Sequence record: PP488543.1
DNA from: Escherichia phage BP9
DNA length: 64,000 nt
Direction: 5' to 3' (one strand)
The translations under genes were made by a program, and so were the position numbers. The notes beneath the pieces are model-generated. The model ran no database searches and was not told where the DNA came from. It worked only from the letters and a program-made list of their open reading frames with translations. How positions within the stretch are numbered: the stretch's first letter is position 1; every line of letters starts with the position of its first letter. This document shows positions 1-64,000 of the stretch, one piece after another.

Positions 1-1
1 A

Positions 2-250
2 TGTGGGTGTGCAACCAGCGTTGAGAGAGAATACAAGATTGACCCTCCGGATGTAGGAAGGTTGATTGTTAAACCCCCAGAAGGTGCCATGAAACCACCT
101 GCTAAAGCTATGCCTTTGAAGAAAGGTGCGCCAGATGCAGTGAATTCTGGCATTATGAGGGATAATAATCTGTCTTGTAGCAATGATAGAGCTAAATTGA
201 TCATTTTGCAAGACTATATTAGAACACTGTTTCCAAAGGAGAGAGGTTAA
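2..250 (+). CDS. 5'-truncated ORF upstream of terminase (possibly small terminase subunit C-terminus)
   Basis: Reading frame is open from window edge to TAA at 248-250; stop overlaps terminase ATG (TAATG). Confidence 0.3.
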   Translation, partial: CGCATSVEREYKIDPPDVGRLIVKPPEGAMKPPAKAMPLKKGAPDAVNSGIMRDNNLSCSNDRAKLIILQDYIRTLFPKERG

Positions 251-1797
251 TGTCTAAGATTTACGGACCGTGTTCTGAAAAGCAGAAGATGATCCTCGAA
301 AACGATGCAGATATCTTGGTAATCGGCGGTGCCGCAGGGTCTGGCAAGTCGTTCCTCTTGCAGTTGATGCCACTTAAAATTATTGATGACCCCCACAGCT
401 CTGTGGTTATGTTCCGAAGAACAACCCCACAGTTAGAAGGTGAGGGTGGACTATGGCCTAAAGCAGTAGCTATTTATAGTGATCTGCCTGAAAACATTAA
501 GCCAAAGTTCAGAGAGAAGGATCATAAGTTCATTTTTCCACGGTTTGATCCGAACACTGGTAAGTGGGATAGAAGCAAAAAGGGAGCTGTTGTAAAATAC
601 TGCCATATGGAGTATGTACAAGATAAGCTTAACCATCAGGGGCTTGAGTACACCATGGTTTGCTTCGATGAGGGCACGCAGTTCGAATGGGAGCAGATAG
701 ACTACCTGATGTCTCGTCTGCGATCTCAGTCAAAGTATCCATCAAGAATGGTTATCAGCTGTAACCCCGATTCAGAACACATGCTTGCCAAACTGGTTAG
801 ATGGTGGTTGGACGATGAAGGGTATCCAGATCCGGAGAAATGCGGTAAGAAAAGATATTTTATCCGACGCGACGGTGAATTTATCTGGGGGGACTCTAAA
901 GAAGAGTTGATAGAGAAATACACCACGGTTAACGGACTTGGTGTGGAGATCAAGCCAAGACCGTTGTCATTCTCGTTTATAGGCGCAACAATATTCGATA
1001 ATCCTGTTTGCTTAAGAGACAACCCAGAATACCTTGCTTTCCTTGAAGGTCTGCCGGAACTGGAAAAAGCTCAGCTTCTTCATGGTAACTGGTTTGCAAA
1101 GCCTGAGGGCGCAAACTATTTTCAAAGATCTTTCCTTCGTGATGCCGATAGAGTACCCCTTGGATCAGTATCTTGCAGGGCATGGGATAAGGCAGGAACC
1201 GAGAGAACTTCCGGTAATAAATTTCCTGACTTTACCGCCAGTGTTAAGGTAAGTAAAGATAGCGACGGCTTTTATTACCTGTCCGGTGATTATTGTCCTG
1301 AGAACGTGGATGACGGGAGGTATTCCACAGGTATAGAAGGCAAGTTCTGTAAAAAGGCTGGTGAACGAGATGTGATCATCAGGAAACAGGCGCAGTTCGA
1401 TGGTGATGATTGCATAATCGTCTTCTCTGTGGACCCAGGGCAGGCAGGTAAGAGTGAGTTCTTAACATCCTCCAGATCCTTGCTCGCCGAAGGGTTCAGG
1501 GTTGAAGAAGACCCAATGCCTTCCAACAAATCTAAACTGACAAGGTTCTCACCTTTTGCCAATCTTGCCCAACAAGGAATGGTGAGAATTGTAAAATCCA
1601 GTTTCCATCCTGATACTCTGGAAGCATTTCTGACTGAACTTGAAAAATTCAACGGGGAAAGATCAACATTTAACAGAAAAGACGACTGGGCCGACTGTGT
1701 AGCTTCTGCGATTAATTTCCTGGAGAAAGAGGAGGTAGCACTTCCTTGTGTGATTCCATCAATCTCATCACCTTCTATGTTCAAGCGTTTTATCTAA
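250..1797 (+). CDS. terminase large subunit
   Basis: 515 aa; Walker A-like VIGGAAGSGKS near N-terminus; SD AGGAGA upstream; first gene of packaging/head module. Confidence 0.85.
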   Translation: MSKIYGPCSEKQKMILENDADILVIGGAAGSGKSFLLQLMPLKIIDDPHSSVVMFRRTTPQLEGEGGLWPKAVAIYSDLPENIKPKFREKDHKFIFPRFDPNTGKWDRSKKGAVVKYCHMEYVQDKLNHQGLEYTMVCFDEGTQFEWEQIDYLMSRLRSQSKYPSRMVISCNPDSEHMLAKLVRWWLDDEGYPDPEKCGKKRYFIRRDGEFIWGDSKEELIEKYTTVNGLGVEIKPRPLSFSFIGATIFDNPVCLRDNPEYLAFLEGLPELEKAQLLHGNWFAKPEGANYFQRSFLRDADRVPLGSVSCRAWDKAGTERTSGNKFPDFTASVKVSKDSDGFYYLSGDYCPENVDDGRYSTGIEGKFCKKAGERDVIIRKQAQFDGDDCIIVFSVDPGQAGKSEFLTSSRSLLAEGFRVEEDPMPSNKSKLTRFSPFANLAQQGMVRIVKSSFHPDTLEAFLTELEKFNGERSTFNRKDDWADCVASAINFLEKEEVALPCVIPSISSPSMFKRFI

Positions 1798-1846
1798 GTG
1801 TTGCCAATCTTAATTAGATGTGGTAGAATAGAGTAATCGGAGATAC

Positions 1847-1875
1847 TAGCCCTCTAACACGAGGGCTATTTTGTT
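1847..1875 (+). terminator. intrinsic terminator-like hairpin between terminase and portal
   Basis: TAGCCCTC-TAACAC-GAGGGCTA followed by TTTTGTT. Confidence 0.5.
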
Positions 1876-1899
1876 ATACTGTTTTGAGGGGTAAAGCTT

Positions 1900-3456
1900 G
1901 TGTCCAAAAAGAACCGCAGGAAACACAACGCCACAGCCAAAACTGTGAATAAATCTGGGAACGCAGGCGCACCAACTCATAATGTTCGTATGAGTGAGAT
2001 CGGTTCTGGCGCACTTTCCCAAATTATGGCAGAATCGCAATCTATGATGGTTGAGGAATTGCGTTGGCCTCAGCTGATTGCCACAGTGGAGACTATGAAA
2101 TGTGATTCCACAGTTGCTACTGCCTTAGATACAAAATATGTTTTCATCACGAAAGCATTCAATGATTTTAAGATCCTTTATAATGTTAAAAGTGAAGACT
2201 CTAAGAAAGCTGCCGAGCTTATAGAGTATTCTTTGCGTAATTTGGCAAACCAACAAACTCTTCGAGATATTGCAAGAAGCGCAGCTACCTTTAACGAGTA
2301 TGGTTTTTCACTGTTTGAGAAAGTATACCGCAGAGAGAAAGAAGGTAAATATGCCGGGATGCTTCTTATTGATAAAATTGCATTCCGACCTCAGGCCAGT
2401 TTGTCCAGATCAGAGCCGTTTGTCTTTGACAAGAATAGTAGAGCACTGACAGGTATTTATCAGTCACCTAATGCATTTCTAAACACTCAGAATGCACGCT
2501 GGGCTGGACCTCTTGCTGCAATGCCTTCAAAAGGCTTTAATGAGCCTGAAATTTTCATCCCTGCTAAAAAGCTTATGCTCATGACCCTGTCAGGAACAGA
2601 ATCTAACCCTGCAGGTGTGTCACCTATGATAGGTTGCTACAGATCTTTCCGTGAGAAAGTTCTGATTGAAAACCTTGAGGTTGTTGGCTGTTCCAAAGAC
2701 CTTGGTGGTGTGCTTGAGCTGAAAATTCCTTCCAATATTTTGAACAAGGCCAGCATTGACCCGAATTCAATGGAGGGGAGAATGGTTGCAGACCTTATGC
2801 TTGACGCAGCAAACGCCCATAGTGGTGAGCAAAGTTTCTTTATACTTCCGTCTGATAGAGATAAGTCTGGTAAAGAGCTTTACTCCATGACCCTGAAGGG
2901 GGTTGACGGTATGGGTAAGCAGTATTCCACTAAAGATTTGATTGATGCCCGTAAGAAGGCGATTCTTGACCGTTTCGGTGCTGGCTTTATTAACCTCGGT
3001 AACGATAACGTTGGATCCTTCTCTCTGTCTGAGTCAAAACAGTCTATCCATGGTCATTTTGTTCAGCGTGATATAGATATTATCACTGAAGCCTTCAATA
3101 AAGATCTTATTCCACAGCTTCTGGCATTGAATGGTATCATCCTTGAAGATGATGATATGCCTAAACTGAAACCTGGTCTGATTGAAGAAGTGGATATGGA
3201 GAGCTTCTCCAAGTTTGTCCAGAGGATCGGTGCTGTAGGTTACTTGCCAAAAACTCCTGCAGTAATTAATAAGATTCTTGAAGTAGGTGGGTTTGATGAA
3301 AGATTTGACGAGGACATGGATCAGGAAGAGCTGATGAAGCTCTTGGGCCAGGATATCAGTAGGGCTGGTGATGGAATGGCTGCAGGATCCACTGGTAACG
3401 GCACTTCTAAGATGTCATCAACCAGAGATAATTCCATATCCAACATGGAAAATTAA
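1900..3456 (+). CDS. portal protein
   Basis: 518 aa ORF immediately downstream of terminase; GTG start with SD GAGGGG; size and position typical of portal. Confidence 0.65.
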   Translation: MSKKNRRKHNATAKTVNKSGNAGAPTHNVRMSEIGSGALSQIMAESQSMMVEELRWPQLIATVETMKCDSTVATALDTKYVFITKAFNDFKILYNVKSEDSKKAAELIEYSLRNLANQQTLRDIARSAATFNEYGFSLFEKVYRREKEGKYAGMLLIDKIAFRPQASLSRSEPFVFDKNSRALTGIYQSPNAFLNTQNARWAGPLAAMPSKGFNEPEIFIPAKKLMLMTLSGTESNPAGVSPMIGCYRSFREKVLIENLEVVGCSKDLGGVLELKIPSNILNKASIDPNSMEGRMVADLMLDAANAHSGEQSFFILPSDRDKSGKELYSMTLKGVDGMGKQYSTKDLIDARKKAILDRFGAGFINLGNDNVGSFSLSESKQSIHGHFVQRDIDIITEAFNKDLIPQLLALNGIILEDDDMPKLKPGLIEEVDMESFSKFVQRIGAVGYLPKTPAVINKILEVGGFDERFDEDMDQEELMKLLGQDISRAGDGMAAGSTGNGTSKMSSTRDNSISNMEN

Positions 3457-3511
3457 AAATTATCAACACAGGTGGTTGCAAAACCTCCTTTGGCGTGATA
3501 AAATAATCCAC

Positions 3512-3943
3512 ATGGGGAATAAGATGCCACAGGAAGAAATGATTTCCTACGAAATCATCTACGAACCTGACACTAAAGATGCTCACGGTGAGTGGATGAG
3601 TAAAGACACCATCAAAAAGGCTAAAGATAACTGGGACGCAGCATACGCCGCAGGCCTAGTTTCTGAGAACCTTTTCCACTTGACCTCTACAGATGCTTTC
3701 ACCATTGAAAAGACGTGGATTCAAGAAGAGTTTGATGTTGTAGTGATTGGCACTGAGCAGGTCATCAAGGCTGGCTCTTGGGTTGCTAAAGTTAAATACA
3801 ATAATCCTGAACTATGGGAAGCTAAGAAGGCTGGCATTGTTGGTGGCCTAAGCATTCAGGCAACAGGTAATGTTGATGAAGAAACTGGTGAAATTACCAA
3901 CGTAAACTTCGGGATCAGTGTTGTAGAAGAGGGCAATGAATAA
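3512..3943 (+). CDS. putative prohead protease or head morphogenesis protein (XkdF-like)
   Basis: Motif EPDTKDAHGEWMS resembles XkdF-family signature; track ORF starts at 3368 overlapping portal, internal ATG 3512 or 3524 more plausible. Confidence 0.4.
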   Translation: MGNKMPQEEMISYEIIYEPDTKDAHGEWMSKDTIKKAKDNWDAAYAAGLVSENLFHLTSTDAFTIEKTWIQEEFDVVVIGTEQVIKAGSWVAKVKYNNPELWEAKKAGIVGGLSIQATGNVDEETGEITNVNFGISVVEEGNE

Positions 3944-4920
3944 TGTCTGAAAAAACGATTACTATTAAAGAGAAGGGGATTGCCCTGTGCCATAAGGCGC
4001 AAGGCTATAGCGCTAACAACAGACCTGTATCTCTTTTGATGAAGAGTGATCTTAAGCCTGAGCAGTTAACAGACGATATTGTTAAGGCACTTCGCCAAGT
4101 TACTGTGGAGCTTAGTTTTGAAGAATACCTGCGTCGTTTCTTCGATATGTGGTATGATGATGCTAAAGCACTTGCACACATGCTTGGTTTTGAGATTGAA
4201 GAGGAGGCTTGGGCTAAAGAGCATCCTGATTGGGAATGGGCGCAAGCTGACGCAGAGTCTTGTATTGCATGGCTGGAAGAGCGTTGTGATAACGTGACCA
4301 TTCATAAAGCTGCAAAAGAAGGTAAGCAGCTTAGTGTGGTAGATCAGTACAGCCTGTTAAAAACACAACAGATTTTTGAACAAGTAACCGCTGATCTCTT
4401 CGATAAAGAAGGGAACCTGATCAAGGCGGTACAGGAACCTGCTGAGGTGGATAAAACTACCGAGGTGGATGATGTTGCAAAATCCGCAAATACCGAGGAG
4501 AATCCGGTGGACGTAACCAAAACTAAAGAGTATCTGGATCTGCTGAAGCAAGTAGAAGAGCTGAAAGCAACCCAGAGTAAAGCTGAAGAAATCATCAAGG
4601 CCCAGGTTGAAGTTGAAAAAGCTAAAATGCTGACTAAGGCTCAAGCTTTAAGCTTTGTTGGTGAAGAAGATCACGCAACCCTGGTTGACTTCATGCTGGA
4701 GAAAGCTAACGAACCTATCGTAGCTATGCTGGAGAAAGCTCAAGCAAAAATTGAAGAGCTGGAAGCAGAGGTGCATAAAACTAAAGAAGAGTTTGCCACC
4801 ACTGAACATGGTAATGATGGCGAACCTGTTGTGGATGATGTTGCAAAATCCGCAGAAGAAATTCTTGCTGAAAACGTTGCAAAAGCACTTGCTCGTGCAC
4901 GTGCAGAATCTAACAAATAA
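3943..4920 (+). CDS. scaffolding protein
   Basis: 325 aa, acidic, long predicted helical/coiled-coil stretches, located between protease-like gene and capsid genes; TAATG coupling. Confidence 0.55.
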   Translation: MSEKTITIKEKGIALCHKAQGYSANNRPVSLLMKSDLKPEQLTDDIVKALRQVTVELSFEEYLRRFFDMWYDDAKALAHMLGFEIEEEAWAKEHPDWEWAQADAESCIAWLEERCDNVTIHKAAKEGKQLSVVDQYSLLKTQQIFEQVTADLFDKEGNLIKAVQEPAEVDKTTEVDDVAKSANTEENPVDVTKTKEYLDLLKQVEELKATQSKAEEIIKAQVEVEKAKMLTKAQALSFVGEEDHATLVDFMLEKANEPIVAMLEKAQAKIEELEAEVHKTKEEFATTEHGNDGEPVVDDVAKSAEEILAENVAKALARARAESNK

Positions 4921-4940
4921 GACATTAACGGGGGAAATAA

Positions 4941-5330
4941 ATGATTACCGCTCAATATTCTGATATCGTGCTCGGCAAAGTTGATTCTAGCGATGCTGGC
5001 TACAATTTTAAAGAGATGGAAATTACACTGACAGAGCACCATCATGCTGGTACTGTTGTAACAAAAACTGGCACTATCGCTAACGATGATGGCTCAGACG
5101 TTTATGGCGTTCTCGTAGACCGAGCTCTGGTAAAAGATGCAGGAAAAGTTCATCTCGCTGAGCCTCTGCAAACAGGTCAGAAATATAAACTGGTTGTTGC
5201 AGTTCACGGTGTTACCTTTGCAAAAGATAAGCTGCTGGGGTCTAACGGTGAAGCAGCTAAGCAGGCTGTTCTTGAAAAGCTGGAAGCTCTGGGTAACAAA
5301 GTTCACGTCCAGACTCTTGGTGAAGAGTAA
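4941..5330 (+). CDS. head decoration protein (lambda gpD-like)
   Basis: 129 aa directly upstream of major capsid gene; resemblance to gpD-type decoration proteins; SD GGGGGAA. Confidence 0.45.
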   Translation: MITAQYSDIVLGKVDSSDAGYNFKEMEITLTEHHHAGTVVTKTGTIANDDGSDVYGVLVDRALVKDAGKVHLAEPLQTGQKYKLVVAVHGVTFAKDKLLGSNGEAAKQAVLEKLEALGNKVHVQTLGEE

Positions 5331-5378
5331 GCCCTAAATTGTTCGGGAAAATATTTAAGTTTTACTTTGGAGAAATAA

Positions 5379-6386
5379 ATGATTACTCGTAAAGATGAAT
5401 TTGGCATTGTTGATTTAGGTGCTACTCTGGACCTTGTTCCGCGCCAATTCCGACTGATCACCGGTATGGATCTGTTCGAAACCCGTCTCGGCACCTCAAC
5501 AATTGCTCAGATCGAGCGTGTTGATGAAGTTGTAACCGACATTCCGGCACGCCGTCGTGGTGGTGAGCGTAACTACGTTGGTAATGAACGTGCTCAGGTT
5601 AAAAACCTGAACATCCCGTTCTTCCCTCTGGATAAAGGTATCACTGCTGCAGATGTCCAGAACTTCCGTCGTTACTTCACTCCTGATGCTCCAAAAACTG
5701 TTCAGGACGTAGTAACCCGCGTTGTTCGCCGTATCCGTGTTTCCCATGAAGCACTGCGTGAGAAAGCGCTGTTCCAGGCTATTCTGGGTAAATCCTATGC
5801 ACCTGGTGACACAACCTGTCAGTATGACTACTACACTCTGTGGGGTGTGTCTCAGAAGTCTGTTGAGATCGACCCTGCAAAAGCAGATCAGGATCCTATG
5901 GAGGTTCTGGAAGAAGCTCGTCTGCACATCGCACTGCAAGCTGGTGATAACGCAGCTGGCTATCGCATTGTAGCTCTGTGCTCACCGGAGTTCTTCAGTG
6001 CTGTTACTCATCACCCGCTGGTAGAACTGGCATACACCTATTACGGCTCTGCTCAGGAACCTCTGCGTCGCCGTCTGGGTGCTGGCGGTCAAGACAGCGT
6101 ATATCGTGTGTTTGAGCATAAAGGTATCACCTTTATCGAAGATATCTCTGGCAATATTCCTAAGAAAGAAGCTCGCATTCTGCCGATGGGTATTGATCAG
6201 ATGTTCCAGCTGCACTTTGCTCCGGCAGACGATGTTAACGAAGCAAACACTCCAGCACAGGAACTGTACATGTGGTACAAACACTCTGCATACCTGCGTG
6301 AAGAGAAGATTGAATCTGAAACTTCCATGCTGGCAGTTAACACCCGCCCAGAGCTGGTTGTTAAAGCAACTCTGAAAGGTGACTAA
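5379..6386 (+). CDS. major capsid protein (lambda gpE-like family)
   Basis: 335 aa; position after scaffold and decoration genes; followed by strong terminator. Confidence 0.75.
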   Translation: MITRKDEFGIVDLGATLDLVPRQFRLITGMDLFETRLGTSTIAQIERVDEVVTDIPARRRGGERNYVGNERAQVKNLNIPFFPLDKGITAADVQNFRRYFTPDAPKTVQDVVTRVVRRIRVSHEALREKALFQAILGKSYAPGDTTCQYDYYTLWGVSQKSVEIDPAKADQDPMEVLEEARLHIALQAGDNAAGYRIVALCSPEFFSAVTHHPLVELAYTYYGSAQEPLRRRLGAGGQDSVYRVFEHKGITFIEDISGNIPKKEARILPMGIDQMFQLHFAPADDVNEANTPAQELYMWYKHSAYLREEKIESETSMLAVNTRPELVVKATLKGD

Positions 6387-6410
6387 TCACTAAGGTGATT
6401 CATCCCATAT

Positions 6411-6444
6411 GGGGAGGGGGTTCTCCCCCTCCCCTTTTTTATTT
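6411..6444 (+). terminator. strong intrinsic terminator after major capsid gene
   Basis: GGGGAGGGGG-TTCT-CCCCCTCCCC followed by TTTTTTATTT. Confidence 0.85.
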
Positions 6445-6468
6445 ATTAGGGTTTAACAGGAGTGTCCC

Positions 6469-7314
6469 GTGAAGAGAGCCGTATATCCAGTTGAGTATGA
6501 TCCTCTATTAAGAGTTTTCAACAATCAGTTAAGTTTTTATCAATTTTTAGCACAATATAACCCAGAAATCAATGTTGGTTTATCAGCCCTGCTGCCACCA
6601 ACAGAATTCGTTATCGGCAGTGTTCACTATCCATGTAGAACGATTGTAGACTTCTTCGAGAAGATTGCAAAACACACAGGCCTGCCAATTGATACTGGTA
6701 TTTCAACTATCCGTATGGGTGTTATTCTTCTGTTCTTCACAGAGAACCTTGATGAAAGCACTTTAACACTGCAAAGTGGGGATGTCAATATCACACTCAC
6801 CCCGTCAGTGTTTAAAGAGGTAGATGCGGCTTTCCAAGTTTCCGTGGCAGAGGGCCATCTATGGGACCCTGTAGGGATGCCTAAAAAGGTGACCATAAAC
6901 GATGAGCAATGCAACGTTGTTTATGAAGAAGATACCCAAACTTTCACCATTGAGTGGCCTAAGAAACGTTCTCAGGTTGTAAATCTTGGGCTGGTCTCTA
7001 CGATAGCTCCACCGCCTCAACCAGAGCCGGAGCCGCCTGTAGGTCCTACTGAACCTGGTGGTGGTGAAGAATCCCAAGGTCCGACTGTACCGGAGGGAGG
7101 CACTGAGCAGGATCCTGAACAGGCACAAGAATCAAGATCTTCTCGCAGTGATGTTGATGCCCTACTACAGCAGGCCGCAGCTCTTAACAACGAAGATGAC
7201 AAAAGTGGTTCAAAAGATGCACTCCAAACCTTCGCCAAAGAGCACGGTGTTACCTTAAGTAAGGCAAAAACTTTCCAAAATATGATGAAAGATTTTGAGG
7301 CTGCACTGGCATAA
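6469..7314 (+). CDS. hypothetical structural protein with Pro/Glu-rich linker
   Basis: 281 aa; GTG start with SD AGGAG; internal PPPQPEPEPPVGPTEPGGGEE linker suggests two-domain surface protein. Confidence 0.35.
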   Translation: MKRAVYPVEYDPLLRVFNNQLSFYQFLAQYNPEINVGLSALLPPTEFVIGSVHYPCRTIVDFFEKIAKHTGLPIDTGISTIRMGVILLFFTENLDESTLTLQSGDVNITLTPSVFKEVDAAFQVSVAEGHLWDPVGMPKKVTINDEQCNVVYEEDTQTFTIEWPKKRSQVVNLGLVSTIAPPPQPEPEPPVGPTEPGGGEESQGPTVPEGGTEQDPEQAQESRSSRSDVDALLQQAAALNNEDDKSGSKDALQTFAKEHGVTLSKAKTFQNMMKDFEAALA

Positions 7315-7323
7315 TTTTGTTAA

Positions 7324-7358
7324 GGCCCCTTCCAAATTAGGAATGGGGCTTTATTTTT
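7324..7358 (+). terminator. intrinsic terminator
   Basis: GCCCCTTCC-AAATTA-GGAATGGGGC hairpin then TTTATTTTT. Confidence 0.6.
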
Positions 7359-7373
7359 ACGAGGTATTTTCAA

Positions 7374-7994
7374 ATGGCATGGTATGAAGATGAAGAGATT
7401 ATCCCGTCCCCGCCTAACCATGATGGTGCAGTAGATACCCCAGAAGAACCACCAAAAGAAGATCCTGTACCTCCGGAACCTGATCCAGACCAACCTCTTA
7501 TTAATATTATGAGGTTGTTGCTTGGCAATGTTGATGAGGAAACCCTCCCTGACGAGGTAATTAAAACATTCCTTGACATGGAGAAGTTGAAACTAAATTA
7601 TCCGGCAGATCCTGATAAGCTGCCTCTGCTTAAGTACAATGTGCTTGTGCAGCTTGTGCGGTGGCTGATGATGCAGGAAGTGTCCAGCGGTAATGCAAGT
7701 ATAACTTCCCGTCTGGAAAAAATAGGTGATGAGACCATAGAGATTCGTGGTGGATCTTCCTACGCCCAATGGAAAGATTTCCTTGATTGGCTGCTGGCAC
7801 ACCCAGACTATGTAGATTCTGAGTTAGATGCTTACAGCAGAATGATTATCATTGGTGGTGTCCGTGTAGACGAAGGAATTCGGGTTAAATTTAATGAAAA
7901 CAGCAACGGACCGTTCGATGTCCAGGGGATTACACCTATCAGTGGTCTAAATAACCAACCTCCTCGCCACCCAAGACGCAAACGCAGTTTTTAA
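7374..7994 (+). CDS. hypothetical head-tail joining region protein
   Basis: 206 aa ORF, acidic Pro-rich N-terminus; position between capsid and tail genes. Confidence 0.3.
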   Translation: MAWYEDEEIIPSPPNHDGAVDTPEEPPKEDPVPPEPDPDQPLINIMRLLLGNVDEETLPDEVIKTFLDMEKLKLNYPADPDKLPLLKYNVLVQLVRWLMMQEVSSGNASITSRLEKIGDETIEIRGGSSYAQWKDFLDWLLAHPDYVDSELDAYSRMIIIGGVRVDEGIRVKFNENSNGPFDVQGITPISGLNNQPPRHPRRKRSF

Positions 7995-8000
7995 AAATTG

Positions 8001-8029
8001 TTGCTTTTGATGTATCTTTGTGGTAAAAT
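8001..8029 (+). promoter_or_regulatory. sigma70-type promoter (TTGCTT, 17 bp, TAAAAT with upstream TGG)
   Basis: -35 TTGCTT 8001-8006, 17-bp spacer, -10 TAAAAT 8024-8029; member of recurring TGGTAAAATAC family. Confidence 0.6.
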
Positions 8030-8047
8030 ACATTAGTGAGGGATATA

Positions 8048-8506
8048 ATGCTAAAGGTTAAATGTCAAACAAGGTTCAACCTAAAGCGTTTAGATCGCTT
8101 CTACAAAGAACTTGTGAGACTTGAAAGTAAAACAATAACCTACGGCTTTTATGACGAACCTCACCCGTCAGGCTTAAATATGGCAACATTGGCAGCCATT
8201 CACAACTTCGGTTGGAACGGGCTGCCTGTTCGCAATTTCATGGAGACAGCCTTTGCATTTCACAGCACTCAACTACAGACCTTGACAGAAAAATTGTTGA
8301 GAGCTATGGCTAGAGGATCAAGTGCAGAGGCTATTCTTAAGCAGATGGGGGACACAGGGGCCAAAGCTATCCAGTTTGTTATTGAGGCTGGGCAGTTTAG
8401 TAATCCTACTGTTAGCGAGCAGTGGGCACAAGAGAAAGGCTTCAACGAGGCTATGCGGCATTACGATGTGCTGCTTGAATCTGCAACCTTTAAAATCGGA
8501 CAGTAA
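8048..8506 (+). CDS. hypothetical head completion/connector protein
   Basis: ATG 8048 with SD GAGGG; track GTG start 8036 lies too close to promoter -10. Confidence 0.3.
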   Translation: MLKVKCQTRFNLKRLDRFYKELVRLESKTITYGFYDEPHPSGLNMATLAAIHNFGWNGLPVRNFMETAFAFHSTQLQTLTEKLLRAMARGSSAEAILKQMGDTGAKAIQFVIEAGQFSNPTVSEQWAQEKGFNEAMRHYDVLLESATFKIGQ

Positions 8507-8520
8507 AATAAGGGGGTTGA

Positions 8521-8946
8521 GTGGCAGCAGGTTATAAGCTGATAGGAAAGAACAGACTAATACCTCGTAAAACATTCAAAGGTCGCCACAGAGTGTATAA
8601 CAAAACAGTTGGTGGCCCTTTTGCCAACGAGGGGTTAGAACTTGAGTATGAAGAGTTTGATGTCTTAGAGTGTGTTGTGCAGCCGTTGACAGGAAGGGCG
8701 GCTAAAGATTACTCCTCTCAAATAAACCCTGAAGGTGACAGACAGTACGAGGCTTTTACAGTTTACTCCTCAACCAAGTTGTATAGTCCGGATGAAGGAA
8801 CATACGCAATGGCTGATCAAATTCAACTTCCTGACATCCGTGGTGACTTGAAATGGTTTACCGTTTTAAAATGCGATGCATATGTTACCTCTGGTGGTGG
8901 GAGATATAGATTTTTTGTGGTAGAAGAGCCTGAAGGAGAAAACTAA
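8521..8946 (+). CDS. hypothetical neck/head-closure protein
   Basis: 141 aa; GTG start with SD AAGGGGG. Confidence 0.3.
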   Translation: MAAGYKLIGKNRLIPRKTFKGRHRVYNKTVGGPFANEGLELEYEEFDVLECVVQPLTGRAAKDYSSQINPEGDRQYEAFTVYSSTKLYSPDEGTYAMADQIQLPDIRGDLKWFTVLKCDAYVTSGGGRYRFFVVEEPEGEN

Positions 8947-9497
8947 TGGAAGCTTTCGAAAAAGTTTTTTCTGATCTTGAAACAACCATTGCTAAGCTTG
9001 TCAAGGTTGCCACAGGAAGAACTGTAGTTCTGGCAGAAAGCTCTACCATACCGAAGCCGGAAGGTGAGTTTGTACTTTTACAAACCTTGGCGATCAATCC
9101 TACCACTTGGGAAGATAATGAGTTTCAAGATGCGGAGGGTAATGCTTACGTCACCCACAGCTATACTGTTACCTATCTGCTAACAGCTTATCGTGGCAGG
9201 GCATATGCTGCACTTAGCAGAGTATTGCAAGCAATAAATCTTCCAATGTTTTATGACAAGTATTTCCCTCTGGGGTCGTGCTTTGCCTACTCTAACAATT
9301 CAACAATCTCACCTCAAAGAGTGCCGTTGAATAAGCAGACGTATGAAAATAGAGCCACTGTGATGCTGACATTTAACGTAAGGTTTGTTGAAACAGACAT
9401 TGGGGCTTTTGAGGATCTTCAGGGAATTAAGGCTGAAATAACCACACACTTCCCTTCACCCAATTCTGGTAAAGCGGTTACAGACAGTGGTCAGTAA
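8946..9497 (+). CDS. hypothetical tail completion protein
   Basis: 183 aa; TAATG coupling to upstream gene. Confidence 0.3.
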   Translation: MEAFEKVFSDLETTIAKLVKVATGRTVVLAESSTIPKPEGEFVLLQTLAINPTTWEDNEFQDAEGNAYVTHSYTVTYLLTAYRGRAYAALSRVLQAINLPMFYDKYFPLGSCFAYSNNSTISPQRVPLNKQTYENRATVMLTFNVRFVETDIGAFEDLQGIKAEITTHFPSPNSGKAVTDSGQ

Positions 9498-9507
9498 TCG
9501 TTATAAT
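9478..9507 (+). promoter_or_regulatory. sigma70-type promoter upstream of sheath gene
   Basis: -35 TTACAG 9478-9483, -10 TATAAT 9502-9507, spacer 17-18 bp; overlaps 3' end of previous gene. Confidence 0.45.
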
Positions 9508-9512
9508 TGTGT

Positions 9513-9556
9513 AGTGTAATGATTACACTGCGTGTTTGATATCCGTGCACAGATAT
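9513..9556 (+). promoter_or_regulatory. two palindromic operator-like elements in sheath gene leader
   Basis: AGTGTAAT-G-ATTACACT (9513-9529) and ATATCcGTGCACaGATAT (9539-9556) between promoter and SD. Confidence 0.4.
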
Positions 9557-9569
9557 TAAGAGGAAACAA

Positions 9570-10946
9570 ATGCCATATTTAGATAAGGTGGTAGATGTTA
9601 CAGTTAACCTCGGAACCCAGCCTATTGACACTGTAGGTTTCGAAACTCCCCTGTTCATCGCTATCCACAACAACTTTACTGAGCGAGCTCGCGTATATGC
9701 GGAGCTGGATCAGATGGTGGAAGATGGTTTCGCACAAGGCTCTGCAGCGTATGAGTTTGCAGCAAAAGCTTTTGGTGGTGTATTCCCTCCACAATACGTT
9801 ATGATCGGCAGACAGGCCAAAGAAAAGACCACTGTAGATTTTAAAGGTATTGCTGCCGCAGCTGATACCGATGTCGTAATGACTATTGCAAAAGGTAGCT
9901 ACAATACTTCTTTGATAGTGCCTATCTCTGGTGGAACAGGTGCAACTCAGATTGCAGAGTCAATGAAGACTAAAATTGAAGCAGATGATAGCTTGAACGA
10001 TATCACTGTAGAGGCTGCTGAAGGTGTTCTCACCATCACTGGTAACTGCACTGTTGGTTATCATACTGGTAACTACACAATCAAAAATATCGCCAATGCT
10101 GAAAAACCTTCTACAGTAGTTGATAAGATCAATGCTGAGCGTGACAATTGGTACTTCCTGTGCCATGAAGACCACACCGACATTGAAGCATGTGCCAAGT
10201 GGGCTCAGGCTAACTATAAGCTGCATGTCTACTCTACTGCAGAAGATGTGACTGGCAAAGATAATAACATCGCCACCAAACTGATGGCTGCACAGTATGA
10301 CAGTGTCGGCATGTACGATCCTCGTGCTGATAAAGATTTTCCAGAGGGTGGTATCGTAGGCGCTATGGCATCCAACGATCCGTCTTACGGTGACAGCTTG
10401 CACTTAAAACAGATGCCGGGTGTGATTGCACCATCTCTGACTTTAACTCAGCGCATGGCGATTTGGGAAAACCACGTTAACTTCTATAGAATGATTAACG
10501 GTGTTGGTGCTTTCTGGGAAGGTAAGTGTGCTTCAGGTCAGTATGCAGACGCTATTCGTTTTGCACACTGGATCAAGTTCAGATCTGAAGAATCTATGTT
10601 TGGGTACATGCATCGCCGCTCCAACATGGGTTTAAGCATGAAGATGTCTGATGATGATCTTCCGGTTATCAAGTCTGTCTTGATGAACAACCCAATCAAC
10701 ACTGGCATTAAGAATGGTGCGATCCTGACAGGTTTCGACGAAGACAATAATGTATTCTACGACCCGATCATTACAGTTCCTAAACGTGCAGAAATCCCAA
10801 CTAATCAGTTGGCTGCTCGTGTTCTGGAAGGTGTGAAAGTAGAACTGGTGTATAACAACGCCCTGCACTTCGTTCGTATCCGGATCAACGTCCTTCTGGA
10901 CAAAGTTGGTTCTAAATCCACCAATGCTGTTGCAATGACTGAATAA
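9570..10946 (+). CDS. putative tail sheath protein (alternatively major tail protein)
   Basis: 458 aa; gene order large protein, 157-aa protein, chaperone pair, tape measure; baseplate genes downstream support a contractile tail. Confidence 0.5.
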   Translation: MPYLDKVVDVTVNLGTQPIDTVGFETPLFIAIHNNFTERARVYAELDQMVEDGFAQGSAAYEFAAKAFGGVFPPQYVMIGRQAKEKTTVDFKGIAAAADTDVVMTIAKGSYNTSLIVPISGGTGATQIAESMKTKIEADDSLNDITVEAAEGVLTITGNCTVGYHTGNYTIKNIANAEKPSTVVDKINAERDNWYFLCHEDHTDIEACAKWAQANYKLHVYSTAEDVTGKDNNIATKLMAAQYDSVGMYDPRADKDFPEGGIVGAMASNDPSYGDSLHLKQMPGVIAPSLTLTQRMAIWENHVNFYRMINGVGAFWEGKCASGQYADAIRFAHWIKFRSEESMFGYMHRRSNMGLSMKMSDDDLPVIKSVLMNNPINTGIKNGAILTGFDEDNNVFYDPIITVPKRAEIPTNQLAARVLEGVKVELVYNNALHFVRIRINVLLDKVGSKSTNAVAMTE

Positions 10947-10956
10947 GGAAGCCTAG

Positions 10957-11430
10957 ATGGAAACTCAAATTTTAACTCCTTATGCGTATGACCCTAAAAA
11001 GGTCAAACTGTATCTGATGCAGCAGCGTGTCACTGGCTTCGCTGCTGACACCAAGATTGTTGTTTCAAGAAACGAAGACAACATTTATCCTCACGTTGGT
11101 GTGGATGGTGAAATGTCTGCGGCTCTGTCCCGTAACCAATCTGGTGTTATGACTGTATCTTTGCAGAACACTTCTGTATGGAACGCTTACCTTTCTGACT
11201 GGCAGAAACAGGCATCGATCACTGGCCTGGTATTCTTCCCGGTTCTGCTGGAAGGTAGCCAGGGCCCCGGTATTTCCACAATCGGTTGGATCCAGAAACA
11301 GCCTGACCTGACTTACGGAACCGAAGTAGGTCAACTGGACTGGGATATCGGTATTCTGGATGCATGGCTCAACCGTGACAACATCACTGGTGCTCTCACT
11401 GGCCTCGCAGGTCTTGCAGGTATTATCTAA
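10957..11430 (+). CDS. putative tail tube protein
   Basis: 157 aa directly after sheath candidate. Confidence 0.45.
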   Translation: METQILTPYAYDPKKVKLYLMQQRVTGFAADTKIVVSRNEDNIYPHVGVDGEMSAALSRNQSGVMTVSLQNTSVWNAYLSDWQKQASITGLVFFPVLLEGSQGPGISTIGWIQKQPDLTYGTEVGQLDWDIGILDAWLNRDNITGALTGLAGLAGII

Positions 11431-11448
11431 GGGCACACTTTAGCATAG

Positions 11449-11478
11449 GCCTCACCTTCGGGTGGGGCTTTTTGCTTT
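11449..11478 (+). terminator. intrinsic terminator
   Basis: GCCTCACC-TTCG-GGTGGGGC then TTTTTGCTTTT. Confidence 0.75.
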
Positions 11479-11520
11479 TATGGTTTTGACACACGTTCTT
11501 GAATTGCTTGAAAGGTTAAA

Positions 11521-11549
11521 TTGACAATGCACCATAATCATGGTAAAAT
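11521..11549 (+). promoter_or_regulatory. sigma70-type promoter (TTGACA, 17 bp, TAAAAT) with flanking inverted repeat
   Basis: -35 TTGACA 11521-11526; -10 TAAAAT 11544-11549; 9-bp inverted repeat TGCACCATA (11528-11536) / TATGGTGCA (11557-11565) brackets the -10. Confidence 0.65.
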
Positions 11550-11592
11550 ACACAAATATGGTGCACAACATGACTAATAAGGATGCTATAAA

Positions 11593-12066
11593 ATGGCTAT
11601 AAACTTTAGACCTACAACAGAGATTGATTTAGCAGGGCACAACTTTGTGATCACCCACTGGGGACCGATGAAAGCAATGAAAAATATGCCTAAAATCGGT
11701 AAGATTGTGGCTGTCCCGCTAGGTGCTATCGGTGGATCTATTATCTCAGGTGGTCAGAATATGGCAGAGGTCCTTCCTACTGCTCTGGCTTACCTGTTCC
11801 AAGAACTTGATGATAACTCTATTGAAGAGTTATTTAAAATTTTGTTCGAAGATATTACCGTAGATGGTGTGGATAAGCTTAACCCGGATGTTGTGTTTGC
11901 AGGGCATCTGCTGGAGATGATTAAGCTGGCAGGTAAGGTTCTGGAGGTTAACTACGGCTGTTTTTTCACACAAGACGGTTTAGGAAGCCTTCTGGAGATG
12001 TTACAGCAGATGGGTATGATTCAGCAGGTGAACAACCTGGATCAGACTCCGGAAGAGCAGGAATAA
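11593..12066 (+). CDS. tail assembly chaperone (G-like)
   Basis: 157 aa between tube and tape measure; contains slippery heptamer; acidic C-terminus. Confidence 0.6.
   Translation: MAINFRPTTEIDLAGHNFVITHWGPMKAMKNMPKIGKIVAVPLGAIGGSIISGGQNMAEVLPTALAYLFQELDDNSIEELFKILFEDITVDGVDKLNPDVVFAGHLLEMIKLAGKVLEVNYGCFFTQDGLGSLLEMLQQMGMIQQVNNLDQTPEEQE
11961..11967 (+). promoter_or_regulatory. -1 programmed ribosomal frameshift slippery site T_TTT_TTC
   Basis: Heptamer in zero frame of chaperone gene; -1 frame is open from 11952 to 12326. Confidence 0.5.
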
Positions 12067-12077
12067 GCAAGGTTGTT

Positions 12078-12326
12078 GTGAGGGCCAGTGAGTGGGCAGC
12101 CAAGAACAGTTCACTAAACTGGTTCGACTTTCTTTGGTGCAGGGTGCTCAAGAATTTCAAAGGGGAAAATTTTGAATCGCTAAATCTTGCAGATATGGCG
12201 TATTTCCTGAAGCTCTGTGAGTATCTTGATATCGAAGAATTCCTAGATACCGTCCAAAACAGGGAAATGGAGCGGGAGCAGAAGGCTGCCGCAGCTGCTG
12301 CGAAAGCTAAGCGCAGGAGAGGATAA
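12078..12326 (+). CDS. frameshift extension ORF of tail assembly chaperone (GT-like product)
   Basis: ORF in -1 frame relative to chaperone, open from 11952; basic Ala/Lys-rich C-terminus. Confidence 0.5.
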   Translation: MRASEWAAKNSSLNWFDFLWCRVLKNFKGENFESLNLADMAYFLKLCEYLDIEEFLDTVQNREMEREQKAAAAAAKAKRRRG

Positions 12327-12330
12327 TCTA

Positions 12331-12368
12331 AGGGCCGGATTCCTTTTCTGGGATCTGGCCCTTTTTAT
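12331..12368 (+). terminator. intrinsic terminator
   Basis: AGGGCCGGATTCC-TTTTCT-GGGATCTGGCCCT imperfect hairpin then TTTTTATT. Confidence 0.55.
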
Positions 12369-12380
12369 TATGAGGAAACC

Positions 12381-14717
12381 ATGGCTACAAACAAAATAGT
12401 TGCCACAACAGTCAACAAGATTGGCTTTGAGATAGAGAACTCCTCCTACAAAAAAGCTGTAGAGAAAATTCGCAGTATTGGGAGGGAGTTCAGGAAACTG
12501 GGCGAAGATTTTAACTCAGCCAACCCCATGAGTAGATGGCAGGCGGTAGCTGTTAAAACCCAGCAGACAATGCAGCGGGTTGCCAGACAGCAATCTCAGG
12601 CAAATGCTAAGCTGCACAGGGAGAGCGTAGCACAGGCCAAGAAAGAGGCTGCAGTAAGGGCTGCAATAGAACGTAGGGAGAATGCGAGACGTAAACAAGC
12701 TGTAGGTAATCTTACCGCTAAAAATCCAGAAATGGCTAGGATGCGTAAGTTCTACCAGCAGCAAGCTAAAGAGGCCAAAAAGGCTGCCAAATCTGCACCA
12801 GTGTCTTACGGTGGTTATAAGGCACCTAAGGCAAGAGTTCTTGCTAACGCCAAGTCTTTCAGATATATTCCAGGCAACCCGAACATGGGTGGGGTGGCTT
12901 CAGATCCTAATCTTGTTAAAGCCCAGACCGCTGCCATGAACCGTTATCACAGACAGCTAAGAAGGGACGGTAAAGCTGGTATGGATAATAGGCTTATGTC
13001 GGATCGTGAGGCAAGAAGAACCCACCTCTACAACTCCGCGATAAGACTTTCTGCCAAGTATGGTGCCGGATTCCGTGGAAGCTTGCCAGGATACTCAGAG
13101 TTAGAGTCCAGGTTTGCTCGCGGGGAGATGAAAAAGTCAACATTTAACGCCCACTTGTCAGCGCTGCAGTCTGGATTTAAAAGCGCCACCAGCCAAACGC
13201 TTACACTAGGCGATGCCATGAGAGACTTACGTAGATCTGTTATTAATGCAACAGCTGCGTATACAGCTTTTTCTGGATTTGCTGCGGTTAACAGATCCGG
13301 TCACATGATGGAGGGGGCAAGTGCTGCTCTTACTGCTGTTACTGGAGATCCAAACAAAGCCAACAGTGAGGTTGCGTTTGTCCAGCAAGAGGCTATGCGT
13401 CTTGGTTTTGATCTCAAATCTGGTCTTCAAGGTTACGCCCAGATGTCGGTAAACGCCAAAAACCAGATGACAAATCAGGAAGTGCATGAGCTGTTTTCTG
13501 CATACTCCCAGTATGCTGCTGCTTATGGTGCTGATGAGGTAAAATATCAGCGCGGTATCATGGCAATCCAGCAGATGCTTGGCAAGGGACAAGTAATGTC
13601 CGAGGAACTGAAGCAACAGCTTGCTGAAGCATTACCTGGTGCATACGAACCTTTTATCAAGGCCACCAAAGAGGCTTTTGGTCTTTCTGAACTCTCCATG
13701 GATCAGTTCATGGACATGATGAAGAAAGGTGAGGTTAAAACAGCCAAGATCATGAAGTATGTGGCTAAGTACATGAACGAGGCATCTGCAGCTGGTTATG
13801 AAAGAATGCAGAAGTCTAACGTGCTGGCAGAAAACAGACTGAAAACCTTCATTGAACTGACTCGTCAGAAACTGTTCACCCGTTGGTCTGACGAACTAAC
13901 AGAGTTCTATTATACACTAATCCGCACTGGTGAGACTCTGCAATTTGTGTGGGATGCCTCTGGTGATTTTGTTAGCGGGTTTGTGAGAGGCCTTAACTGG
14001 GTAGTTGGTGAACTAAACAACACTATAGTCAAGATCCGCATGTTTTTCCTTGAATGGGGGATTAAATGGGGATTCATAACAGCTAAGACGAAGGAATATT
14101 CTGAAGAGCTTCATGACACCTTTAGCTATGCTAGATGGGCAGGGTTTGCTGCTGCCATCATGCTGGTAGTCAACGCCCTAACAAAAGGTTTTGTCATGGC
14201 ATCCATGCTTGTAAAAACCTTTAAATTCCTTAACTCTTTAAGAGGTGCAGCTGGAGCAGCTGGTGTCGCTACTGCAGAAGGATCTGGTGGTGGAGCTCCG
14301 GCAGGAAAAGGTGGAGGTGGCCTCAAGACACCTGGTGGCAAAGTTGGTCTGCTTGGTAAGCTGGGTATTATCGGTACAATATTAAGCGCAGGGGAATTAT
14401 TTAATGACCGTTTCAACCCACTAAGTGAAAGAAATCAGCAGCTGGACACTATCAGCGATATGATTCGCAAAGATATCATATCAGGAGGTAACGGGTTTGT
14501 TAATCCTTTGGACACCTTACCGGGCGGGACTCTTCCGTTGCCAGGTGGCCCCGGTTTTGCTTCTCAATTAAGAACTATGGAAATGCTACCTTTAGAGATC
14601 AGTGATGGGAAAATCACGATTTCAATAGATGAGGGTGAGTTTAACAAAATATTTGATGCAAAACTTGAGTGGGAGAACAATAAAGATATCAACTTCATGT
14701 CTACCGACCTTTGGTAA
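12381..14717 (+). CDS. tail tape measure protein
   Basis: 778 aa; helical repeats, Gly-rich hydrophobic segment (GGGAPAGKGGGGLK...GIIGTILSAG); follows chaperone pair. Confidence 0.8.
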   Translation: MATNKIVATTVNKIGFEIENSSYKKAVEKIRSIGREFRKLGEDFNSANPMSRWQAVAVKTQQTMQRVARQQSQANAKLHRESVAQAKKEAAVRAAIERRENARRKQAVGNLTAKNPEMARMRKFYQQQAKEAKKAAKSAPVSYGGYKAPKARVLANAKSFRYIPGNPNMGGVASDPNLVKAQTAAMNRYHRQLRRDGKAGMDNRLMSDREARRTHLYNSAIRLSAKYGAGFRGSLPGYSELESRFARGEMKKSTFNAHLSALQSGFKSATSQTLTLGDAMRDLRRSVINATAAYTAFSGFAAVNRSGHMMEGASAALTAVTGDPNKANSEVAFVQQEAMRLGFDLKSGLQGYAQMSVNAKNQMTNQEVHELFSAYSQYAAAYGADEVKYQRGIMAIQQMLGKGQVMSEELKQQLAEALPGAYEPFIKATKEAFGLSELSMDQFMDMMKKGEVKTAKIMKYVAKYMNEASAAGYERMQKSNVLAENRLKTFIELTRQKLFTRWSDELTEFYYTLIRTGETLQFVWDASGDFVSGFVRGLNWVVGELNNTIVKIRMFFLEWGIKWGFITAKTKEYSEELHDTFSYARWAGFAAAIMLVVNALTKGFVMASMLVKTFKFLNSLRGAAGAAGVATAEGSGGGAPAGKGGGGLKTPGGKVGLLGKLGIIGTILSAGELFNDRFNPLSERNQQLDTISDMIRKDIISGGNGFVNPLDTLPGGTLPLPGGPGFASQLRTMEMLPLEISDGKITISIDEGEFNKIFDAKLEWENNKDINFMSTDLW

Positions 14718-14727
14718 TAAACTGTGC

Positions 14728-14755
14728 AGGGGGCTCCGGCCCCCTTTATTTTATC
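14728..14755 (+). terminator. intrinsic terminator
   Basis: GGGGGC-TCCG-GCCCCC then TTTATTTT. Confidence 0.8.
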
Positions 14756-14759
14756 GGTG

Positions 14760-14788
14760 TTGTAAAAACAGCTATTTTATGATACAAT
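14760..14788 (+). promoter_or_regulatory. sigma70-type promoter (TTGTAA, 17 bp, TACAAT with TG extension)
   Basis: -35 14760-14765, -10 14783-14788 preceded by TGA; palindrome ATCTAGAT 14789-14796. Confidence 0.5.
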
Positions 14789-14821
14789 ATCTAGATGGTA
14801 TCGGAGTGTCCTGGAGAGGTT

Positions 14822-15706
14822 ATGCCAAGCAATATAGTTGATGAAAAAGACCTGTACAAGCCTCAAGAGGTTAAATCTCCAAAGGCTGAAAAGGCAGAGC
14901 AGCAAACTGAAAGCGATGTAAAGTACACTATGTTTGTCAGCGGTCTTAACTATGGTGGTCGCAATACGGAGATGAAGGGTAAAAACTTTACTAACGATCT
15001 TGCCATTATCTTCGACCAGGTTGAGAACTATTCTTTCAAACATTCTGTTGATAAGACTGATTTTGCAGTGGAAGATAAATCTACCCTGTCAGACCACGCT
15101 GTAATTAAAGATGGTGTATTTTCTTTTACTGGTAGGGTAAATACATCACCACATATAATCTATGAGCAAAACTACATTGACAGGAATACTGACTCTAAAA
15201 ACCCTGCAGCATCTATGCGACCGGGCGCTGCACTGGAGGCTTTGACTGAAATCATTAATAAGCGCCAATTGGTTTCTTTGGTTACCGAGGAAAGACTCCT
15301 TGAGAACTACATTATAACCAGCCTTTCTGCCAGCAAGTCTGTTGGCGAAGGTGCTGCAATGGTTTTTGATGTAGAGCTTACAGAGTTCCGCACATTCTAC
15401 TTGAACAAGGTTGTTAATGCAACTGTATACAGCAATCCTAAGAAAGTAGGCAAGACCCAACAAAAAGGTGCTGTCAACGACTGTAAGAATGGTAGTAACG
15501 TAGGTAACAAGAGGGACACAGGAGCATTCGCAGACACTGCATCCACAAACGCTGCAGAGGAGTGGCAGCCATACAAATCTATGATGTGGACAGATGAAAA
15601 CGGTGTTACCCAATCGGCTGCGGATTGGTATTATCAGGAATATGGAAGACCTTCTACCATAGTCCCATCTGAGCAGGGAAACTACAACAAAGTTAACGGG
15701 AAATAA
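14822..15706 (+). CDS. hypothetical tail/baseplate protein
   Basis: ATG 14822 with SD GGAGAGG (track start 14795); first gene after tape measure. Confidence 0.4.
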   Translation: MPSNIVDEKDLYKPQEVKSPKAEKAEQQTESDVKYTMFVSGLNYGGRNTEMKGKNFTNDLAIIFDQVENYSFKHSVDKTDFAVEDKSTLSDHAVIKDGVFSFTGRVNTSPHIIYEQNYIDRNTDSKNPAASMRPGAALEALTEIINKRQLVSLVTEERLLENYIITSLSASKSVGEGAAMVFDVELTEFRTFYLNKVVNATVYSNPKKVGKTQQKGAVNDCKNGSNVGNKRDTGAFADTASTNAAEEWQPYKSMMWTDENGVTQSAADWYYQEYGRPSTIVPSEQGNYNKVNGK

Positions 15707-15718
15707 GGGGAGCGTATA

Positions 15719-16099
15719 ATGGAGCTTAAAGATTGGTGCATAATCACCTTTGTGTGGGACATTGACGGCTTTCCTGATCAAACCATGCGTGTTGTTTTAG
15801 ACAACGAAACGTATGAAATGCGTATGCAATGGAATGAGAGGGATGAGTCTTGGTGGTTATCTCTTGGTCCAGTAGGTGACAGCCCTTTAGTAACCAGAAA
15901 AGTAACAGCTTGTCAAGATATCTTAGACGGACTGCATTATAGAGACGATTTACCGAAAGGTAGATTGATGGCACTGTCGTTTAAAGATGATCAATATTGG
16001 GGCAGGGTTGGAAGATACAACCTTGGAGCAAGATCCGAGCTACAACTTGTATACGGCACTCCAGTTGATCTTTACAAGGAACAGCAAGGGTTAGAATAA
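15719..16099 (+). CDS. hypothetical baseplate protein
   Basis: 126 aa; SD GGGGAG; TAATG coupling downstream. Confidence 0.35.
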   Translation: MELKDWCIITFVWDIDGFPDQTMRVVLDNETYEMRMQWNERDESWWLSLGPVGDSPLVTRKVTACQDILDGLHYRDDLPKGRLMALSFKDDQYWGRVGRYNLGARSELQLVYGTPVDLYKEQQGLE

Positions 16100-17103
16100 T
16101 GGCAGAGTACAGACGTAGAACATGGCGATTATTGTTTGGTCGTCCTGTAGAACATGGCGGTAAATCAAAAACCAATATCCCAAAATCTGTTGAAAAGAAA
16201 GGGGAGAGTGATTCCGGAGTTTATGAAGTTAGCTCAGACACTGGTGCTGCCAATATAGAGTTTGACATACAAAAGGACAATACCAAAGAGCCAAACAAAG
16301 GTTATGTGACAGTTTACAACCTGTCCGACGATACAGTTAACTATCTGGATATGCATCAGGCTGATGCTCTTGCAGTTATGTTTGAAGCTGGCTATGATAA
16401 TGAGAACCAGTTGATATTCTCCGGAACTGTGGAGTTTGTTGAAGACAGATGGGAAGGTCCTACCAGAAAAACTAAGTTCATCTTTGGGGATGGCACTGAG
16501 AACATCATTAAGTGCCAAAGCACAAGATCTTATCAGAAAGGCACACCTCTGAACTCTGTGCTTAATGACTTACTGAAGGATATGAACTTGCCAAAAGGTA
16601 GGGTTGTTGGTTTTGGAAACCAGACTTTGCAATACTCTATGGCTTTCTCTGGAAACACTGCAGAGAACCTCCGCAGGTTTGCAAGGCTGACCAACTCAAC
16701 ATTTAGCGTTCAGGATGGGGCTTTGTATTGGACCAAGGTTGGAAAAAGGTTCAAAGACTCTGTGTTTGAAATAAGCGCAGAGTCTGGGATGCACGGATCT
16801 CCTACCCCTAAAAACCCAGAACCTGCTAAAAAACGAAAAGCTAAAGCTGCTGCCAAAGGTGGTTCGACATCTAAAAAGAAAAAGAAAAACCCGAGAGAGG
16901 ATGTTGGCCTTACTGTAACCACATGCCTTAACGGAGCTATCCTCCCAGAGTCCACTATTTATCTTAAAAGCAAGCAATATACAGGCTTCTATAAGGTGAT
17001 CACGGTGCATCATAAGGGCACCATAGAAGGTGGTGATTACACTACAGAGCTTGGCCTTGGGGAAACAGTGGGTGGAGTTGTTGACAAAACTGAGGAGGTA
17101 TAA
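16099..17103 (+). CDS. putative baseplate hub protein (XkdQ / gpD-like)
   Basis: 334 aa; position after tape measure; Lys-rich internal segment; resembles hub-type proteins. Confidence 0.4.
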   Translation: MAEYRRRTWRLLFGRPVEHGGKSKTNIPKSVEKKGESDSGVYEVSSDTGAANIEFDIQKDNTKEPNKGYVTVYNLSDDTVNYLDMHQADALAVMFEAGYDNENQLIFSGTVEFVEDRWEGPTRKTKFIFGDGTENIIKCQSTRSYQKGTPLNSVLNDLLKDMNLPKGRVVGFGNQTLQYSMAFSGNTAENLRRFARLTNSTFSVQDGALYWTKVGKRFKDSVFEISAESGMHGSPTPKNPEPAKKRKAKAAAKGGSTSKKKKKNPREDVGLTVTTCLNGAILPESTIYLKSKQYTGFYKVITVHHKGTIEGGDYTTELGLGETVGGVVDKTEEV

Positions 17104-17780
17104 TGGCAATAAATAGGAAAGATGCTGCTGTAAGATCCTTCATAGAAAAAATAATGAGGGACTACCACACCAGTATCAGGGCCAGAGTTGTCAGTGTAGA
17201 CTACAGTATCCCTTCTGCATCTGTGCAGCCAATAGCTGAAACCACGTTTGATGACGGAGATGTGGAGAGATACCCCCTTATCTATGACGTTCCAATTCAG
17301 GTGATGTCTGCAAACAGCGGAAAGGCAAGGTTAACACTTCCTATTAAGGCCGGAGATGTTGTAGGATTGCAGTTTTCAGAGAGGAATGAAAACAATAACG
17401 ACGATCAACAAACTCACGGCCTGTTTCCAGGGTGGGCAATCACCTCCGTTCATTCAGACTCAAACGCTTTACAGATCGATCCTGATAACGTAGAGTTATG
17501 GAATGATAGGGTTTATTTTAAACTGACACCTTCTGGCGATTTTGAGCTTCAGACACCGGGTGGAACATTACGGTGCGACAGCAGCGGGGAGTTTTCTTTC
17601 ACTAACGGTGCTGCCAATTTGCGAGCTGCTGTGGATGGAAATATCAGAATGAATGGTGCCACAATAGACCCATCTGGTAGAATTATAACTGCTGCTGGCG
17701 TGGATTTGGATTCATTCTATGCAGAATATAAAGGTCATACCCACTCTTGCCCTGATGGCGAGACAAGTGGACCGCACTAA
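17103..17780 (+). CDS. putative baseplate central spike (gpV-like)
   Basis: 225 aa; C-terminal GHTHSCPDGETSGPH His/Cys motif typical of spike tips. Confidence 0.4.
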   Translation: MAINRKDAAVRSFIEKIMRDYHTSIRARVVSVDYSIPSASVQPIAETTFDDGDVERYPLIYDVPIQVMSANSGKARLTLPIKAGDVVGLQFSERNENNNDDQQTHGLFPGWAITSVHSDSNALQIDPDNVELWNDRVYFKLTPSGDFELQTPGGTLRCDSSGEFSFTNGAANLRAAVDGNIRMNGATIDPSGRIITAAGVDLDSFYAEYKGHTHSCPDGETSGPH

Positions 17781-17792
17781 TAGAGGGCTTTC

Positions 17793-18509
17793 ATGGCTAC
17801 GCTTTATAGTGATATATTGATGGACCCACAGACAGGCGATTTGGCGATAGACAAAGGTCTTGAGTTGATAGATTCAAACCAGGTAAGTCTGCGCCAGCGC
17901 TTGTGGATGAGATTTAATACGTGGAAGGGGAGCTGGTACTTTGACGAGCTGTTTGGCTTCCCTTATATGGACTTTCTCAGCAAGAAGGTCATGAAGACTG
18001 TTCTTGATAACAAGATTATGGAAGTGGCAAGACAAGAGCCGGATGTGCTAAACATCATAAACTTCCAATCTACCATGGATAGAAGATCGAGAACATACCA
18101 AGCGTTCTTTGAGGTTGTTACCAAAGAGAACGAGATTGTAAGGCTGGCTTTTGTAGGTCTTGATCAGTTCACCTACCCACAGCCTGATTCTGGGACAACC
18201 TCCCTCTGTGATGATGAGGGTTGGATTAAGTGGGCTAATAAACTGTACTATCTGATCAACTTCAGATTGCCTAGAACCGGAGATGCCACATGGTGGAACC
18301 AGTATGCTGGTCCTGAGATGGAAAACCCGATCCCTGTAGGCTCTCTGTTGACTCAGGATAAAGATCTGCTGATGACTGAGGCAGAACAAACCATTAACCG
18401 CAATACCTGGACGCTTGCTCCAGATGAGCGCGAATACTCTGGTGTTATTGCTACCTCCAATGATGAGGCTATTGCCAACCAGTCTGGTCGTGCTATTGAT
18501 GTTAACTAA
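17793..18509 (+). CDS. putative baseplate wedge protein (gp25 / XkdS-like)
   Basis: 238 aa; N-terminal motif LRQRLWMRFNTWKGSWYFDELFGFPY resembles gp25/XkdS family. Confidence 0.4.
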   Translation: MATLYSDILMDPQTGDLAIDKGLELIDSNQVSLRQRLWMRFNTWKGSWYFDELFGFPYMDFLSKKVMKTVLDNKIMEVARQEPDVLNIINFQSTMDRRSRTYQAFFEVVTKENEIVRLAFVGLDQFTYPQPDSGTTSLCDDEGWIKWANKLYYLINFRLPRTGDATWWNQYAGPEMENPIPVGSLLTQDKDLLMTEAEQTINRNTWTLAPDEREYSGVIATSNDEAIANQSGRAIDVN

Positions 18510-18518
18510 GGAGAAATC

Positions 18519-19187
18519 ATGGCTGTAGCTTATCCTACAATACCAATTCCAGATCTTGAAGATGCAGAAACAGTCCTGAGTGATGACTTCTTGGTTGTCA
18601 ACCAGACTGATGGGACAAGAAAGGCTAAGATTGACGATGTTGTCAACGATCTTAGCATCACTAAGATAGTCTATTTCACAGAGGGTGGTTATCTTAAGAG
18701 CAAGAAGGACTTTGCTTATGATCCAGAAACTAAGCGCTACTACACGTGGAACGGGGATTATCCTAAAATAATCCTCCCAGACTCCACTGTAGAGGGTGCT
18801 GGGGGTGTGTCTGCAAATGCCTGGTCTGTTTTTGGTGAGCTTGCTGCAACTTCTTCTGGCAGAATAGTTGATTACGGATCTATCGGTGGTCAGCTTGATA
18901 TGGATCTTGAAGTTGCGGATACCTTTAAGGTTCGACTAACTTCAAATACCACAATCTCTTTTGAAAATCAAACAGAAGGTCTTGAAGGGGTGGCGAGAAC
19001 TATAACCGTATGCATTACTCAGACCTCTGGCGGCAACAAAGTCTATTGGCCAGGTAATGTTAAATGGTCCTACGGAAGAGATCCTATCCTAACATTTACA
19101 GCTGGTGCAACAGACATTTTCAAGTTGGAAACCTACGACAACGGGTTAACTTGGTACGGGGCACTGATTATCGCAGGAGCTATCTAA
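18519..19187 (+). CDS. fibre-anchor domain protein (paralog of N-terminus of the 1270-aa fibre)
   Basis: N-terminus DDFLVVNQTDGTRKAKIDDVV...KDFAY parallels DDYLVVQQPDLTRRVKIGDVV...MDFAY of ORF 21823. Confidence 0.55.
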   Translation: MAVAYPTIPIPDLEDAETVLSDDFLVVNQTDGTRKAKIDDVVNDLSITKIVYFTEGGYLKSKKDFAYDPETKRYYTWNGDYPKIILPDSTVEGAGGVSANAWSVFGELAATSSGRIVDYGSIGGQLDMDLEVADTFKVRLTSNTTISFENQTEGLEGVARTITVCITQTSGGNKVYWPGNVKWSYGRDPILTFTAGATDIFKLETYDNGLTWYGALIIAGAI

Positions 19188-19188
19188 G

Positions 19189-21786
19189 ATGCGTATTCAA
19201 CATAACATTGATAACGTATTTCAGATGATTGAGGGGCACAGGAAGTGCCTCGATAACAACACAGGCATTACCAATCTCCCTACGCAGAACAAGCTGGTAA
19301 ACCCTGATGGTCTTATAGCTGCAGGGTGGGCAGGTAATAAGATAAATAATGATTGGGCAATGCATGAGTCCCAAGCTGTGTTGATTCTGGGATACATTGA
19401 AGCATACAGGGCATCGAAAAGCGATTTCTATCTGGATAGGGCAAAAGATGCTTGGGAAGCTTACAATAGTCATCTTCTGGGTGCATATGCAGTAGAAAGT
19501 AAAATGCAAAGATTGTCCCACTACCCTCTATCTACAGATGGGGTTCCATCACATGGTGGGTTTAAAGATGTGGTGGTGTCTTTTACCAATGGTAGAGGAA
19601 AAATCCCAGCTGGATCTCCGACATGGGGAGAATACCTGGACAAGGCATTCCAAGCGTATAACGGTGTGTTAGGAAGAAACACGGTAGACTCCGATGTTTA
19701 CGGTGGCACAGATGCTAACCCAGATTGGACAACATCCGGATTAAGTTGGTGGGTTGAGTGGTATATAGCATGGGATGGTAACCGCTATTGGGCTAACGGT
19801 AGCATAGCCGACAGTGGGCATACGTCTGTAGAGTTCGGCACAATCCAATTACAAGATAAGGGTGTTACAGGAAGCCACAAGGTAACCTATTGTGTAAGAT
19901 TACCTCAAGAGCAGGGTGGATCGGTGATACCTGCAGGATCCCCTGTAATTGTGAATCCTATAAACGTGGTTGCAGACAATCAAGCCCCAGAGTTGGACGG
20001 GGAAGAAATGTGGTGTGACGCTTGTTATCAACTCTACACCTTGACAGGTGAGGAAAAGTATTACACCGCGTTTAAACAGTCTTACAACAAGTTGCTTAAT
20101 TTCAGTGATATAAACGCCTACGACAAACTGTTTAGAAAGACCACGTTGATTAAGGCACCATTTACAGATGGTGCTTGTCTTGTTGCAGGAACAGTTCCTG
20201 TCATGATCAGGGATAGTGACGGGTATATCAATTTTAGAATGAACGCACGCCAGCCTTGCGAAATAATTCAAAAAGGGACTACATACAAAATAGGCAGAGA
20301 TGCTGAAATTGTTATGAATTTCGGAGGAGAAGGGGTTCTGTTCCAGCCACATTTCATCCTTAATGATGGCAACAATAACAAAAAACAGTACAGGATAGGT
20401 GTTCCTTTTGGAGGTGCAGAGGTAACAGAAATAGTTGCCAAGGTTACTGATTTCGTAGAGGTAGTTGGTAAAGACGGTAATCCGTACCTCTTACCTAAAG
20501 AGGAAAACATTGCCGTGAGCGGTGGTGCCAGTGTTAGTATGCAGTACGATACCGACATTTACAACCACTCTGACAACTTCACCCGTTGTAATATAGCAAG
20601 GGGCAAAGTAACTTTCAATTTTGGAAGAGAGATTTCTTTAAACTCAGTAACTTATCGATCAGATGATGAGATGGTAAGGGTCAAATTTCTTGACAAAGAC
20701 AGGTGGTTATGGTATGCTGATCTATATGCCACTAATGGACAATGGATAACAGAAACTCTTACTCTAGGAGATTTCAAACTAGATCCGACACAACCTCATC
20801 ACACCGAAGAAGAGATTAAACCTTTCTTTGCTAATCCTAAGGGGCTCACCTCTGTAGATTTCAGCCTAAGCGACAGGCAGATAGGTAATGGCTTGTTTGA
20901 CCTATATTGTGTCAACACACTGCCGCAATTTTATATTGCAGATAGAGATGCTTATCTAATCTGGTTTAGCGTATGGATGGCAAGCAAGACAGAATCAACC
21001 GCTAGGGTTGGCGATTGCTATGTCAGAAACTACAAGCAAGGCGCATACAGGCACACACCGGGTGTGTTCCCTGCCGGAAAGGTGATAGATAAGGAAAACT
21101 ATCTCTTAGAGGAAAAGCCAAATTGGCCCTACCCTGGCATGCAATATCCAGCAGTCTACTGCATGGGTGCAGAAAACATAGATCGCCATAGATTGTCAAA
21201 TACAATAGGCTTTCTGTATGACGCTCAAGTCTGGTATAATAATACATTTAAGACAGAGGGTCCAGTTGCCTCGCGTTATGTATGGCAGAGAGGTAATGAA
21301 GGGCTGACTGGTTGGTGGGAGATGGTAGATAACTCTAAACTCCAGTCAAGATCTTTTGTTGCTGCGTGCCGCACAATATATGAGCTCAAGAAACATAAAG
21401 AACCTGTTGATGAAAGACTATTCCTGTTCTGCCAGAAATGGGCATGGTTCCTCAACAGATTCCAGTCATCTCATTCAGGAAATCTGCCCACAGACTTTAA
21501 CACCTCTGGGGGATATTCTTATCAAGACAGAGGAGACAGGATGTGGGTGGTAGGTGAATGGCTTGCAGGTTGCTGCTGGCTAGGTCTGTGCGGGTATTCA
21601 GAGACAATACCTCAAATAGATATTGTTGTGGAAGCCTGTGTGAAGCTACTGCAAAAGCACCACTTCATTAATGGGGATAATATTTTAAACGGCTGCTGGG
21701 CAGTTTCTGATCCGGTTGGCTATCACTCTGGCGAAATCCTTCGCGGTCTGGGCCTTTATGCTCAATACCGTGGATTGTACCTTTAA
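19189..21786 (+). CDS. large tail-associated protein, enzyme-like (possible polysaccharide depolymerase)
   Basis: 865 aa; Trp/Tyr-rich, no fibre anchor domain; translationally coupled to preceding anchor-domain gene (TAA-G-ATG). Confidence 0.35.
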   Translation: MRIQHNIDNVFQMIEGHRKCLDNNTGITNLPTQNKLVNPDGLIAAGWAGNKINNDWAMHESQAVLILGYIEAYRASKSDFYLDRAKDAWEAYNSHLLGAYAVESKMQRLSHYPLSTDGVPSHGGFKDVVVSFTNGRGKIPAGSPTWGEYLDKAFQAYNGVLGRNTVDSDVYGGTDANPDWTTSGLSWWVEWYIAWDGNRYWANGSIADSGHTSVEFGTIQLQDKGVTGSHKVTYCVRLPQEQGGSVIPAGSPVIVNPINVVADNQAPELDGEEMWCDACYQLYTLTGEEKYYTAFKQSYNKLLNFSDINAYDKLFRKTTLIKAPFTDGACLVAGTVPVMIRDSDGYINFRMNARQPCEIIQKGTTYKIGRDAEIVMNFGGEGVLFQPHFILNDGNNNKKQYRIGVPFGGAEVTEIVAKVTDFVEVVGKDGNPYLLPKEENIAVSGGASVSMQYDTDIYNHSDNFTRCNIARGKVTFNFGREISLNSVTYRSDDEMVRVKFLDKDRWLWYADLYATNGQWITETLTLGDFKLDPTQPHHTEEEIKPFFANPKGLTSVDFSLSDRQIGNGLFDLYCVNTLPQFYIADRDAYLIWFSVWMASKTESTARVGDCYVRNYKQGAYRHTPGVFPAGKVIDKENYLLEEKPNWPYPGMQYPAVYCMGAENIDRHRLSNTIGFLYDAQVWYNNTFKTEGPVASRYVWQRGNEGLTGWWEMVDNSKLQSRSFVAACRTIYELKKHKEPVDERLFLFCQKWAWFLNRFQSSHSGNLPTDFNTSGGYSYQDRGDRMWVVGEWLAGCCWLGLCGYSETIPQIDIVVEACVKLLQKHHFINGDNILNGCWAVSDPVGYHSGEILRGLGLYAQYRGLYL

Positions 21787-21790
21787 CATA

Positions 21791-21813
21791 GGGGGGCTGT
21801 TTGCCCCCTTTCA
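21791..21813 (+). terminator. hairpin, weak terminator or attenuator
   Basis: GGGGGC-TGTTT-GCCCCC then TTTC. Confidence 0.4.
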
Positions 21814-21822
21814 GGAGAAAGA

Positions 21823-24800
21823 ATGGCTGATATTAAAGTTGTCAGAATTGAATCTCTTCCTGCCACTACCGCAGTGACAGAGGATGATTACCTGGTTGTT
21901 CAACAACCAGACCTGACCCGTCGTGTAAAAATTGGCGATGTTGTCCATGTTGATGGGACTGTTTCTCATGTAATCTCCTTTAAGGAAGGTGGTAAGTTAA
22001 ACGGCCCAATGGATTTTGCCTACTTCGAAGAGGAAGACCTCTACCTGCGTTGGAAAGGCGAATTTCCGCACACTGTTCCTGCACTATCTTCACCGTACTC
22101 CGATGGCGGGATTACTGACGCTGCATGGATGGTATATACTGACCCGTCCTTAAGGGAGGAGCTGGAATCTACCATTGGCGCATCCATGATCATGACAGCC
22201 GAAGGGCAGTCTGTCCAGGATGTAATGGATGTTACTGTTCAGACAGCTAACGATGCCAAAGCACTTGCACAGCGTGTAGATTTTGGTACAGTGCACACTG
22301 TAGGCGATGTTATTCACCTTGATAACTTTGTTGGCCCTGCAGTTATTGAAGAGGGAAGAACTACCAACTACCCTTCTGTAGCAGCTGGTGAAAAATTTCT
22401 GAACGGTGTGGTATCTCGTCGTGATACTACAACTGTTGATGGTATTTTCCGTGGCGCTACCTCCGGAGCAATGTATACCATTGCAGTAACCAACGGTGTA
22501 GCAACAACAAAAAGAATAGCACTTCGTGATGAATTTAAACGCCTGGAGGCAAACAACCAAACAAGAACAATTATCCGTGCTGGAGATGATTTAAACACGG
22601 CAGGGTACTTGCAGCTTGATGCAACAGGCCGTTGGGGTATGTGGAACCAACAAACAGCTTCTTGGCAGCCTCTTGCTATAGAGCAGGGCGGCACAGGGGC
22701 TAGAGATGCCGCTGGAATCCGTACCAATATCGGTGCTTTCTATAAGCAACGTGCAGCCCTTGAGCCAAATTTCAATATCAATAACTTGACTGGTAATCAG
22801 GATGGTATATACTACCAGCCGATGACTGCTTATGCAACTGAGGCAAATGGTTATCCTGCAGGTTCTGGTGCTGGTCACTTGATTGTTTGGCAGAACAATG
22901 CTAACGGTGGTACAGGTTGTCGTCAGGAATACTATCCATTCTCCAACGTAGATGTTTGGTATTTGAGAACCTATCAGGCCAACACAAATCAGTGGACTGC
23001 ATGGCAGCCGATGGTCAGACCTCGTAACGATGATACCTTTAGAGCGCACATCGGTCTCGGGTCTAGAAACTCCCCTACCTTCGGGCACCTTTACCTGTCT
23101 CAAAGCTCTGCGGATGTTAAGTCAGCATCAGGTATTGTTAACGGAGACAAATACAACGCTGACGGTGTCCTTGAGCATGGGTATAGGATCTACTCTGAGG
23201 TAAGGAACGACAATAAGGCTTGGTTGACAATCCACCTGCACAAAGGTGCAAAAGGATCTGAAACTCATAGATATTTAGGCTTCCGTGAGGATGGGGTCTT
23301 AGATTGTCCTAAATATATGCAGGTTGGTGATCTGAACGGTCAGATGGCAAACTGGGGACTTGGAGAATGGATCCGCAGTTCAGGAGCAGAAAGAGGTTTC
23401 TGGGGATCTAAGAAAGCCGCCAAGATGGTCATCTGGGATGGCGGTATGGACGAGCAAGGTGAAGGAACGCTTGAGTGGGGTGTTTATAACAACCGGAAAG
23501 CCAAATGGGAACCACTACCGATAGCTTGTGGTGGTACCAGTGCCAGGACTGTAGGGGATGCTCAAGCACAATTCAGAATCCCTCTGGCAGCAGGTACTAG
23601 ACCATATGTAAACCTGCCTAGAACTGCAGCTATGCAGGACGGTAAGTATTATCCTATTATCGTCAGAACTGACCCCAACTTTGCAGCAACTATCGGGACA
23701 GATTTAACCATTGTCACCAGATCTTCTTCTGGCGGCGACCCAATGAACTGTGCTACACTACAGTGTCACTACAGAATTGGTGGCTGGACAGACAGAGGTG
23801 ATTCTTTCCAAGGGGTTATTAATTTCTACCAAAACGAGAAAGCAATCCTCGGATGTGTATCTCCAACCAGAGGTAAGCAGGAGTATGTTGCATTCTATGT
23901 AGAGGCACGTGCATTCCCTGTTACAGTATATGCTGGCGCTACTGTAATAGAAGTGTCAACCAGGGAGGTTGATTGGCAGGTAGGCAACGTGGAAGGTAAC
24001 CAAGATGGTGTCAAGTTCTGTGCTCCTCTGGCATCTGCAGATTTGAGTCTTGCAATCAAAGGTGATGATGTAACAAACACTAGACCTCTGGTTGAGTTCA
24101 AAGGGACATCAGGTTTCTACACTGGTGGTGGAACTATGTGGCACTACCTGGGAACTCCTGAACGCTATGCAGTGATGAGCAAAATGAACATGCCTAAAGT
24201 CGAGCTTTGGGCAGACGGTATTGACTACATTTGTCCTGGTAGTCAGACCACTAGAAAAGCACTGTTCTCTAACGCAGGGTTCCAAGCTGCATCGGAAGGA
24301 ACAGAGGATCTGATCAACAACACCTTTACCTCTAAATGTGGTAATGGTGCAAGACTACAAGGCCAGGCAGAGTTCAGATCTACTCCAGAGGCTGGTCAAG
24401 TTATTGTTCGTGATGTTGTAGGCACAGCTCATAGATTCTATAACTTCAACAAAGATGGCACTTTCTCAGCCCCTGGTGGTTTTGTATGTCATACTGGTGC
24501 AGACTGGAACAACCAGTTTGGGCCTAACAACCCTTCTAAAATAATGGCAGGCAATGTCAACGGACCTGAAGGATCGATGGTTGTTGGTGGGTTGTCTGTG
24601 GCGTTTTCTGGAAACTATGCCTTCCAAATGGCTGGTCGCCTTGATCAGTTATACACCAGATCTATCGAGGGTGGTAACCATAGGGCATGGAACAAAGTTA
24701 TTCAGCACCGTGGTCAAGGTCTGGGGACAGAAGACCTTAATGACTACGATGGTAGCCGTGAAGGTTTCTATCACCAGGGTTCAAACGCTGACGCACTTGT

Positions 24801-25635
24801 AATAGCTCGTCACTACCCTGCTCCGTACGCTGGTACGCTGCTTGTTTACAAAAACACAGCCAACAGACCGCAAGGTTGTGTGCAGGAATACATTACCTAT
24901 TTTGGTGACAGATATACTCGTGCTGGTAACTACGTTGGCGATGTCTTTACTTGGGAAGAATGGAGACACGATGCTGGTAAGGGCATTCAGTTAAGACCTA
25001 ATTACACTTTCGGTGAAAACAGTACTCAGCTGGAAATTCATGTTGGTGCTAATGGTCTTCCATCCAACGCCGATAACTTACCTACCAACAATGCTATACT
25101 CCATTATTGGGGTAACGGCAGTGCAGGGACTCGTCCAAACGTGTTAGAGTTTAAGGTTCTTGACGAGTCTCAATCGGCTTATGTATGGCATTGCGGTACC
25201 TTGCCGGATAAATCAAGATATCTTTCTGTAAACGGTGCTGTGAATTGCACATCTGTCAATCAGAGTTCTGACAGAGATCTGAAAGATAACATAGCTGTTA
25301 TTCCTGATGCGTTAGAAGCTATCCGGAAGATGAGGGGTTATACTTACACTCTTAAAGAGAACGGTATGCCTTATGCAGGTGTTATAGCACAAGAAGTTCT
25401 TGAAGCGCTGCCGGAAGCAGTTAGCTCTTTCGTGCAAAGAAAGGAAATCCCAAACCCTGATCAGGATGGAACTCCTTTAATAACAGAGGAAAGATTCTAC
25501 AGCGTGGATTACGCAGCTGTAACAGGCTTGCTTGTCCAGGTTTGCAGGGAACAGGATGATAAAATAACCGCCCTTGAGGAGCAGGTTAAAAAATTGACAG
25601 AGGTTGTTACTGGGTTGCAAGAGAAACTGAAGTAA
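21823..25635 (+). CDS. long tail fibre with C-terminal intramolecular chaperone (peptidase S74-like) domain
   Basis: 1270 aa; C-terminal SSDRDLKDNIAVIPDALEAIRKMRGYTYTL...AGVIAQEV...coiled coil matches auto-cleaving chaperone domain. Confidence 0.75.
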   Translation: MADIKVVRIESLPATTAVTEDDYLVVQQPDLTRRVKIGDVVHVDGTVSHVISFKEGGKLNGPMDFAYFEEEDLYLRWKGEFPHTVPALSSPYSDGGITDAAWMVYTDPSLREELESTIGASMIMTAEGQSVQDVMDVTVQTANDAKALAQRVDFGTVHTVGDVIHLDNFVGPAVIEEGRTTNYPSVAAGEKFLNGVVSRRDTTTVDGIFRGATSGAMYTIAVTNGVATTKRIALRDEFKRLEANNQTRTIIRAGDDLNTAGYLQLDATGRWGMWNQQTASWQPLAIEQGGTGARDAAGIRTNIGAFYKQRAALEPNFNINNLTGNQDGIYYQPMTAYATEANGYPAGSGAGHLIVWQNNANGGTGCRQEYYPFSNVDVWYLRTYQANTNQWTAWQPMVRPRNDDTFRAHIGLGSRNSPTFGHLYLSQSSADVKSASGIVNGDKYNADGVLEHGYRIYSEVRNDNKAWLTIHLHKGAKGSETHRYLGFREDGVLDCPKYMQVGDLNGQMANWGLGEWIRSSGAERGFWGSKKAAKMVIWDGGMDEQGEGTLEWGVYNNRKAKWEPLPIACGGTSARTVGDAQAQFRIPLAAGTRPYVNLPRTAAMQDGKYYPIIVRTDPNFAATIGTDLTIVTRSSSGGDPMNCATLQCHYRIGGWTDRGDSFQGVINFYQNEKAILGCVSPTRGKQEYVAFYVEARAFPVTVYAGATVIEVSTREVDWQVGNVEGNQDGVKFCAPLASADLSLAIKGDDVTNTRPLVEFKGTSGFYTGGGTMWHYLGTPERYAVMSKMNMPKVELWADGIDYICPGSQTTRKALFSNAGFQAASEGTEDLINNTFTSKCGNGARLQGQAEFRSTPEAGQVIVRDVVGTAHRFYNFNKDGTFSAPGGFVCHTGADWNNQFGPNNPSKIMAGNVNGPEGSMVVGGLSVAFSGNYAFQMAGRLDQLYTRSIEGGNHRAWNKVIQHRGQGLGTEDLNDYDGSREGFYHQGSNADALVIARHYPAPYAGTLLVYKNTANRPQGCVQEYITYFGDRYTRAGNYVGDVFTWEEWRHDAGKGIQLRPNYTFGENSTQLEIHVGANGLPSNADNLPTNNAILHYWGNGSAGTRPNVLEFKVLDESQSAYVWHCGTLPDKSRYLSVNGAVNCTSVNQSSDRDLKDNIAVIPDALEAIRKMRGYTYTLKENGMPYAGVIAQEVLEALPEAVSSFVQRKEIPNPDQDGTPLITEERFYSVDYAAVTGLLVQVCREQDDKITALEEQVKKLTEVVTGLQEKLK

Positions 25636-25642
25636 CTGTTTT

Positions 25643-25672
25643 GCCCCCGCTTCGGCGGGGGCTTTTTGTTTG
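25643..25672 (+). terminator. intrinsic terminator (CCCCGCTTCGGCGGGG family)
   Basis: GCCCCCGC-TTCG-GCGGGGGC then TTTTTGTTTGT. Confidence 0.85.
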
Positions 25673-25674
25673 TA

Positions 25675-25703
25675 TTGCGTATTAACTCAAAATCTGGTAA
25701 AAT
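25675..25703 (+). promoter_or_regulatory. sigma70-type promoter (TTGCGT, 17 bp, TAAAAT with upstream TGG)
   Basis: -35 25675-25680, -10 25698-25703. Confidence 0.6.
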
Positions 25704-25734
25704 AACTATCATGATTGTTTAACCGGGAGGCACA

Positions 25735-26325
25735 ATGTTTTTATGGGAAAGGCCTAGATACCTTCCAGATATTAGATTGGAGCTGCTGGCAGATATTGTT
25801 ACGTTTAAAAGTCCGTTTACAGGTAAAACGCAAAAAGTAACCTATGCCACACCTAACTGGAAAGGCACTTTGACGGTTTCCAATATCAGCGAGTCACAGT
25901 TGCTAGAGCTTAAGAGCTTTGTTGATCAGGTGTATAAAGATGGAAACATCTTTCTTATTAAAACTTACGGTCACTCAGTAACAGCTAATGAGCCAATCGC
26001 CCTCGGGCCTACTGGTAACGATGATTTTTTGAGGACGGTTGGGTGGGAGCCAAACAGAGACATAGCCAGAGCTGGGGATAAAATATCTGTCAATGATGAA
26101 TTGAAAGTGGTAACAGCTCCAGTGCGTAGCGATGGTGTTGGGTCTGCTGTTATAAGCATATCTCCAAGACTTAGAAAACCTATTGCCGCAGGGGACACTA
26201 TGAAGATAATAACTCAATCCCCGAAGGGTAGGTTTCATATCAGAGATATTTATAAAATTAAGCAAAAAGTCGATGCTATGCAAAAAGGGGATAATATAGT
26301 TATCAACTTCTTTGAGGATTTCTAA
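25735..26325 (+). CDS. putative distal tail protein (lambda gpM-like)
   Basis: 196 aa; segment WKGTLTVSNISESQLLELKSFV resembles gpM; first gene of a lambda-like tip cluster ending in a J-like protein. Confidence 0.4.
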   Translation: MFLWERPRYLPDIRLELLADIVTFKSPFTGKTQKVTYATPNWKGTLTVSNISESQLLELKSFVDQVYKDGNIFLIKTYGHSVTANEPIALGPTGNDDFLRTVGWEPNRDIARAGDKISVNDELKVVTAPVRSDGVGSAVISISPRLRKPIAAGDTMKIITQSPKGRFHIRDIYKIKQKVDAMQKGDNIVINFFEDF

Positions 26326-26430
26326 GATGATCAGAGCGCCATTAGATAATTTATTTCTTGAAAGCTGGAGCTTGATGGTGTTGAGATCTTAATTGCTGCA
26401 AAGCTGGAGCTACCGACAGGAACTGTCAGG

Positions 26431-26877
26431 GTGTGCTCAGGCACTGGTGTTGTAGTAATTGAGGGGCAACATTTTATAGGGATAGGTGGGTCAGCAACAT
26501 TAACCGCTGTGTCTGAGAAAGATGCCACCAACTTCGGATCTGTGGTAGCGACATTGAACGGGTTTGATCCTAAGTATGTGGGTGATCTGCTGAAGACGGA
26601 GTATTCTGGTTGTCGTGCCACGTTGTACATTACCGCTATGGAGAATGGTCTGCCTGTTACAACTAATGGCTTGTTTGACGGCCTTATAACAGATATGGCT
26701 ATTCAGACGGGTGAGAATAGCGCTTTGTCCATATCCATCTCTTCCATCTTCAACAGTTGGTTAAGAGGTTTTCCTTATCGGTACACGGAGGAAAGCCACA
26801 GCTCAAGAAACGATAACGACAGATTTTTTAAATATGTGGATCAGGTGGCGAGCCGCCCGATCATTTGGGAGGTTTAA
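26431..26877 (+). CDS. hypothetical minor tail protein (gpL-like position); 5' end uncertain
   Basis: GTG start 26431 with SD AGGA; frame is open upstream to 26362 and encodes a KLEL repeat. Confidence 0.35.
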   Translation: MCSGTGVVVIEGQHFIGIGGSATLTAVSEKDATNFGSVVATLNGFDPKYVGDLLKTEYSGCRATLYITAMENGLPVTTNGLFDGLITDMAIQTGENSALSISISSIFNSWLRGFPYRYTEESHSSRNDNDRFFKYVDQVASRPIIWEV

Positions 26878-27302
26878 TGAGCACACATCCTCGTCTAGTG
26901 GACTGGCAAGAAAGATTGTGGAAAGTGTTTGACGAAGAGGCCACCATACCTTTTGAATGGGGATTCCACGATTGTTGCACCTTTGCAGCTAAGTGTGTTG
27001 ATGCCCAATACGGAACAGATTTTCTTTCTAACTTCGAAGGAACGTATAAAACAGAGTTGGAAAGCAAAAGATGGTGCATGCTCCGTTTCAAAACCACACA
27101 CCTGCCTACTATTTTTGATCTCTTTATGACTCGGCTGGATACTCCTAAACAGGTTCAGCGTGGAGATATTGTCATTTTCGAAGGTCTGAACGGCCTCACC
27201 GCTGGTGTGTTCTGGAACAACCAGATTTGGGCGAAAGGTGATAAAGGGGTCTTTATGTTCGATATGAAAGATTCTATCGTTGTTGATGTCTGGAGGTATT
27301 AA
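26877..27302 (+). CDS. hypothetical tail assembly protein (gpK-like position), Cys/His motif HDCC
   Basis: ATG 26877 with SD GGGAGG, TAATG coupling (track start 26865). Confidence 0.35.
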   Translation: MSTHPRLVDWQERLWKVFDEEATIPFEWGFHDCCTFAAKCVDAQYGTDFLSNFEGTYKTELESKRWCMLRFKTTHLPTIFDLFMTRLDTPKQVQRGDIVIFEGLNGLTAGVFWNNQIWAKGDKGVFMFDMKDSIVVDVWRY

Positions 27303-30300
27303 TGCCAATTGCAATGATTGATAACATCGTTGCTTCTGCAAGATCTTCAAGTTATGACTGGAACGCATCCAAGGCAGCTCTGGCTGACAGCCTGAACACT
27401 GTTACCACCAGAACTCTGGATAAGATTTTTGAGGGTAACAAATCTTACAGAAGTCAGCAAGATAGACAAAAGCTTCTCAGATCTTCTGCTGCACCCTGCT
27501 CTGTAGTGTATGGAAAGACACGCACATCTGGATTGCTTGCGTTTTTGGAGCAGGATAGAGACAAAACCCTCCATTGTGCTATTGTTCTTGCCAATCACCC
27601 TCTGGAAGGTATAGAAGATATACTTATCGATGGTAATCCTATTTCCTCGTATGGAGATTTGGTATCGTGGGAGTTACATAACGACAGAAAAACGGCTGAT
27701 CCTTTCATGGGGACACACTGCCCATCGTGGTCACCAGACATGATAGGTAGAGGGATCAGTTGGCTACGTGCCAGCTTCAAGTTCGACCCTAACAAGTTTC
27801 CTTTTGGGTTGCCAAACGTTACACTCGTTAAGGTTGGTAAAAAATGCTATGATCCTCGTATCAGTAAAGAGGTGTACACCAATAACGCATCCTTGGTGAT
27901 CCTGGACTATTTAAGAACGTACCTTAAATGTCCTGACGAAACCATCAACTGGGAGTCCTTTAAGGAGGCTGCCAACATATGCGACGAGGCGGTAAAAAAC
28001 GCTGACGGAACCAGTGAGCGACGTTACACCATTAACGGTGAGTTTGACATGGATGAGGCCCCAGCAAGTATTATGGCAGAAATGCTGAAAGCTTGCGGTG
28101 CAGACCTTAGTTATGTTGCTGGTAAGTATGGTTTGCTGGTTGGTGCATACTATGGTCCGGCAACAATGACATTGAGTGAGGACTGTGTCTGTGGTGAGGT
28201 TAAGATCTATCCGGAAGCCTCATTTGACAAAAGATCTAACACAATAACTGGCAGATTCACTAGTCCGACCAAAGGGTATTCTGAAACAGATTTCCCATCA
28301 GTGTTTGTCCCAGAGTGGATAGAGAAGGATGGAGAAAGAAAGATAATCGATATAGACTATCGCTTTGTTACCAGTCCTTATCAAGCTCAACGTGTTTCTG
28401 CAATCTTCTTAAGACGTGCTAGAGCTGGCAGGATTATTGAAGTCACCTGCAATATGCGAGGTTTTAAATTTAAGCCTGGCCGTTACGTTACAATGAATCT
28501 CCCAAGTATTGGTATAGTAGGCCAAGAAATGAGGGTTCTTGAATGGGAGTTCACCAAAAAGGGTGGTGTCAAGGTAAAACTTCGTCAAGATGCTAAAGAG
28601 TGGAATGATGCCACAGGGCAACTTCCGGATTCTGGTGATGTAGATATTCCGATATCTCCATCTGGTGTAGCTCAACCGCAAAACTTCAGATACTCCGTCC
28701 TCCAAGCTGGGGAAATAACTCACGGTGTTCTGGCTTGGGACAACGTTGGGACTTACGCTCAAAATATTGTGCAGGTAAGAAAGAACGGAGAGATTGTTTG
28801 GACAGCACAGACAGTTGAGCAGTTTGTCCGAGTAGAAGGCTTGACCAAAGGGTCATACACAGCAACCGTGGTTGCAACATCTTATAAAGGTGGTGTATCT
28901 CCAGAAGCGTACTGCGAGTTTAACATTCAGGCACCTGAAGCTCCTGTTTCTGTAGAGGTTAAGCAGGGATACTTTGCTATCACCTTGATTCCACACAGCA
29001 GGGATTTAGCAAGTGTAAGCACCCAGTATGACTTTTGGACATCTGGTATGACAAGGTTGCCCGACACCAGCGATGCAACCGTTACTTCAAACGCCACCCG
29101 TATGGGTGTTGGTTCAACTTGGACATCCGAAGGTCTGCAGAACGATAAGGTTTATTATTGGTATATTCGAACCACAAACGCTTTTGGTAGCTCTCAGTTT
29201 GTAGAGTGTGCTGCACGCTGCTATACCTCCATTGAGGATTTGATGCCTCAGATAGATGCTGAATTCAAAAAGACAGAAACTTATAAAGAGTTGATGAGCA
29301 CTTTGGATTCCTCTATTGAAGAGGTTGAAAATCGTGTCACAGAACTTAACAGGTACATGGATGGTAGAGTTGACGAGGCTTTTGACCACATGGAAGGTGA
29401 GTTCTCTAGAGTAGACAAGCTGTATGCTCAGTTGGGAGATAGGGTTGGAATATTCATCCAAGAAACCCACGACAACTTCCAGGACGTTAATGGAACGCTT
29501 ACCACTCTAGATCAGAAACTGGTAGCCACTCAGAACAAGTTTGCAGATGATCTTTCTAAAGAAAGTGGCAAGCTTGCTTCTCTAATCCAGACCACTAACA
29601 AAGCTACAACCGATCTGTTAAATCAGAAAACTGAAGCTTTGGACGAGAAGATTGTTTCAACCAGGGGTGAGTTGGAAGATGCTTTAGCGCAGGAAAGCTC
29701 TGAGCTGAACTCCCTGATTGTATCAACCAATAAAACGACTACAGATCTCCTTAATCGGAAAACCGAGGCTTTAGACAATAAGCTGACGGCAACGAAAGGT
29801 GAGTTGACCAACAATCTGCAGAATGAGAGTGCTAAACTATCGTCCTTGATTGAGTCAACCAACAAATCCACCACTGATCTTCTTAATAAGAAAACAGAGG
29901 CGTTGGATGAAAAACTGGTTGCTGCACAGGGCGAGTTGACTGAGCAGATCGGAGATGTTGAAAAAGGCTATCTGGCTGGTGATAAGAGCCTAGAGGGCAA
30001 GTTGAATACTCAAAGATCTGAGTTGGATGCGAGCATTCTGAGCACTAACCAGGCCACTGTGGACTTGCTGAACAGAACTTCTGAGACTCTTGACCAGAAG
30101 ATTAGCCAGACCAACGCCACAGTGTCCAAAAACTACACCACGCTTGATGGTAAGATAAACACCGCCAAGTCTGATCTTAATACGTTGATTTCTACCACCA
30201 ACAAGGCCACAACTGACCTGTTGAATCAGAAAACGGCAGCTTTGACTGAGCAGTTAACCACTGCTAAAGGGCAGATTACAACCAACACCAATAATATTAC

Positions 30301-31447
30301 TGGGTTGGACAATAAGCTGACTCAGACGAAGAAAGACTTGTCTGCGAATATTTCTGAAACTAATAACGCCACTGTTGATCTGATTAACGGCACAGCGTCA
30401 GCTATTCGTCAAGAACTTGCTGTTGCTAAGCAGGAGATCATTGATGGTGTTGGCGATGTGTCCGAGATCAGGGCTGCAGTAGCTACAACAGCTAAGGCTG
30501 TGACCGACTTAGAGGGTAAAGTAAATGCTCAGTGGGGTACAAAAATACAGGTAGACTCCGCAGGGAATAAATATGTTGCAGGTATCCAGTTGGGGATGGA
30601 AGGGTCTGGGGGCCAAGTTCAATCCTACTTCATGGTTAGTGCAAACAATTTTGCGGTATACAATCCTGGCAATGGAACAGCAACCCTTGCTTTCGCAATC
30701 AAGAACAACCAAGCGTTCTTGAAAGACGCTTTTATAGAGAATGGCACGATCTCCTCTGCCAAGATCGCACAAGAAATTTCGTCAAACAACTACGATGGCA
30801 ACGGGTACCATAAATACGGTTGGTATATTAACAAGAACGGGCACGCCCAATTTATGGATGTGTGGGTGAAAGGCAACATCAACGCCAGTTCTGGTAACTT
30901 CACAGGGGCAGTTAACGCCACTAGTGGTACCTTCCGTGGGGATGTTTATGCCAATAATGGTAGCTTTAGAGGCACCATAGATGCAACCGGAGGTACCTTC
31001 CGTGGTCGTGTAGAAGCTTCTGTTATCCGTGCCAACCAGTTCGAAGGTGCAATTGTTGCACACAGGACTTACGGGGATTGTGCTCCAGTATATAACTCTC
31101 AGCAAAGGGTTTGCCGTTGGAGGTGGAGATACGTAGATAACGTTTCAGGTCAGGGTAAGAACGTAACATTCTTCTTTAAACTGAACGGTACTCTTGCCAG
31201 CTCCCAACTGAATGCATGGATAGCTGGTCATCAGATCCTTGCTGGCAAGAAGTATTTTAACGACAACAACGGCATGTGTGCGGTAGGGATAACAGGTCTG
31301 GGTGAACAAACTATAGACATTGTTATCGAGATTTACACACCGTGGTCAACGTCGAGCGTGACAGGTGTCACAATCTCCTGTCCCACTGTGATAGTAAGTC
31401 GTTCAAACTCTAGCTTCCAGGGACCTTGGAACGAGTCTCACGACTAA
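27302..31447 (+). CDS. central tail fibre / host specificity protein (lambda gpJ-like) with inserted coiled-coil repeats
   Basis: 1381 aa; FN3-like segment and YVAGIQLGMEGSGG...FMVSANNFAVYNPGNG region parallel lambda J; 5-6 tandem TNKxTTDLLNxKTEALDxKL repeats. Confidence 0.75.
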   Translation: MPIAMIDNIVASARSSSYDWNASKAALADSLNTVTTRTLDKIFEGNKSYRSQQDRQKLLRSSAAPCSVVYGKTRTSGLLAFLEQDRDKTLHCAIVLANHPLEGIEDILIDGNPISSYGDLVSWELHNDRKTADPFMGTHCPSWSPDMIGRGISWLRASFKFDPNKFPFGLPNVTLVKVGKKCYDPRISKEVYTNNASLVILDYLRTYLKCPDETINWESFKEAANICDEAVKNADGTSERRYTINGEFDMDEAPASIMAEMLKACGADLSYVAGKYGLLVGAYYGPATMTLSEDCVCGEVKIYPEASFDKRSNTITGRFTSPTKGYSETDFPSVFVPEWIEKDGERKIIDIDYRFVTSPYQAQRVSAIFLRRARAGRIIEVTCNMRGFKFKPGRYVTMNLPSIGIVGQEMRVLEWEFTKKGGVKVKLRQDAKEWNDATGQLPDSGDVDIPISPSGVAQPQNFRYSVLQAGEITHGVLAWDNVGTYAQNIVQVRKNGEIVWTAQTVEQFVRVEGLTKGSYTATVVATSYKGGVSPEAYCEFNIQAPEAPVSVEVKQGYFAITLIPHSRDLASVSTQYDFWTSGMTRLPDTSDATVTSNATRMGVGSTWTSEGLQNDKVYYWYIRTTNAFGSSQFVECAARCYTSIEDLMPQIDAEFKKTETYKELMSTLDSSIEEVENRVTELNRYMDGRVDEAFDHMEGEFSRVDKLYAQLGDRVGIFIQETHDNFQDVNGTLTTLDQKLVATQNKFADDLSKESGKLASLIQTTNKATTDLLNQKTEALDEKIVSTRGELEDALAQESSELNSLIVSTNKTTTDLLNRKTEALDNKLTATKGELTNNLQNESAKLSSLIESTNKSTTDLLNKKTEALDEKLVAAQGELTEQIGDVEKGYLAGDKSLEGKLNTQRSELDASILSTNQATVDLLNRTSETLDQKISQTNATVSKNYTTLDGKINTAKSDLNTLISTTNKATTDLLNQKTAALTEQLTTAKGQITTNTNNITGLDNKLTQTKKDLSANISETNNATVDLINGTASAIRQELAVAKQEIIDGVGDVSEIRAAVATTAKAVTDLEGKVNAQWGTKIQVDSAGNKYVAGIQLGMEGSGGQVQSYFMVSANNFAVYNPGNGTATLAFAIKNNQAFLKDAFIENGTISSAKIAQEISSNNYDGNGYHKYGWYINKNGHAQFMDVWVKGNINASSGNFTGAVNATSGTFRGDVYANNGSFRGTIDATGGTFRGRVEASVIRANQFEGAIVAHRTYGDCAPVYNSQQRVCRWRWRYVDNVSGQGKNVTFFFKLNGTLASSQLNAWIAGHQILAGKKYFNDNNGMCAVGITGLGEQTIDIVIEIYTPWSTSSVTGVTISCPTVIVSRSNSSFQGPWNESHD
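29560..30440 (+). repeat. in-frame tandem coiled-coil repeats (about 37-40 aa units) inside J-like gene
   Basis: Protein-level repeats with synonymous divergence at DNA level. Confidence 0.7.
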
Positions 31448-31454
31448 CCTTTAA

Positions 31455-31483
31455 AGCCCCGCTTCGGCGGGGTTTATTTTTAT
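31455..31483 (+). terminator. intrinsic terminator (CCCCGCTTCGGCGGGG family)
   Basis: AGCCCCGC-TTCG-GCGGGGT then TTATTTTTAT. Confidence 0.85.
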
Positions 31484-31490
31484 GCTCAGA

Positions 31491-31519
31491 TTGACTATTG
31501 TTACAAAATTTGGTAAAAT
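31491..31519 (+). promoter_or_regulatory. sigma70-type promoter (TTGACT, 17 bp, TAAAAT with upstream TGG)
   Basis: -35 31491-31496, -10 31514-31519. Confidence 0.65.
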
Positions 31520-31552
31520 ACCTTGTAGAGATTTTCATACCGGAGGAGTGAC

Positions 31553-33043
31553 GTGGCTAAGTATGGATTGACAGAGGCTGGTTTCGTTATACCAACCCTA
31601 AATGACCTAATCGTTGAAACTAAGCAAAGCCTGATCCGTGCTTTTGGCGAAAACTTCAACGTACAGAGTAACTCCGTTGCAGATAAGCTGACCACTATCT
31701 TCAACGAGCGAGAGTATCAACTTATTCTTATGGCAGCATCTGTATACGCATCACAGACGCTGTATGGGGCAGAAGGTATTTACCTAGATGAGCTTCTTGG
31801 AAGACAGGGTATTTACCGAAGAGGCCGTTCTAAATCATCAGGTACCTGCCAGTTGACAATCAACACAACTGTGCCGTACAATATGATTTATGATTCCAAA
31901 ACTTATACGCTGGACAGTGGCAACTTTGTTCTTAGCAACGATGTGCAAGTAGCAGGGAATCTTATTGCTCACAGAATAAATGCTCCAGACCTAAGGATTG
32001 GGAAATACAACTTCCAAATTACCAACCAGACAGATGGAAGTATCAAAACAAAAAGCCTGGTTTTAACAGATAAGTCTCTGGACTCTTCTGATTTGCCAAG
32101 CTTTTACGGAGAGATTAAGCAATTCATTGTCGATAATACAACCCTGTTGAACGACGATTTGATTCAGATCGATATGTTGACAGGGACGTTGTGGATAGGG
32201 TACAATTCAAATCTTGATCAAGTTGGACTTAATAGCAGAGTAGATTTCAGAGTATCCCCGATTGTAGGGGAAAGAACTATCACACTGGATGTTATCGCTA
32301 ACGAGGCTGGTGAGCTGTCAAGAGAAGCAGAAACCGTGACAACAATGTCGCCTACTCCTAGTGGATTTATCAAGCTTACCAACCGAGAAAGATTCAATGA
32401 GGGCAGGGATGTTGAGAAAGACTCAGAGTATCGCTTAAGAGCTTCCAGCACAAAACAGTTAACATCGAAGGCTACCCGTCCTGCAATCCTTAGCGCTGTA
32501 AGCGAGGTAAAAGGTGTTGAGAAAGTGAGAGTGTTCTCCAACAACACCGATAAAACTGATGCTAAAGGTATACCTCCTTACAAGTTCCAAGTGGTTGTGT
32601 TTGGTGGTGCAACGGAGGACATTTGCCAAGCACTTTACCAAACTATAGCCTGTACGAACAGGACTTATGGTAATATTTTCTACGATATCACTACATCTGA
32701 CGGTCAAACTGAAAGAATTTATTACTCCAGGGCAAATACCTACCGCCTAGATGTAAGAATTACCTATTCCGGCGCTGCGCTTTCCACAACCGAAAAAGAT
32801 GCCATTGTAGAGGCTCTTTTGCAGGTTGTTAACGGACTTGATGTTGCAGATACGTTGTACAATATCCAATTGGTCGGTGCTGCATCCGCTGCTGTGTCGA
32901 TAGGTAGATTTAATAGACTGGTAATTCAAGTTAAACCAGTAGGAGCTTCTGATGAAGCTTACACGACAAACGATATTGTTGCGAACATGACCGAGGTGTT
33001 TGACCTCGACGAAAGTAATATAACTTTCCAACAAACTATTTAA
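31553..33043 (+). CDS. putative baseplate wedge protein (Baseplate_J-like)
   Basis: 496 aa; N-terminus MAKYGLTEAGFVIPTLNDL resembles baseplate J family; GTG start with SD GGAGG. Confidence 0.5.
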   Translation: MAKYGLTEAGFVIPTLNDLIVETKQSLIRAFGENFNVQSNSVADKLTTIFNEREYQLILMAASVYASQTLYGAEGIYLDELLGRQGIYRRGRSKSSGTCQLTINTTVPYNMIYDSKTYTLDSGNFVLSNDVQVAGNLIAHRINAPDLRIGKYNFQITNQTDGSIKTKSLVLTDKSLDSSDLPSFYGEIKQFIVDNTTLLNDDLIQIDMLTGTLWIGYNSNLDQVGLNSRVDFRVSPIVGERTITLDVIANEAGELSREAETVTTMSPTPSGFIKLTNRERFNEGRDVEKDSEYRLRASSTKQLTSKATRPAILSAVSEVKGVEKVRVFSNNTDKTDAKGIPPYKFQVVVFGGATEDICQALYQTIACTNRTYGNIFYDITTSDGQTERIYYSRANTYRLDVRITYSGAALSTTEKDAIVEALLQVVNGLDVADTLYNIQLVGAASAAVSIGRFNRLVIQVKPVGASDEAYTTNDIVANMTEVFDLDESNITFQQTI

Positions 33044-33054
33044 GGCGGCGAGAT

Positions 33055-33741
33055 ATGGCAGAGATTAAGTCGGATGTTAACCACATCCACACTCTGCCAG
33101 ATTTTGTTCAGGGAGGTCTTGACTACCTACCTGGAGATTTTCTGGCTGAGAAGGTTAATTTAGTCACATTCTTAACCGTATACCTTAAAAGGTTGGAGGA
33201 TGTTGATAAGATGCTGGTAGGTTTGGCTGAAGGAAGATTGCTTAACAATGCCAGCGGAAGATACCTTGACGAAGTTGGTAATCAATTTGGTATTCTTAGG
33301 AATGGACTTTCAGATGCTGATTTTCGTGCCACACTAATTATTCAGCAGGCCGCAGCATCAAGGGGCGGGACTCGCGAAGATGTCATCTCCACCTTGCGAC
33401 AATTGTTCGGAAGAGACAATTTCGATACGTGGAAAGGAGACAACTTCAGGTTTGACATAAATATTAGAAAAACTTGCTTTGACATATTGCAGTCTATCGA
33501 TCAGATCTTAGATATGCTACCATTGCCTTGTCATTTGCGTCTTACAGAATCGCAAGGGCAAGCTTTTGGTTTTGAAGGGGACTCTACAGCTCTTGGCTTC
33601 GGATCGGTGTGGGAAGAAAACCAATTCGGAGTTGGTGGGCTGGCTACTTTGCTGTATGTTCCTGACGTAAGACCTGATTGGGACACCACAACCATTTATT
33701 GTGAAAGTATTACAGTAAACGCAACTAGACAGGAGGGTTAA
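33055..33741 (+). CDS. hypothetical baseplate protein (gpI-like position)
   Basis: 228 aa following J-like baseplate gene. Confidence 0.3.
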   Translation: MAEIKSDVNHIHTLPDFVQGGLDYLPGDFLAEKVNLVTFLTVYLKRLEDVDKMLVGLAEGRLLNNASGRYLDEVGNQFGILRNGLSDADFRATLIIQQAAASRGGTREDVISTLRQLFGRDNFDTWKGDNFRFDINIRKTCFDILQSIDQILDMLPLPCHLRLTESQGQAFGFEGDSTALGFGSVWEENQFGVGGLATLLYVPDVRPDWDTTTIYCESITVNATRQEG

Positions 33742-35813
33742 TGGCAACAGCTGTTTTTAAACCTTACCGTGATTACTCTACAATGGCTGCACAGTTTCAT
33801 TACCGAACAGTTCAGGATACTGCCGTTCCTGGTAGGGATTATAATCATGTTGAGGGCGATGTAACTATCCCAATTGGGGCAACCAGTATTGAAATCCCAG
33901 TGGAAATTGTTGACAAATTACCCAACAGGTTACCAAGAAGCTTCTTTATGGAGTTTTCATCAAAATCTCAAGGGGTGATGATTGGGACACAAAGGGCAAA
34001 ATGTACAATAGTTTCAGATGAGAATCTTGACAGGATATCTTGGGATACTGTTGAGGAGAGAATGTTTCACCCAAGATATTGGGTTACAACCACCCAGCAG
34101 ACTGAAAGTACCTGTATTGTTGCAGATGACAACTGTTGTATTAACCGTTTAGTGTCAAGAACATATGGGGGTATGGCTGGGTGCATTTGGGAAACAGTTG
34201 ACAAGTATGACCATTTCGGTATTGGGTTTGATGATCACTATGAGATGAGAAATACCAAGCTTTGGTTCAGAATGTCAATAACCAATGCCAGCAACTTCTC
34301 CACTCCTGAAAAGATGATTATGACTGTAGACCTTGTTGATGGCACAATCATCTATGTTCCTTTAGCTCAATATGCTGTCAGCATCTCAGAGGATAAGAAT
34401 GTTGCAGAAATTCATATTGATTTTGAGGACTGCGTCGGGATGGACCAGAACAACAACATGATGGGTGTTGATCCTCGGCAGGTGAGAAGGATTTTAATAC
34501 CGCTCATGCCTAAAGACTGGGTAAGTAATAGCACAGACCCGAGAACGGAAAATGTAGAGTGCGAGTTGCGCTTAGACCTGCTTCAGCCAGACACAGGTTG
34601 GAAAATGATGCAACTTAACAATATTCAGGTTAAAGAGCACGACGTTGGGATCTGCACTGCATATGACGATATGTGGAACGTATCCCCTTTAAGGGTGTTG
34701 AACAATATCAAGCGTCTGGGCTATACCGGAACCATAAACCATTATGTTGGTATGAGTCATTATTATGACTACACGTGGTCAGGAACCCAATGGTCTATAA
34801 ACAGAACAGGGGCGCTAAACGCTGCAGCTTATAAATGGCATGATGATTTTATGTACAATGCCAAACGACATAACTTCGACGTTATGCAGTCTGTAAGTTT
34901 TGAGCTTTACAGCGATGCCTGCCCGTTGGAATGGACCCAAAGAGACTGGAACGATAACTACGCTAAAACAGGGTATACACCTTGTAGCTACCTCCTGTCT
35001 CCAACCATTGAAGAGGGTATGAATTTCCTTACTGCAGTATTTAAGAATTTTGCATCAGCCGCTATGAGAAACAACCTGCCAGTGATTATGCAGGTTGGTG
35101 AACCGTGGTGGTGGTACAATACCGATACTCGTAGACCTTGTATTTATGATTACCCTACAAAACAGGCGTTTTATGATGAGACAGGCGAGTATGCATTAGA
35201 TATTGGGACTATTGACGATCCTAAAACTGGCGGTGTTTACGATAAGTATGTAGCATTTTGTCGTGGTAAGCTTGGCGCTCGTATTGCGGCTATTTCAAAG
35301 GCAATAAAGGCACACGCTGCATCAGCTCAGATGACAGCTCTGCTGTTTTTCCCAACCATTATGGAAACCGAGCTTACGCAAAAGCTTAACCTTGCTGACC
35401 AATATAAAAAGGAAGCAGGTGCTCTTGATTTCTTCTGCACCGAGTGCTACGATTGGGTGATGCAGGGAGGTATTGAAAAGGCAAAAGAGTCTGTAAACAT
35501 ACCTATCGTTAAGTTAGGTTGGCAACCGTCTGAAATACAATACCTTGCAGGGTTCGTTCCTAGCAAAGAGCTTGCTCCGGTATATGGCTACGACCCAACC
35601 AGGAATTACCAAGAATTCTTATGGAGATGTATCTGCGGAAACATGGCAACTATAGAGTATAGATACCCTGAGGTAAAACAGTATGTGTGGGCATACCCGC
35701 AAGTAATGTCTGACAGCATTACTGTTACCGCTAGAGATTCTACCGTGCTTCATATGGGGCAGGTTGCTCTGAAAGGGTATGTAGAGGATGTTGTCCCGCC
35801 AGACTTCTCATAA
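33741..35813 (+). CDS. large baseplate/fibre-associated protein with N-terminal Calx-beta-like segment
   Basis: 690 aa; GRDYNHVEGDVTIPIGATSIEIPVEIVD resembles Calx-beta motif; Trp-rich C-terminal domain. Confidence 0.3.
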   Translation: MATAVFKPYRDYSTMAAQFHYRTVQDTAVPGRDYNHVEGDVTIPIGATSIEIPVEIVDKLPNRLPRSFFMEFSSKSQGVMIGTQRAKCTIVSDENLDRISWDTVEERMFHPRYWVTTTQQTESTCIVADDNCCINRLVSRTYGGMAGCIWETVDKYDHFGIGFDDHYEMRNTKLWFRMSITNASNFSTPEKMIMTVDLVDGTIIYVPLAQYAVSISEDKNVAEIHIDFEDCVGMDQNNNMMGVDPRQVRRILIPLMPKDWVSNSTDPRTENVECELRLDLLQPDTGWKMMQLNNIQVKEHDVGICTAYDDMWNVSPLRVLNNIKRLGYTGTINHYVGMSHYYDYTWSGTQWSINRTGALNAAAYKWHDDFMYNAKRHNFDVMQSVSFELYSDACPLEWTQRDWNDNYAKTGYTPCSYLLSPTIEEGMNFLTAVFKNFASAAMRNNLPVIMQVGEPWWWYNTDTRRPCIYDYPTKQAFYDETGEYALDIGTIDDPKTGGVYDKYVAFCRGKLGARIAAISKAIKAHAASAQMTALLFFPTIMETELTQKLNLADQYKKEAGALDFFCTECYDWVMQGGIEKAKESVNIPIVKLGWQPSEIQYLAGFVPSKELAPVYGYDPTRNYQEFLWRCICGNMATIEYRYPEVKQYVWAYPQVMSDSITVTARDSTVLHMGQVALKGYVEDVVPPDFS

Positions 35814-35825
35814 TCAGGAGATAAA

Positions 35826-36866
35826 ATGTCAAAACCTAGTTTTCCATTAGAGATTTGGGCAGAGGAGGATCAGGTTCTGCCTAACACCCACAGACAGAAC
35901 AGGCTACGCCCGATTGATGATTTGTGGAGAAAAGGTTGGGATCTTGGTCAAAAGCCCTCATGTGAAGAACTTAACTATATTTTCAATATGCTCGGAACTT
36001 GGGCAAAATACATTGCTGACGAGCAGATCCCCGCTCAAGAAGGCCGTTATCTGGTACGTGATAATAACTTGAGTGATCTTTTGAACATCCCTGTTGCCCG
36101 TAGAAACCTTGGGATTATTACCAAGGAAGAGGCAGACGCCAGGTATGTAAAAGTTACAGGTGATACAATGACAGGCCCGTTGGGTTTGCAACGTATCAAC
36201 TTTAAAGCTGCCGAGACAGATAAGGCTTGGATAGAGACAACTATTGGCCCAGATAAGACAACTCTCGACTTCGGGTTAAGTGATAATATTGGGTCGTTTG
36301 ATGATGGTGGTACATCTACAGTAGATGCGTTTCGTTGGAGATTCCAGCCAACTCAGCCGGATATTAATCCAGAGTTCACTTTGATGTACCTTAACGCGAT
36401 CACGGCGAACCGTGCGCTGTTGAAAGTGGTAGGCAATGTTGAAGTTGTCGATAACATGAGGTGCAATAACCTTACTATCAGCAATACAGCAACATTCACC
36501 AACTGTAATGTGGCTAGTCAGTTGACGGCCGGGTCAGTATATGTTAATGGTGGTGCAAGTTGTGACAGCATGGTTGTAAGAAGTCAGCACTGTGTTGTCG
36601 GTAACAGAAATGTGGTTCGCTCTGTGAACGGAGTGACGGCTAACGGTAACGGTGATGTAACGATCACTATCCCGCAGACAGGTGTGCAAGACATCAGAAT
36701 CGGTGCAAGACTTGTTGACGGCGTTTCTGAATCTCCAATTCGCAACGGCTACGTTGTCACAGGCTGGCATTTCGGTGACAAAAAAGAGATGCGTGGTTCA
36801 ACCTACTGGGCAGGACCTTTACAAAAACTTGTAAATGGTCAATGGATCACTGTTAATTATGCATAG
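35826..36866 (+). CDS. tail fibre protein (P2 gpH-like) copy 1
   Basis: 346 aa; conserved N-terminus (PLEIWAEED...KGWDLGQKP) and C-terminal tip QKLVNGQWITVNYA; followed by Tfa chaperone. Confidence 0.7.
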   Translation: MSKPSFPLEIWAEEDQVLPNTHRQNRLRPIDDLWRKGWDLGQKPSCEELNYIFNMLGTWAKYIADEQIPAQEGRYLVRDNNLSDLLNIPVARRNLGIITKEEADARYVKVTGDTMTGPLGLQRINFKAAETDKAWIETTIGPDKTTLDFGLSDNIGSFDDGGTSTVDAFRWRFQPTQPDINPEFTLMYLNAITANRALLKVVGNVEVVDNMRCNNLTISNTATFTNCNVASQLTAGSVYVNGGASCDSMVVRSQHCVVGNRNVVRSVNGVTANGNGDVTITIPQTGVQDIRIGARLVDGVSESPIRNGYVVTGWHFGDKKEMRGSTYWAGPLQKLVNGQWITVNYA

Positions 36867-36880
36867 ATCGGAGGACTAGC

Positions 36881-37465
36881 ATGAAAATACTTCAAGAGTT
36901 TAAACTTTACCAACCGGGATCTGGCGAATACCACGCCAACAAGGAAACCAAAGAGCTGACCCCTCAAGAGGTTGAGGATTACACCGCATACACTGGGTAT
37001 TTTTTACGTAATGATGATGGCGATTGGTATGTGCAGTCACGAACATTACGACAAGAAAATCCGGGTTGTATCTTCCTACTTGTTGACGAGAAGGGAATTC
37101 TTAAGACATCTACAGAAGAACCTGATGCCTTATGGCCTGCTCCAGGTCTTCGTGTGGTTATCGCCAAAAAAGAAGAGGTACCAGAAAACATTATGCTTCA
37201 CCACGACGCTTTGCGTTTAGTTGGTGATGAATTTGTCACAGATAATGAATTCTTTGTTCAACAGGCAGAGGGTGTCATAGAGACAGAACTTGCTTGGGCT
37301 ACTGCTAGAATTGGTGCCTATCAAGACATGATTGACCTTGAATATGATCTTACTGATGACCAGAAACGTAACATCAGGGATTTGAAAATGTACAGGGTAA
37401 AACTTCTTGAAATAGATACATCTAAAGCCCCTGACATTTTCTTCCCGGAGCGACCTACCCTCTAA
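36881..37465 (+). CDS. tail fibre assembly chaperone (Tfa / gpG-like)
   Basis: 194 aa; C-terminal ...AWATARIGAYQDMIDLEYDLT...LKMYRVKLLEID...FFPERP typical of Tfa family. Confidence 0.75.
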   Translation: MKILQEFKLYQPGSGEYHANKETKELTPQEVEDYTAYTGYFLRNDDGDWYVQSRTLRQENPGCIFLLVDEKGILKTSTEEPDALWPAPGLRVVIAKKEEVPENIMLHHDALRLVGDEFVTDNEFFVQQAEGVIETELAWATARIGAYQDMIDLEYDLTDDQKRNIRDLKMYRVKLLEIDTSKAPDIFFPERPTL

Positions 37466-37476
37466 GAGGAGGTGTT

Positions 37477-37791
37477 GTGGAGTTGGATTTGGCGGCATTG
37501 TACGGTATCTGCATGGGTACCGTTGTCCCGATCTGTGTATGGGCTTTCAACCAGTGGCACACCAAATGGAAAGGCATTTCCAAGAGGCTGGATGAACTGG
37601 AGAAAGACCTCATCTTAGTGAAAAACAGTATGGTTACAAAAGATAAACTTGATTCCGTTATCGAGACCCGGTTAAGCAAGCTAGAGGCCGATATTAACGA
37701 CCTTAAGCAGGATGTCAGGACAGATGTCTCCGGCATCAGAGCTGATGTACAAAAGATTTTGCACATGCTTGTAGAGCATAGTAAAAGGTAA
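37477..37791 (+). CDS. small membrane-anchored coiled-coil protein of unknown function
   Basis: 104 aa; N-terminal hydrophobic helix LAALYGICMGTVVPICVWAF then heptad-rich region; strong SD AAGAGGAGG; last gene before terminator. Confidence 0.5.
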   Translation: MELDLAALYGICMGTVVPICVWAFNQWHTKWKGISKRLDELEKDLILVKNSMVTKDKLDSVIETRLSKLEADINDLKQDVRTDVSGIRADVQKILHMLVEHSKR

Positions 37792-37800
37792 ACAAAGGTC

Positions 37801-37830
37801 AGAACGGAAAGGACTCCGTTCTTGCATTTT
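37801..37830 (+). terminator. intrinsic terminator
   Basis: AGAACGG-AAAGGACT-CCGTTCT then TGCATTTTGTT. Confidence 0.7.
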
Positions 37831-37850
37831 GTTCTCTAAAGTGTTAAAAT
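37822..37850 (+). promoter_or_regulatory. sigma70-type promoter (TTGCAT, 17 bp, TAAAAT)
   Basis: -35 37822-37827 overlaps terminator tail; -10 37845-37850. Confidence 0.55.
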
Positions 37851-37877
37851 AGTTCTAAGGAATTTTCTCAGGAGAAC

Positions 37878-38924
37878 GTGATGACTAAACCAGTTATCCC
37901 TCTTGATATTTGGGCCAATCAGGATGTTGTGCTTGAAAATACGGGAGAGTTGAATAAATCTCAACCAAAAAAAGAAGAGAGATTGAAAGGTTGGGATATG
38001 ACACAAAGAATGGCATGTGAAGTTGTTAACTTTGAACTTCACATGCTTTCTGCGTGGTTGAAGCATTTAACAGAAGATGTTGTCCCTGGATGGGATAATA
38101 GATTCTTAAGGGTCACTAATAATCTGGCAGACGTTCCAGACAAAGCTGCTGCACGTCAAGTTCTCAATGTATACTCGCCTGAAGAAATGGATGACCTTTA
38201 TGTTGACAAGACTGGAGACACAATGATCCAGACTCAAACTTTAGGTCTTCAAAGGATCGAGTTTGCATCTGCGTCAACAGACAATGCGGCGATATACACC
38301 ACCATAACTCCAGACAAGACGATGATGGATTTCTGGATTATGGACAACATCGGTGGTGCTGACGGCACAGACCTTGATGACCCTTCTCACCAAATAGACG
38401 GTTTCCGTTGGAGATTTCAACCTTCTGGTGGGCAGCCTGTGTTTTCGGCTATGAAGCTCAATGCTATAACTGCCAACCGTGCAAGACTGGCTATCCAAGG
38501 AAATCTTGAATGCAATGATGCAAAAAGCTCCTCTGCAAATGCTAATGCGGTAACGATACCAAGAGCCACTGTTAATGGGCAACAATCCTGCGGCAGCGCT
38601 CAAATAGGTGGAAGAGTAGATTGTAACGATAAAACCGCCAGGGGTCAATATGCAACAGTTGGTGGAAGAAACGTGGTCCGCAGGGTAAATGGTAGTAGCG
38701 CAGATAGCAGTGGTAACCTTACTATTCCTATGCCTAGTAGGGGTGTTGAAGATGTAAGGATAGCAAACCGTTTCAGAACCACCTATAGAGAATCAAGAGT
38801 ATACCCTGGGCATGTAATGTGCTCCGGCAATTACGCCTATAAACACCCGTATCAGGGCGACTATTGGACTGGAGCTATTCAAAAATTTGTAAACGGTCAA
38901 TGGATCACCATATCTTATGCTTAA
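37878..38924 (+). CDS. tail fibre protein (P2 gpH-like) copy 2
   Basis: 348 aa; paralog of 35826 ORF (PLDIWANQD...KGWDMTQRM; tip QKFVNGQWITISYA); start GTG 37878 or ATG 37881 after SD AGGAGA. Confidence 0.7.
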   Translation: MMTKPVIPLDIWANQDVVLENTGELNKSQPKKEERLKGWDMTQRMACEVVNFELHMLSAWLKHLTEDVVPGWDNRFLRVTNNLADVPDKAAARQVLNVYSPEEMDDLYVDKTGDTMIQTQTLGLQRIEFASASTDNAAIYTTITPDKTMMDFWIMDNIGGADGTDLDDPSHQIDGFRWRFQPSGGQPVFSAMKLNAITANRARLAIQGNLECNDAKSSSANANAVTIPRATVNGQQSCGSAQIGGRVDCNDKTARGQYATVGGRNVVRRVNGSSADSSGNLTIPMPSRGVEDVRIANRFRTTYRESRVYPGHVMCSGNYAYKHPYQGDYWTGAIQKFVNGQWITISYA

Positions 38925-38933
38925 AGAGGGTAA

Positions 38934-39200
38934 ATGAAATTAACTCAGTTTTTATGGGGACTGGTTGCAGCATCTGATGACCCTACAAAAGTGTCCCAAT
39001 CTAAGCTATGGTCAAACATAGGCATGGCAGTGATGACTGGGGTGTTTATTCATATGGGGTACAATGATACGCTTCCTGAATGGTATGCGTGGATATACGC
39101 ACCTTCGGTAGCCTGCCCCCAGCTTATTAGCAAATTCATCTCGCTCCGGTGGGGTTGCCAGCACCCTGACCACGTTAAAAACGAAGAGCAAAAAGCTTAA
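38934..39200 (+). CDS. small membrane protein of unknown function
   Basis: 88 aa; hydrophobic segment NIGMAVMTGVFIHMGY; directly downstream of fibre copy 2. Confidence 0.4.
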   Translation: MKLTQFLWGLVAASDDPTKVSQSKLWSNIGMAVMTGVFIHMGYNDTLPEWYAWIYAPSVACPQLISKFISLRWGCQHPDHVKNEEQKA

Positions 39201-39209
39201 GGAGAAATC

Positions 39210-40955
39210 ATGGCGCAAGACATGACAAGCTTCGAGCAGGCGGTAGATCAAGTAATTGTTGATTCTGAACGTTTGCACTTGATTGTCAACGGTAACGCTG
39301 TGGATGAAGTTGTCGTAGAGGATGGGACCACTATCCCTACGGTACGAAAAGCCATGCTTGACACCCTTTATTTTAAAACGCCACCAATCCCTTGGGCGTA
39401 TGGTGCATCCACAACAGTTTTTAACCAGTTGTATGAGTTTAAAGGGGATACAGGCACTCAGTGGTGGTACGCCCCAGCAGCATCAAAATCTAACCCAGTT
39501 AGGATGCCAGCAGATCCTTCACAATCTCCGAACTGGAGATTATATACAGATTCTGCAGTAATGGCAAAATACTACGCAAAACTTAACAGCCCAAGGTTCG
39601 AAGGTGATCCGAGAGCACCTACACCTCCAATGGACGATAAGTCCGAGTCTATAGCAAACACAGAGTTTGTTGTTGACTATGTGGATAGTATATTCAAAGC
39701 CATGGAGGGGATGAAAGTAACTGTAGGGTCTTTGGTAGTGAAAGGTCTTACAGAACTGGCTAACACCATAGTTGGTGGCACCCTTACCATACACGGGCCT
39801 GTTAATGGGGCTGATTCTACTGCACGCTTCAGGAACCTAATCCTTACTGCAAATACTTCTACACTAACTTTTGCGTGGAGCGATCCTAAGCATGCAGACT
39901 GGAGAAGCACAGAGCTGCAACCTCATGAAGTGGTCACCCACAGAGTTATAGCTGACACTATAACTTCTGGGAAACCAGTGGCTAATAACAACGATGTGCA
40001 TTTTGATGGTCTAGGTAATAACTTTTTTGACTACGTGTACATTCGTGGTAATGCCATGAAGGCAGCAACCGAACCGACATTGCAGGTTGATGGGACCACC
40101 AGGGTTAAGAACCTTGAGGTGACAGGCACCGTTACAGGGATAACCTACTCTGTGGATGGCACCATGATCTACCCTAGCTATATTGAAAGCACAGGGGATG
40201 CACTGATCAATGGGGATTTAGAGGTTGGCGGATCTATAGTCATTCGTGGCACAGCATCTGTTCAGAACATATCTTTAAATACTCTGAGGGTGAATGAGCG
40301 TGCCACTTTTGAAGGGGAAGGGCTTACTGCCAACAAAGGTGTGATTACCGAGCTGACAGCCACCACTCTAACTGCAACAACTGCAAACTCTGAAAACTGC
40401 AACGTTACCCGCAACTTGCAGGTAAATGGAGATGTTAGTTTAAACGCAGCAGGTACGGGTACCACCTCTGTTCACAACCTTGAAATATCTGGCACGGTGA
40501 CTGGGTGGCTGCCAGACTTCTCTAATGTCAACTTTGTCTGCAACGGCATTAACTCTAGTGGTAAGATAACCACCTCTCAAGAAATTGAGGCTGGTAAAAC
40601 TATTACTGCCCCTACTTTCCACGCAGGGAAGGTAGATTTTGATCTAGAGGAGGTTGACGCATCAGGTGGGACATGGACACCTAACGGGCAGGCCAGCATG
40701 TATGTTGTCCACGCGAAAGGGGATTTTACAATAGGCCAATGGCCTGGAACATCGGCTGAAGATAAACCTTACCCGTTTACTGCAATCATCTATGTCATTC
40801 AAGATGCTGTAGGCCACAACGTGACTTTGCACGATAAATATGCCATACTGTCGGCTACCCCTGTCATTAACAACAAAGCCAACAGCGTTACCTTGCTACA
40901 ATTGACATATTGTGGTGTTGGTGATATTGTGGATGTGGTTATTGCACAACGTTAA
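39210..40955 (+). CDS. tail fibre / tailspike-like protein
   Basis: 581 aa; repetitive TGTVTG-type beta-rich segments; SD AAGGAGA. Confidence 0.45.
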   Translation: MAQDMTSFEQAVDQVIVDSERLHLIVNGNAVDEVVVEDGTTIPTVRKAMLDTLYFKTPPIPWAYGASTTVFNQLYEFKGDTGTQWWYAPAASKSNPVRMPADPSQSPNWRLYTDSAVMAKYYAKLNSPRFEGDPRAPTPPMDDKSESIANTEFVVDYVDSIFKAMEGMKVTVGSLVVKGLTELANTIVGGTLTIHGPVNGADSTARFRNLILTANTSTLTFAWSDPKHADWRSTELQPHEVVTHRVIADTITSGKPVANNNDVHFDGLGNNFFDYVYIRGNAMKAATEPTLQVDGTTRVKNLEVTGTVTGITYSVDGTMIYPSYIESTGDALINGDLEVGGSIVIRGTASVQNISLNTLRVNERATFEGEGLTANKGVITELTATTLTATTANSENCNVTRNLQVNGDVSLNAAGTGTTSVHNLEISGTVTGWLPDFSNVNFVCNGINSSGKITTSQEIEAGKTITAPTFHAGKVDFDLEEVDASGGTWTPNGQASMYVVHAKGDFTIGQWPGTSAEDKPYPFTAIIYVIQDAVGHNVTLHDKYAILSATPVINNKANSVTLLQLTYCGVGDIVDVVIAQR

Positions 40956-40963
40956 TATATCTG

Positions 40964-40990
40964 ACCGCTCCTGACGGGGCGGTTTTCTTA
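40964..40990 (+). terminator. hairpin, probable terminator
   Basis: ACCGCTCC-TGAC-GGGGCGGT then TTTCTT. Confidence 0.45.
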
Positions 40991-41003
40991 TCTGGAGAAC
41001 ACA

Positions 41004-44000
41004 ATGCTTCCAATCCCTTTGCTAAAACTTGGTCGTCATTTCCTCGATAAGAGGGGTGGAGTTAAGGAACTTGCTGTTCTGTCATACCCAATAGACAACA
41101 GTGACGGTACAAGCACTACAGTAGCCTATGTAAATAGTTTAGCTATACTTTTTGACGACGGTCAACTTAATATTACAGGGTACAACAGGTTCGGGGAGTG
41201 TAGGACTGGGGATCTTGACACGATAAACTACCCTAATGAGGCTGCCTGGAACGTTGATCATGTGTGGAGAGCAGATCGTGCGTTTGTGATCCGAACTTTT
41301 GATAATCAGTTTTTCTACATCGGCTGTACTGCAGGGCTTATTGGGTCTGATGCTGCAGGCGGTAATGATGTTTGTGTAAGGGAGTGGACACCTCTTCCTG
41401 AACAAATCGTTAAAGGATTGCACCTTGACACCCACCCAGAGCGCCTTGTTGAGGTGATGGGTGGTATTAACAACACCGTCTGGGTTATGGCAGAGGCAGA
41501 AGGTACTGGCATTTTACACCTGTACGGATCTGGTAACAACACCTACGGATCTTTGCATGTGGATAAAAACCAGCATGCAACTCCTGTAAAGATTGGTGAA
41601 ACATCGGAAAATCCTGAAACAGGTCCTTGGAAAAACCCAAGCATCAACTGTGAGGTGCATGATAACTCTGTTATTTTCGGCGGTCCTAAAGGTTTCTGGA
41701 TTGCGGGATACGACTTTCTGAGAAACAACAGTAGAAACGACCTTGTTTGGCCTCCTGCTCAGATTACTCGTGACGATTTGAGAGGTATTCCTGCAGATGA
41801 GGAGTGGAAAGGGTTCATGTGTGGTCCGAACGGGGCAGTGGTTGTAACACAAAGAATGCACAGACCTGATGACCAGCAACTTGTTAACGTATTCTACGGG
41901 CAAAACATCTGGGGAGATGATACATGGCGTTCCTTAAATCTTACCTACACCCATGAAGTAATAATGGCGCGTGGGTACGGAACAAGCGGCATTTTCTTCA
42001 ATAATGGCACTAAGCAGTACCGTGGATTCTCTCGCAACTTATGTAATGATATTGGTGCACAGTCTGCAAACAATAGCCCTAGGGATAATTTTATCCACTA
42101 TCAAGCCCTTGCTACAGCTAAATATGTTGAGCAAAGACTGCCAGTCAGCTGGACAGAGAGTGTTTATTTCCAAGGCATTCACAGAGAAGGTTTTTTAGGA
42201 ACTTTTACCGTTGTTAATGGTAAACTTTGGTGGTCAGGTATCCCAAGGGGAAGTTTTGCAGGCTCTAATAACCTGTTTGGCGGCAGACTTAATAGCCAAG
42301 GGTTCACGGAGGTCCCTGAGAATTGGTATAAAAATGTCCCAGTAGATAGTTGGGGTGTTGATGATATTTTCGACGTTAACGGTGTTAGCAGCGTTAGCAA
42401 TATCTACATTGGCGACACGGTCAAGATGAAATTGAAGCCTCAGCCAGAGGGGGCTACGTTCATTATTGACAAGATTGAACTGGTAAATGCTGCAGGTACG
42501 GTTGTTACAGATGCAAATTACCAATTCTCTACCAACTGGAACCACGGCGGGGCCAACGAAGTTATTGTTACCCAGTATAACAGGAATGTTAACAGACGTG
42601 GACTGTACTCCGTAAAAATAACCTATCATGACAAACATGGCACAGGCAGGACCCACACAACAAGGACTTTGAACTGGAACACTATTGTCCCTGCGTATCC
42701 GTCTGATGGTAAATGGCATACTGTCGGTAGAAACAAACAGTTCCATGTTAATGACACTGTATACTTTGGACTAAATGCGGCCCAGCCTGCAGTAGAAGGG
42801 GATACATCGTATATGGTCAGACTCCATAGAATGGATGCTGGGTCAGTAACCTATGATGTTACCCAAGAGATTTATAATCAGCGACGAAATACCTATGATA
42901 ACTTGGTGCAGACACAGGCCCTATGGGAGTTCAACCCAAACGGAAGGGGTGGTAAAATGTTGCAGGTCAACGAACAAAACGGGACATCGTTGACTGTTCA
43001 CGAACACCCAAACCCTTGGCCTGATCCTGGAAAACCTAACTCTGGTGCTCGTACACTAAAAATTGTCAGCCATGACGTAGGATATTTCGGAATACGCTGG
43101 GAAGCCACAGTAAGATATGCCGACGGGACAACAAACAATATAGGGATTACCCTTGGTGGCACCAGTGAGAATAACTCGCTGAAAATTGCCTACACTCCTA
43201 GAGGTATTTCTATTGATAATATGGATGTTGTTCGCAACGGTTACGGGGATGTGAACATCAAAGTTACTCTTGGTGAACATCTTGGCGGGGAAAGGATCAT
43301 CATGTATGCCTTTGATCATGACCCTCGCACCAACGGAACATATGCAGACCAGGCGTGGAGCTACCTGATAAGCGCACCTGAGCCAAATACCAAAGAATTC
43401 TACTACGGTATGAAGCGAGATGTGTGCAAGAAAACAGGGACACATGACTGGATTGCGATCTGTGTTAAAGATGAACGTACCGCTTGGAACGAGCCTGTTA
43501 ACAGATGGTTCATAGGTATTCCCACCCGAAGTGATAAATACGTTGAAGAATACATTGTGTGCATGGGCGGCACCAACCTTAATATGTGTTGGAACGGGGA
43601 TGCAAACAACAAATACTCTGATTATGACTATATGCGGGACTATTCTTGCAATCAGTGGTTTAACCAACCTGGATATGCTGATCGACAGGCAAGAGTGAAT
43701 CCTGCAATCTTTACAGATACGCAGGTTTTCTTGACAAAACAGGCCAACGAGGTTCAGACCTTCAAGAACAAATACGACCCTAACAAGTGGTTTTATAACT
43801 GTTATGGCGCATTTTTCTGGGGTCCTGGGGAACTACCTGGCGGGGGATCTTGCTTCGAGTCTGCAACTTACGCCAGTGACTACATCATGGGGCAGGTTAA
43901 GAAGTATAAGATAATCCCCGGCCCTGAAACTTTGGGCAATGCCGTTGACCCTTATATCGTCATGACTGCGCTGAGATCAAACATGGATGGGACATCCATG

Positions 44001-46640
44001 TCTATGCAAATCCCAGTAACAAATGGGTACAAACGTGTTGTAATGATCATTAAGTGCGACCTAATAGGTAAACAAGTTCTTGCGGAAAACGGTACCTCCA
44101 CACATCCTTTTGAGATCGCTCTACACTATCAGTTTGCTGACTCGCCTTTTGCAGGTGATAAGAGAATATCTGATACAGATACACAGCGTTGTAAGAAGGT
44201 GTTGTTAGGTGCAGGTTGGTGGTGGTATGAATTTGATTTAACAGACAAATTCACCGACACGTCAAAAGTTGTAACGGGTCTTCGCCTAGACCTTGGCGAG
44301 AACATGCATAAAGCTGTTTGTGATGGCACCTATGGTGATCCTACAGTATATCTAAAGTATGTCTCTTTTGAGCATCCGGAAGATGTTGTTTACGGTCCAA
44401 AACTGAGATTGTTTGGCAGTTGGATTGCAAAAGACAGGGTAGGCATGGGTAAAAAGGTAAGAGGGTTCTTAGTTGATGCAGGAACAGAGGACATGCTGGT
44501 TAATGCAGTATGGCCTGAATTGCCCGGCACTCAGTGGGATAACTCTGCCAAATCTATAAACTGGTTCAACATTCACAGGGCTATGTGGACCACTAACTGC
44601 TACTTGTGGAGAGAGCTTAACGATCAGGCTTTTGGCTTCAGCAACGGCAGAAGGATGGCAATCATTTGCTGGACAACGCTGCAAAGGTGCTATGACCATG
44701 ACTACGAGATTGGCGGTAGGGCATGGAAAAATATCAGGGATAGAATCATAACCAATTTTGCAGACGACAACGGAGGTGGAGCACATAACTTCGGCACAAG
44801 TAGACTTATTCACTTGAATGGGTCATCTGCATATAAGAAAGAGGGTTATTCTGGGTCTATGATCGAGTGGGGTCTGGTGAAAGATGCTCGCGTATTGATG
44901 GGTCAACAACTTGCTGCTGCAATAGGACCTAACGCAGTGCAGTCTGTTAAACCAGCGTGGTTCGATATCCCAATATGGTCATCTGGAACACCAGGAACTG
45001 CGGCAATCAACCCTACCACTGGGGATCTGGAAATCTCTTGGGAGGACTTAAAGCAGGTTGGTGGCTGGGATAAGACTGGGTACCAAGTGCAATGGTGGAG
45101 ATCTGACGGATCGTTAGCGGCTGATGAGTTTGTTAAGGACAATTTCTACACTATGTCCTCTGCAAAAGCACAGCAATTGTTTGGTCAAGCAACTCCGTCA
45201 ACGATCACTATGTCTATGTGCTGTAAAGATACCAGGACTGGAGCTCTGGGGCCAAGGGTTGCTAAAGTTTTCTCAGGTATTAAGTGGAATCTTCCTGTTC
45301 AAAGTGTTTCATGGAAGCAAATAGGTGATAACAAGCTACTGGTTACTCCTGCCTGCCAGTTCAACGCAACTCTCAACGTTGACCCAGCTGTTGCAGCAAA
45401 CTCGGCTAGAGCTTCTGACTTCTCTGTGTCTAACACTGCCATGGCAGATGTGAGAAAGATTGACACACTGAATGCCAGAATTACCTGTAAAAACACTTAT
45501 GGCACATTCCAGATCATCAACAACTTTACAGATGTTGATTCTAAGGCAGTGAGGACAGCCAGCCAGACTATGCAGTTAGGCACTCTGGCATACTCTGCAC
45601 TGATCACTGAACAGTCTCCTACCCTTCAGGGTGGGGGTGTTGGTAAGTTGATTACAACTCCTGTATGGAAGCCAAATGAGTGGGTTGTATTCGATTTGAC
45701 TGTGGACTTCTCCAGTGATAATAACTGGACATGGGTAAGGAATTGTTTGTCACAGCTGATGGGTGGCCCAAACTCCATTAGTGATAGCCATGACTCTACT
45801 GACCCGAGTGTGTTCCAGGTTGGTAAAACTCACCCAGAAACTGGGGCACAGTTGCCTGACAGGAAGTATGCTTTGGTTTGCATCTCCAACGGCAAGGCAG
45901 ATGTAACCTTCTCAGGGACACACACATATAACGGCACTTACAACTTCTCTAAAAAGTACAGCCTCAAGGCAGGTAACATTGTAGACGAGGTTGGTGCGTT
46001 GTATAATCCGGGAAACGGGATAGGGATTGTAGGTGGTAAACTGCAGATGCAGGAACCTTCTATTACCCCTTCCAATGTGCCAGGAATCAGAAAGACTTGG
46101 GAAAGTAGTAATACCAACATTGCAACAGTGGATGCCACCACAGGATTGGTAACATTTAAAGCTACTGGGAATGTCACCATAAAGTTTGTAGTTACAGATG
46201 ATGCAGGGCGCAAAACGTCTTCAACATCTTTTACTGTCAAACAGATGGCACCGCAGTGGAGAATGTGGATAGGTACAGCAACAAACGGGGCATACCCTAA
46301 TCCGGCAGGTACTTCTGGTATGAAGACTTTCTCTACAAGCAAACCGATGGAGTACGGCAGCGGTCCTAAGGTAGGGCAGATGGTGTACTTTGGTGCGTAT
46401 ATTCCTGAAATTATAGGGCTTCCGAGAAGTCAGCTTCAGTTGCTGTTTGGGGCTGGTGTTGACGATCTTGCCACTTTCGGGTATAGCGACAACATCGAGG
46501 CTGCAAGGAGTTCAGGATGGGTAGGGTTCAGAATGGAGTCTGGAAAGGAAGGCAGGATTCTAGGGACAGCCTCTATAGGTGTTATGTTCCCTGGTGACCA
46601 GCAGTATCGTCTAGAAGCCTACGCAACCTTTTCTCGTTAA
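41004..46640 (+). CDS. giant virion-associated protein with RCC1-like repeats and Big_2-like domain
   Basis: 1878 aa; N-terminal GSGNNTYGSLHVDKN-type repeats; near C-terminus TWESSNTNIATVDATTGLVTFKATGNVTIKFVVTDDAG (Ig-like). Confidence 0.5.
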   Translation: MLPIPLLKLGRHFLDKRGGVKELAVLSYPIDNSDGTSTTVAYVNSLAILFDDGQLNITGYNRFGECRTGDLDTINYPNEAAWNVDHVWRADRAFVIRTFDNQFFYIGCTAGLIGSDAAGGNDVCVREWTPLPEQIVKGLHLDTHPERLVEVMGGINNTVWVMAEAEGTGILHLYGSGNNTYGSLHVDKNQHATPVKIGETSENPETGPWKNPSINCEVHDNSVIFGGPKGFWIAGYDFLRNNSRNDLVWPPAQITRDDLRGIPADEEWKGFMCGPNGAVVVTQRMHRPDDQQLVNVFYGQNIWGDDTWRSLNLTYTHEVIMARGYGTSGIFFNNGTKQYRGFSRNLCNDIGAQSANNSPRDNFIHYQALATAKYVEQRLPVSWTESVYFQGIHREGFLGTFTVVNGKLWWSGIPRGSFAGSNNLFGGRLNSQGFTEVPENWYKNVPVDSWGVDDIFDVNGVSSVSNIYIGDTVKMKLKPQPEGATFIIDKIELVNAAGTVVTDANYQFSTNWNHGGANEVIVTQYNRNVNRRGLYSVKITYHDKHGTGRTHTTRTLNWNTIVPAYPSDGKWHTVGRNKQFHVNDTVYFGLNAAQPAVEGDTSYMVRLHRMDAGSVTYDVTQEIYNQRRNTYDNLVQTQALWEFNPNGRGGKMLQVNEQNGTSLTVHEHPNPWPDPGKPNSGARTLKIVSHDVGYFGIRWEATVRYADGTTNNIGITLGGTSENNSLKIAYTPRGISIDNMDVVRNGYGDVNIKVTLGEHLGGERIIMYAFDHDPRTNGTYADQAWSYLISAPEPNTKEFYYGMKRDVCKKTGTHDWIAICVKDERTAWNEPVNRWFIGIPTRSDKYVEEYIVCMGGTNLNMCWNGDANNKYSDYDYMRDYSCNQWFNQPGYADRQARVNPAIFTDTQVFLTKQANEVQTFKNKYDPNKWFYNCYGAFFWGPGELPGGGSCFESATYASDYIMGQVKKYKIIPGPETLGNAVDPYIVMTALRSNMDGTSMSMQIPVTNGYKRVVMIIKCDLIGKQVLAENGTSTHPFEIALHYQFADSPFAGDKRISDTDTQRCKKVLLGAGWWWYEFDLTDKFTDTSKVVTGLRLDLGENMHKAVCDGTYGDPTVYLKYVSFEHPEDVVYGPKLRLFGSWIAKDRVGMGKKVRGFLVDAGTEDMLVNAVWPELPGTQWDNSAKSINWFNIHRAMWTTNCYLWRELNDQAFGFSNGRRMAIICWTTLQRCYDHDYEIGGRAWKNIRDRIITNFADDNGGGAHNFGTSRLIHLNGSSAYKKEGYSGSMIEWGLVKDARVLMGQQLAAAIGPNAVQSVKPAWFDIPIWSSGTPGTAAINPTTGDLEISWEDLKQVGGWDKTGYQVQWWRSDGSLAADEFVKDNFYTMSSAKAQQLFGQATPSTITMSMCCKDTRTGALGPRVAKVFSGIKWNLPVQSVSWKQIGDNKLLVTPACQFNATLNVDPAVAANSARASDFSVSNTAMADVRKIDTLNARITCKNTYGTFQIINNFTDVDSKAVRTASQTMQLGTLAYSALITEQSPTLQGGGVGKLITTPVWKPNEWVVFDLTVDFSSDNNWTWVRNCLSQLMGGPNSISDSHDSTDPSVFQVGKTHPETGAQLPDRKYALVCISNGKADVTFSGTHTYNGTYNFSKKYSLKAGNIVDEVGALYNPGNGIGIVGGKLQMQEPSITPSNVPGIRKTWESSNTNIATVDATTGLVTFKATGNVTIKFVVTDDAGRKTSSTSFTVKQMAPQWRMWIGTATNGAYPNPAGTSGMKTFSTSKPMEYGSGPKVGQMVYFGAYIPEIIGLPRSQLQLLFGAGVDDLATFGYSDNIEAARSSGWVGFRMESGKEGRILGTASIGVMFPGDQQYRLEAYATFSR

Positions 46641-46650
46641 CAAGGGGTAA

Positions 46651-46682
46651 ATAAAAAGGGGCCGTTTGGCCCCTTTCTTTTT
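46651..46682. terminator. bidirectional intrinsic terminator between convergent operons
   Basis: A-run, GGGGCC-GTTT-GGCCCC, T-run. Confidence 0.85.
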
Positions 46683-46686
46683 ATAG

Positions 46687-46887
46687 TTAGTAATACTCCC
46701 AACATGCCCCATCTTCAGACGGCTTGACGCGCTTACCTTTATGGTCAACATAGGTATAGCCACAACCTTCACAAATAACAGGTGCTGCATAGCCTTCCTT
46801 CCACTGATCCTCAGTGATCAGACCTTCCAAATCTTTGCAGTCAAAGCCAAACAACTCTTCAGAGCAATCTTTACAAAAATCAGCCAT
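46687..46887 (-). CDS. small zinc-ribbon protein
   Basis: 66 aa; CKDCS ... CEGCGY paired Cys motifs. Confidence 0.45.
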   Translation of the reverse strand: MADFCKDCSEELFGFDCKDLEGLITEDQWKEGYAAPVICEGCGYTYVDHKGKRVKPSEDGACWEYY

Positions 46888-46890
46888 TTC

Positions 46891-47337
46891 TCAGTCCTCG
46901 CATTTAACAAATTTTTCTACAGATCCACCAAGCACAGCTTGTTGTTTGATGGCACTTTCTTCATCATAGTGGATAGACTTATGTTCCGTACCTCCAAACT
47001 TACCTGTGTGGAAGGTGTGCACCCAAATCTCTTTAGGAAGGGATTTATTCTCTTCTTCCACCAACTCCCACATTCCCCATAAGTGATCTGTGATATCTCT
47101 GATGAAATATCCCTCGCCGAGGTTTGTATTCACACTATAAGCTGATTCGTGATTTCCACAAATATAACGGAAGGCTGTGTACTCTTTACCTGGTGTGAAG
47201 TGAGTGTCCATTAGTATAGCTGTTAAAGAATAAGGGTCTCGAAAGCCCAAGAACTTTAGTTTAACAATTTCGACATTTACATCTGCAAGATTGTTCATGA
47301 CGATCTCCTCTGTTTGGTTGGTGAGATAATCATACAT
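46891..47337 (-). CDS. hypothetical protein
   Basis: 148 aa ORF in minus-strand operon. Confidence 0.4.
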   Translation of the reverse strand: MYDYLTNQTEEIVMNNLADVNVEIVKLKFLGFRDPYSLTAILMDTHFTPGKEYTAFRYICGNHESAYSVNTNLGEGYFIRDITDHLWGMWELVEEENKSLPKEIWVHTFHTGKFGGTEHKSIHYDEESAIKQQAVLGGSVEKFVKCED

Positions 47338-47462
47338 AGATCTGATGTTGGAGTCAAGCTTAATTTTAAACGATTTTGGGGAGGTATTTTGTTCAGGAGG
47401 GTAATCACATAGGGTAGGACAATTTATGAAGGCACAGGCCTCGTTTGAGGCCTTAAAATCGA

Positions 47463-47843
47463 TTATGACACTTTGACGTAACGCTCTGACAGAGCTGGAA
47501 AGCCAAAAGCAGTACCTATACTACCGTATGCTACCCACCATTGAAGTTCATCGTGACACCATTTTCCGATCAGGAAGGTGCTGGGGTAGCGGGTCAGTAT
47601 TTTGGCATAAGCTTTAGGGTCTGCATCTTCTGGGATAATGATACTTGGAACATCTTTGTTATGACCACAGCAGCAGTTTAGAGTTTTCAATCCTGCCGCC
47701 CATAGACTCATGATAGGCTTAGCCATGCACTTATCAAGGCACACACGTTTTTTGCCGTCACGGAGCTTTTTAGGCACATCAACGATAACATTTTGATGCT
47801 TGGCACCTTTCACTTTCCAATTATAGGATTTACACTTGCACAT
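47463..47843 (-). CDS. Cys-rich hypothetical protein
   Basis: 126 aa; SD GGAGA; multiple Cys/His (CKCK, CLDKC, CCCGHN, WCHDE). Confidence 0.4.
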   Translation of the reverse strand: MCKCKSYNWKVKGAKHQNVIVDVPKKLRDGKKRVCLDKCMAKPIMSLWAAGLKTLNCCCGHNKDVPSIIIPEDADPKAYAKILTRYPSTFLIGKWCHDELQWWVAYGSIGTAFGFPALSERYVKVS

Positions 47844-47873
47844 TTAATCAGTCTCCATCTAGAAAGCAATACT

Positions 47874-48044
47874 TTACTTAAAATCTTTGTCACCTATTAC
47901 GATTGCACGAATCCACTCATTGTGATGTTCAATGGCGGCAAGGCGTAACATAATGCAGTGATTGTCATTACTAAACACGGTGCGGTAAGCTTTAGCAGCA
48001 CCATGATATAACTTCCACATCAGGTAATGATATCTTCGCCTCAT
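47874..48044 (-). CDS. small hypothetical ORF (56 aa)
   Basis: ATG with SD GGAG located 5 nt after upstream stop; below track size cut-off. Confidence 0.25.
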   Translation of the reverse strand: MRRRYHYLMWKLYHGAAKAYRTVFSNDNHCIMLRLAAIEHHNEWIRAIVIGDKDFK

Positions 48045-48049
48045 AGCTC

Positions 48050-48521
48050 TTACTCCGGTTCAGGATCTGGGTAATCTTCAATAATAAAGGGCCATCCGTT
48101 CCGCTTAGCCTCAGACTTATACTCAATCTCCTTCATTGCAAACTCTAACTGATTCTTAGCCGGAATACATGCCGGAGAATCATCAATCCAGATGTCTGGG
48201 TAGATATCAAACTGCGCCAGATAGGCTGCCTTCTGAACACCTCCAGTATAAAACACACCAACATCAAGCTCCTTGCGCCAATACTCAATGTCTACATTGT
48301 CTTGAGTAATGAATCGGAAAGTCACAAGGTAGACTGTCCACCCCCTCCTTCTTCAGATCCCTGATCAGGCGGGAGAAGATGAAAGGGCTCGCATTAAATG
48401 TTCCATCAAAGTCAATGGCAATGATGTGTGTGCCGTGGCGTGTCTCATATGGATTGCTTGTGGTAAGATTGCTGTAGTTAAAAGGGACCTCTTCCCCGCA
48501 GTAGCTGTAGTCCATATTCAC
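48050..48521 (-). pseudogene. HAD-family phosphatase split by frameshift
   Basis: ORF 48285-48521 carries motif I IAIDFDGT; ORF 48050-48325 carries DD motif (IWIDD); the two overlap in different frames at a G5 run (plus-strand C5 at 48341-48345). Confidence 0.5.
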
Positions 48522-48793
48522 ACCTTCTCGTTGATAAATTTACGGGCGGTTTGGTGAGTTGTTTCTGCTGTCTTCAGAATGATATTAATTTTATCGTCAA
48601 GATCATTCATCTCAGCAGTTAATTCAGGAATCTCTCCGGCATGCATGGTGAAATCATACATAGACATGCCAAGGATCTCATTGATTCGGCGGTTGCATTC
48701 TGCAGCACGCTGGTTCATTTTCCAAGCCAACACCAGAGCCTCTTGCGTAGCCTCCAGTGCAAAGTCTAATACGTCAGCTTCTTCTTTCGTCAT
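48518..48793 (-). CDS. hypothetical protein
   Basis: 91 aa ORF. Confidence 0.35.
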   Translation of the reverse strand: MTKEEADVLDFALEATQEALVLAWKMNQRAAECNRRINEILGMSMYDFTMHAGEIPELTAEMNDLDDKINIILKTAETTHQTARKFINEKV

Positions 48794-48848
48794 CTCAGTC
48801 TCTCTTGTTGTATTGTTAGTAGGTGCATGAACACCTTATATCTCACTT

Positions 48849-49415
48849 TTATTCAAACTGCAATAGCAAGTCCACCACCGCGCTAGGTCTGTCAACAAAT
48901 TCCCCAGGTCCACATGCCCACAGAGGGTATCCGTCCACATACCGCCAAATCCAACCTGCAGTGTGGAGTTCGAGCAGGGCAGTACCGTCCTTACTGTCAA
49001 CCACTCTTTCCCACAGTGTTGGGCAGCGAAGCTTGAGAATCGGATCACCTCCCTTATACCCGTCCATGTAGATACCCATTGCAAAGTTCAGCATCATCTT
49101 TTTGTGCACTGATCTCTTACTGAGGGTGCTCATCACTTCCTCTTTGTGAATGTTTGTAAGCTTCTCTTTGGCTACCTGCAGATCGTTGCAACCATTGTTC
49201 AGCAGATCTTCCAGACACTTGATCCGGAGGTCGTGAATGTCTTTGTCGTGTACCGTTGGCACAGGGTCGTAGCGGTATAGCACTGTTGATACAAGGTTGC
49301 TCGGGTGTGGGTCTGACAGCAACCCATAACCCCAATACTCTTCTGTATCTGAAAGGACAAGACACCCAATGTCTCTGTCAAGCTTTCCTGTGTTGTAAGC
49401 CACATTGACCGCCAT
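48849..49415 (-). CDS. hypothetical protein
   Basis: 188 aa ORF. Confidence 0.4.
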   Translation of the reverse strand: MAVNVAYNTGKLDRDIGCLVLSDTEEYWGYGLLSDPHPSNLVSTVLYRYDPVPTVHDKDIHDLRIKCLEDLLNNGCNDLQVAKEKLTNIHKEEVMSTLSKRSVHKKMMLNFAMGIYMDGYKGGDPILKLRCPTLWERVVDSKDGTALLELHTAGWIWRYVDGYPLWACGPGEFVDRPSAVVDLLLQFE

Positions 49416-49417
49416 GA

Positions 49418-49663
49418 CTATAGCTCCACTAGCAAAGTGCTTTCAAAGTGCCGTTCATGCAGACCGTTGTAAGGGACCACTTCCACAACACCATCACGGA
49501 CATACGGGGCCATCATAGTGGTATAATCTCCAAACGGGTTGGTATTGTCACTAACCACAACCACCTTCTGCCCTTCCTTGGCAGAGTGCCAAATAGATCT
49601 ACACTTCATCAGGTGTTCGAGAGCTCCAGGTAAAATTTTGTTACGTTCTTTACGGGTCTTCAT
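49418..49663 (-). CDS. hypothetical protein
   Basis: 81 aa ORF, tightly packed. Confidence 0.35.
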   Translation of the reverse strand: MKTRKERNKILPGALEHLMKCRSIWHSAKEGQKVVVVSDNTNPFGDYTTMMAPYVRDGVVEVVPYNGLHERHFESTLLVEL

Positions 49664-50109
49664 AACAGATATAGCTCCTTATGAAAGTGGTCTTTTAATT
49701 TCTCACTGAGAAACTTCTTGATACCTTCCTCTAAAGTGTTTTCGATGTAGTCCAGCTTAACTGCTTCGATGGACATATCATAGATCGCCAGCTCTAAGCT
49801 GTCAAGTCCCATCATAGCATGAACCATAAGATTTTCATCTTCAGATACATTCAGGGGACTTCCTATAACATCTGTAGGTAGGATAGTTTCCCAATTATTC
49901 TGAGTGGTAGTTCTCCCACCATCCACTTTACGGCGCAGTTCGAAGGTGTTCTTAGTGTAGAACACTTCATAAGAAACGATACGACTATCGCTCTCATAAT
50001 AAACGAAGTTCAGGTAGGAGCCTAGCCGCAGTCGGCAAACTTCTACCCCAAACCATTGTTTCTTATAAGAATTCAGGCTAATGCTGTCGCATTCACGCTT
50101 GCTCAACAC
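49660..50109 (-). CDS. hypothetical protein
   Basis: 149 aa ORF, 4-nt overlap with downstream gene. Confidence 0.4.
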   Translation of the reverse strand: MLSKRECDSISLNSYKKQWFGVEVCRLRLGSYLNFVYYESDSRIVSYEVFYTKNTFELRRKVDGGRTTTQNNWETILPTDVIGSPLNVSEDENLMVHAMMGLDSLELAIYDMSIEAVKLDYIENTLEEGIKKFLSEKLKDHFHKELYLL

Positions 50110-50125
50110 GGCTATCTCCTTTTTG

Positions 50126-50359
50126 TTAATCTTCGTAAATCAGGATTTCTGCTTTAGGTTTTCGTGCTTTCAAGTCCAGCTCTATCCAGTGCACCATAGC
50201 TGTTTCAAGAAAAACAGCTTGGATGCATCCGTCCTCAGCGTGCCCCACCAACATAACAAGATCTTCACCTTCGTCATCTGCATCACGAACATACAGAATA
50301 TCTCCAGATTCAAAGTCTTTCACAACCTGATTGCTGGATAATTTACGAATTTTTGCCAT
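50126..50359 (-). CDS. hypothetical acidic protein
   Basis: 77 aa ORF. Confidence 0.35.
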   Translation of the reverse strand: MAKIRKLSSNQVVKDFESGDILYVRDADDEGEDLVMLVGHAEDGCIQAVFLETAMVHWIELDLKARKPKAEILIYED

Positions 50360-50360
50360 A

Positions 50361-50624
50361 TCAGAAACCCTCTAAAAAGCTCTTGTAGAAAACAATCTCA
50401 GTATCAACACCAGTCACGATCTTGTCGTTCCGGATTTCATCGGTAAGATAGGTGTCAAAACGCAGAACCTGTGTGGTGTTGTCACACATCCACTCAGCTG
50501 TGACCATTGCGAAAATCTTAGCATCTTCATTATCTGGTGTGAATGTTACCACCTCGCCGCATTTAAACTTTTCGATAGGTTGCGTGTTAGCTTTCGGTTC
50601 TGCAATAGTGATTTTCGTGGTCAT
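50361..50624 (-). CDS. hypothetical protein
   Basis: 87 aa ORF. Confidence 0.35.
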   Translation of the reverse strand: MTTKITIAEPKANTQPIEKFKCGEVVTFTPDNEDAKIFAMVTAEWMCDNTTQVLRFDTYLTDEIRNDKIVTGVDTEIVFYKSFLEGF

Positions 50625-50890
50625 TACTCTTCCTCCATAGTTTCACCAAATACTTCGATACGAGCATCGAGCTCGGTTGCTTTCAGCTCCCCAACAAAAT
50701 CTTTTAGTTCTTTCTCATCCAGATCGTAAGCCCACACACAAGAAGAACATGCAGATTTCACAATCAGCAGCGTAGATACACGACCTGACTCTGTGATCAT
50801 GCTCACAATGGTCCCCACAGGGAACGTGTTGATAGCTTTTTTAACTGGACGTTCAGCTTTAATTACTACCTCTGTTGCCATAAATAACAT
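50624..50890 (-). CDS. hypothetical protein
   Basis: 88 aa ORF. Confidence 0.35.
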   Translation of the reverse strand: MLFMATEVVIKAERPVKKAINTFPVGTIVSMITESGRVSTLLIVKSACSSCVWAYDLDEKELKDFVGELKATELDARIEVFGETMEEE

Positions 50891-50896
50891 CCTCTC

Positions 50897-52378
50897 TTAC
50901 TTAGCGTACTCGATTAATTCCACAGTTTTACCAAAGCTAGGGATATAATTTTTATTATACCCTTCGGTGAGAACCCATAAAGTATCGTACTTTTTCCACT
51001 TGTTGTCAACAGCCTTTTGTTCAAAGTTATGCTCAAAGTATAGGTCGGTCAGGACGATGACATCTTTTGCATTTGGTATGTTGGCATCCAGATACTCGAA
51101 CACGCAAGCAGCTGTTGTGCCCCATGTTGAGTGGACCTCATAGTTGATCATTTCGTCTATGTTGCCGCGAGTATATACTTTAACCTCTCCGACTTCAGTT
51201 GACCAACAGAACATTGTAACCTTAAACTCTTTATACAGATTGCACAATCCGGTGATTTCATTGAACATTTTCTTTAAAGTTCTTTGAGAGATCGAGCCAG
51301 AAACGTCTAAAGCTACCACAATATCTATGGTGTTTTCCGGATTACGACCAGGAACAATAACGTGCTGGTTCTTGTTTATAGCCCCAACTTTTCGCATTGT
51401 GCTGGTCAAAGACCCAGATCGGCGACCAGGTTTTCTGTAGGTCAGTTCGGCCTTTCGTTTAGACAACATGCGTTGCTTAATGATGTCTATATAGTTGATT
51501 ACAGGCTTACCTCTGTTCTTGACAAACTCACGCACCGCCTCGGGGCAACGACCTCCGGAAGCTTGCATTGCTGCTTCCAGCATGTCACCAGAGTCTTGCA
51601 TGGCCTGATCTTTATCAGATTGGCTGATTACAGGTTGTGGCTGATCATACCCCATAGCCTTTCCAAGATCATCGCTGGTGCCACCGTTCCCACTCATGTG
51701 ATCATCGGTTTGTCGCTTATCCCCTTGAGAGTTCTCACCTTTACCGCTCTTACTTTTACCGTTATTCTGATCTCTTTGCTTATCAAGAACCGCATAGACG
51801 TTCTCAGCAATCCATCCATGAAACCTCATGTCGCAGTAGCAGCTGGCTAAGAAACCAAAAGGCTTACCTTTCACGAACGTAGTGCTTTTCCCCTTCGGGA
51901 AGAAAACACAGGGAGGCTTGCTAAAGTCAACCACAAGACCTGTGTTGATAACATGATCACAAGCAATATTAAACAGTTCCGGCTCGAAGCTTTTACCACG
52001 GACCAGGTGATCACAGATAATATGCCCCACCTCGTGTGACAGAAGAAAAGCCACCTCTTTCACAGATTTGGGAGAATAGAAAACCTCAGCCATCTCAAAC
52101 TGTTCGTCAGTTAGAGAAGCCTTAAGAATAGCCTTGCGTTCATCAGCCAATCCCATAATGAACTCAGGGCTGTAATAGATGCGTTTATGGTCGGTTGCCA
52201 TGGTGGAGCACCATGTGTGGTTTTCTACGAACTGCAATCCTGACAGCAGTGTGCCATAAAACGGCAGCTTTTCAAGGAGATACATACGTGCAGCCTGCAA
52301 CATTCTCAGGGCATCATCTTTCTGTGAGGCAATGATTTCTGAACTTCTGCTATCCATTAAAACTCCAGAAGGGGCCAA
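50897..52378 (-). CDS. VWA-domain protein with N-terminal HExxH metallopeptidase-like motif (CobT / DUF2201-like)
   Basis: 493 aa; HEVGHIICDHL motif; C-terminal VVALDVSGSIS MIDAS-like motif. Confidence 0.6.
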   Translation of the reverse strand: MAPSGVLMDSRSSEIIASQKDDALRMLQAARMYLLEKLPFYGTLLSGLQFVENHTWCSTMATDHKRIYYSPEFIMGLADERKAILKASLTDEQFEMAEVFYSPKSVKEVAFLLSHEVGHIICDHLVRGKSFEPELFNIACDHVINTGLVVDFSKPPCVFFPKGKSTTFVKGKPFGFLASCYCDMRFHGWIAENVYAVLDKQRDQNNGKSKSGKGENSQGDKRQTDDHMSGNGGTSDDLGKAMGYDQPQPVISQSDKDQAMQDSGDMLEAAMQASGGRCPEAVREFVKNRGKPVINYIDIIKQRMLSKRKAELTYRKPGRRSGSLTSTMRKVGAINKNQHVIVPGRNPENTIDIVVALDVSGSISQRTLKKMFNEITGLCNLYKEFKVTMFCWSTEVGEVKVYTRGNIDEMINYEVHSTWGTTAACVFEYLDANIPNAKDVIVLTDLYFEHNFEQKAVDNKWKKYDTLWVLTEGYNKNYIPSFGKTVELIEYAK

Positions 52379-52390
52379 TGGCCCCTGTCA

Positions 52391-53380
52391 TTATTTAACG
52401 TGTTTGAAAATACCTGCCAACTCGGTCATTGTCATGCGGGTGGTCTTCATAAGATCTGTCATAGCTTTCTCCATAATTGGAGATACTACCATAAAGTTAC
52501 CCTTGGTGAAACCTTTATTCCAGTCGGTCACTAATAGTGGTTTAAGTCCGACCCCGAGACGCTCACCAGTTAAAGCACAACATTTTCGAATGTACGTGCT
52601 CTTAAATTGACTGAATGACAGATCAACTTTCATACCTGCATCGTAGAACGTCTGACAATAGAAAGTGTAAGCTTTGGCAATCTCAACATCGTCAGGCAGT
52701 GCAGGAACCTCTTCTGTGAGCTCTTCTTCGTCCCCTTGAGGCTCTTTTTCCTCTTCGTAAGCCTGTTGCGCCACTTCTTTAATCTCCTCTGCTGCAGGCT
52801 CGTTTACAATGTCAGAAATGTGCTTGTTGGCTCCACGGTTAGCCATGAAGTTTTTAAAATCCTGCATTGGTGACATATCTTCCTCCCATTCTTCGTCAAA
52901 GAGTGCCAGTTTATCCTCTTCCGTCCCATATTGCAAGATGAAATCTTCAAAAGTGTAATCACCTTTCAATTTCTCCATGCGCTCTTCGCTCAGGTGGAGC
53001 ATCATCTGCTGGACAATTTTTCGATCAGTTTTGTCTTTAATCAAGATTGCGGTCTTTTTATCTACCAGGCAGTCTTTCAGAGAGTTACACCTCAATCCTA
53101 CCACACAACAGTTATCAATTGCGTAAGGACCTTCATCATCTATCCGCTCCAGAGATGGGTAGAAAGGATTCCCCAGCCCGTTTTCATCTGTGTACATGTC
53201 GAAAGGTATAAGGGTATAGTCGCATACCCCCTCTCCTAAAAGTTTTTTACCAAATAGGAGGTATTCTTCCCATGACAGGTTGAACTCTATATCCCGTTTC
53301 CGTGCATTATTCTGTTTGCGTCTATATTTTTTGAGCAGGCGCTCTAACTCTTCTGGTGTATAATATTTTTCAAGATTCAT
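52391..53380 (-). CDS. hypothetical early protein with Cys-containing N-terminal domain
   Basis: ATG at 53380 chosen because track TTG start 53446 lies upstream of the predicted promoter; first gene of minus operon. Confidence 0.4.
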   Translation of the reverse strand: MNLEKYYTPEELERLLKKYRRKQNNARKRDIEFNLSWEEYLLFGKKLLGEGVCDYTLIPFDMYTDENGLGNPFYPSLERIDDEGPYAIDNCCVVGLRCNSLKDCLVDKKTAILIKDKTDRKIVQQMMLHLSEERMEKLKGDYTFEDFILQYGTEEDKLALFDEEWEEDMSPMQDFKNFMANRGANKHISDIVNEPAAEEIKEVAQQAYEEEKEPQGDEEELTEEVPALPDDVEIAKAYTFYCQTFYDAGMKVDLSFSQFKSTYIRKCCALTGERLGVGLKPLLVTDWNKGFTKGNFMVVSPIMEKAMTDLMKTTRMTMTELAGIFKHVK

Positions 53381-53411
53381 GAGTTGTCTCTTGTGCTCTG
53401 TAGGTGAAGAA

Positions 53412-53440
53412 ATCTTATCAAGTGCCTCAACAGATGTCAA
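53412..53440 (-). promoter_or_regulatory. sigma70-type promoter for minus-strand early operon
   Basis: On minus strand: -35 TTGACA (plus 53435-53440), 17 bp, -10 TAAGAT (plus 53412-53417). Confidence 0.5.
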
Positions 53441-53453
53441 CCTCAAAAACGTG

Positions 53454-53482
53454 TTGACTTTACCCTAAATCCACGATATAGT
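53454..53482 (+). promoter_or_regulatory. sigma70-type promoter for plus-strand early operon
   Basis: -35 TTGACT 53454-53459, 17 bp, -10 TATAGT 53477-53482; -35 elements of the divergent pair form inverted repeat GTCAAC/GTTGAC. Confidence 0.55.
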
Positions 53483-53522
53483 GCACCCATTCGAAAGAAA
53501 ACGAACACAGGAGTACTTAATC

Positions 53523-54422
53523 ATGGCAAATCTTAACAGCTTTAGCACTCGGTGGAAACAAGATATCACAACCAATCTCTCAGCAGGCGATATCCTTTCT
53601 GCAATTTACGAGGCTTTGGATGATAAAGCTACTTCAAAAGCGGTTTGTACCAACCCACTAATTCCTGTAGTGATGAAGGTTATTGAGCGTAGATTGGTAT
53701 CTGGGTCTGATAAGTGGACATATTTAGATAATGAAGGACACACCTATTCCAATGGGTACGTCGATATAAAAGTAGAATACGCGGTATCATACCGCCGGAG
53801 CGGTTCTGTAACTTTCAACTTCTCTGGAGGTTTTCGATCTCTGGCTACCTCACCTTTTGTTTCCTCAGAGGAGAAGTATGAGCTTCCATTTCTTTGGATG
53901 ATGGCTAACGCGACAGGAAAAACCCCCGTTAGCATCCGAGTAAAATACAACTACAACGGATCTAGTAAGATCTATGCCGAGAGTGTCTCAGCAAGTTTTT
54001 ATTTTGTGATGGGGGATGGAATCCTCAAACATATAAAGATGTGCGATATGCATGATGTTATAAATGAAGTGACTGATAAGAATGTTCTGGTGAAGGATCT
54101 CAACAATTTTTATACACCCGGAGACTATTACGTCAGCCGTCCACTGTGCATCTTTAATGCCGCACACCCTCTAGGTGAGTATTTGATCGCCAATAGCGAT
54201 ATTGCCAATAACCGCTTCGAGGTAGCAAGAGTACAGAATGAGGTATTGACATCTTGCAAGAGCGGTGATAAGTTTACCGAAGAAGAGATGGGTGTTTTAG
54301 AAATGATGGGATATAAGTGTAGCCTTTGGGTAGATGAGGTGTTTAATGATTGCATCTATGGACAGGATATTTACCCATTAAAGAAGTATACTGATTCCAG
54401 TTTAATTTACGCGGAGATTTGA
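53523..54422 (+). CDS. hypothetical early protein
   Basis: ATG 53523 with SD AGGAG (track GTG 53481 overlaps promoter -10). Confidence 0.4.
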   Translation: MANLNSFSTRWKQDITTNLSAGDILSAIYEALDDKATSKAVCTNPLIPVVMKVIERRLVSGSDKWTYLDNEGHTYSNGYVDIKVEYAVSYRRSGSVTFNFSGGFRSLATSPFVSSEEKYELPFLWMMANATGKTPVSIRVKYNYNGSSKIYAESVSASFYFVMGDGILKHIKMCDMHDVINEVTDKNVLVKDLNNFYTPGDYYVSRPLCIFNAAHPLGEYLIANSDIANNRFEVARVQNEVLTSCKSGDKFTEEEMGVLEMMGYKCSLWVDEVFNDCIYGQDIYPLKKYTDSSLIYAEI

Positions 54423-54697
54423 CTATGATGAAGTCATGTGGTAGTGTATATTATGTTGGTGAGAATGTTCAGGCAGATAGTGTGTGGAAATCCATTAAGT
54501 CCACCACCGATGATGCCTTTCTGAGCGGGTTATGCTTTCCCAGCCCAGGGGACACTCTCCCTTACCCTGGAGATTTTGTTGTCAACAAGATGGACGGTTA
54601 TACCGTGTGCCTGATGGTTGAAAAAATCTTTTTAGACACTAGACACAATCACCGTCTTGTGTTAAAATTTCAAGAATGTAAAATGACAATTGCCTAA
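54419..54697 (+). CDS. hypothetical protein
   Basis: 92 aa; ATGA overlap with upstream gene. Confidence 0.35.
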   Translation: MTMMKSCGSVYYVGENVQADSVWKSIKSTTDDAFLSGLCFPSPGDTLPYPGDFVVNKMDGYTVCLMVEKIFLDTRHNHRLVLKFQECKMTIA

Positions 54698-54710
54698 GGA
54701 GACCTTGCCG

Positions 54711-55067
54711 ATGTCTAAAGTTACTTATCGTGCAGCTATTTACTGCAATGAACACCCAATCTATAATGATGGTCACTGCCTTTTTAAAGAAAATCAATTG
54801 GGCTGTATTGTCCTCCCTGATGAAGGTGAAGGTTATCTGATTGCGTTGACAGGGTTTGAACCTGAAGCTCTGGAAACCAATCTTGACTACCTGGTAGAAG
54901 AGGGTGCTGCAGACCTGGTTGCCAATGGCCTATCCGTAAGCCTTGATGAAGTGGAGCGCTTCATGGGCAATTACCGTGTAGTGCGTGAGTTTACTATCGA
55001 GGTGGAAACTCCAGAGTGGGGTAGCACTGAAACTAATGCCGAAGAAAAAGAAGAGGAGGTAGAATAA
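54711..55067 (+). CDS. small acidic protein
   Basis: ATG 54711 with SD AAGGAGA (track TTG 54690); Glu-rich C-terminus EEKEEEVE. Confidence 0.4.
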   Translation: MSKVTYRAAIYCNEHPIYNDGHCLFKENQLGCIVLPDEGEGYLIALTGFEPEALETNLDYLVEEGAADLVANGLSVSLDEVERFMGNYRVVREFTIEVETPEWGSTETNAEEKEEEVE

Positions 55068-55324
55068 TGAAAGTGCAGATCTTGACTAATGCCGAGAAGA
55101 TGTTTATTGAAGATACACCTTTTGAAGCTGGTGAGCTACAGTTCGTTTATTTTGTTGACTTAGATAAGGTGTTCCCTGCACTGAATCTGGGTCTGGATGA
55201 AGTTCCTCATAAGGTTTTGTGCCAAGTTGTTCGTGCCTTAGCGGCAGAGGGGGAGTTCCACACCCTTCAAGATATCCAGACCTACGGGTATCTTGAACTA
55301 CAACGAGAAGAAGAGGTGGACTGA
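55067..55324 (+). CDS. small acidic protein
   Basis: 85 aa; SD GGAGG; TAATG coupling. Confidence 0.4.
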   Translation: MKVQILTNAEKMFIEDTPFEAGELQFVYFVDLDKVFPALNLGLDEVPHKVLCQVVRALAAEGEFHTLQDIQTYGYLELQREEEVD

Positions 55325-55326
55325 TA

Positions 55327-55707
55327 ATGGCTCAGTGGAAGACAACAGTTGACCTTCATGATCAGTGGTTAGGACGCATCACTGAAGACGGGAAGTTAGT
55401 TGAGTGGGACAATAAGCATGTTAGCGAGTTGGCAAGTATTGTGGCTGGCAAGTTACGATCCAAGTTCCCTGAACAACTGGATCCTGATAGTTCAAAGTTC
55501 GATCCTGAGTTGGAGGATGTTGTATACTACTTCGACACCGTGGATGACTACGATGCGTGGTTTGCAGCACGGGAGCTTTACCCACAAGGATCTGCTATGC
55601 GCCAGATGGAAGAAGATTATCCTCCGTGCGAGCAATTCAATAGTGCAATGACTTGCCTCTACGATTGGGCAGATAAGAACCTTGTCTGGATTCGGACTGC
55701 ATTTTAG
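55327..55707 (+). CDS. hypothetical protein
   Basis: 126 aa. Confidence 0.4.
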   Translation: MAQWKTTVDLHDQWLGRITEDGKLVEWDNKHVSELASIVAGKLRSKFPEQLDPDSSKFDPELEDVVYYFDTVDDYDAWFAARELYPQGSAMRQMEEDYPPCEQFNSAMTCLYDWADKNLVWIRTAF

Positions 55708-55751
55708 TGGGCAGGAATGGCGGCAAGGATGCTGCTTAAGGAGTAGTAGAG

Positions 55752-56021
55752 ATGTTATACCAGCAATATGAACTTCGTGCAGAAAAAGAGTTAAATTTTG
55801 ACAAAGATATTCACAGATATTATTATGGGAAAGTTAGAGGGCAAGCAAGAAAGTGTACTCCAACACTCTTTTATGCCAGCAGACGACTAGCGCCAGAAGA
55901 GGCAACAGCAGAAAGGGTTGCGTACAACTGGAGAGTCACGTATGATATTGACAGATCCGATGTGATATCTGTTTTGGAAAACTTTGAAAACACTTACACA
56001 CAAGTAGAGGACTTTTACTAA
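55752..56021 (+). CDS. hypothetical protein
   Basis: 89 aa; SD AAGGAG; overlaps ATPase start. Confidence 0.4.
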   Translation: MLYQQYELRAEKELNFDKDIHRYYYGKVRGQARKCTPTLFYASRRLAPEEATAERVAYNWRVTYDIDRSDVISVLENFENTYTQVEDFY

Positions 56022-57205
56022 TGTCAAGAAACGTATTTGAAAGTGGTCAAATCACTGTCCGTGAGTTGCCAGCTATCATTCAGTTTGCCCAGCGTCATAA
56101 CCGATCTGTCCTGATTTTAGGACCAATGGGTGTGGGAAAGAGCCAGGTGATGAAGCAGATCGCAGACAATATGTTCGGTGAGCGAGATGACAACTTGGTT
56201 GACGTGCGGTTGTCAGATAAAGATCCTGCCGACTTATCTGGGCTACCTATCCCTGTAGAAGCGGATGGAACTACACGTACAGTGTTTGCAATTCCAGAAT
56301 TTTGGCCTGCGGATCCTGGCTGGAGCGGAATTATCTTTCTGGATGAGCTCACTCATGCAGATAACTACCTGCAAAAGGTTGCAATGCAAATTATGCTCGA
56401 CCACAAGTGCGGTACCTATGCATTCCCTAAAGGTTCTGTTTTTGTGGCTGCTGGTAACCGTTCTACAGATGGTGCGGTTCTTTCGGCGCTCGAAGCCCCT
56501 CTGGCTAACCGTTTTATCATTGTAGAAGTTACAAGCAATGCAGAGGTGTTTATTGAGGACTACGCATTCCTTAATGGGGTGCACTCCTCTGTAATTGGAT
56601 ATTTGAAAAGAGTTCCATCAGCTATCGATAATTATGAGGCTATGGCTGAGATTAATTGTCCATCTTTTGCCACACCACGATCTTGGGTTGCTGCATCTGA
56701 CATCTTGCACGATTTTGACAGCGGTATTATTTCTGACGCTATGGCCCGTGTTCTTCTGCAAGGTGCTGTTGGTCACACTGCAGCGGTAGAGATCTGGACT
56801 TACCACATCAAGAAACGTAACTTACCGGAAATCGGTCGGATTATGGCAGGAGGTTGCAAAGAATATGTAGGTCCTAAACAGCCAGACATCTTGTGGATTC
56901 TTGGATCTGAAGGTTGTATCGCTATTCGTAATATGATGGAAAATGCAAGTATCTCCGACGAAGATCTTGTTAGCTGTGTGGCAAACTTCCTCGATTTCCT
57001 TTGGGAAAATTTCAAGGACGAGAACCGAGATTTTGTATTCTCAGTCTTTATGGCGATGATGAAACCTAATGCCTTAGGAAATGCCTTGCTTATCGGTAAA
57101 GGGCGTGACAAGATTGTTGCTCAGCTGATCAAAGCATACCCAAACCTAATGAAGATTGTAAAAGAGTTTGGTGAAGAGTTTAGCGCCATTTTGGCTAAAG
57201 CTTGA
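56021..57205 (+). CDS. AAA+ ATPase, MoxR/CobS-like
   Basis: 394 aa; Walker A GPMGVGKS, Walker B IIFLDELTHAD. Confidence 0.75.
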   Translation: MSRNVFESGQITVRELPAIIQFAQRHNRSVLILGPMGVGKSQVMKQIADNMFGERDDNLVDVRLSDKDPADLSGLPIPVEADGTTRTVFAIPEFWPADPGWSGIIFLDELTHADNYLQKVAMQIMLDHKCGTYAFPKGSVFVAAGNRSTDGAVLSALEAPLANRFIIVEVTSNAEVFIEDYAFLNGVHSSVIGYLKRVPSAIDNYEAMAEINCPSFATPRSWVAASDILHDFDSGIISDAMARVLLQGAVGHTAAVEIWTYHIKKRNLPEIGRIMAGGCKEYVGPKQPDILWILGSEGCIAIRNMMENASISDEDLVSCVANFLDFLWENFKDENRDFVFSVFMAMMKPNALGNALLIGKGRDKIVAQLIKAYPNLMKIVKEFGEEFSAILAKA

Positions 57206-57214
57206 GGAGGTTGT

Positions 57215-57595
57215 ATGGCTAAAGTAGGTAAGCGGGGAAACTACTTGGTAGTATTGACCGAGGAGCCGGAGAAGGAGTACGAATGCAGCTCCACTTGCGT
57301 GATCGATATCCGAGAAAAAGATGTAGATGAAATCTGGTTTGAAATATTAGACGCTTGCGACAGCAGTGATTATTTCTTCATCTATGTCAACGATAAAGCC
57401 GGGTTCTTCCATGACGACGGAGAGTTGCCGTATGAAATCTATGAGCTTGTAGAGGCTTGCCATCGTGGAGATGCGGAGTTGTTTGGCTTACGGCTGAAAA
57501 GCGGTAAATTCTTCTATCAAGATGAGTGCATGAATCTTCATAACTTTGTAGAGGGAACTTGCAACGATGGAGAGATTTTGGTACACTACGATTAA
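57215..57595 (+). CDS. small highly acidic protein
   Basis: 126 aa; very high Asp/Glu content; SD GAGGAGG. Confidence 0.4.
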   Translation: MAKVGKRGNYLVVLTEEPEKEYECSSTCVIDIREKDVDEIWFEILDACDSSDYFFIYVNDKAGFFHDDGELPYEIYELVEACHRGDAELFGLRLKSGKFFYQDECMNLHNFVEGTCNDGEILVHYD

Positions 57596-57605
57596 TTTCT
57601 AAGAC

Positions 57606-57634
57606 ACCCCCGCTTCGGCGGGGATTTTCTATTT
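57606..57634 (+). terminator. intrinsic terminator (CCCCGCTTCGGCGGGG family)
   Basis: CCCCCGC-TTCG-GCGGGGG then ATTTTCTATTT. Confidence 0.8.
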
Positions 57635-57643
57635 GGAGTTATT

Positions 57644-58144
57644 GTGAAAATTAAGATCTTTGCTATTATTTTGAGCGCACTTTTATCGCTGCCTGTTGTT
57701 GCAGCACCAAAACAAAAAGTATATCATACTTGCAAGCCATCGGATACTAAGGAAAACATTCTGGCATGCAATATCTACAGGGAAGCTAGAGGAGATGGCA
57801 CGATGGGTATGCTGGCATCTGGGTTTGCCACCCTAAACAGGAAATCTCATCCCAAATACCCGGACACTATAAGAAAGATTGTCTACCAACCTAATCAGTT
57901 TTCGTGGACAACCTACGGCAAAACTTTTAAGGTGACAGAAAAAGATTCATGGGATCACGCTAAAAGTCTTGCAAAGATGCTTCTAAAGGTCTATAATAAC
58001 AACCATGTTGCATACATGGCTATGGATATAACAGGTGGAGCAACACACTACCATACGACCAAAGTACGACCGAAATGGGCAAAAAAGATGCAGAGGACAG
58101 CTCAATTCGGGAGTCATATCTACTACAAGGAGCGCAATAAATGA
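57644..58144 (+). CDS. secreted cell wall hydrolase, SleB-like
   Basis: 166 aa; N-terminal signal peptide MKIKIFAIILSALLSLPVVAAP; motif NIYREARGDG...LNR...IVYQPNQFSW; GTG start with SD GGAG. Confidence 0.6.
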   Translation: MKIKIFAIILSALLSLPVVAAPKQKVYHTCKPSDTKENILACNIYREARGDGTMGMLASGFATLNRKSHPKYPDTIRKIVYQPNQFSWTTYGKTFKVTEKDSWDHAKSLAKMLLKVYNNNHVAYMAMDITGGATHYHTTKVRPKWAKKMQRTAQFGSHIYYKERNK

Positions 58145-60123
58145 TTGTAAACAGTAATGAAACTAAAGCAGTGCTAACTGGAAATATGGAGGTCACCAGG
58201 GGCTCAATTTCTCTGAACAAAGAGACTTTTGGGCTAATCATTAAAGGGATTTACGAAGATAAGGTGCTGGCAAGCTGCCGTGAACCAATCTTCAATGCTG
58301 TGGACTCTCATGTTGAGTCTGGACGGGGTGATGTACCGATCATCATTCACTCTCCTACAGACCTTGAACCATACTTCTTTGTGCAGGACGTTGGATTAGG
58401 CATGTCAGAAGAGATGGTCCGCAACACTTTCATGAACCTCGGAGAGTCAACCAAGCGCAACAGCAACGCTCTGGTGGGTAATAAAGGTGTTGGTTCAAAG
58501 GCCCCGTTCAGCATGGTGGACACTTTCGATGTGATCAGTGTACACAATGGTGTTGAAAGCACATATCTATTGTTCTTGGATCAGGGTATCCCAAACGTTA
58601 CCAAAATCCGCGAGCGGAAGACCGAAGAGCACAATGGGGTAAAAGTTCAGTTCCATGTTAAGAAAGAGCATGTTCTGAAATATCGCACTGCTATTGCATC
58701 ATGCCTACGCTATGCAAAGTTTCCGTTTACCGTTACCGATCCTATGACCAATAAGATGCTGGAAGGTGACAAGGTTGAGGCGCAGTATCGCTACGAGAAA
58801 GATGGTTGGAAAATGACCATCCTAAAGGGCTATACCAGCTCTGACGAGAGTCGCGTGGTAATGGGTCACCAACCTTACCGTTCTAAGTTCCTGGAGACAT
58901 TAACAGACTACCCTGCAATCTGTGTAGAGATCCCTATCGGGGATTGCAATATTAACCCTGGGCGCGAATGGACCATAGAGGGGCACGACGATGGTGGATT
59001 CCAAGAGCGGTTGGAGGCTTTTGTCAAAGAGGGTATCCGTCTTCGTGGGGCAGAAGTTGTTGCGGAATTGGAGACAGCAAAAACATCCTCAGAAGCACGT
59101 GAGATGATGAAGAACAGTGGAGTGTTCGGGCACATCTTCGGTAAGAATTTTATGTGGGACCGATGGGAAGAGACAGGACTAGGAAGTTTGGGAGATTGTG
59201 AGATCTTCGCTGGCGGCTTAAATAAAGGCCGCATAGGTTACGCCTGCTACGGAAAGTCGGAGTTCTTACGAGGGGTCTACTTAGTGTTTAACGACGGAGA
59301 CGGCAAATATAACCGAAATAAGTGTAACTACTTAAGCGAGATCACCGGACGCAACGTTTTCTATTGCCGTAACACGGATTTGGTGGAAGAGTTTAAAGAA
59401 GCGGCACACCACCCGTTCTTTGCAGATACGGTCAAATTGTTATCAGAGCTTCCTCGCCGACCTGTGAAGAAAGGTGAAACCAAAACTCGTTACGAGCCAG
59501 GCTATTGGGTTAAAAAACTTGAGAAGGATGGTTACTTCCGTCGTGAGCGTATTACTAAGGCAGAGTTCAGGAAGATTAAGCACTGCATTCCTTATGAGGG
59601 TGATATCCAACGTGGAAGTTGTTGGCTGGGACAGCTGAGTAACATCTACCAGCAAAATTATGACCGTGTGCGTGCGGCACTCCAGATTCCTGAAGGGGAA
59701 GATCTGTACCTAGTATCAGAATCTCGTCTGCTTTGGACTGATCCTGATTGCCAGTATGTTACAGAGAAGAATGTGGAACATTTGTTGAAAGAGGACGCCT
59801 GGAAATTCTTACTGACTCGCGCAGCAAATGAAACTTCATATGACAGCCTGTATAGACAATTAGGGAAAATTATTCCCATGCAAGATTTTGGAAATTATCG
59901 GCCACATTTCCACAAGTGGGAAGGTAACACCGCGTGGAAGCACAGTGAGCTAAATCATCGTGCCAAAATCTTAATCGCCAACCGAGTTAAATGCGGGAAG
60001 GCCTATATTGCAAGATTGGAAAAGAAATACCCACTTTTGAAGCATGTAGGCTTGAAATATTGGGACACTCCTGCTATGATTGAATACCGTGAACTGATCG
60101 ATACAAAGAATAACATCAAATAA
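58141..60123 (+). CDS. rIIA: rIIA-like protein
   Basis: 660 aa; N-terminal region parallels T4 rIIA (...DVGLGMSEE...GNKGVGSKAPFSMVDTF...). Confidence 0.8.
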   Translation: MIVNSNETKAVLTGNMEVTRGSISLNKETFGLIIKGIYEDKVLASCREPIFNAVDSHVESGRGDVPIIIHSPTDLEPYFFVQDVGLGMSEEMVRNTFMNLGESTKRNSNALVGNKGVGSKAPFSMVDTFDVISVHNGVESTYLLFLDQGIPNVTKIRERKTEEHNGVKVQFHVKKEHVLKYRTAIASCLRYAKFPFTVTDPMTNKMLEGDKVEAQYRYEKDGWKMTILKGYTSSDESRVVMGHQPYRSKFLETLTDYPAICVEIPIGDCNINPGREWTIEGHDDGGFQERLEAFVKEGIRLRGAEVVAELETAKTSSEAREMMKNSGVFGHIFGKNFMWDRWEETGLGSLGDCEIFAGGLNKGRIGYACYGKSEFLRGVYLVFNDGDGKYNRNKCNYLSEITGRNVFYCRNTDLVEEFKEAAHHPFFADTVKLLSELPRRPVKKGETKTRYEPGYWVKKLEKDGYFRRERITKAEFRKIKHCIPYEGDIQRGSCWLGQLSNIYQQNYDRVRAALQIPEGEDLYLVSESRLLWTDPDCQYVTEKNVEHLLKEDAWKFLLTRAANETSYDSLYRQLGKIIPMQDFGNYRPHFHKWEGNTAWKHSELNHRAKILIANRVKCGKAYIARLEKKYPLLKHVGLKYWDTPAMIEYRELIDTKNNIK

Positions 60124-60133
60124 GGAGACCAAG

Positions 60134-60984
60134 ATGATTTTCATCTACGAACATTTCAAAACCCGTAAAGAAGCAAGAGACCGCCGTGCAGAACTTGAGA
60201 AGAAGGGTTTCATATGTGCCATTGAGAAAGGCGACACAACCTGGACACTGGCAGTTGGTGCCCCAGAGTTGTTCGATCCTGACCGTGACAGCGTCTGCTA
60301 CACCCGTGAAGATTTTGAAACCCGCGAAGAGGCCCGTTTATTTCGATACGGTCTGGAAGATAACGGTAAGTACGCCATGATCTTAGATTTAGGCGAAGGG
60401 TCCGTTAAACGTTGGGGCGTGGTATACCCACTGTGTGTTGTTCATGGTGTGGGGTTCACTGGGGTAGCAATCAAGTCAGAAGAACCTTTAGTAGAAGTCA
60501 AAGATCCGGTGCTGGAGGTGGTGAGCAGTGTATCTCAGCAACAGACTCGAAGTATTGAGCCTTTGGTAGTTATTTGTGGGGAACTCCTCCAGATCACCTG
60601 CAACGAAGGCATTTTTGAAATTCGCCGCAGTGAAAGTGAGGAAGTTTACCAGAAAGTCTTCGACCATATCTCTGTCCAGAAATATGACGAGGCAATTGGT
60701 GAAATCCTTGTCTGGTTGGAACGCAAGAATGAGTTCACTACACTTGCAGACAACCTGATCATGAAAGATGGTAAGCTCTACTACTACGGTGTAGAGATGC
60801 GATCCACCATTGCAAAGAAAATTGAGAAAGATTATGCAGACGGAACACTAGATGACCGCTATGTGAAATTCCTAGTTCGCCTGCTACGCAATCCTTCTGC
60901 AAAATCTGTAAACATGCTCTACGATTTTATGCAGGCCAACGATATCCAGCTTGCAGAAGATGGTCGAATCATTTGCTACAAAGG
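60134..60984 (+). pseudogene. rIIB: rIIB-like gene, 3'-truncated at junction with IS2 remnant
   Basis: Matches T4 rIIB through ...[25 protein letters not shown]; ORF then runs into IS2 sequence to a stop at 61033. Confidence 0.75.
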
Positions 60985-61271
60985 AGTTCATTTTCCATCG
61001 TTTTTTTGCCGAGCAGGAGCTGGAGTTCTTTAATCTGCTTCATGGCAGCAGCAAGTTCAGAGGCAGGAACGACCTGTTCTCCTGCGGCCACAGCAGTAAG
61101 ACTTCCCTCCTGGTATTGCTTGCGCCAGAGAAATAACTGGCTGGCTGCCACACCGTGTTGCCGGGCAACAAGGGAGACCGTCATTCCCGGTTCAAAGCTC
61201 TGCTGAACAATAGCGATCTTTTCCTGTGTAGTACGCCGTCTGCGTTTCTCCGGTCCTAAGACATCAATCAT
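60985..61271 (-). pseudogene. insC: IS2 insC (orfA) 3'-truncated
   Basis: First 97 or so codons of IS2 OrfA present; remainder of IS2 absent. Confidence 0.8.
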
Positions 61272-61362
61272 CTGCTCTCCAATGACTAGTCTAAAAACTA
61301 GTATTAAGACTATCACTTATTTAAGTGATATTGGTTGTCTGGAGATTCAGGGGGCCAGTCTA
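60985..61362 (-). mobile_element. IS2 left-end remnant (terminal inverted repeat plus 5' part of insC/orfA)
   Basis: Minus strand reads TAGACTGGCCCCCTGAATCTCCAGACAACC... and encodes [56 protein letters not shown]...; match stops after ...KTMENELL near 60985. Confidence 0.85.
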
Positions 61363-61384
61363 TATTCCACGCTGTACTGCAGTG

Positions 61385-61681
61385 ATGAATGGAGTATCTT
61401 CTGATCTTATCGGTTCAAATTCGTTTCAGGTAAACCCATCTATTTTTCACAAACATACTAGTTCAATCGATGTCAATAATGGAATTCATTCTATGGCATA
61501 CGATAATCACATGGCCTCTGGTAACATTGCAGAAACTGAAATATCTGAACTTACTCAGGATATTGTATCTAAAATAAAACTTGGTTATGCAAGTGAAACG
61601 ACTTCTGGAGTTGATGTTGTTATTGCCAGAGTGCAGGTTATTTTTGATGGATTAACATCATCTGGAGTTTGCAGGAAATAA
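61385..61681 (+). CDS. hypothetical protein adjacent to IS2 end
   Basis: ATG at 61385; track ORF (61325) extends upstream into IS2 and is probably artefactual; weak SD. Confidence 0.3.
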
Positions 61682-61856
61682 ATTTTGGCAACTAATAAAC
61701 CGCCTTACATTTATGGTTGTTTATGAATATTGTCATCAAAAACCAATGAATTGATAGTTATTTCAGAATATCTGATGGTTAAACATATATGGTTTGTTGT
61801 GTGTGGTGAGCTGTAAGTGAAGAGGTTCGATATGTACAAAAAAAATGGTGTGTGCT

Positions 61857-62261
61857 ATGTCGGTTAACATAACAACTGAGTCTTTAAATCAATGGCTTAG
61901 TGTGAGCTCTCTTGCTGCGGTTATCGTAGGCGTTCCGCCAGAGGTGGCGCTCGGTGCTCTTGCTGGCGCGGTAATTTTTGTTACCTCTGCGGTAGAGTAT
62001 CCAATTCGTCGTCGCGTACTCTTGTCGATGCTCAGCTTTCTCTGCGGACTTCTTTTCTACAAACCAGCAGCATCAATTCTTATCGGCATAGCCAGCCTGA
62101 TCCCTACCATCACGCAGGACTCTTTTGAAAAAGGTATTGTTTTCTCTGCTGGCGCATTCGTGTCAGCAATTGTCGCTGTGCGTATTGGTATATGGCTCTA
62201 CCACCGTTCAGACAATCCACGCGATTTAATTCCGGGGAGAAAAGACGATGGTAACGCATGA
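61857..62261 (+). CDS. multi-pass membrane protein, holin/antiholin-like
   Basis: Three to four hydrophobic helices; first gene of lysis cassette; alternative start 61845. Confidence 0.45.
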   Translation: MSVNITTESLNQWLSVSSLAAVIVGVPPEVALGALAGAVIFVTSAVEYPIRRRVLLSMLSFLCGLLFYKPAASILIGIASLIPTITQDSFEKGIVFSAGAFVSAIVAVRIGIWLYHRSDNPRDLIPGRKDDGNA

Positions 62262-62556
62262 GTTTTTTTTGCTTATCACCAATGCAGTTATTTGTACTGG
62301 CATAGCAATTCGCGTTGTCACATTCCGGCGTAACGGATCTCAACACCGAAGATGGGGTGGGTGGATTGCTTATTTCCTGATTGTTGCTGCGGCCAGTATT
62401 CCTGTTCGTGTCGTTTATGCAATCTGGTTACGCACGCCAATGGCTGTGGATTTATCTGAGGTCATTATCAACGCTGTCATGCTTGCTGCGGTTATTAAAA
62501 CGCGCGGTAACGTCGTTCAGATTTTCAAAATAACGAGGTCTAAACATGGAGATTAA
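62248..62556 (+). CDS. membrane protein, holin-like
   Basis: 102 aa; three hydrophobic segments; overlaps upstream gene; immediately upstream of endolysin. Confidence 0.45.
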
Positions 62557-63175
62557 ACAATTCCAGCGAGCTGCTGGTATTAGAGAGGCGCTGGCCGCTC
62601 GCTGGTTCTCGCATATAACTTCTGCGATGAAAGAGTTTGGTATCAGCAAAGCAGAGGATCAGGCAATGTTTATTGCTCAGGTCGGGCATGAATCTGTGGG
62701 CTTCACCAGATTGCAGGAGAATTTCAACTACAGTGTCAGCGGTCTGGCTAACTTCGTTCGGGCTGGGCGTCTCACTCAGGGGCAGGCTAATGCACTGGGT
62801 CGCCGTGCTGGTGAACCACCATTGCCACTCGAGCGCCAGCGAGCGATCGCCAATCTGGTGTACAGCAAACGCATGGGGAACAATTCCCCTGGTGACGGCT
62901 GGAATTACCGAGGCCGTGGACTTATCCAGATTACCGGTTTGAATAACTATCGTGACTGCGGAAACGGCCTGAAAGTGGACCTGCTGGAGAATCCTGAACT
63001 GTTAGCGCAGGACGAATATGCGGCTCGTAGCGCGGCGTGGTTCTTCTCCAGCAAAGGTTGCATGAAGTATACCGGCGATATTGCACGTGTAACTTTGATT
63101 ATCAATGGTGGCAGGAACGGCATCGACGACCGGAGAGCGCGGTACATCACTGCCAGTAAGGTGCTGGCGGTATGA
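62546..63175 (+). CDS. endolysin, GH19 chitinase-like lysozyme
   Basis: 209 aa; motifs VGHESVGF and [11 protein letters not shown]. Confidence 0.75.
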
Positions 63176-63654
63176 TCTGGGCATTCGTAAAAGCATACTG
63201 GAAACAGTTGCTTATCGTGGCGGTGCTTGCTGTTCTGGTCATATCAGGGGTTGTTGCCTGGAATGTACACGGTAGTCGTCAGTACGACGCCGGGTATGCA
63301 CAGGCGAAAGAAGACCGCAAAACCGAAGATGAGAGAGTTCGTCAGCACTACGAACAGGAGAAATCGATCAATGAACGTGAAGCGCAGCAGAGGATCGACC
63401 AGGCGCGCAATGATGCTCTTGATGCTGCCGCTCGCGCTGGCCGGTTGCAGCAACAGCTCGTTGCCATCCGTGAGCAGCTCAGGCAGTATAACGCCATTGT
63501 CGGCGCTGGGACGTCAGCCGCAGACACCGGAGTTTTGCTTGCCGACGTGCTCAGTAAATCTCTCGAGAGAAACAGACAACTGGCAGAGTATGCTGACCGG
63601 GCAGCCGAAGCCGGAAGAGTCTGTGAAAAACAGTACGACACCCTGACCAGATAG
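63172..63654 (+). CDS. i-spanin (Rz-like)
   Basis: 160 aa; N-terminal TM helix [18 protein letters not shown] then coiled-coil; ATGA overlap with endolysin; embedded Rz1 frame. Confidence 0.7.
63371..63646 (+). CDS. o-spanin (Rz1-like lipoprotein) embedded in Rz
   Basis: +1 frame within Rz; signal peptide with lipobox LAGC; Pro-rich mature region. Confidence 0.6.
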   Translation: MNVKRSRGSTRRAMMLLMLPLALAGCSNSSLPSVSSSGSITPLSALGRQPQTPEFCLPTCSVNLSRETDNWQSMLTGQPKPEESVKNSTTP

Positions 63655-63825
63655 CATGGCATTTTTCATGGTACTGATTTCCGGTGACGGTATATAAAAC
63701 GGTACGGTAAAAATTGAGATTTGGAAAAATGTTATCACTCAATTGGTTATGGTATCCGTAAATAATTGAGTGGGAATGATTAACAGCTAACTCATAGCAA
63801 ATCATTCCTATTCAGATGCTAACTC

Positions 63826-63859
63826 AACCCTCTGTTTTTGCAGAGGGTTTTTGTTTTTA
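63826..63859 (+). terminator. intrinsic terminator downstream of lysis cassette
   Basis: CCCTCTG-TTTTTG-CAGAGGG then TTTTTGTTTTT. Confidence 0.75.
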
Positions 63860-64000
63860 TGTATTCATTTCTATTCACTCTACACCATATTTTTCGGCGG
63901 TACAGGTGACGGTATTACCTTAAAGGTATACTCTCATACCGTCATGAAAATGGTTTCTATATGGGTGAATTGTGCTTACCGATACAAAATTAAAAAACCT

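What the first reader, a model, noticed from the sequence alone, without database searches (positions are those of the whole stretch)
41004..46640. 1878-aa giant protein with RCC1-like repeats and an Ig-like domain at the end of the tail cluster
The N-terminal third contains repeated GxGxN..YG..LG-type motifs reminiscent of RCC1 beta-propeller blades, and a Big_2-like Ig domain lies near the C-terminus. It has no fibre N-terminal anchor domain. It sits in its own transcription unit between a terminator-like hairpin and the bidirectional terminator. A protein of this size and architecture is atypical for a tail fibre.
Basis: partly seen in the sequence, partly recalled or inferred. Interest (0 to 1): 0.7.

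Follow-up and report, generated by a model that had tools for sequence, protein, structure and literature searches.

The report
Giant accessory fibre protein of rV5-like phage
This is the already catalogued 208-kDa "gp27" protein of rV5-like E. coli phages: a real, strongly conserved virion-associated protein that phages can do without in the laboratory, with an RCC1-type propeller at the front, a long stretch unlike anything known, and antibody-like domains at the end; it most likely acts as an extra adhesin, but its function has never been shown.

Summary
The 1878-aa ORF is real (41004..46640, +). The window is a Vequintavirus (rV5-like myophage). The gene is the ortholog of rV5 gp27 and BASEL bas49_0041/bas54_0041, annotated "lateral tail fiber protein with intimin domain" (PHROG 15684).

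Published data on orthologs show weak detection in rV5 virions (3 peptides) and tolerance of transposon disruption on E. coli K-12.

The RCC1 idea holds only through profiles. Pfam is sub-threshold on the protein itself. A profile of residues 1-450 plus syntenic homologs hits only RCC1-like propellers in the PDB (UVR8, E = 9e-15). Big_2 at 1686-1733 passes Pfam's threshold.

"No anchor" is not supported. Residues 1-445 are the best-conserved part. Their invariant MxPIP start and propeller recur in the last tail-cluster gene of other genera.

"Own transcription unit" is not supported. Both hairpins are rV5's published t028 and t026/t027, and no promoter follows the first.

Residues 201-1400 have no detectable relatives outside the family among 1.84 billion proteins. 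AlphaFold models are mostly low-confidence; the confident parts are beta-sandwich domains. dN/dS is 0.04-0.06.

Best reading: a dispensable accessory adhesin docked by its N-terminus. Location, partner and ligand are unknown.

The parts
39210..40955 (+). Upstream fibre gene (rV5 gp28 family, 581 aa). Its C-terminal 105-aa 'head' (40638-40952) is conserved across genera. It is a possible but unproven docking partner.
   Evidence: phrog_4549 tail fiber. The head is 51% identical in ESCO5 gp227 and is found in 384 phage records, including phi92 gp151 and phiTE_241. It also occurs without a downstream partner gene in KpS8.
40963..40984 (+). Terminator-like hairpin followed by a T-run. It equals rV5 t028 and is probably a leaky attenuator ahead of the giant gene.
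   Evidence: rV5 Table S4.
40994..40997 (+). Shine-Dalgarno GGAG, 6 nt before the ATG.
   Evidence: Read directly from the sequence.
41004..46640 (+). Giant ORF, 1878 aa plus stop. It is the ortholog of rV5 gp27, bas49_0041 and bas54_0041 (PHROG 15684).
   Evidence: dN/dS 0.04-0.06.
41004..42338 (+). aa 1-445: invariant MxPIP N-terminus plus an RCC1-like (RLD) propeller domain. It is the best-conserved part and the putative virion-docking module.
   Evidence: The AF2 model is low-confidence here.
42351..43493 (+). aa 450-830: beta-rich region. Beta-sandwich-like domains are predicted at about 480-560 and 738-828. It is mosaic between lineages.
   Evidence: pLDDT 50-66; identity profile; no Pfam hit.
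43491..45008 (+). aa 830-1335: conserved orphan core. Helical stretches (about 838-960 and 1126-1330, low confidence) flank a confidently predicted beta-sandwich. It contains many invariant W, E, D, H and R residues, for example E1162-D1163 and N1186-W-F-N-x-H-R-A-M-W1195.
   Evidence: Invariant columns. No Pfam or PDB sequence hit, even with a profile. No relatives in 1.84e9 proteins.
43905..44372 (+). aa 968-1123: beta-sandwich domain, the best-predicted part of the core.
   Evidence: pLDDT 70-87 in both independent models.
44997..45287 (+). aa 1332-1428: FN3-like beta-sandwich.
   Evidence: pLDDT 54-77; Pfam fn3 only E = 0.14.
45288..45764 (+). aa 1429-1587: the most variable segment between lineages.
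   Evidence: 12-18% identity to the distant family members; mostly low pLDDT.
45765..46277 (+). aa 1588-1758: two Ig-like domains. The second is Big_2 (aa 1686-1733, nt 46059-46202).
   Evidence: Pfam Big_2 above threshold; pLDDT 72-91; Foldseek matches to Ig-domain chains.
46305..46637 (+). aa 1768-1878: C-terminal beta domain. It occurs as two allele groups within Vequintavirus.
   Evidence: pLDDT 50-74; allele groups of 95-99% and about 79% identity. The C-terminal 293 aa superpose on BFVD's model of a V18 fragment (TM 0.92).
46655..46676 (.). Bidirectional terminator at the convergence of the tail-fibre operon and the leftward genes. It equals rV5 t026/t027.
   Evidence: rV5 Table S4; the GC skew changes sign here.

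Best explanation
The gene encodes a non-essential accessory adhesin ('extra fibre') carried on the virion of an rV5-like myophage.

Shown:
- It is the last gene of the tail-fibre operon and is intact and under strong purifying selection.
- Its ortholog was detected, at low coverage, in purified rV5 virions.
- Its ortholog tolerates transposon disruption during growth on E. coli K-12.
- Its N-terminal 445 aa are an RCC1-type domain with an invariant MxPIP start.
- That module recurs in the same genomic position in other genera, fused to different C-terminal parts.

Inferred:
- The MxPIP peptide plus propeller is the module that docks the protein onto a conserved virion component. One candidate is the conserved C-terminal head of the fibre encoded just upstream.
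- The remaining roughly 1,400 aa form an arm of beta-sandwich, FN3 and Ig-like domains around a conserved orphan core.
- The lineage-variable C-terminal Ig-like and terminal domains contact a surface glycan or another ligand that matters on some natural hosts or habitats but not on K-12.
- The leaky hairpin in front of the gene keeps its copy number below that of the upstream fibre.
For: Identity and context:
- The window is a Vequintavirus.
- The gene ends the tail-fibre cluster.

Virion presence and dispensability:
- rV5 gp27 was found with 3 peptides, 9 spectra and 3.1% coverage (PMC3606486 Table S5).
- bas54_0041 tolerates disruptive insertions. It is the ortholog.

Selection:
- dN/dS is 0.044-0.061 over the whole gene.

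N-terminal module:
- Conservation is highest at aa 1-450 and lowest at aa 1450-1600.
- The module is shared with ESCO5 gp226, PVP-SE1 gp40 and GAP31_232 at the same position.
- phi92 gp152 keeps the MYPIP start fused directly to Big_2 domains.
- The RCC1 nature is supported.
- RCC1-like proteins of the same PHROG (4219) are abundant in the W70 virion proteome.

Arm architecture:
- The arm resembles a chain of Ig-like domains.

Possible partner:
- The upstream fibre head is conserved across genera.
- RBPseg reports unassigned density attached to the C-terminal head of a Vequintavirinae fibre class.

Expression:
- A hairpin precedes the gene and no promoter follows it.
Against: - No experiment places the protein on the particle. 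Three peptides from a 208-kDa protein could be carry-over.
- Cryo-EM of Bas49 and Bas54 resolved only three of nine annotated fibres and did not assign this protein.
- No ligand is known. Host-specific conditional essentiality was reported for 'some' fibre genes without naming this one.
- The docking-partner idea is weak. The conserved head also occurs in KpS8, where no downstream gene follows, and in GAP32 without an adjacent RCC1 gene. I could not verify which gene RBPseg's TC8 fibre is.
- AF2 confidence is low for the propeller and for two helical stretches. Blade number, oligomeric state and overall shape are therefore unknown.
- High N-terminal conservation could instead reflect binding to a conserved host receptor.
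Confidence: 0.55

Rival explanations
1. The polarity is reversed. The RCC1-like propeller is the ligand-binding head, recognising a conserved host structure, and the protein is attached to the particle through another part.
For: Beta-propellers serve as receptor-binding or lectin modules in other systems (general knowledge). High N-terminal conservation would fit a conserved receptor: all tested Vequintavirinae depend on the same conserved glycan and LPS core glucose.
Against: The invariant extreme N-terminus (M1, P3, I4, P5) is retained in phi92 gp152, which has no propeller at all. That points to the N-terminal peptide, not the propeller face, as the shared function. Across genera the C-terminal parts are swapped while the N-terminus is kept, as in fibres anchored by the N-terminus. 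The gene is dispensable on K-12, where the conserved receptors are used.
Confidence: 0.15
2. The conserved orphan core (aa 830-1335) is an enzyme acting on a surface polysaccharide. The protein would then be a depolymerase or modifier rather than, or as well as, an adhesin.
For: The core has dense invariant acidic, aromatic, His and Arg positions, for example E1162-D1163 and NWFNxHRAMW at 1186-1195. It is under strong purifying selection. Neighbouring fibres in this phage group carry glycan-active domains.
Against: No Pfam, NCBIfam or PDB sequence similarity was found, even with a family profile. No relatives exist outside the family. The helical parts of the model are low-confidence, so no catalytic fold can be named.
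Confidence: 0.2
3. It is a head or neck decoration protein, or an internal DNA-condensing protein, rather than a tail appendage.
For: The C-terminal 290 aa match phrog_215 'structural protein with Ig domain', which is filed under head and packaging. Foldseek also lists Hoc and Ig-bearing head proteins. The authors of the W70 paper speculated that RCC1-like virion proteins help to package DNA.
Against: The gene lies at the end of the tail-fibre operon, and that synteny is kept across genera. The PHROG category and the Hoc matches reflect only the promiscuous Ig fold. 'Chromosome condensation' is a name inherited from eukaryotic RCC1, not evidence of DNA binding.
Confidence: 0.07
4. It is not a virion protein at all. 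It would be a late-expressed protein that acts in the infected cell or lysate and contaminated the rV5 preparation.
For: Only 3 peptides and 3.1% coverage were found in rV5. It was not seen in cryo-EM. It is dispensable. The ORF is split in several deposited genomes.
Against: It is co-transcribed with fibre genes. It is built from extracellular-type domains (Ig, FN3, beta-sandwich). Shorter RCC1-like proteins of the same PHROG (4219) are clearly detected in W70 virions.
Confidence: 0.05

Closest known systems
rV5 gp27 and BASEL 'lateral tail fiber protein with intimin domain' (bas49_0041, bas54_0041; PHROG 15684)
   Same: Ortholog. It has the same length (1875-1878 aa) and 91-95% identity, and the profile matches over its full length. 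Position and flanking terminators are the same.
   Different: Nothing essential differs; this is another allele. The published annotations mention only the Ig/intimin-like domain, not the RCC1-like N-terminus.
phrog_11922 'tail protein': ESCO5 gp226 (890 aa), PVP-SE1 gp40 (604 aa), GAP31_232. Also phi92 gp152 (202 aa), which was not scanned against PHROGs here.
   Same: Each is the last gene of the tail-fibre cluster and starts with MxPIP. ESCO5 gp226, PVP-SE1 gp40 and GAP31_232 also have the RCC1-like propeller (30-41% identity over about 200 aa, alignable over the whole domain). ESCO5 gp226, PVP-SE1 gp40 and phi92 gp152 carry Big_2 domains.
   Different: They are two to nine times shorter and lack the roughly 1,100-aa middle part. 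phi92 gp152 also lacks the propeller. ESCO5 gp226 has a different C-terminal part.
RCC1-like virion proteins of Vequintavirinae and Rak2-like jumbo phages (phrog_4219; W70_237-239; GAP32_001)
   Same: They share the RCC1-like domain family: the giant matches phrog_4219 at 9e-8, and its short homologs match at 5.5e-34 (ESCO5 gp226) and 1.5e-40 (PVP-SE1 gp40). They were found in virions by mass spectrometry. Their function is also unknown.
   Different: They are single-domain proteins of about 40 kDa, often in several copies, and are encoded elsewhere in the genome.
Eukaryotic RCC1-like domains (RCC1, UVR8, HERC1/2, RPGR)
   Same: They share the repeat signature. All significant PDB profile hits belong to this family.
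   Different: Only two or three blades of the phage domain keep a recognisable signature. The seven-bladed geometry is not verified. There is no reason to expect guanine-nucleotide exchange or chromatin functions.
Ig-like domains displayed on phage structural proteins (Hoc, lambda gpV C-terminus; Fraser et al. 2006, cited)
   Same: Big_2/Ig-like domains on a dispensable virion-associated protein. Weak accessory binding to surface carbohydrates is the function proposed for this class (established proposal, not tested here).
   Different: Here the Ig domains are a small part of a 208-kDa protein that has its own docking module and a large conserved core.
Classical trimeric tail fibres and tailspikes
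   Same: The operon position is the same, and so is the gradient from a conserved N-terminus to a variable C-terminus.
   Different: No beta-helix, coiled-coil, collagen, known anchor or chaperone domain is detected. The predicted domains are separate globular beta-sandwiches.
Intimin/invasin adhesins
   Same: They share one Big_2 domain (PDB intimin E = 0.005).
   Different: The NCBIfam intimin model scores 22 bits against a cut-off of 1400. There is no beta-barrel anchor, LysM domain or lectin-like tip. It is not a family member.

Membership tests
rV5 gp27 family (PHROG 15684) | Full-length similarity to the family profile and the same genomic position | tested here: met
   phrog_15684 matches 1-1878 of 1878 with 4462 bits. 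Identity to deposited orthologs is 91-95%. Synteny is the same.
RCC1-like domain (RLD) superfamily | Pfam RCC1, RCC1_2 or WD40_RLD above the curated threshold on this protein | tested here: not met
   WD40_RLD scores 21.6 bits against 150, and RCC1_2 scores 13.8 against 22.
RCC1-like domain (RLD) superfamily | Profile-level sequence similarity to solved RLD propellers, and RCC1 hits in orthologous domains | tested here: met
   The A4 profile hits UVR8 at 9e-15, HERC1 at 1.7e-11, RPGR at 1.3e-8, plus HERC2 and RCC2; no other fold scores E < 0.1. Pfam RCC1 is above threshold in ESCO5 gp226 and PVP-SE1 gp40. Precomputed Pfam hits are PF00415 in six and PF25390 in seven of the short homologs.
RCC1-like domain (RLD) superfamily | Seven-bladed beta-propeller geometry | tested here: inconclusive
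   AF2 pLDDT is below 50 over most of aa 146-434. Internal repeats are not significant in the giant protein.
Bacterial Ig-like domain group 2 (Big_2) | Pfam PF02368 above the gathering score | tested here: met
   31.7 bits against 22.8 at aa 1686-1733. pLDDT is 72-91.
Classical trimeric tail fibre or tailspike | Recognisable fibre modules: known N-terminal anchor, beta-helix, coiled coil or collagen, or C-terminal chaperone (S74) | tested here: not met
   No such Pfam or NCBIfam hit at E <= 1-10. Fold matches are to chains of Ig-like domains.
Classical trimeric tail fibre or tailspike | Homotrimeric assembly | not testable with these tools
   Only monomer prediction was available.
Virion structural protein | Detected in purified particles | not testable with these tools
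   Literature only, for the rV5 ortholog: 3 peptides and 3.1% coverage. It was not assigned in Bas49/Bas54 cryo-EM.
Intimin/invasin | Match to the family model over its length | tested here: not met
   NF033627 scores 22.1 bits against a cut-off of 1400, covering only 39 residues.
Glycan-active enzyme (any known family) | Similarity of the core (aa 830-1335) to a known catalytic family | tested here: not met
   No hit in Pfam or PDB with single sequences or the A5 profile. No relatives outside the family.

The most novel reading that the evidence does not exclude
The MxPIP peptide plus RCC1-like propeller is a previously undescribed docking module. It would mount non-classical, adhesin-like appendages, possibly monomeric, on the tip of the gp28-type fibre of rV5-like phages, giving a branched fibre. 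In the same reading, the sequence-orphan core (aa 830-1335) is a new fold that binds or cleaves a surface glycan needed only on particular natural hosts.
Probability: 0.15. Interest if true: 0.65.

Novelty: already known. Interest (0 to 1): 0.35.

Why it matters
rV5-like phages are common in sewage and gut isolations, are used in phage products, and have a broad host range credited to a multi-fibre "Swiss army knife". Which gene makes which appendage is still unsettled. Cryo-EM has placed only three of nine annotated fibres.

This protein is the largest product of the fibre cluster. It costs the phage 5.6 kb, about 4% of the genome, and is kept under strong purifying selection, yet it is dispensable on K-12. 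About 1,200 of its residues have no detectable relatives anywhere else.

The N-terminal third of the fibre-cluster's largest protein can now be read as a conserved RCC1-type module shared across genera. That gives a concrete, testable handle: where it docks and what the rest binds. It also links the protein to the unexplained RCC1-like proteins seen in other phage virion proteomes. The gain is incremental unless the docking or enzymatic hypotheses are confirmed.

Tried and rejected
- Direct Pfam and NCBIfam scans of the whole protein and of five pieces gave only Big_2 above threshold.
- A PDB sequence search with the whole protein gave only Ig-domain hits.
- A word-indexed homolog search gave 15 family members. 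Repeats with the N-terminus alone and with the N-terminal profile added few sequences, so the alignments stayed shallow.
- An exhaustive phmmer search of aa 201-1400 against 1.84e9 representatives found nothing outside the family.
- Two AlphaFold2 jobs (aa 1-1200 and aa 679-1878) gave mean pLDDT of 43.5 and 54.3. The propeller and the helical parts of the core are not interpretable.
- Foldseek on these models returned only generic Ig-chain matches. The top hit for the N-terminal model, a phage 812 baseplate chain (probability 0.54), was disregarded because the model is poor.
- A family profile of the core against PDB and Pfam found nothing.
- I considered an alginate-lyase or heparinase-like toroid for the helical core, based on a remembered 'N..H' motif. 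I dropped it for lack of any supporting result.
- Strict coupling between the upstream fibre's C-terminal head and the downstream MxPIP protein was rejected as a rule. KpS8 has the head but no downstream gene, and GAP32 has no adjacent RCC1 gene.
- phiTE_242 is only a marginal relative (hhalign probability 45%; no Pfam hit).
- I looked for a promoter for the gene. The sigma-70-like count equals the shuffled expectation. The nearest late-promoter-like motif (one mismatch) lies inside the upstream ORF at 40559.
- The RBPseg supplement (to identify the TC8 gene) and the PVP-SE1 proteomics paper were not available.
Full report
**What is there**

The window holds a single ORF at 41004..46640 on the + strand, with an ATG start and 1878 aa. 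GGAG lies 6 nt upstream of the ATG. The ORF closes a long rightward block of tail and fibre genes. Leftward genes begin just beyond it, and the GC skew changes sign there.

Megablast places the window in Vequintavirus, the rV5-like E. coli myophages. In total 120 phage records match the gene, 107 of them over at least 80% of its length, at 80-94.4% nucleotide identity. PHROG 15684 ('unknown function') matches residues 1-1878 of 1878.

In the BASEL genomes the ortholog is bas49_0041 or bas54_0041, annotated 'lateral tail fiber protein with intimin domain'. In rV5 it is gp27: 1878 aa, 208 kDa, 'conserved hypothetical protein, Big_2'.

Nei-Gojobori dN/dS against two orthologs is 0.044 and 0.060, and it is low in every 100-codon window where dS could be estimated. 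This is a real, selected protein.

**What is already published about it**

- rV5 whole-virion proteomics found gp27 with 3 peptides, 9 spectra and 3.1% coverage.
[quoted passage not shown] It also states that the assignment of genes to fibres is unclear.
- The HIDEN-SEQ preprint reports that bas54_0041 tolerates disruptive transposon insertions. It is therefore dispensable for infective virions and for growth on K-12. Some fibre genes become conditionally essential on clinical isolates, but the text does not say which. I verified that bas54_0041 is the ortholog.
- Cryo-EM of Bas49 and Bas54 found density for only three of nine annotated fibres.
- The rV5 paper already lists the two hairpins as terminators: t028 upstream of gp27, and t026/t027 (bidirectional) downstream. 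It predicts no promoter for gp27.

**The RCC1 claim**

On the protein itself the evidence is sub-threshold. The whole protein gives no RCC1 hit. The isolated N-terminal 450 aa give WD40_RLD E = 1.5e-4 (21.6 bits, cut-off 150) and RCC1_2 E = 0.055. Self-comparison detects no significant internal repeats.

The claim is rescued by homology.

- tblastn shows that the first roughly 200 aa are shared at 30-41% identity with the last gene of the fibre cluster in Phapecoctavirus and Seunavirus. The examples are ESCO5 gp226 (890 aa), PVP-SE1 gp40 (604 aa) and GAP31_232.
- These domains align over all of about 1-440.
- Of these shorter proteins, ESCO5 gp226 and PVP-SE1 gp40 pass Pfam's RCC1 threshold (24.2 and 36.1 bits against 21.7) and carry Big_2 domains. 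Database homologs (Seunavirus-type 'tail proteins', 570-609 aa) carry precomputed RCC1/RLD and Big_2 hits.
- A profile of the seven N-terminal domains, searched against all PDB sequences, returns only RCC1-like propellers. These are UVR8 8.9e-15, HERC1 1.7e-11, RPGR 1.3e-8, HERC2 7.7e-8, RCC2 2.1e-5 and ATS1.
- The giant's N-terminus also matches phrog_4219 'regulator of chromosome condensation' at 9e-8. That PHROG contains W70_237-239, proteins of about 40 kDa detected abundantly in the W70 virion. Similar proteins occur in Rak2-like jumbo phages.

The N-terminal quarter (about aa 20-445) is therefore RCC1-like. I could not confirm seven blades, because the AlphaFold model is low-confidence there.

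**The rest of the protein**

Big_2 at aa 1686-1733 is above threshold.

Residues 201-1400 have no relative outside the family among 1.84 billion representative proteins. The indexed search found only 15 family members. In those, aa 1-1430 are conserved and the last roughly 450 aa diverge, with mosaic blocks at about 450-750, 950-1150 and 1450-1600.

A family profile of aa 830-1335 hits nothing in PDB or Pfam. This core nevertheless carries many invariant W, E, D, H and R positions.

Two AlphaFold2 runs on the shallow alignments gave mean pLDDT of 43.5 and 54.3. The confident parts are:

| Residues | Predicted element | pLDDT |
|---|---|---|
| 968-1123 | beta-sandwich (both models) | 70-87 |
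| 1332-1428 | FN3-like domain | 54-77 |
| 1588-1758 | two Ig-like domains | 72-91 |
| 1768-1878 | C-terminal beta domain | 50-74 |

Two helical stretches (838-960 and 1126-1330) are not trustworthy.

Foldseek matches are to chains of Ig-like domains: NUP210, cadherins, the S-layer proteins Sap, SbsB and EA1, Hoc, and Ig-bearing phage proteins including PVP-SE1 gp40. Nothing resembles a beta-helical or coiled-coil fibre shaft.

**Anchor and transcription claims**

The N-terminus is the most conserved part. M1, P3, I4 and P5 are invariant across genera.

phi92 gp152 sits in the same position and starts MYPIPLF, but runs straight into two Big_2 domains with no propeller. An N-terminal module kept across genera, with C-terminal parts exchanged, is the signature of a docking module. 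It is not, however, a known anchor family.

'Own transcription unit' is also not supported. The 20 nt between the hairpin and the ATG hold only an RBS. Sigma-70-like sites are no more frequent than in shuffles (16 against 15.0). The nearest late-promoter-like motif lies at 40559, inside the upstream ORF, with one mismatch. Read-through of a leaky terminator is the simpler reading, and it would fit a low copy number.

**A possible partner**

The upstream fibre (rV5 gp28 family) shares only its C-terminal 105-aa head with ESCO5 gp227, at 51% identity. That head occurs in 384 phage records, including phi92 gp151, phiTE_241 and the 'long tail fiber proximal subunit' of Rak2-like phages.

[quoted passage not shown] I could not verify that this class is the gp28 homolog.

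Against a strict pairing, KpS8 has the head but no downstream gene, and GAP32 has no adjacent RCC1 gene. I keep this only as one candidate.

**Verdict**

The object is an already known, though functionally uncharacterised, protein family.

The most likely function is a dispensable accessory adhesin docked by its N-terminal MxPIP/RCC1-like module (confidence 0.55). Rival readings are:

- reversed polarity (0.15);
- an enzymatic core, which is compatible with the main reading (0.2);
- a head, neck or DNA-condensing role (0.07);
- not a virion protein (0.05).

What this analysis adds to the annotations and papers I could search:

- the RCC1-like identity of the N-terminus and its cross-genus conservation;
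- the domain map;
- the finding that about 1,200 residues are sequence orphans.

Noticed in passing
Public records matching window 41004-46640: Fifteen to twenty GenBank records named 'Campylobacter phage' (MG0656xx, host C. jejuni) carry this rV5-type gene at about 79-97% protein identity. They look like E. coli Vequintaviruses with a doubtful host label.
   Followed up: no
Orthologs of window 41004-46640 in phages ime, V18, APECc02, naswa, ECP26 and YP-6: The giant ORF is annotated as two or three separate pieces in several deposited genomes, for example 829 + 1055 aa in ime and 293 + 673 + 141 aa in V18. This is either sequencing error or real disruption. Real disruption would fit dispensability in laboratory propagation.
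   Followed up: no
Whole window; exact copies at 8021, 11541, 25695 and 31511: The rV5 late-promoter core TGGTAAAATA (one mismatch allowed) occurs 21 times against 5.5 expected, 19 of them on the + strand. The exact copies sit ahead of structural genes. None lies between the hairpin and the giant gene.
   Followed up: partly
Window 40638-40952 (C-terminus of the 581-aa fibre): A 105-aa C-terminal head domain is shared by fibre proteins in 384 phage records across Vequintavirinae, Stephanstirmvirinae (phi92 gp151) and Rak2-like jumbo phages. The rest of those proteins differs.
   Followed up: partly
P0018: A 318-aa 'hypothetical protein, partial [Eggerthella lenta]' from a 955-bp contig is 100% identical to part of the N-terminus of this phage protein. 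This is probably phage contamination in that assembly.
   Followed up: no
P0001 and Seunavirus-type homologs: A newer Pfam family, PF26918, is precomputed on both the giant protein's 95% relative and the short RCC1-Big_2 tail proteins. It is absent from the Pfam copy available here, so I could not tell which region it covers.
   Followed up: no
L010:6306-7547 (phiTE_242): The gene just downstream of the phiTE long tail fibre (phiTE_241) starts MIPF and has RCC1-like Gly motifs. It shows only marginal similarity to the N-terminal profile (hhalign probability 45%, E = 2e-4) and has no Pfam hit.
   Followed up: partly
Window 33741-35813: The 690-aa fibre protein's counterpart in a related contig carries NCTSP_N and TIM-barrel_NCTSP domains. 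It corresponds to the N4-like glycan deacetylase fibre thought to bind the conserved ECA/NGR glycan.
   Followed up: no

Follow-up and report, generated by a model that had tools for sequence, protein, structure and literature searches.

A probable slippage frameshift at a short G run in a conserved, dispensable HAD-like gene of a vequintavirus, with independent inactivations of the same gene in relatives

Several described systems resemble one or another aspect of the locus considered here. Some orthologues of the gene bear the label "polynucleotide kinase," the source of which is T4 polynucleotide kinase/3'-phosphatase (Pnkp, pseT); the latter has an N-terminal P-loop 5'-kinase domain, whereas the phage protein has no kinase domain. 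Among the capless C0-type HAD phosphatases, the nearest solved relative by sequence is BT_0820 from Bacteroides thetaiotaomicron (PDB:2obb); unlike enzymes of this type, the phage protein combines a very small core with a long C-terminal helix and an extra invariant Arg67, and escapes detection by Pfam and NCBIfam. At the nucleotide level, the poly-G tracts of Campylobacter phages and of bacterial contingency genes are phase-variable loci, and the locus studied here has in common with them that changes in the length of a G run (4, 5, and 6 nt) move a gene in and out of frame. A programmed +1 frameshift is known in prfB (RF2), and the present site is similar in that a G-rich Shine–Dalgarno-like element adjoins a position at which +1 re-pairing is open to the P-site tRNA.

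The window, that is, the whole 64,000-nt stretch of PP488543.1 (Escherichia phage BP9) analyzed here, belongs to a Vequintavirus (rV5-like) phage. The disrupted gene and its parts are as follows.

48050..48515, minus strand: the disrupted gene as a whole (466 nt), orthologue of DrSchubert bas50_0047 and Bas54 bas54_0047, with matching order of neighboring genes, for a 154-aa capless HAD-like protein
48285..48515, minus strand: upstream half, 58 native residues including motif I, then 18 out-of-frame codons and TGA (76-aa product)
48521, minus strand: alternative GTG start of the upstream half, giving a 78-aa ORF at 48285-48521 (the ATG at 48515 gives 76 aa)
48341..48345, minus strand: the lesion, a +1 insertion, G5 (plus-strand C5) versus G4 in relatives, in codons E57-G58 (GAG-GGG), from the alignment with five relatives
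48050..48340, minus strand: downstream part, W59 to E154 and the stop codon, now in the +1 frame according to the ORF layout
48050-48325, minus strand: the second listed ORF (ORF2), 91 aa, with IWIDD, starting at the GTG of V64 (48325)

A sequence-only reading had described this locus as a HAD-family phosphatase gene split by a frameshift at a homopolymer, with motif I (IAIDFDGT) in the ORF 48285-48521 and IWIDD in the ORF 48050-48325, and both motifs are indeed found in these minus-strand ORFs, the second of which encodes 91 aa. It had also placed the overlap of the two ORFs exactly at the G5 run. The C5 is present at 48341-48345, and the frame of ORF2 is open back to about 48352, so that the run sits where both frames are open; the listed ORFs, however, overlap at 48285-48325, and the run lies outside this interval, 16 nt 5' of the first start codon of ORF2. 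Deletion of one G yields a single ORF, 48050-48515, as had been expected, with a length of 154 aa from the ATG or 156 aa from the GTG in place of the suggested 157 aa or so. The repaired protein is 100% identical to the annotated intact product of DrSchubert bas50_0047, and a DNA alignment with five relatives shows G4 in each of them, with the 465-nt CDS uninterrupted; thus, the split layout is more than a chance arrangement of frames.

Comparison with the orthologues, which was to show whether the locus holds two separate genes, reveals one gene. The two-gene interpretation was rejected, as the orthologues have one CDS, and ORF2 has neither a ribosome-binding site nor motif I: no Shine–Dalgarno sequence is seen just upstream of its GTG at 48325, where the sequence reads GGACAGTCTACCTT. 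Other assemblies encode the exact 76-aa product as well, and both it and the exact 91-aa downstream piece are annotated in GenBank for phage BP9; no record of the 78-aa GTG-start version of the first ORF was found in the protein look-up.

The HAD gene lies downstream of the tail-fiber cluster in a leftward block of small genes, and the gene order around it matches DrSchubert bas50_0042 to 0057. Over 24 kb the window is at most about 95% identical to any record of the phage collection. Several other features of this region and of the window were observed. The large terminase gene is continuous at 250-1900 of the window; the DrSchubert terminase is annotated as two joined pieces (683-3113 of that record), with the homing endonuclease gene bas50_0004 inside. 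Window positions 46690-47340 and 50364-50881 are variable accessory regions, and a 148-aa ORF (46891-47337) stands in place of the 72-aa and 109-aa genes of DrSchubert. Three tandem 87-aa paralogues of DrSchubert (bas50_0053 to 0055) have fewer counterparts in the window, one of them matching at 100%, and the other two both matching one further region at about 40%. At its C-terminus (46200-46700 in the window versus 47000-47233 in DrSchubert), the large intimin-domain tail fiber is longer than in DrSchubert and completely unlike the last ~41 residues there, and one of the two C-termini may be frameshifted or recombinant. Finally, about 15 to 18 records under the name "Campylobacter phage" (MG065635 to MG065690), with C. 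jejuni as the stated host, are 96–98% identical to E. coli vequintaviruses in this region, and, judging by this similarity, their host labels look doubtful.

Neither Pfam nor NCBIfam matches the repaired protein, even at E-values up to 1, HAD families of Pfam match 0 of 59 relatives, and a direct sequence search of PDB with the repaired protein returned nothing useful; the only family match is PHROG 4919, of unknown function. As no Pfam or NCBIfam model detects the protein, the motif-based HAD assignment needed a test at the level of the fold. An AlphaFold model was built with 59 sequences for the query P0001, which is 98% identical to the repaired protein; it supersedes an earlier five-sequence model of poor quality (pLDDT 62) with weak Foldseek matches. 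The catalytic motifs are located as follows.

48399..48413, minus strand: HAD motif I, D35-F-D37-G-T39 (nucleophile Asp, and general acid/base at Asp+2), at the end of strand 1 of the model (E31-35)
48320..48322, minus strand: motif II, T65, at least 90% conserved in 59 relatives, at the end of strand 2 (E60-65)
48230..48232, minus strand: motif III, K95, invariant in 59 relatives, at the start of helix H95-100
48179..48184, minus strand: motif IV, D111-D112, predicted Mg2+ ligands, at least 90% conserved in 59 relatives, following strand E108-110 of the model

Within motif I, Asp35 and Asp37 are invariant and Thr39 is at least 90% conserved in the 59 relatives, and Arg67, two residues past motif II, is also invariant among them. 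According to the fold comparison, the mini-HAD model and solved HAD enzymes have a Rossmannoid alpha/beta fold in common. Taken together, the conservation of four catalytic motifs in 59 relatives and a confident model matching HAD folds uphold the initial description of a HAD-family phosphatase-like gene; by motifs and model, the assignment is correct at the superfamily level, with the product falling in a family outside the curated libraries. An exhaustive profile search with the same query, P0001 (98% identical to the repaired protein), retrieved 1,510 cluster representatives (E-value up to 0.001), mostly of 90–140 aa and matching residues 30–120. The mini-HAD core comprises about 90–100 residues and is followed by one long C-terminal helix. 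Rare distant fusions join this core to other domains, a cREC_REC cyclic-phosphate-processing domain in P0103 and a P-loop NTPase in P0123, and these two weakly hint at nucleic-acid end processing.

The intact 154-aa protein has a minimal capless HAD fold. By HAD chemistry, the substrate would phosphorylate Asp35, with Asp37 in the role of general acid/base; Thr65 and Lys95 would keep the phosphoryl group in place, and Mg2+ would be bound by Asp111/Asp112. The intact protein is accordingly presumed to have HAD enzyme activity, and the absence of a cap suggests a large substrate, e.g., a nucleic-acid end. The "polynucleotide kinase" label of some orthologues was rejected as over-transferred: no P-loop motif (GxxxxGK[ST]) is present in the 154-aa protein, the whole length of which is filled by the HAD core and one helix, and in the fold comparison it appears no closer to Pnkp than to HAD enzymes unrelated to it.

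The state of the run in about 115 phage records was judged by the match span: of 60 listed phage records, 59 match an 81-nt query spanning the run over 80 nt, and for about 100 distinct records listed among the approximately 115, the spans imply G4 and no net indel, the exceptions being JLBYU08 and V18. Public contigs encoding exactly the repaired protein number 159, and several hundred more encode sister variants. The repaired allele of the window differs from that of DrSchubert by five synonymous and no non-synonymous substitutions, and across 11 intact or repaired alleles pN/pS = 0.027, a value indicating that the gene is normally under strong purifying selection. The lesion is likely very recent, since the remaining coding sequence is unchanged. 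In IMG/VR, the G5 pattern had no matches and the G4 pattern only one, vequintaviruses being too few there for these counts to be informative; a search of the literature on Vequintavirus frameshifts and the rV5 polynucleotide kinase found nothing about this gene.

Despite this conservation at the sequence level, the gene can be lost in the laboratory. In the HIDEN-SEQ transposon study of Bas54 (MaxBurger, by coordinates), bas54_0047 has insertions at 23 of 28 TA sites and is classified as Non-essential, and the comparison of K-12 with a clinical isolate shows no differential fitness (log2FC +0.26, adjusted p 1.0) (bioRxiv 10.1101/2025.11.20.689424). This gene (49271-49735, 465 nt), which lies in a non-essential block (bas54_0042 to 0062), is the positional orthologue of the HAD gene, with the same neighbors, and hence the tolerance of transposon insertions in Bas54 shows that loss of the HAD gene is tolerated.

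The same gene is disrupted in other phages and assemblies, and the following lesions were verified at the DNA level.

G4 to G5: the window; SRR10368070; ERR2602148 (identical gene in GCA_018509705.1); SRR31618306; metagenome ERZ28590029
G4 to G6: JLBYU08 (two "putative polynucleotide kinase" CDSs); SRR25464460
W59 to stop (TGG to TGA): ERZ27283526
E9 to stop (to TAA): ERR10504950
T3 to T4 insertion at nt 117: SRR21752245
2-nt deletion at about nt 86: ERR9514310
GC duplication at about nt 17: GCA_041867915.1
1-nt deletion beside the run, in a lineage with GAA-GGG at the run: ERR13927946
two 1-nt deletions, the CDS being unannotated: phage V18

Two more N-terminal fragments of the G5 type, with substitutions of their own, were seen at the protein level only. 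Overall, the 465-nt gene carries lesions of at least eight types on at least 13 independent haplotypes, with G5 on at least four haplotypes besides the window and G6 on another; the off state occurs in about 3% of contigs and always on terminal branches. The independence of these events follows from haplotype distances, as each G5 allele is nearer to some G4 allele than to other G5 alleles. The window gene is six substitutions away from G4 DrSchubert and 13 to 16 from two other G5 alleles; the G5 allele of SRR31618306 is one substitution from DrSchubert, that of ERR2602148 is one to two from the G4 phages A51.2 and APECc02, and that of SRR10368070 is one from the T-insertion allele. Thus, G4, G5, and G6 haplotypes occur among close relatives, at zero to three substitutions from G4 alleles.

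In all 13 lesion-bearing loci and in V18, those neighboring genes that are present are intact. As a control, the longer 188-aa neighbor returns only full-length protein clusters, and for the HAD gene there are two clusters of fragments, with 16 and 4 members, although this comparison is rough, as fragments can hide in main clusters (a 66-aa fragment was found inside one). All six run-length changes fall on one of the gene's six homopolymers of 4 nt or more, the chance of which is roughly (1/6)^5 if the runs are equally likely to be hit; the gene has another G4 run at nt 19. The G run appears to be the mutational hotspot of the gene, which other isolates have broken independently at this run and still others elsewhere.

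Two observations on individual records may be added. JLBYU08 (OK272482) is alone among curated phage records in having G6, and its isolation host was E. coli MG1655 del pstSCAB-phoU, in which the phosphate regulon is deregulated; for a broken phosphatase-like gene, this is a curious coincidence. In the G5 genomes ERR2602148 (locus positions 1862-2665) and GCA_018509705.1, a single 267-aa ORF results from fusion of the 81-aa and 188-aa genes upstream; the match to the 81-aa gene extends only to residue 79, in the same frame as the next gene.

A 1-nt change in a homopolymer is the classic form of sequencing or assembly error, and the extra G could come from base-calling or consensus error in a phage that in reality has G4; the perfect repaired protein is what an error would give. 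Moreover, the assembly of the window has flaws elsewhere, namely, the following two.

26326-26400, plus strand: second homopolymer frameshift, A4 to A3, lesion at about 26361, in codon 12 of a baseplate gene, cutting the product to 21 aa
60981-64000: chimeric 3' end, the last 3 kb, passing from rIIB through the interior of IS2 insC to an E. coli prophage

Hence, the HAD gene is not the only frame-broken gene in the window. The baseplate gene, orthologue of bas50_0029 and bas54_0029, reads CTTGAAAAGCTGG in relatives and CTTGAAAGCTGG in the window; all 30 phage records listed span one extra base at about 26361, none of the matching records exceeding 99.2% identity, so that among these records this 1-nt frameshift is unique to the window. 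At the 3' end, the vequintavirus rIIB stops at residue 287 of 401 (about 60981), followed by 381 bp from the interior of IS2 insC (60982-61362) and, from 61362, by the lysis cassette and integrase of a phiV10/epsilon15-like prophage, which E. coli chromosomes (e.g., NZ_CP063492) match at 100% identity. Transposition of IS2 into rIIB was rejected as the cause, the joint being inside insC and not at an IS end; for the same reason, the 3' end looks like a misassembly of mixed host and phage reads, judged by the composition of the joint. A look-up of the unique chimeric rIIB-IS2 ORF gave no match.

Nevertheless, general homopolymer noise is not seen: the phage part of the window contains 191 G/C runs of 4 nt and 30 of 5 nt, and of 73 DrSchubert CDSs checked, just two among those mapping to the window are frame-broken. 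Both broken genes can be lost by the phage on K-12, judging by their Bas54 orthologues: like bas54_0047, bas54_0029 (class "Intermediate," 28 of 35 sites hit) is losable on K-12, being required on the clinical isolate (bioRxiv 10.1101/2025.11.20.689424). A site-specific systematic error could in principle produce the same G5 in about 1–2% of assemblies; however, G5 is found in 130-kb contigs of the short-read type from several unrelated runs and in a metagenome, the split has been annotated by two GenBank submitters (BP9, JLBYU08), and in other genomes the same gene has nonsense substitutions as well as indels outside homopolymers, lesions that cannot arise from homopolymer error. We infer that the extra G has a biological origin, and consider an artifact of assembly or sequencing unlikely.

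If the lesion is real, its loss of frame might have been selected. Inactivation could be advantageous on some hosts, with the G run behaving in a contingency-like manner (G4 on; G5/G6 off); the product would then be costly or sensed by host defense, and alternation of hosts would explain purifying selection together with fresh knock-outs. Such a switch would fit the accumulation of at least 13 lesion haplotypes of at least eight types in one gene with intact neighbors, the run lengths of 4, 5, and 6 among close relatives, the concentration of all six run-length changes on one of six homopolymers of at least 4 nt, and the lack of fragment clusters for the equally dispensable 188-aa neighbor. 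Of the features of contingency loci, several tract lengths are indeed observed, but the long tract, typically of 7 nt or more, is not, the ancestral length being 4 nt, and even the range of 4 to 6 nt is far shorter than in known hypermutable tracts. No reversion has been observed, all lesions lie on terminal branches, and no lineage keeps the off state. The gene thus differs from phase-variable loci in its 4–6 nt tract, its rare terminal off state, and the lack of evident reversion or a regulated role. Besides, the pN/pS of 0.027 says that the gene is normally useful, and disruption of bas54_0047 gave no fitness gain on K-12 or the clinical isolate, so that the transposon screen lends no support to selected loss. 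An adaptive loss or switch therefore seems rather improbable.

The full-length protein might also be made from the G5 allele by programmed recoding, either +1 frameshifting at GGG-G or transcriptional slippage. In the G5 allele, the P-site tRNA-Gly can re-pair perfectly one base downstream, and a Shine–Dalgarno-like AAGGAGG, read directly from the sequence, overlaps the site. But G5 is conserved in no lineage, the nearest relatives of each G5 allele being G4 and in frame; the A site holds GUG, neither a slow nor a stop codon; and there is no downstream structure, the 86 nt that follow the run having a folding z-score of −0.04 against shuffled sequences. Compared with prfB (RF2), the site lacks the conserved out-of-frame arrangement, the poor A-site codon, and the stimulatory structure. 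The G6 allele and the other lesions would need different shifts, and a run of five G is too short for efficient slippage of RNA polymerase. Trace read-through by +1 re-pairing of tRNA-Gly on GGG-G is possible, yet programmed recoding as such is very improbable.

Taking all this into account, we favor a real, recent, neutral slippage mutation at a hotspot in a dispensable gene, with a probability of roughly 0.7; the same process would account for the recurrence. Of the three options left by the sequence-only reading, recent pseudogenization at a slippage-prone site agrees best with the data, the functional or programmed site finds no support, and sequencing error keeps a minor share. In the preferred reading, replication slippage would have added one G to the G4 run (GAG-GGG, codons 57–58), shifting the frame after residue 58, and the phage would have borne the insertion since lytic growth on laboratory hosts does not require this gene. 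Motif I is thereby stranded on the 76-aa product, and motifs II to IV are left in a downstream frame devoid of a proper ribosome-binding site. By the established HAD mechanism, neither piece can be an active HAD enzyme, and the G5 allele would yield active enzyme only via rare spontaneous slippage.

The locus is thus an ordinary frameshift pseudogene of a conserved, dispensable mini-HAD accessory gene, and it is mildly unusual only in having been inactivated repeatedly and independently, with the lesions concentrated in one short run of G. For annotation, it should be recorded as one frameshifted gene or pseudogene, the two hypothetical proteins or two "polynucleotide kinases" of the BP9 and JLBYU08 records being the wrong form. 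If the lesion were only an assembly error, the value of the finding would lie in quality control of the source assembly. The analysis also draws attention to an uncharacterized mini-HAD family with about 1,500 cluster representatives, PHROG 4919 and no Pfam model, and indicates that a run of only four G can behave as a gene-specific hotspot. The gain for phage biology is modest: a vequintavirus HAD gene that is strongly conserved and dispensable in the laboratory is repeatedly knocked out in sequenced isolates, and this conserved-yet-knocked-out pattern makes it a candidate host-interaction factor.

Follow-up and report, generated by a model that had tools for sequence, protein, structure and literature searches.

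Escherichia phage BP9 carries a gene for a protein with an HExxH motif and a VWA domain and a gene for a MoxR-like AAA+ ATPase on opposite strands, several kilobases apart. This raises the questions to which family the two proteins belong, how exceptional their separation is and whether they still act as one machine. We analysed a stretch of 64,000 nucleotides, referred to as the window, which derives from an rV5-like Vequintavirus and is 95-97% identical to deposited phages. Near-identical GenBank records already name the two genes "putative metallopeptidase/VWA-like" and "MoxR ATPase".

The zincin-VWA protein

The ORF listing gives a minus-strand frame at 50897-52378 that encodes 493 amino acids from a TTG codon. 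This TTG at 52378 falls within an intergenic hairpin, and a GGAG Shine-Dalgarno sequence precedes the ATG at 52357. The 486-aa product starting there agrees with protein P0001 (486 aa) and with a 1,461-nt CDS annotated in phage JohannBauhin. The true start is almost certainly ATG 52357, and the CDS spans 50897..52357 on the minus strand. An AF2 model with a mean pLDDT of 81.8 and a match to N4 gp25 (E=3e-13, tblastn) support the CDS as well.

Pfam assigned the protein to DUF2201_N (PF13203) with 7e-28 and 98.4 bits versus a cutoff of 23.2, and to DUF2201 (PF09967) with 3.6e-11, also above cutoff. The VWA fold proposed in the preliminary description is thus borne out by the DUF2201 VWA domain, which has fold matches to NorD and BchD. 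A motif scan located HEVGH at residues 115-119 (nt 52022-52036) and DVSGS at residues 358-362 of the 493-aa ORF, so that both motifs of the preliminary description stand, while its length of 493 residues has to be corrected to 486. The N-terminal zincin-like metallopeptidase domain, identified by DUF2201_N, covers 51416..52351 on the minus strand (residues ~10-321 of the 493-aa ORF). The C-terminal DUF2201 VWA-like domain contains a complete MIDAS (DxSxS...T...D). A further segment inside the CDS was delimited at 50909..51361 on the same strand.

An alignment of 37 diverse homologues showed H115, E116, H119, H124 (codon nt 52007-52009) and D141 to be invariant, that is the entire HExxH-x4-H motif and D141, together with the full MIDAS. 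Profiles of the minigluzincin MJ1213 (E=0.005) and of two M48 proteases, BepA and HtpX, matched weakly around the HExxH helix. The fold search did not confirm a zincin fold of the N-terminal domain, which was masked by VWA matches. The conserved residues suggest that the protein is a zinc-dependent peptidase. Proteins of the pair's family are widely mis-annotated as 'HNH endonuclease', a label that has been propagated through the databases.

The MoxR-clade ATPase

The second CDS, 56021..57205 on the plus strand, encodes 394 amino acids with a C-terminal helical extension and is a homologue of N4 gp24. Walker A (GPMGVGKS, residues 34-41, nt 56120-56143), Walker B (IIFLDE, residues 104-109, nt 56330-56347), the sensor 1 asparagine N146, and R164 and R220 are invariant in 36 homologues; the arginine finger and sensor-2 roles of R164 and R220 were assigned by position alone. 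The helix-2-insert segment 61-99 holds 9 of the 37 invariant columns of this alignment.

Own Pfam scores of the ATPase were below the gathering scores (AAA_5 16.8 versus 22, bpMoxR 15.2 versus 27), and homologues at E ~1e-43 do have AAA_3/AAA_5. Its link to the MoxR models is therefore transitive and structural. CbbQ, NorQ, midasin and dynein were the closest fold matches, which upholds the AAA+ fold. With a helix-2 insert, a pre-sensor-1 beta-hairpin insert and a fold closest to MoxR, midasin and dynein modules the protein belongs to the MoxR clade. Hence, of the designation MoxR/CobS-like, fold and motifs bear out the first half, whereas the second fails for lack of a CobS_N match. By analogy with CbbQ-CbbO the ATPase would form hexamers and bind the VWA partner.

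Each of the two ORFs has hundreds of homologues and, within the whole window, is the sole match to its own family profile even at E<=10. Both genes are under purifying selection with dN/dS of 0.03-0.05. Because of these three properties neither ORF is a chance reading frame.

Family breadth and gene order

The family comprises 14,542 cluster representatives at E<=1e-30 and includes N4-like phages, all Vequintavirinae, the Rak2/121Q jumbo phages, PA5oct, cyanophage S-TIM5 and many bacteria. The bacterial members lie in chromosomal, non-viral surroundings. Among phage records the VWA protein was found in 721 and the ATPase in 826, with near-identical counts per genus. Genomes carry one copy of each, as does the window, and all 121 of 121 Vequintavirus-like records retain both genes. 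Pairwise identities of the ATPase and the VWA protein were correlated with r=0.96 (Mantel 0/999), and the split lineages fell on the common trend; any two genes inherited together should show such co-divergence, which is no proof of interaction. Literature searches yielded no experimental data on any member of the DUF2201/MoxR-like pair family.

With few exceptions, the phage and bacterial lineages examined have the ATPase gene directly next to the VWA gene. Among 70 informative IMG/VR loci, 66 had the ATPase gene followed by the VWA gene, adjacent and on the same strand, and two had the split layout. Adjacency was also seen in N4, 121Q, POP15 and bacteria, so the view that the two are normally adjacent partners holds. 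ATPase homologues are immediate neighbours of DUF2201 genes in Sulfurivermis (E=6e-38) and an N4-like roseophage (4e-18), and likewise in N4, 121Q and POP15. Two further DUF2201-adjacent ATPases (loci L100 and L103) match the window ATPase with hhalign probabilities of 99.3 and 99.5%.

In the window the VWA gene does not adjoin its cognate ATPase gene; a gap of 3,642 bp separates the ends of the two ORFs, which lie on opposite strands in divergent orientation, as the approximate 3.6 kb given beforehand had indicated. Membership in the DUF2201 family is unaffected, because adjacency is a contextual hallmark and no sequence criterion. The divergent 3.6-kb split is limited to Vequintavirus, Seunavirus and relatives, while Certrevirus has the adjacent form. 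It is kept at 45-53% protein identity in L007 and SSE121. The window pair consists of ordinary family members in a minor layout variant.

The divergent promoter region

The assignment of the two genes to divergent transcription units is supported by two sigma70-like, promoter-like sites that lie back-to-back between the arms with 14 bp between them. All promoters and terminators described here are consensus matches. The left-arm site (53412..53440, minus strand; TTGACA-17-TAAGAT with a TG extension) would serve an Srd-like gene, the VWA gene and small genes. The right-arm site (53454..53482, plus strand; TTGACT-17-TATAGT) would serve seven genes including the ATPase gene. The left-arm sequence is identical in JohannBauhin, and in SSE121 (L086) and L007 strong promoter-like sites (11/12) precede the Srd-VWA arm at the equivalent place. 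Altogether the region contains 34 promoter-like sites versus 23.9 ± 4.2 expected from shuffles, a modest excess. The GC-skew reverses at about 47-54 kb, in line with the strand switch.

The left arm opens with a gene at 52391..53380 (minus strand) that immediately precedes the VWA gene and matches phrog_3118 with 2.9e-110 and, more weakly, Srd anti-sigma and sigma70-decoy families. It is annotated as 'anti-sigma factor' in JohannBauhin and keeps its position in L007 and SSE121. It is context and stands outside the ATPase/VWA pair. Between its stop codon and the VWA Shine-Dalgarno sequence lies a perfect hairpin with a 7-bp stem (AGGGGCC-ATT-GGCCCCT, 52370..52386, minus strand), which may be an attenuator or an RNA-processing or stability element. 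A palindromic GC-rich hairpin with a 9-bp stem at 46655..46676, where plus-strand tail-fibre genes meet the minus-strand left arm, is a probable bidirectional terminator. The right-arm unit ends one gene past the ATPase with a hairpin (CCCCGC-TTCG-GCGGGG, 57608..57623, plus strand) that resembles an intrinsic terminator and has a T-rich tail. Judging from the sigma70-like promoters, the Srd-like gene and rIIA/B nearby, it is plausible that the pair lies in the early region.

A split module that may still be one machine

We favor the view, with a probability of about 0.6, that the pair represents, in Vequintavirus, a widespread MoxR ATPase and zincin-VWA module, whose genes were split by rearrangement and whose products still form one machine. 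In an ancestor of Vequintavirus, Seunavirus and relatives a local rearrangement, probably an inversion around the divergent promoter, would have moved the VWA gene to the other arm. Six ATPase subunits would form a ring, to which one VWA-zincin protein (or a few) would bind. A target protein would be caught at the MIDAS metal through an acidic side chain or a peptide, remodelled at the expense of ATP and cut by the zinc-peptidase domain. As in CbbQ-CbbO and NorQ-NorD, ATPase and VWA protein most likely still act together. Their separate transcription units could impose a different dosage or timing, or a partial functional uncoupling.

Complete uncoupling, with each protein acting by itself or with a partner newly gained within its own arm since the rearrangement, is unlikely. 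The different strands and transcription units, the distance of 3.6 kb, an additional promoter-like site (11/12) closely upstream of the ATPase gene (55798-55826) and the small lineage-specific genes flanking that gene, including a conserved 126-aa gene upstream of it in L007 and SSE121, are what one would expect of independent genes. Yet both genes are retained throughout the Vequintavirus-like records, purifying selection is equally strong on both, and they diverge in step as in the lineages with adjacent genes. Moreover, the helix-2-insert surface and the MIDAS are still invariant, and the window offers no further VWA or AAA+ homologue as a substitute, the flanking ORFs being too small for either. 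A joint function as virion- or tail-assembly chaperone is more improbable still. It has a viral MoxR-VWA precedent in the p618 and p892 proteins of the archaeal virus ATV, cited in PMC7159879 and PMC4660213; the pair directly follows structural genes in phage 121Q, and the left arm of the window abuts the tail-fibre cluster. Against this, the N4 copies are middle genes inside a replication/nucleotide module and no homologue is reported among the virion proteins listed in PMC4193335, the window pair shares a region of sigma70-like promoters with Srd-like and rIIA/B genes, and the bacterial members have no viral context.

The remaining alternatives concern the activity of the machine. The pair might work without proteolysis, as a chaperone or metal inserter comparable to CbbQO, NorQD, CobST or BchID, which activates or metal-loads a phage or host enzyme, e.g. 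of nucleotide metabolism, and in which the HExxH domain binds metal or acts as an adaptor. The closest structural relatives of the ATPase (CbbQ, NorQ) and the matches of the VWA domain to NorD and BchD point in this direction, and every characterised MoxR-VWA pair is a remodeller or metal inserter without protease function (PMC7159879, PMC4660213). Genes for thymidylate synthase, dCTP deaminase or dUTPase adjoin the pair in N4, 121Q and the loci L003 and L005, but this link is anecdotal and absent in the window. We regard a purely non-proteolytic role as rather doubtful, since E116 is invariant along with the histidines and a pure metal site needs no catalytic base; nor were there matches to the chelatase-specific domains CobS_N, CobT, CobN and Mg_chelatase. 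As to the CobT/CobS-like pair of the preliminary description, an auxiliary metabolic pair of the cobaltochelatase type shares the general architecture of an AAA_5-type ATPase and a VWA protein. However, CobS_N, CobT and CobT_C were absent at E<=0.1 (Pfam, NCBIfam), the VWA protein instead clears the DUF2201_N and DUF2201 gathering thresholds, and its homologues are N4 gp25 and cyanobacterial Sll7028-type proteins. The missing domains and the DUF2201 assignment effectively refute this identity at the family level, leaving it a very slim chance; the family is that of DUF2201 and its cognate MoxR-like ATPase.

The single-machine reading can be extended tentatively. The gp24/gp25-type module may be an ATP-powered, MIDAS-targeted protease that removes a specific host protein at early or middle times, and the Vequintavirus split may tune dosage or timing of the adaptor versus the motor. 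If so, N4-like, rV5-like and Rak2-like jumbo phages would be its lytic users, candidate targets would include a defence factor, a protein associated with the nucleoid or with replication, and one that is trapped on DNA, and the Vequintavirus VWA-peptidase would sit directly behind an Srd-like host-takeover gene. The family is among the most conserved unknowns of lytic phages. The split provides a natural experimental handle, as each gene can be deleted or mutated separately with the partner free of polar effects. Tractable E. coli K-12 phages with the split are JohannBauhin, AlexBoehm and MaxBurger of the BASEL collection.

Comparison with known systems

CobS and CobT are subunits of the aerobic cobaltochelatase, and cobS is present in cyanophages. 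CobS-CobT resembles the window pair in combining an AAA_5-type MoxR-clade ATPase with a VWA protein; it differs by its own family-specific domains, which the window pair lacks, and by the zincin domain of the VWA partner in the window. RavA-ViaA and generic MoxR-VWA chaperone pairs likewise consist of a MoxR-clade ATPase and a VWA partner, whose gene is normally downstream. Yet RavA is distinguished by a LARA domain, ViaA lacks a peptidase domain, and their Pfam families are not those of the window pair. NorQ-NorD, required for nitric-oxide reductase maturation, is a metal-insertion chaperone of a respiratory enzyme with a cellular role and lacks an HExxH domain.

The Rubisco activase CbbQ-CbbO also joins a MoxR AAA+ protein to a VWA adaptor. 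CbbO (~770 aa) lacks a zincin domain and acts on Rubisco without proteolysis; sequence similarity to the window pair is significant only in the AAA+ and VWA cores. In CbbQ6:CbbO1 the MIDAS contacts an acidic residue of Rubisco and the substrate stimulates ATPase activity (PMC4660213). MoxR-VWA coupling in general has been reviewed (PMC7159879), including the vWA-MoxR ternary conflict systems, whose third component is VMAP, FtsH or a beta-propeller, with effector domains (Kaur et al. 2020). We rejected such a system for the window: Pfam and PHROG profiles and the surroundings showed no third conserved component near either gene, PADLOC had no significant matches in the window and bpMoxR was below cutoff.

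The direct homologues are N4 gp24, an AAA ATPase (E=2e-26), and gp25, a vWFA protein (2e-18, both BLASTP), two of the 14 core genes of N4-like phages (Schitoviridae), whose function is listed as unknown (PMC4193335). Domain architecture is alike, and rIIA/rIIB are nearby in both genomes. The Vequintavirinae proteins are longer than those of N4 by an insert in the zincin domain and a C-terminal helical insert in the ATPase. In N4, gp24 and gp25 follow each other in the same direction with a gap of 167 bp, whereas their homologues in the window diverge across 3.6 kb. The sole unusual feature of the pair here is that a divergent promoter separates the two genes, which are usually neighbours.

Gene models and source genome

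The ORF of the VWA protein (50897-52378, minus strand) and that of the ATPase (56021-57205, plus strand, 394 aa) are divergent and separated by 3,642 bp, in agreement with the preliminary description, which had placed them about 3.6 kb apart. A reversal of the GC skew at about 47-54 kb marks the strand switch between both genes. The motifs named for them were found in place, HEVGH at residues 115-119 and the MIDAS-like DVSGS at 358-362 of the VWA protein, Walker A (GPMGVGKS) at 34-41 and Walker B (IIFLDE) at 104-109 of the ATPase. The length of 493 aa for the VWA protein applies to the mechanical ORF call, not to the gene. The true start is almost certainly ATG 52357, which is preceded by a GGAG Shine-Dalgarno sequence and yields 486 aa, the length of the closest database cluster and of the annotated CDS of JohannBauhin. 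The upstream TTG of the mechanical call sits within a perfect palindromic hairpin, AGGGGCC-ATT-GGCCCCT (52370-52386, minus strand), between the stop codon of the preceding Srd-like gene and the Shine-Dalgarno sequence of the VWA gene. Judged by its sequence, the hairpin could serve attenuation or stabilisation of the downstream message.

From end to end the region shares 95-97% identity with more than 100 Vequintavirus Escherichia phages (rV5/FFH2-like), and each gene is the sole member of its family within the window. Public records already annotate both genes, several near-identical ones as 'putative metallopeptidase' or 'VWA-like domain containing protein' and as 'MoxR ATPase', respectively; the module belongs to a very large, well-catalogued family. 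Sixteen unannotated 'Campylobacter phage' records (MG0656xx, host C. jejuni) were about 95.5% identical to E. coli Vequintavirus over this 7-kb region, and their host or name assignment looks doubtful.

Domains and conservation

The VWA protein matched DUF2201_N, a putative metallopeptidase domain, with 98.4 bits (Pfam gathering threshold 23.2) and DUF2201, a VWA-like domain, with 43.7 bits (threshold 26.4). Across 37 aligned homologues with identities down to about 20%, H115, E116, H119, H124 and D141 were unchanged, as was the complete MIDAS of D358, S360, S362, T421 and D445. The Pfam family, the invariant HExxH-x4-H and weak profile matches around that helix, to the minigluzincin MJ1213 (E=0.005) and the M48 proteases BepA and HtpX, point to a putative zincin fold of the N-terminal domain. 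In fold searches with the VWA protein the VWA domain dominated the matches, so that the zincin domain received no independent check. A PDB sequence search with this protein alone gave no match.

The ATPase alone gave generic AAA matches in Pfam, all below threshold, and generic P-loop matches to Clp proteins only in a PDB sequence search; its homologues at E ~1e-43 carry AAA_3/AAA_5. In the predicted structure (mean pLDDT 85.8) one beta-hairpin insert follows helix 2 and another precedes sensor 1. Residues K40, S41, D108, E109, N146, R147, R164 and R220 are invariant among homologues, and many more invariant positions concentrate in the helix-2-insert segment 61-99. Domain and fold searches taken together bore out the VWA and AAA+ folds.

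Family and usual gene order

The pair consists of a DUF2201 protein and its cognate MoxR-like ATPase. The preliminary description had likened it to CobT/CobS, which is right at the level of folds and wrong at the level of families: neither Pfam nor NCBIfam gave a CobS_N, CobT or CobT_C signal. Membership in CobS/CobT was therefore rejected, and we regard this identity as very improbable.

The window ATPase is homologous to the ATPases adjoining DUF2201 genes in Sulfurivermis fontis (E=6e-38) and in an N4-like roseophage (4e-18). In coliphage N4 gp24, its homologue, is followed by gp25; homologous ATPases lie directly beside a DUF2201 gene in jumbo phage 121Q, in Certrevirus POP15 (annotated 'Sll7029/Sll7028') and in further metagenomic phages and bacteria. 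For a survey of gene order, 80 IMG/VR loci were seeded with the ATPase alignment, because that of the VWA protein had no sufficiently conserved stretch of 7-10 columns; ten loci end right after the ATPase, leaving 70 informative ones. In 66 of these DUF2201 comes after the ATPase on one strand, the gap ranging from -58 to 548 bp, and 62 adjacent-layout loci are one lineage; with lineages counted at 60% ATPase identity their number is about ten, two of them split. The two split loci are a near-identical Vequintavirus (L006) and L007, whose proteins are 47-53% identical to those of the window. The partners are thus normally adjacent, as had been proposed. Elsewhere the pair is adjacent but in reversed order (L100), or has four small ORFs between its genes on one strand (L103). 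A suspected ATPase-VWA fusion of 819 aa (P0025) proved not to be one: the protein carries an N-terminal extension, and the ATPase is encoded by a gene of its own immediately downstream, so that the order is reversed.

The remaining two loci, both on short contigs of environmental phages, have a different gene in the place of DUF2201 after the ATPase, for a radical SAM enzyme (E=9e-15) in one case and a 2OG-Fe(II) oxygenase (E=5e-19) in the other (L043, 2904-3980; L084, 3207-3791). Such a gene may have been inserted between the two partners, or its product may be an alternative partner. On a metagenomic contig (L102, 1526-7218) a gene for a 1,090-aa SNF2/ResIII helicase lies immediately before an AAA_3 ATPase gene, overlapping it by 4 nt, and DUF2201 comes next; the three genes may form an operon.

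In the phage sequence collection 721 records matched the VWA protein and 826 the ATPase, with near-identical counts per genus and one copy of each per genome. Among 1.84 billion cluster representatives searched with a profile, 14,542 were related to the VWA protein (E<=1e-30); a scan of genome contigs seeded with the ATPase alignment gave 10 loci, mostly on phage-looking MAG contigs that tell little of bacterial context. The core genes of N4-like phages number only 14 and include N4 gp24 and gp25 (PMC4193335), middle genes whose function is given as 'unknown' or 'vWFA domain' (PMC4193335; PMC2784036). We found no functional study in the literature on DUF2201, COG3864, MoxR in rV5/Schitoviridae/Vequintavirus, or N4-like gp24/gp25, PADLOC gave no significant match to any defence system, and NCBIfam no family name.

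DUF2201 zincin-VWA proteins are widely mislabelled as 'HNH endonuclease', in phrog_1314 and many RefSeq phage records including 121Q, SSE121, K64-1 and PA5oct. The labels 'anti-sigma factor', 'DNA repair ATPase' and 'T4-gp25-like' are wrong as well; 'T4-gp25-like' seems to come from a mix-up with N4 gp25. In the window the GenBank and PHROG annotations of 50897-52378 and 52391-53446 are concerned.

The split layout

Within the Vequintavirinae, Certrevirus POP15 and the related contig L008 have the adjacent form, while Vequintavirus, Seunavirus SSE121 and L007 have in common a distinct layout: the VWA gene and an Srd-like gene on one strand, a divergent promoter region, and several small genes and the ATPase on the other. 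Therefore, the split, though old, is a derived character of a single sub-clade. It would result from a local inversion about the divergent promoter region; this step stays conditional because the flanking small genes had no recognisable conservation in the synteny reconstruction against POP15 and L008, where the two focal genes alone could be recognised.

Putative sigma70-like promoters, both consensus matches, stand back-to-back in the window, TTGACA-17-TAAGAT for the left arm (53440-53412, minus strand) and TTGACT-17-TATAGT for the right arm (53454-53482, plus strand). SSE121 and L007 have strong promoter-like sites at the equivalent position. On the left arm the VWA gene comes second, behind the Srd-like 'anti-sigma factor' gene (52391-53380, same strand), whose PHROG matches are labelled HNH endonuclease, endonuclease VII, sigma70 decoy and Srd. 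All split lineages (window, L007, SSE121) have this gene directly upstream of the VWA gene; near the pair in adjacent-layout lineages it was not found. On the right arm the ATPase comes seventh, and one more gene precedes the terminator-like hairpin that ends the arm (57608-57623), past which lie a SleB-like hydrolase gene, rIIA and rIIB. The best sigma70 match of the region (TTGACA-17-TATTAT, 11/12; 55798-55826) is located inside an 89-aa ORF just upstream of the ATPase start and could be a putative promoter of the ATPase itself.

This ORF (55752-56021) is called 'ATPase' (phrog_13164), yet has no ATPase features. The first right-arm gene (53523-54422) is a 'putative alpha 1-3 fucosyltransferase' in many records; this looks unsupported, as its product had no Pfam or NCBIfam match and its sole PHROG family is phrog_12338, function unknown.

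In phages of several unrelated lineages, N4 (L089), 121Q (L088), L003/L004 and L005, the pair lies within about 0.3-1.6 kb of genes for ThyA/ThyX thymidylate synthase or dCTP deaminase/dUTPase; rIIA/rIIB are also near it in N4 and in the window. This may reflect a functional link to a nucleotide-metabolism/replication module or just common middle-gene placement. Behind the pair of sulfur-oxidising gammaproteobacteria stands a conserved gene of about 370 aa (L002, 7297-8409; L105, 7320-8441; L106, 2266-3387), 89% identical between two genomes and lacking a Pfam match, amid proteostasis/redox genes (Hsp15, thioredoxin, HtpG, Lon, peroxiredoxin, ferrochelatase). This gene may encode a third component, or give a hint at what the cellular versions do.

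Continued partnership and proposed mechanism

The divergent split, a lineage-specific rearrangement, is the only distinctive feature of the pair. The interest of the pair is modest and comes mainly from the conservation of its family and from the split, which is convenient for experiments in tractable E. coli phages. Functional uncoupling of the two genes after the split would be one reading of the layout, and we consider it improbable. Both genes had a dN/dS of 0.03-0.05, a purifying selection as strong as that on rIIA, all catalytic and MIDAS residues are kept in both proteins, and the genes co-occur in all relatives. Their pairwise divergences across 75 loci were correlated (r=0.96, Mantel 0/999) with the split lineages on the same line, which is expected for any co-inherited genes and supports co-retention, not physical interaction as such.

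The homology, folds, residues and genomic linkage were observed; we infer complex formation, proteolysis, timing and a substrate, taking the characterised MoxR-VWA systems (CbbQO) as a template. The 394-aa ATPase would form a hexamer onto which the 486-aa VWA protein docks, the MIDAS of the latter would capture a target protein, and the invariant HExxH domain would cut it at a site exposed by ATP-driven remodelling. We give this overall reading a probability of about 0.6, and substantially less to the proteolytic step specifically, which is suggested by sequence motifs. Its main rival, in which the pair would act without cleavage as a chaperone or in metal insertion, like NorQD and CbbQO, is unlikely, but carries more weight than uncoupling. 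A chaperone role in virion assembly like that of ATV p618/p892 is less probable than either, and the CobS/CobT identity comes last.

The hexameric ATPase with a docked VWA/zincin protein, which we favor, follows the example of CbbQO. There, one VWA protein binds the CbbQ hexamer, the MIDAS contacts an acidic residue of the target, and the target stimulates ATP hydrolysis and is in turn remodelled (PMC4660213), a variant of the general MoxR-VWA theme (reviewed in PMC7159879).

Follow-up and report, generated by a model that had tools for sequence, protein, structure and literature searches.

Previously predicted promoters and the site in phage BP9

A bidirectional pair of promoters was predicted between genes 10 and 11 of the E. 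coli myophage rV5 (Kropinski et al. 2013, Virol J 10:76; PMC3606486), a phage for which four transcription units were proposed (genes 10-1-238-164, 11-26, 27-81 and 82-163) and whose 33 predicted sigma-70 promoters are spread over the genome, some of them before late genes. Table S4 of that paper lists P010 on the minus strand at 6636..6681, as CAAAAACGTG-TTGACT-TTACTCTAAATCTCCGA-TATAGT-GCACCCA, and P011 on the plus strand at 6685..6713, as TTGACATCTGTTGAGACAATTGATACGAT; P010 was found independently by MEME, and the product of gene 11 was called a probable Srd homologue (PMC3606486). In Certrevirus, also a genus of the Vequintavirinae, the putative early promoter consensus was given as AAAA(N3)TGTTGAC(N19)TATAAT, with an UP element (Buttimer et al. 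2020; PMC7344957).

The stretch of DNA analyzed here, hereafter the window, consists of 64,000 nucleotides of the roughly 137-kb genome of Escherichia phage BP9 (PP488543.1). The back-to-back promoters that it carries are not new, this pair having already been predicted and published in 2013 for rV5, which is the type phage of the genus Vequintavirus. The BP9 and rV5 sites are homologous: they share the 17-bp spacers, the 13-bp A-tract gap between the -35 elements and the flanking genes, and they map onto each other base for base. The rV5 P010 string corresponds to window positions 53444-53489 and terminates at the base equivalent to 53489, while the RefSeq feature 'Sigma70-type promoter; P11' of NC_011041 (6685..6713) falls exactly on 53440->53412. 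The hexamers are identical but for one -10 base (TACGAT in rV5, TAAGAT in the window), and a few substitutions distinguish the spacers and leaders. The inverted repeat, the UP-like tract and the conservation of the site, all discussed below, drew no comment in the rV5 paper, and that study and ours are alike in being predictions. The plus-strand promoter of the window, AAAA-ACG-TGTTGAC...TATAGT, has the same UP-like tract and extended -35 as the Certrevirus consensus; the latter differs in coming from another genus, in a distance to the -10 that is, as written, one base longer and in not being described as back-to-back. Our search of the Vequintavirus and rV5-like literature found no start mapping, reporter assay or time-course transcriptome, and the sole RNA-seq paper found to mention Vequintavirus studied a Tequintavirus.

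Two other systems are instructive for comparison. In bacteriophage lambda, PR and PRM are back-to-back sigma-70 promoters with three 17-bp operators, OR1 to OR3, and two repressors encoded beside them. The BP9 locus resembles this arrangement in that its predicted divergent starts, like those of lambda, are some 82-84 bp apart and head divergent phage transcription units. It differs from it in that the evidence here supports no operator other than the -35 elements themselves and in that the flanking genes are not repressor-like, neither protein matching a DNA-binding repressor family in Pfam or PHROG; the phage, moreover, is virulent. The symmetry-driven bidirectional promoters that Warman and colleagues reportedly described in 2021 are said to share overlapping -10 elements, with starts ~18 bp apart. 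Divergent transcription is tied to the sequence symmetry of promoter elements in that case as in this one, but each BP9 promoter has a -35 and a -10 of its own, and it is the -35s alone that are turned towards one another.

The divergent junction and the start codons of its genes

The sole divergent gene junction of the window lies at 53380/53523, its single convergent junction being near 47.1-47.5 kb. The divergent junction is laid out as follows.

53381..53522, between the gp11 homologue (minus strand) and the gp10 homologue (plus strand): divergent intergenic region of 142 bp, from the ORF layout
52391..53380, minus strand: gp11 homologue, 329 aa, with an Srd-like N-terminal region; first gene of the minus-strand unit
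53523..54422, plus strand: gp10 homologue of 299 aa, to which records give the label 'alpha 1-3 fucosyltransferase'; it heads the plus-strand unit
53509..53513, plus strand: Shine-Dalgarno sequence AGGAG, 9 nt before ATG 53523, from sequence

The longest mechanical ORFs on the two strands begin at TTG 53446 (minus) and GTG 53481 (plus), both within the promoter region, and the original prediction had for this reason preferred the in-frame ATGs at 53380 (minus) and 53523 (plus), a choice that the comparison with relatives supports. The extension to GTG 53481 is interrupted by an in-frame TAG in nine of 13 relatives and by a 4-nt deletion in one more. The variable sites of the two ORF extensions are distributed over the three codon positions as 5/5/2 and 9/11/6, with no third-position bias, as against 9/4/20 and 5/3/14 in the coding parts, where there is a third-position excess. 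Distant homologues of the minus-strand protein read from ATG 53380 align starting at residue 1-4, the PHROG profile phrog_12338 spans residues 1-299 of the 299 of the plus-strand protein read from ATG 53523, and the Murica record has a ribosome binding site annotated at the place of the AGGAG listed above. Nearly all public annotations leave this 142-bp gap, and the starts at ATG 53380 and ATG 53523 are those of most public records; MaxBurger, FV3, Murica, APECc02, ECP26, rV5_ev158 and typing phage 14 all have an annotated gap of 142 bp, and the gap in the phiWec189 annotation is 138 bp. The analysis in this way establishes where the two genes truly begin, their mechanically called ORFs running on into the promoters. 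We note that 241Ecol014PP has the gp11 homologue begin far upstream, within the promoter region, and that gp11 of the rV5 record begins 14 codons after the ATG chosen in most other records.

Two predicted promoters facing apart

Scanning of the gap against the sigma-70 consensus, complemented by inspection of the sequence, placed the following elements in it.

53454..53459, plus strand: -35 hexamer TTGACT, homologue of that of rV5 P010, 5/6 match to consensus
53477..53482, plus strand: -10 hexamer TATAGT of the same promoter, after a 17-bp spacer, 5/6 match to consensus
53489, plus strand: predicted transcription start, an A, the 7th base after the -10, placed by the usual -10 to +1 distance
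53445..53449, plus strand: A5 tract, a UP-like proximal subsite at ~-44 to -40, between the -35 hexamers, from sequence
53435..53440, minus strand (53440->53435): -35 hexamer TTGACA, homologue of that of rV5 P011, 6/6 match to consensus
53412..53420, minus strand: extended -10 TGnTAAGAT, after a 17-bp spacer, the TG flagged by the scan
53405, minus strand: predicted transcription start, an A, the 7th base after the -10, placed from sequence

The divergent pair put forward in the original prediction was recovered by the scan at the same positions, as TTGACT-17-TATAGT on the plus strand and TTGACA-17-TAAGAT on the minus strand. Both promoters match the consensus at 10/12 positions with a spacer of 17 bp, both -10 hexamers have the A at position 2 and the T at position 6, and each promoter is directed at the adjacent gene; the minus-strand -10 (TAAGAT, 53417->53412) accounts for only 4/6 of its consensus and carries in addition the TG of an extended -10. 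The -35 hexamers are adjacent, 13 bp apart, and transcription would run outward, as in a back-to-back divergent promoter pair; the core elements do not overlap. From this spacing we infer starts some 84 bp apart, with predicted leaders of 34 nt from A53489 on the plus strand and of 25 nt from A53405 on the minus strand. The proximal UP subsite of E. coli reportedly reads AAAAAARNR (a consensus attributed to Estrem and colleagues, 1999), and the A5 tract agrees with this sequence at 7/9 positions.

A lone consensus match is weak evidence for a promoter, such sites being no commoner in the phage than in shuffled sequence: the window holds 32 matches of 10/12 over its two strands, and the counts of consensus matches in 20 kb equal those obtained after shuffling. 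The chance of finding a 10/12 match directed at the adjacent gene on each strand of one 142-bp gap is ~8e-4 at the window's own rate (Poisson), and 200,000 Markov simulations put the joint chance of such a gene-directed pair at 3.7e-4.

Conservation of the pair among relatives

Nucleotide searches (megablast and blastn) matched only relatives of at least 85% identity, 117 in number, and the wider comparison was made through protein-level searches. Positions 52300-54500 are 94-96% identical to 117 records of Vequintavirus, the genus of rV5-like myophages of E. coli in which the window itself belongs and which includes FV3, YN3, HMD-6 and MaxBurger, and the 401 bases around the gap are 100% identical to vB_EcoM_YN3. 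For the analysis of individual positions the window was aligned with 13 further members of the genus that are 85-99% identical to it; the 17 relatives compared for hexamers and spacers included three IMG/VR contigs.

The gap is the fastest-evolving part of this region, with 56 of 143 columns variable as against 22/131 and 33/128 in the flanking coding parts, and outside the hexamers it varies at the rate of the third codon positions of the flanking genes. Across the 14 Vequintavirus sequences, variation is seen at 2/24 hexamer positions, compared to 54/119 in the remainder of the gap (Fisher p=3.5e-4), and both of the variable hexamer positions are position 3 of a -10. Both -35 hexamers are invariant in the 17 relatives. 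The minus-strand -10 reads TAAGAT or TACGAT in Vequintavirus, and the TG before it is kept in 17/17 relatives. The A-tract is present throughout the 17 as A5 or A6, save for AAGAA in one of them (L016). The two spacers vary in sequence at 9/17 and 13/17 positions, and their length is 17 in all 17 relatives.

The three IMG/VR contigs (L011-L013; 3300045988_159287, _140627 and _157310) are viral contigs of 121-141 kb whose gp11 and gp10 homologues are 65% and ~28% identical, respectively, and which appear to form a sister clade that falls between Vequintavirus and the remaining Vequintavirinae genera. They retain both -35 hexamers, the 17-bp spacers, the TG, the A-tract and a gap of 13-14 bp between the -35 elements; their -10 hexamers differ (TATTCT; TAGTGT or TAATGT). 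The comparative analysis accordingly places the published rV5 P010 and P011 predictions under selection across Vequintavirus and this apparent sister clade. The match of the -35 and -10 elements to consensus, their spacing and orientation, the constraint that is specific to the hexamers, the invariant 17-bp spacer and the mapping onto P010 and P011 together uphold two back-to-back sigma-70-type promoters as originally predicted, and the pair is a real, conserved and ordinary feature of these genomes.

A proposed node of divergent transcription

We consider it probable, at about 0.85, that the gap contains two back-to-back promoters for the unmodified sigma-70 RNA polymerase of the host, which would launch two divergent Vequintavirus units; this reading is made from sequence. 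The host holoenzyme would bind both promoters without phage factors, the imperfection of the hexamers being offset by auxiliary elements, namely the UP-like A-tract on the plus strand and the extended -10 TG on the minus strand. The P010 homologue, composed of the UP-like A5, a G at -36 and TTGACT-17-TATAGT, would start transcription near A53489 and drive gp10 and the genes beyond it, including those for a MoxR ATPase, SleB and rIIA. The P011 homologue, with its element set TTGACA-17-TGnTAAGAT, would start near A53405 and drive the Srd-like gp11 together with the metallopeptidase/VWA gene and those that follow it. With starts at this distance, the alpha-CTD zone of each polymerase would overlap the -35 and spacer of the other promoter, and the two polymerases may as a result compete with, or stimulate, each other via local supercoiling. 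For the engineering or therapeutic use of rV5-like phages, the locus represents a predicted compact bidirectional host-type promoter cassette of 84 bp.

Since no phage factor should be needed, both units are most likely expressed early, a timing that we infer from the promoter type. An Srd-like gp11 and gp10 as the first products, followed by rIIA on the gp10 strand, fits early expression. Early expression is nonetheless not automatic, as sigma-70-like promoters of the rV5 type also precede late genes. The view of the gap as probably 'the early control region' was overstated: with 33 predicted sigma-70 promoters over the rV5 genome, the pair is better described as one promoter node.

A conserved block in the predicted gp10 leader

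One further part of the gap is conserved beyond the promoter hexamers.

53483..53507, plus strand: conserved discriminator and early leader GCACCCATTCGAAAGAAAACGAACA, ~3 variable columns, ~-6 to +19

In the 14 Vequintavirus sequences this block has ~3 variable columns, compared to ~45% of columns elsewhere in the gap. It contains the palindrome TTCGAA and is unique in the window; no structure was predicted for it and it had no Rfam match. The block might be constrained by promoter escape, or it might act as a binding site or as an element at the 5' end of the mRNA. That the gap holds a control element in addition to its promoters, bound by a phage or host factor through which the two early units are silenced or kept in balance, is in our opinion unlikely. 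The candidates for such an element may be the -35 repeat with the A-tract or, better, the leader block, and factor binding there might be connected with the Srd-like gp11 that the other promoter would express; if such an element existed, it would make the gap a true early switch of the Vequintavirinae.

RNA folding, applied to each leader and to the inverted repeat, gave nothing beyond shuffled sequences (z = 0.72, -1.71 and -1.72), and an Rfam scan of 53200-53700 at E<=1 returned no match. Riboswitch, attenuator and cruciform-type readings were dropped, no structure beyond shuffles having been found. Ideas of a regulon or of iterons were likewise given up, the leader block and the inverted repeat (at up to 1 mismatch) each being unique in the window.

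One working promoter or two

A distinctly improbable alternative is that a single promoter is at work, most likely the one on the gp11 side, the other being a look-alike and gp10 being transcribed from elsewhere. The chance rate at which lone 10/12 matches occur in this genome and the rV5 RefSeq record, which annotates P11 alone of the pair, are both in keeping with this idea, as is the situation in more distant genera. The gp11 homologues of Seunavirus, Mydovirus, Avunavirus and Henunavirus are also found at a divergent junction, of 128-139 bp, and are preceded by a promoter of 10-11/12, a point in favour of the main reading, whereas the best leftward candidate is weaker (8-9/12) and has its -35 only 3-4 bp from the facing one. 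No gp10 homologue was detected by tblastn at the distant-genus loci, and in an Acinetobacter relative divergence is absent at the corresponding point. Judging from these predictions, it is only the gp11 side of the junction that is conserved across the subfamily.

Closer to BP9, however, the plus-strand promoter itself is constrained. Its -35 is invariant in the 17 relatives, its -10 varies at position 3 alone, a non-critical position (TACAGT in one of the 14 Vequintavirus sequences), and its spacer is the one that varies at 13/17 positions at constant length. MEME had found the site independently in rV5, and it bears the subfamily signature AAAA-N4-GTTGAC, which occurs twice in the window (0.3 expected); AAAA is present within -45 to -38 in 12 of 26 promoters of the rV5 list. 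Finally, gp10 has no further promoter-like site upstream of it, and the gene on the opposite strand leaves no alternative source of transcription. Two working promoters are on this evidence the reading that we retain.

The other copy of the signature in the window is at 50981-51018 on the minus strand, where it continues as TTGACA-17-GATACT (10/12). It is located within the 3' part of the metallopeptidase/VWA gene, facing the next minus-strand genes, and is a candidate internal promoter, predicted from sequence, that is not listed for rV5.

The inverted repeat between the -35 elements

53436..53458, both strands: inverted repeat GTCAAC-N11-GTTGAC, made up of the two -35 cores and the -36 base of each promoter

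The original prediction had singled out the symmetry of the -35 elements. An exact 6-bp inverted repeat is indeed present, GTCAAC at 53436-53441 and GTTGAC at 53453-53458, but it did not stand as a feature in its own right, given that its sixth pair fits the promoter consensus and is broken in 2/17 relatives and that the spacing is N12 in 2/17. If the repeat served as an operator, a dimeric regulator from the phage or from the host would bind across both -35 elements and switch the two early units off or on together, in the manner of the lambda repressor at PR/PRM. We hold this to be very unlikely, even though the repeat is placed where one protein could block both promoters, is a perfect 6-bp repeat in 15 of the 17 relatives, including the clade with 65% gp11 identity (GTCAAC-N11/12-GTTGAC in L011-L013), and has in one relative, L015, changed in both arms together (GTCAAT...ATTGAC). 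Five of the six bases of each arm are the -35 core, and the sixth is the -36 base, at which G is preferred across the promoters of this phage, as in the TGTTGAC consensus and in the rV5 promoter list (G 12/26, A 7, C 7, T 0; p=0.005 for the excess of G). L020 and L010 (ATTGAC) have lost the sixth pair, and the spacing of N11 seen in 15 relatives becomes N12 in L009 and L012 through a change in the length of the A-tract. The candidate -35 elements that face each other in the four other genera are separated by only 3-4 bp, the 64-kb window has no second copy of the repeat within 1 mismatch, and its half-site centres are 17 bp apart, which would not make a whole number of helical turns. The marks of a palindromic operator, which are symmetry beyond the needs of the promoters, a fixed half-site spacing and further copies or a nearby regulator, were thus not found in this locus. 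The repeat is best read as a geometric side effect of two (G)TTGAC elements facing apart, and not as a separate operator.

A second divergent gap in rV5, between genes 81 and 82 (NC_011041, positions 700-780 of the segment 66000-67400), also has facing -35 elements, TTTCAA-GTG-TTGACA. Its rightward TGTTGACA could be part of a promoter for gene 82, for which the -10 would be weak (CAGGAT after TGG). No promoter was found for gene 82 in the rV5 paper (PMC3606486). The facing -35 elements of that gap and of the present one look like a recurring compact design, of which the repeat would be a by-product.

That the gap is mainly a replication origin or some other DNA-level site in which the promoter-like hexamers are secondary deserves next to no credence: the GC skew changes sign and the cumulative skew reaches its minimum at 53.0-54.0 kb, and an A-tract lies between inverted repeats, but the skew flips also at the convergent junction near 47 kb and so follows the coding strand, as explained by gene orientation, iterons or repeated motifs were not found, and conservation is concentrated on the promoter hexamers and not on the flanks of the A-tract. 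GC skew was consequently rejected as an origin signal, as it tracks the coding strand everywhere and is uninformative.

Products of the flanking genes and neighbouring annotation

The PHROG matches of the gp11 homologue are to phrog_3118, phrog_4592 ('decoy of host sigma70') and phrog_1400 ('Srd anti-sigma factor'), and its matches to Srd-like and endonuclease families cover mainly the N-terminal ~100-200 residues. Pfam yielded no family for either the gp10 or the gp11 homologue, and a PDB sequence search returned nothing for the latter and a marginal match to FUT9 (E=1.3e-3) for the former. Depending on the record, the gp11 homologue is labelled 'anti-sigma factor', 'HNH endonuclease' or 'anti-termination', and in APECc02 it bears the fucosyltransferase label. 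The public labels of the two proteins are inconsistent and weakly founded.

Downstream of gp11, a GC-rich 7-bp hairpin, AGGGGCC-ATT-GGCCCCT, occupies 52370-52386, in the interval that separates the gp11 stop from the metallopeptidase/VWA start. On the minus strand, the one transcribed, TCTGGAGTTTTAATG comes next, and the hairpin is for this reason not a canonical terminator. A GGAG downstream of the hairpin serves ATG 52357 (MDSRSS...), and the mechanical start of the metallopeptidase/VWA gene at TTG 52378 is probably another over-extension. Finally, sixteen 'Campylobacter phage' records (MG0656xx), which list C. jejuni as the host, show 92-98% identity to BP9 across the region, which is likely to reflect host mislabelling or contamination.
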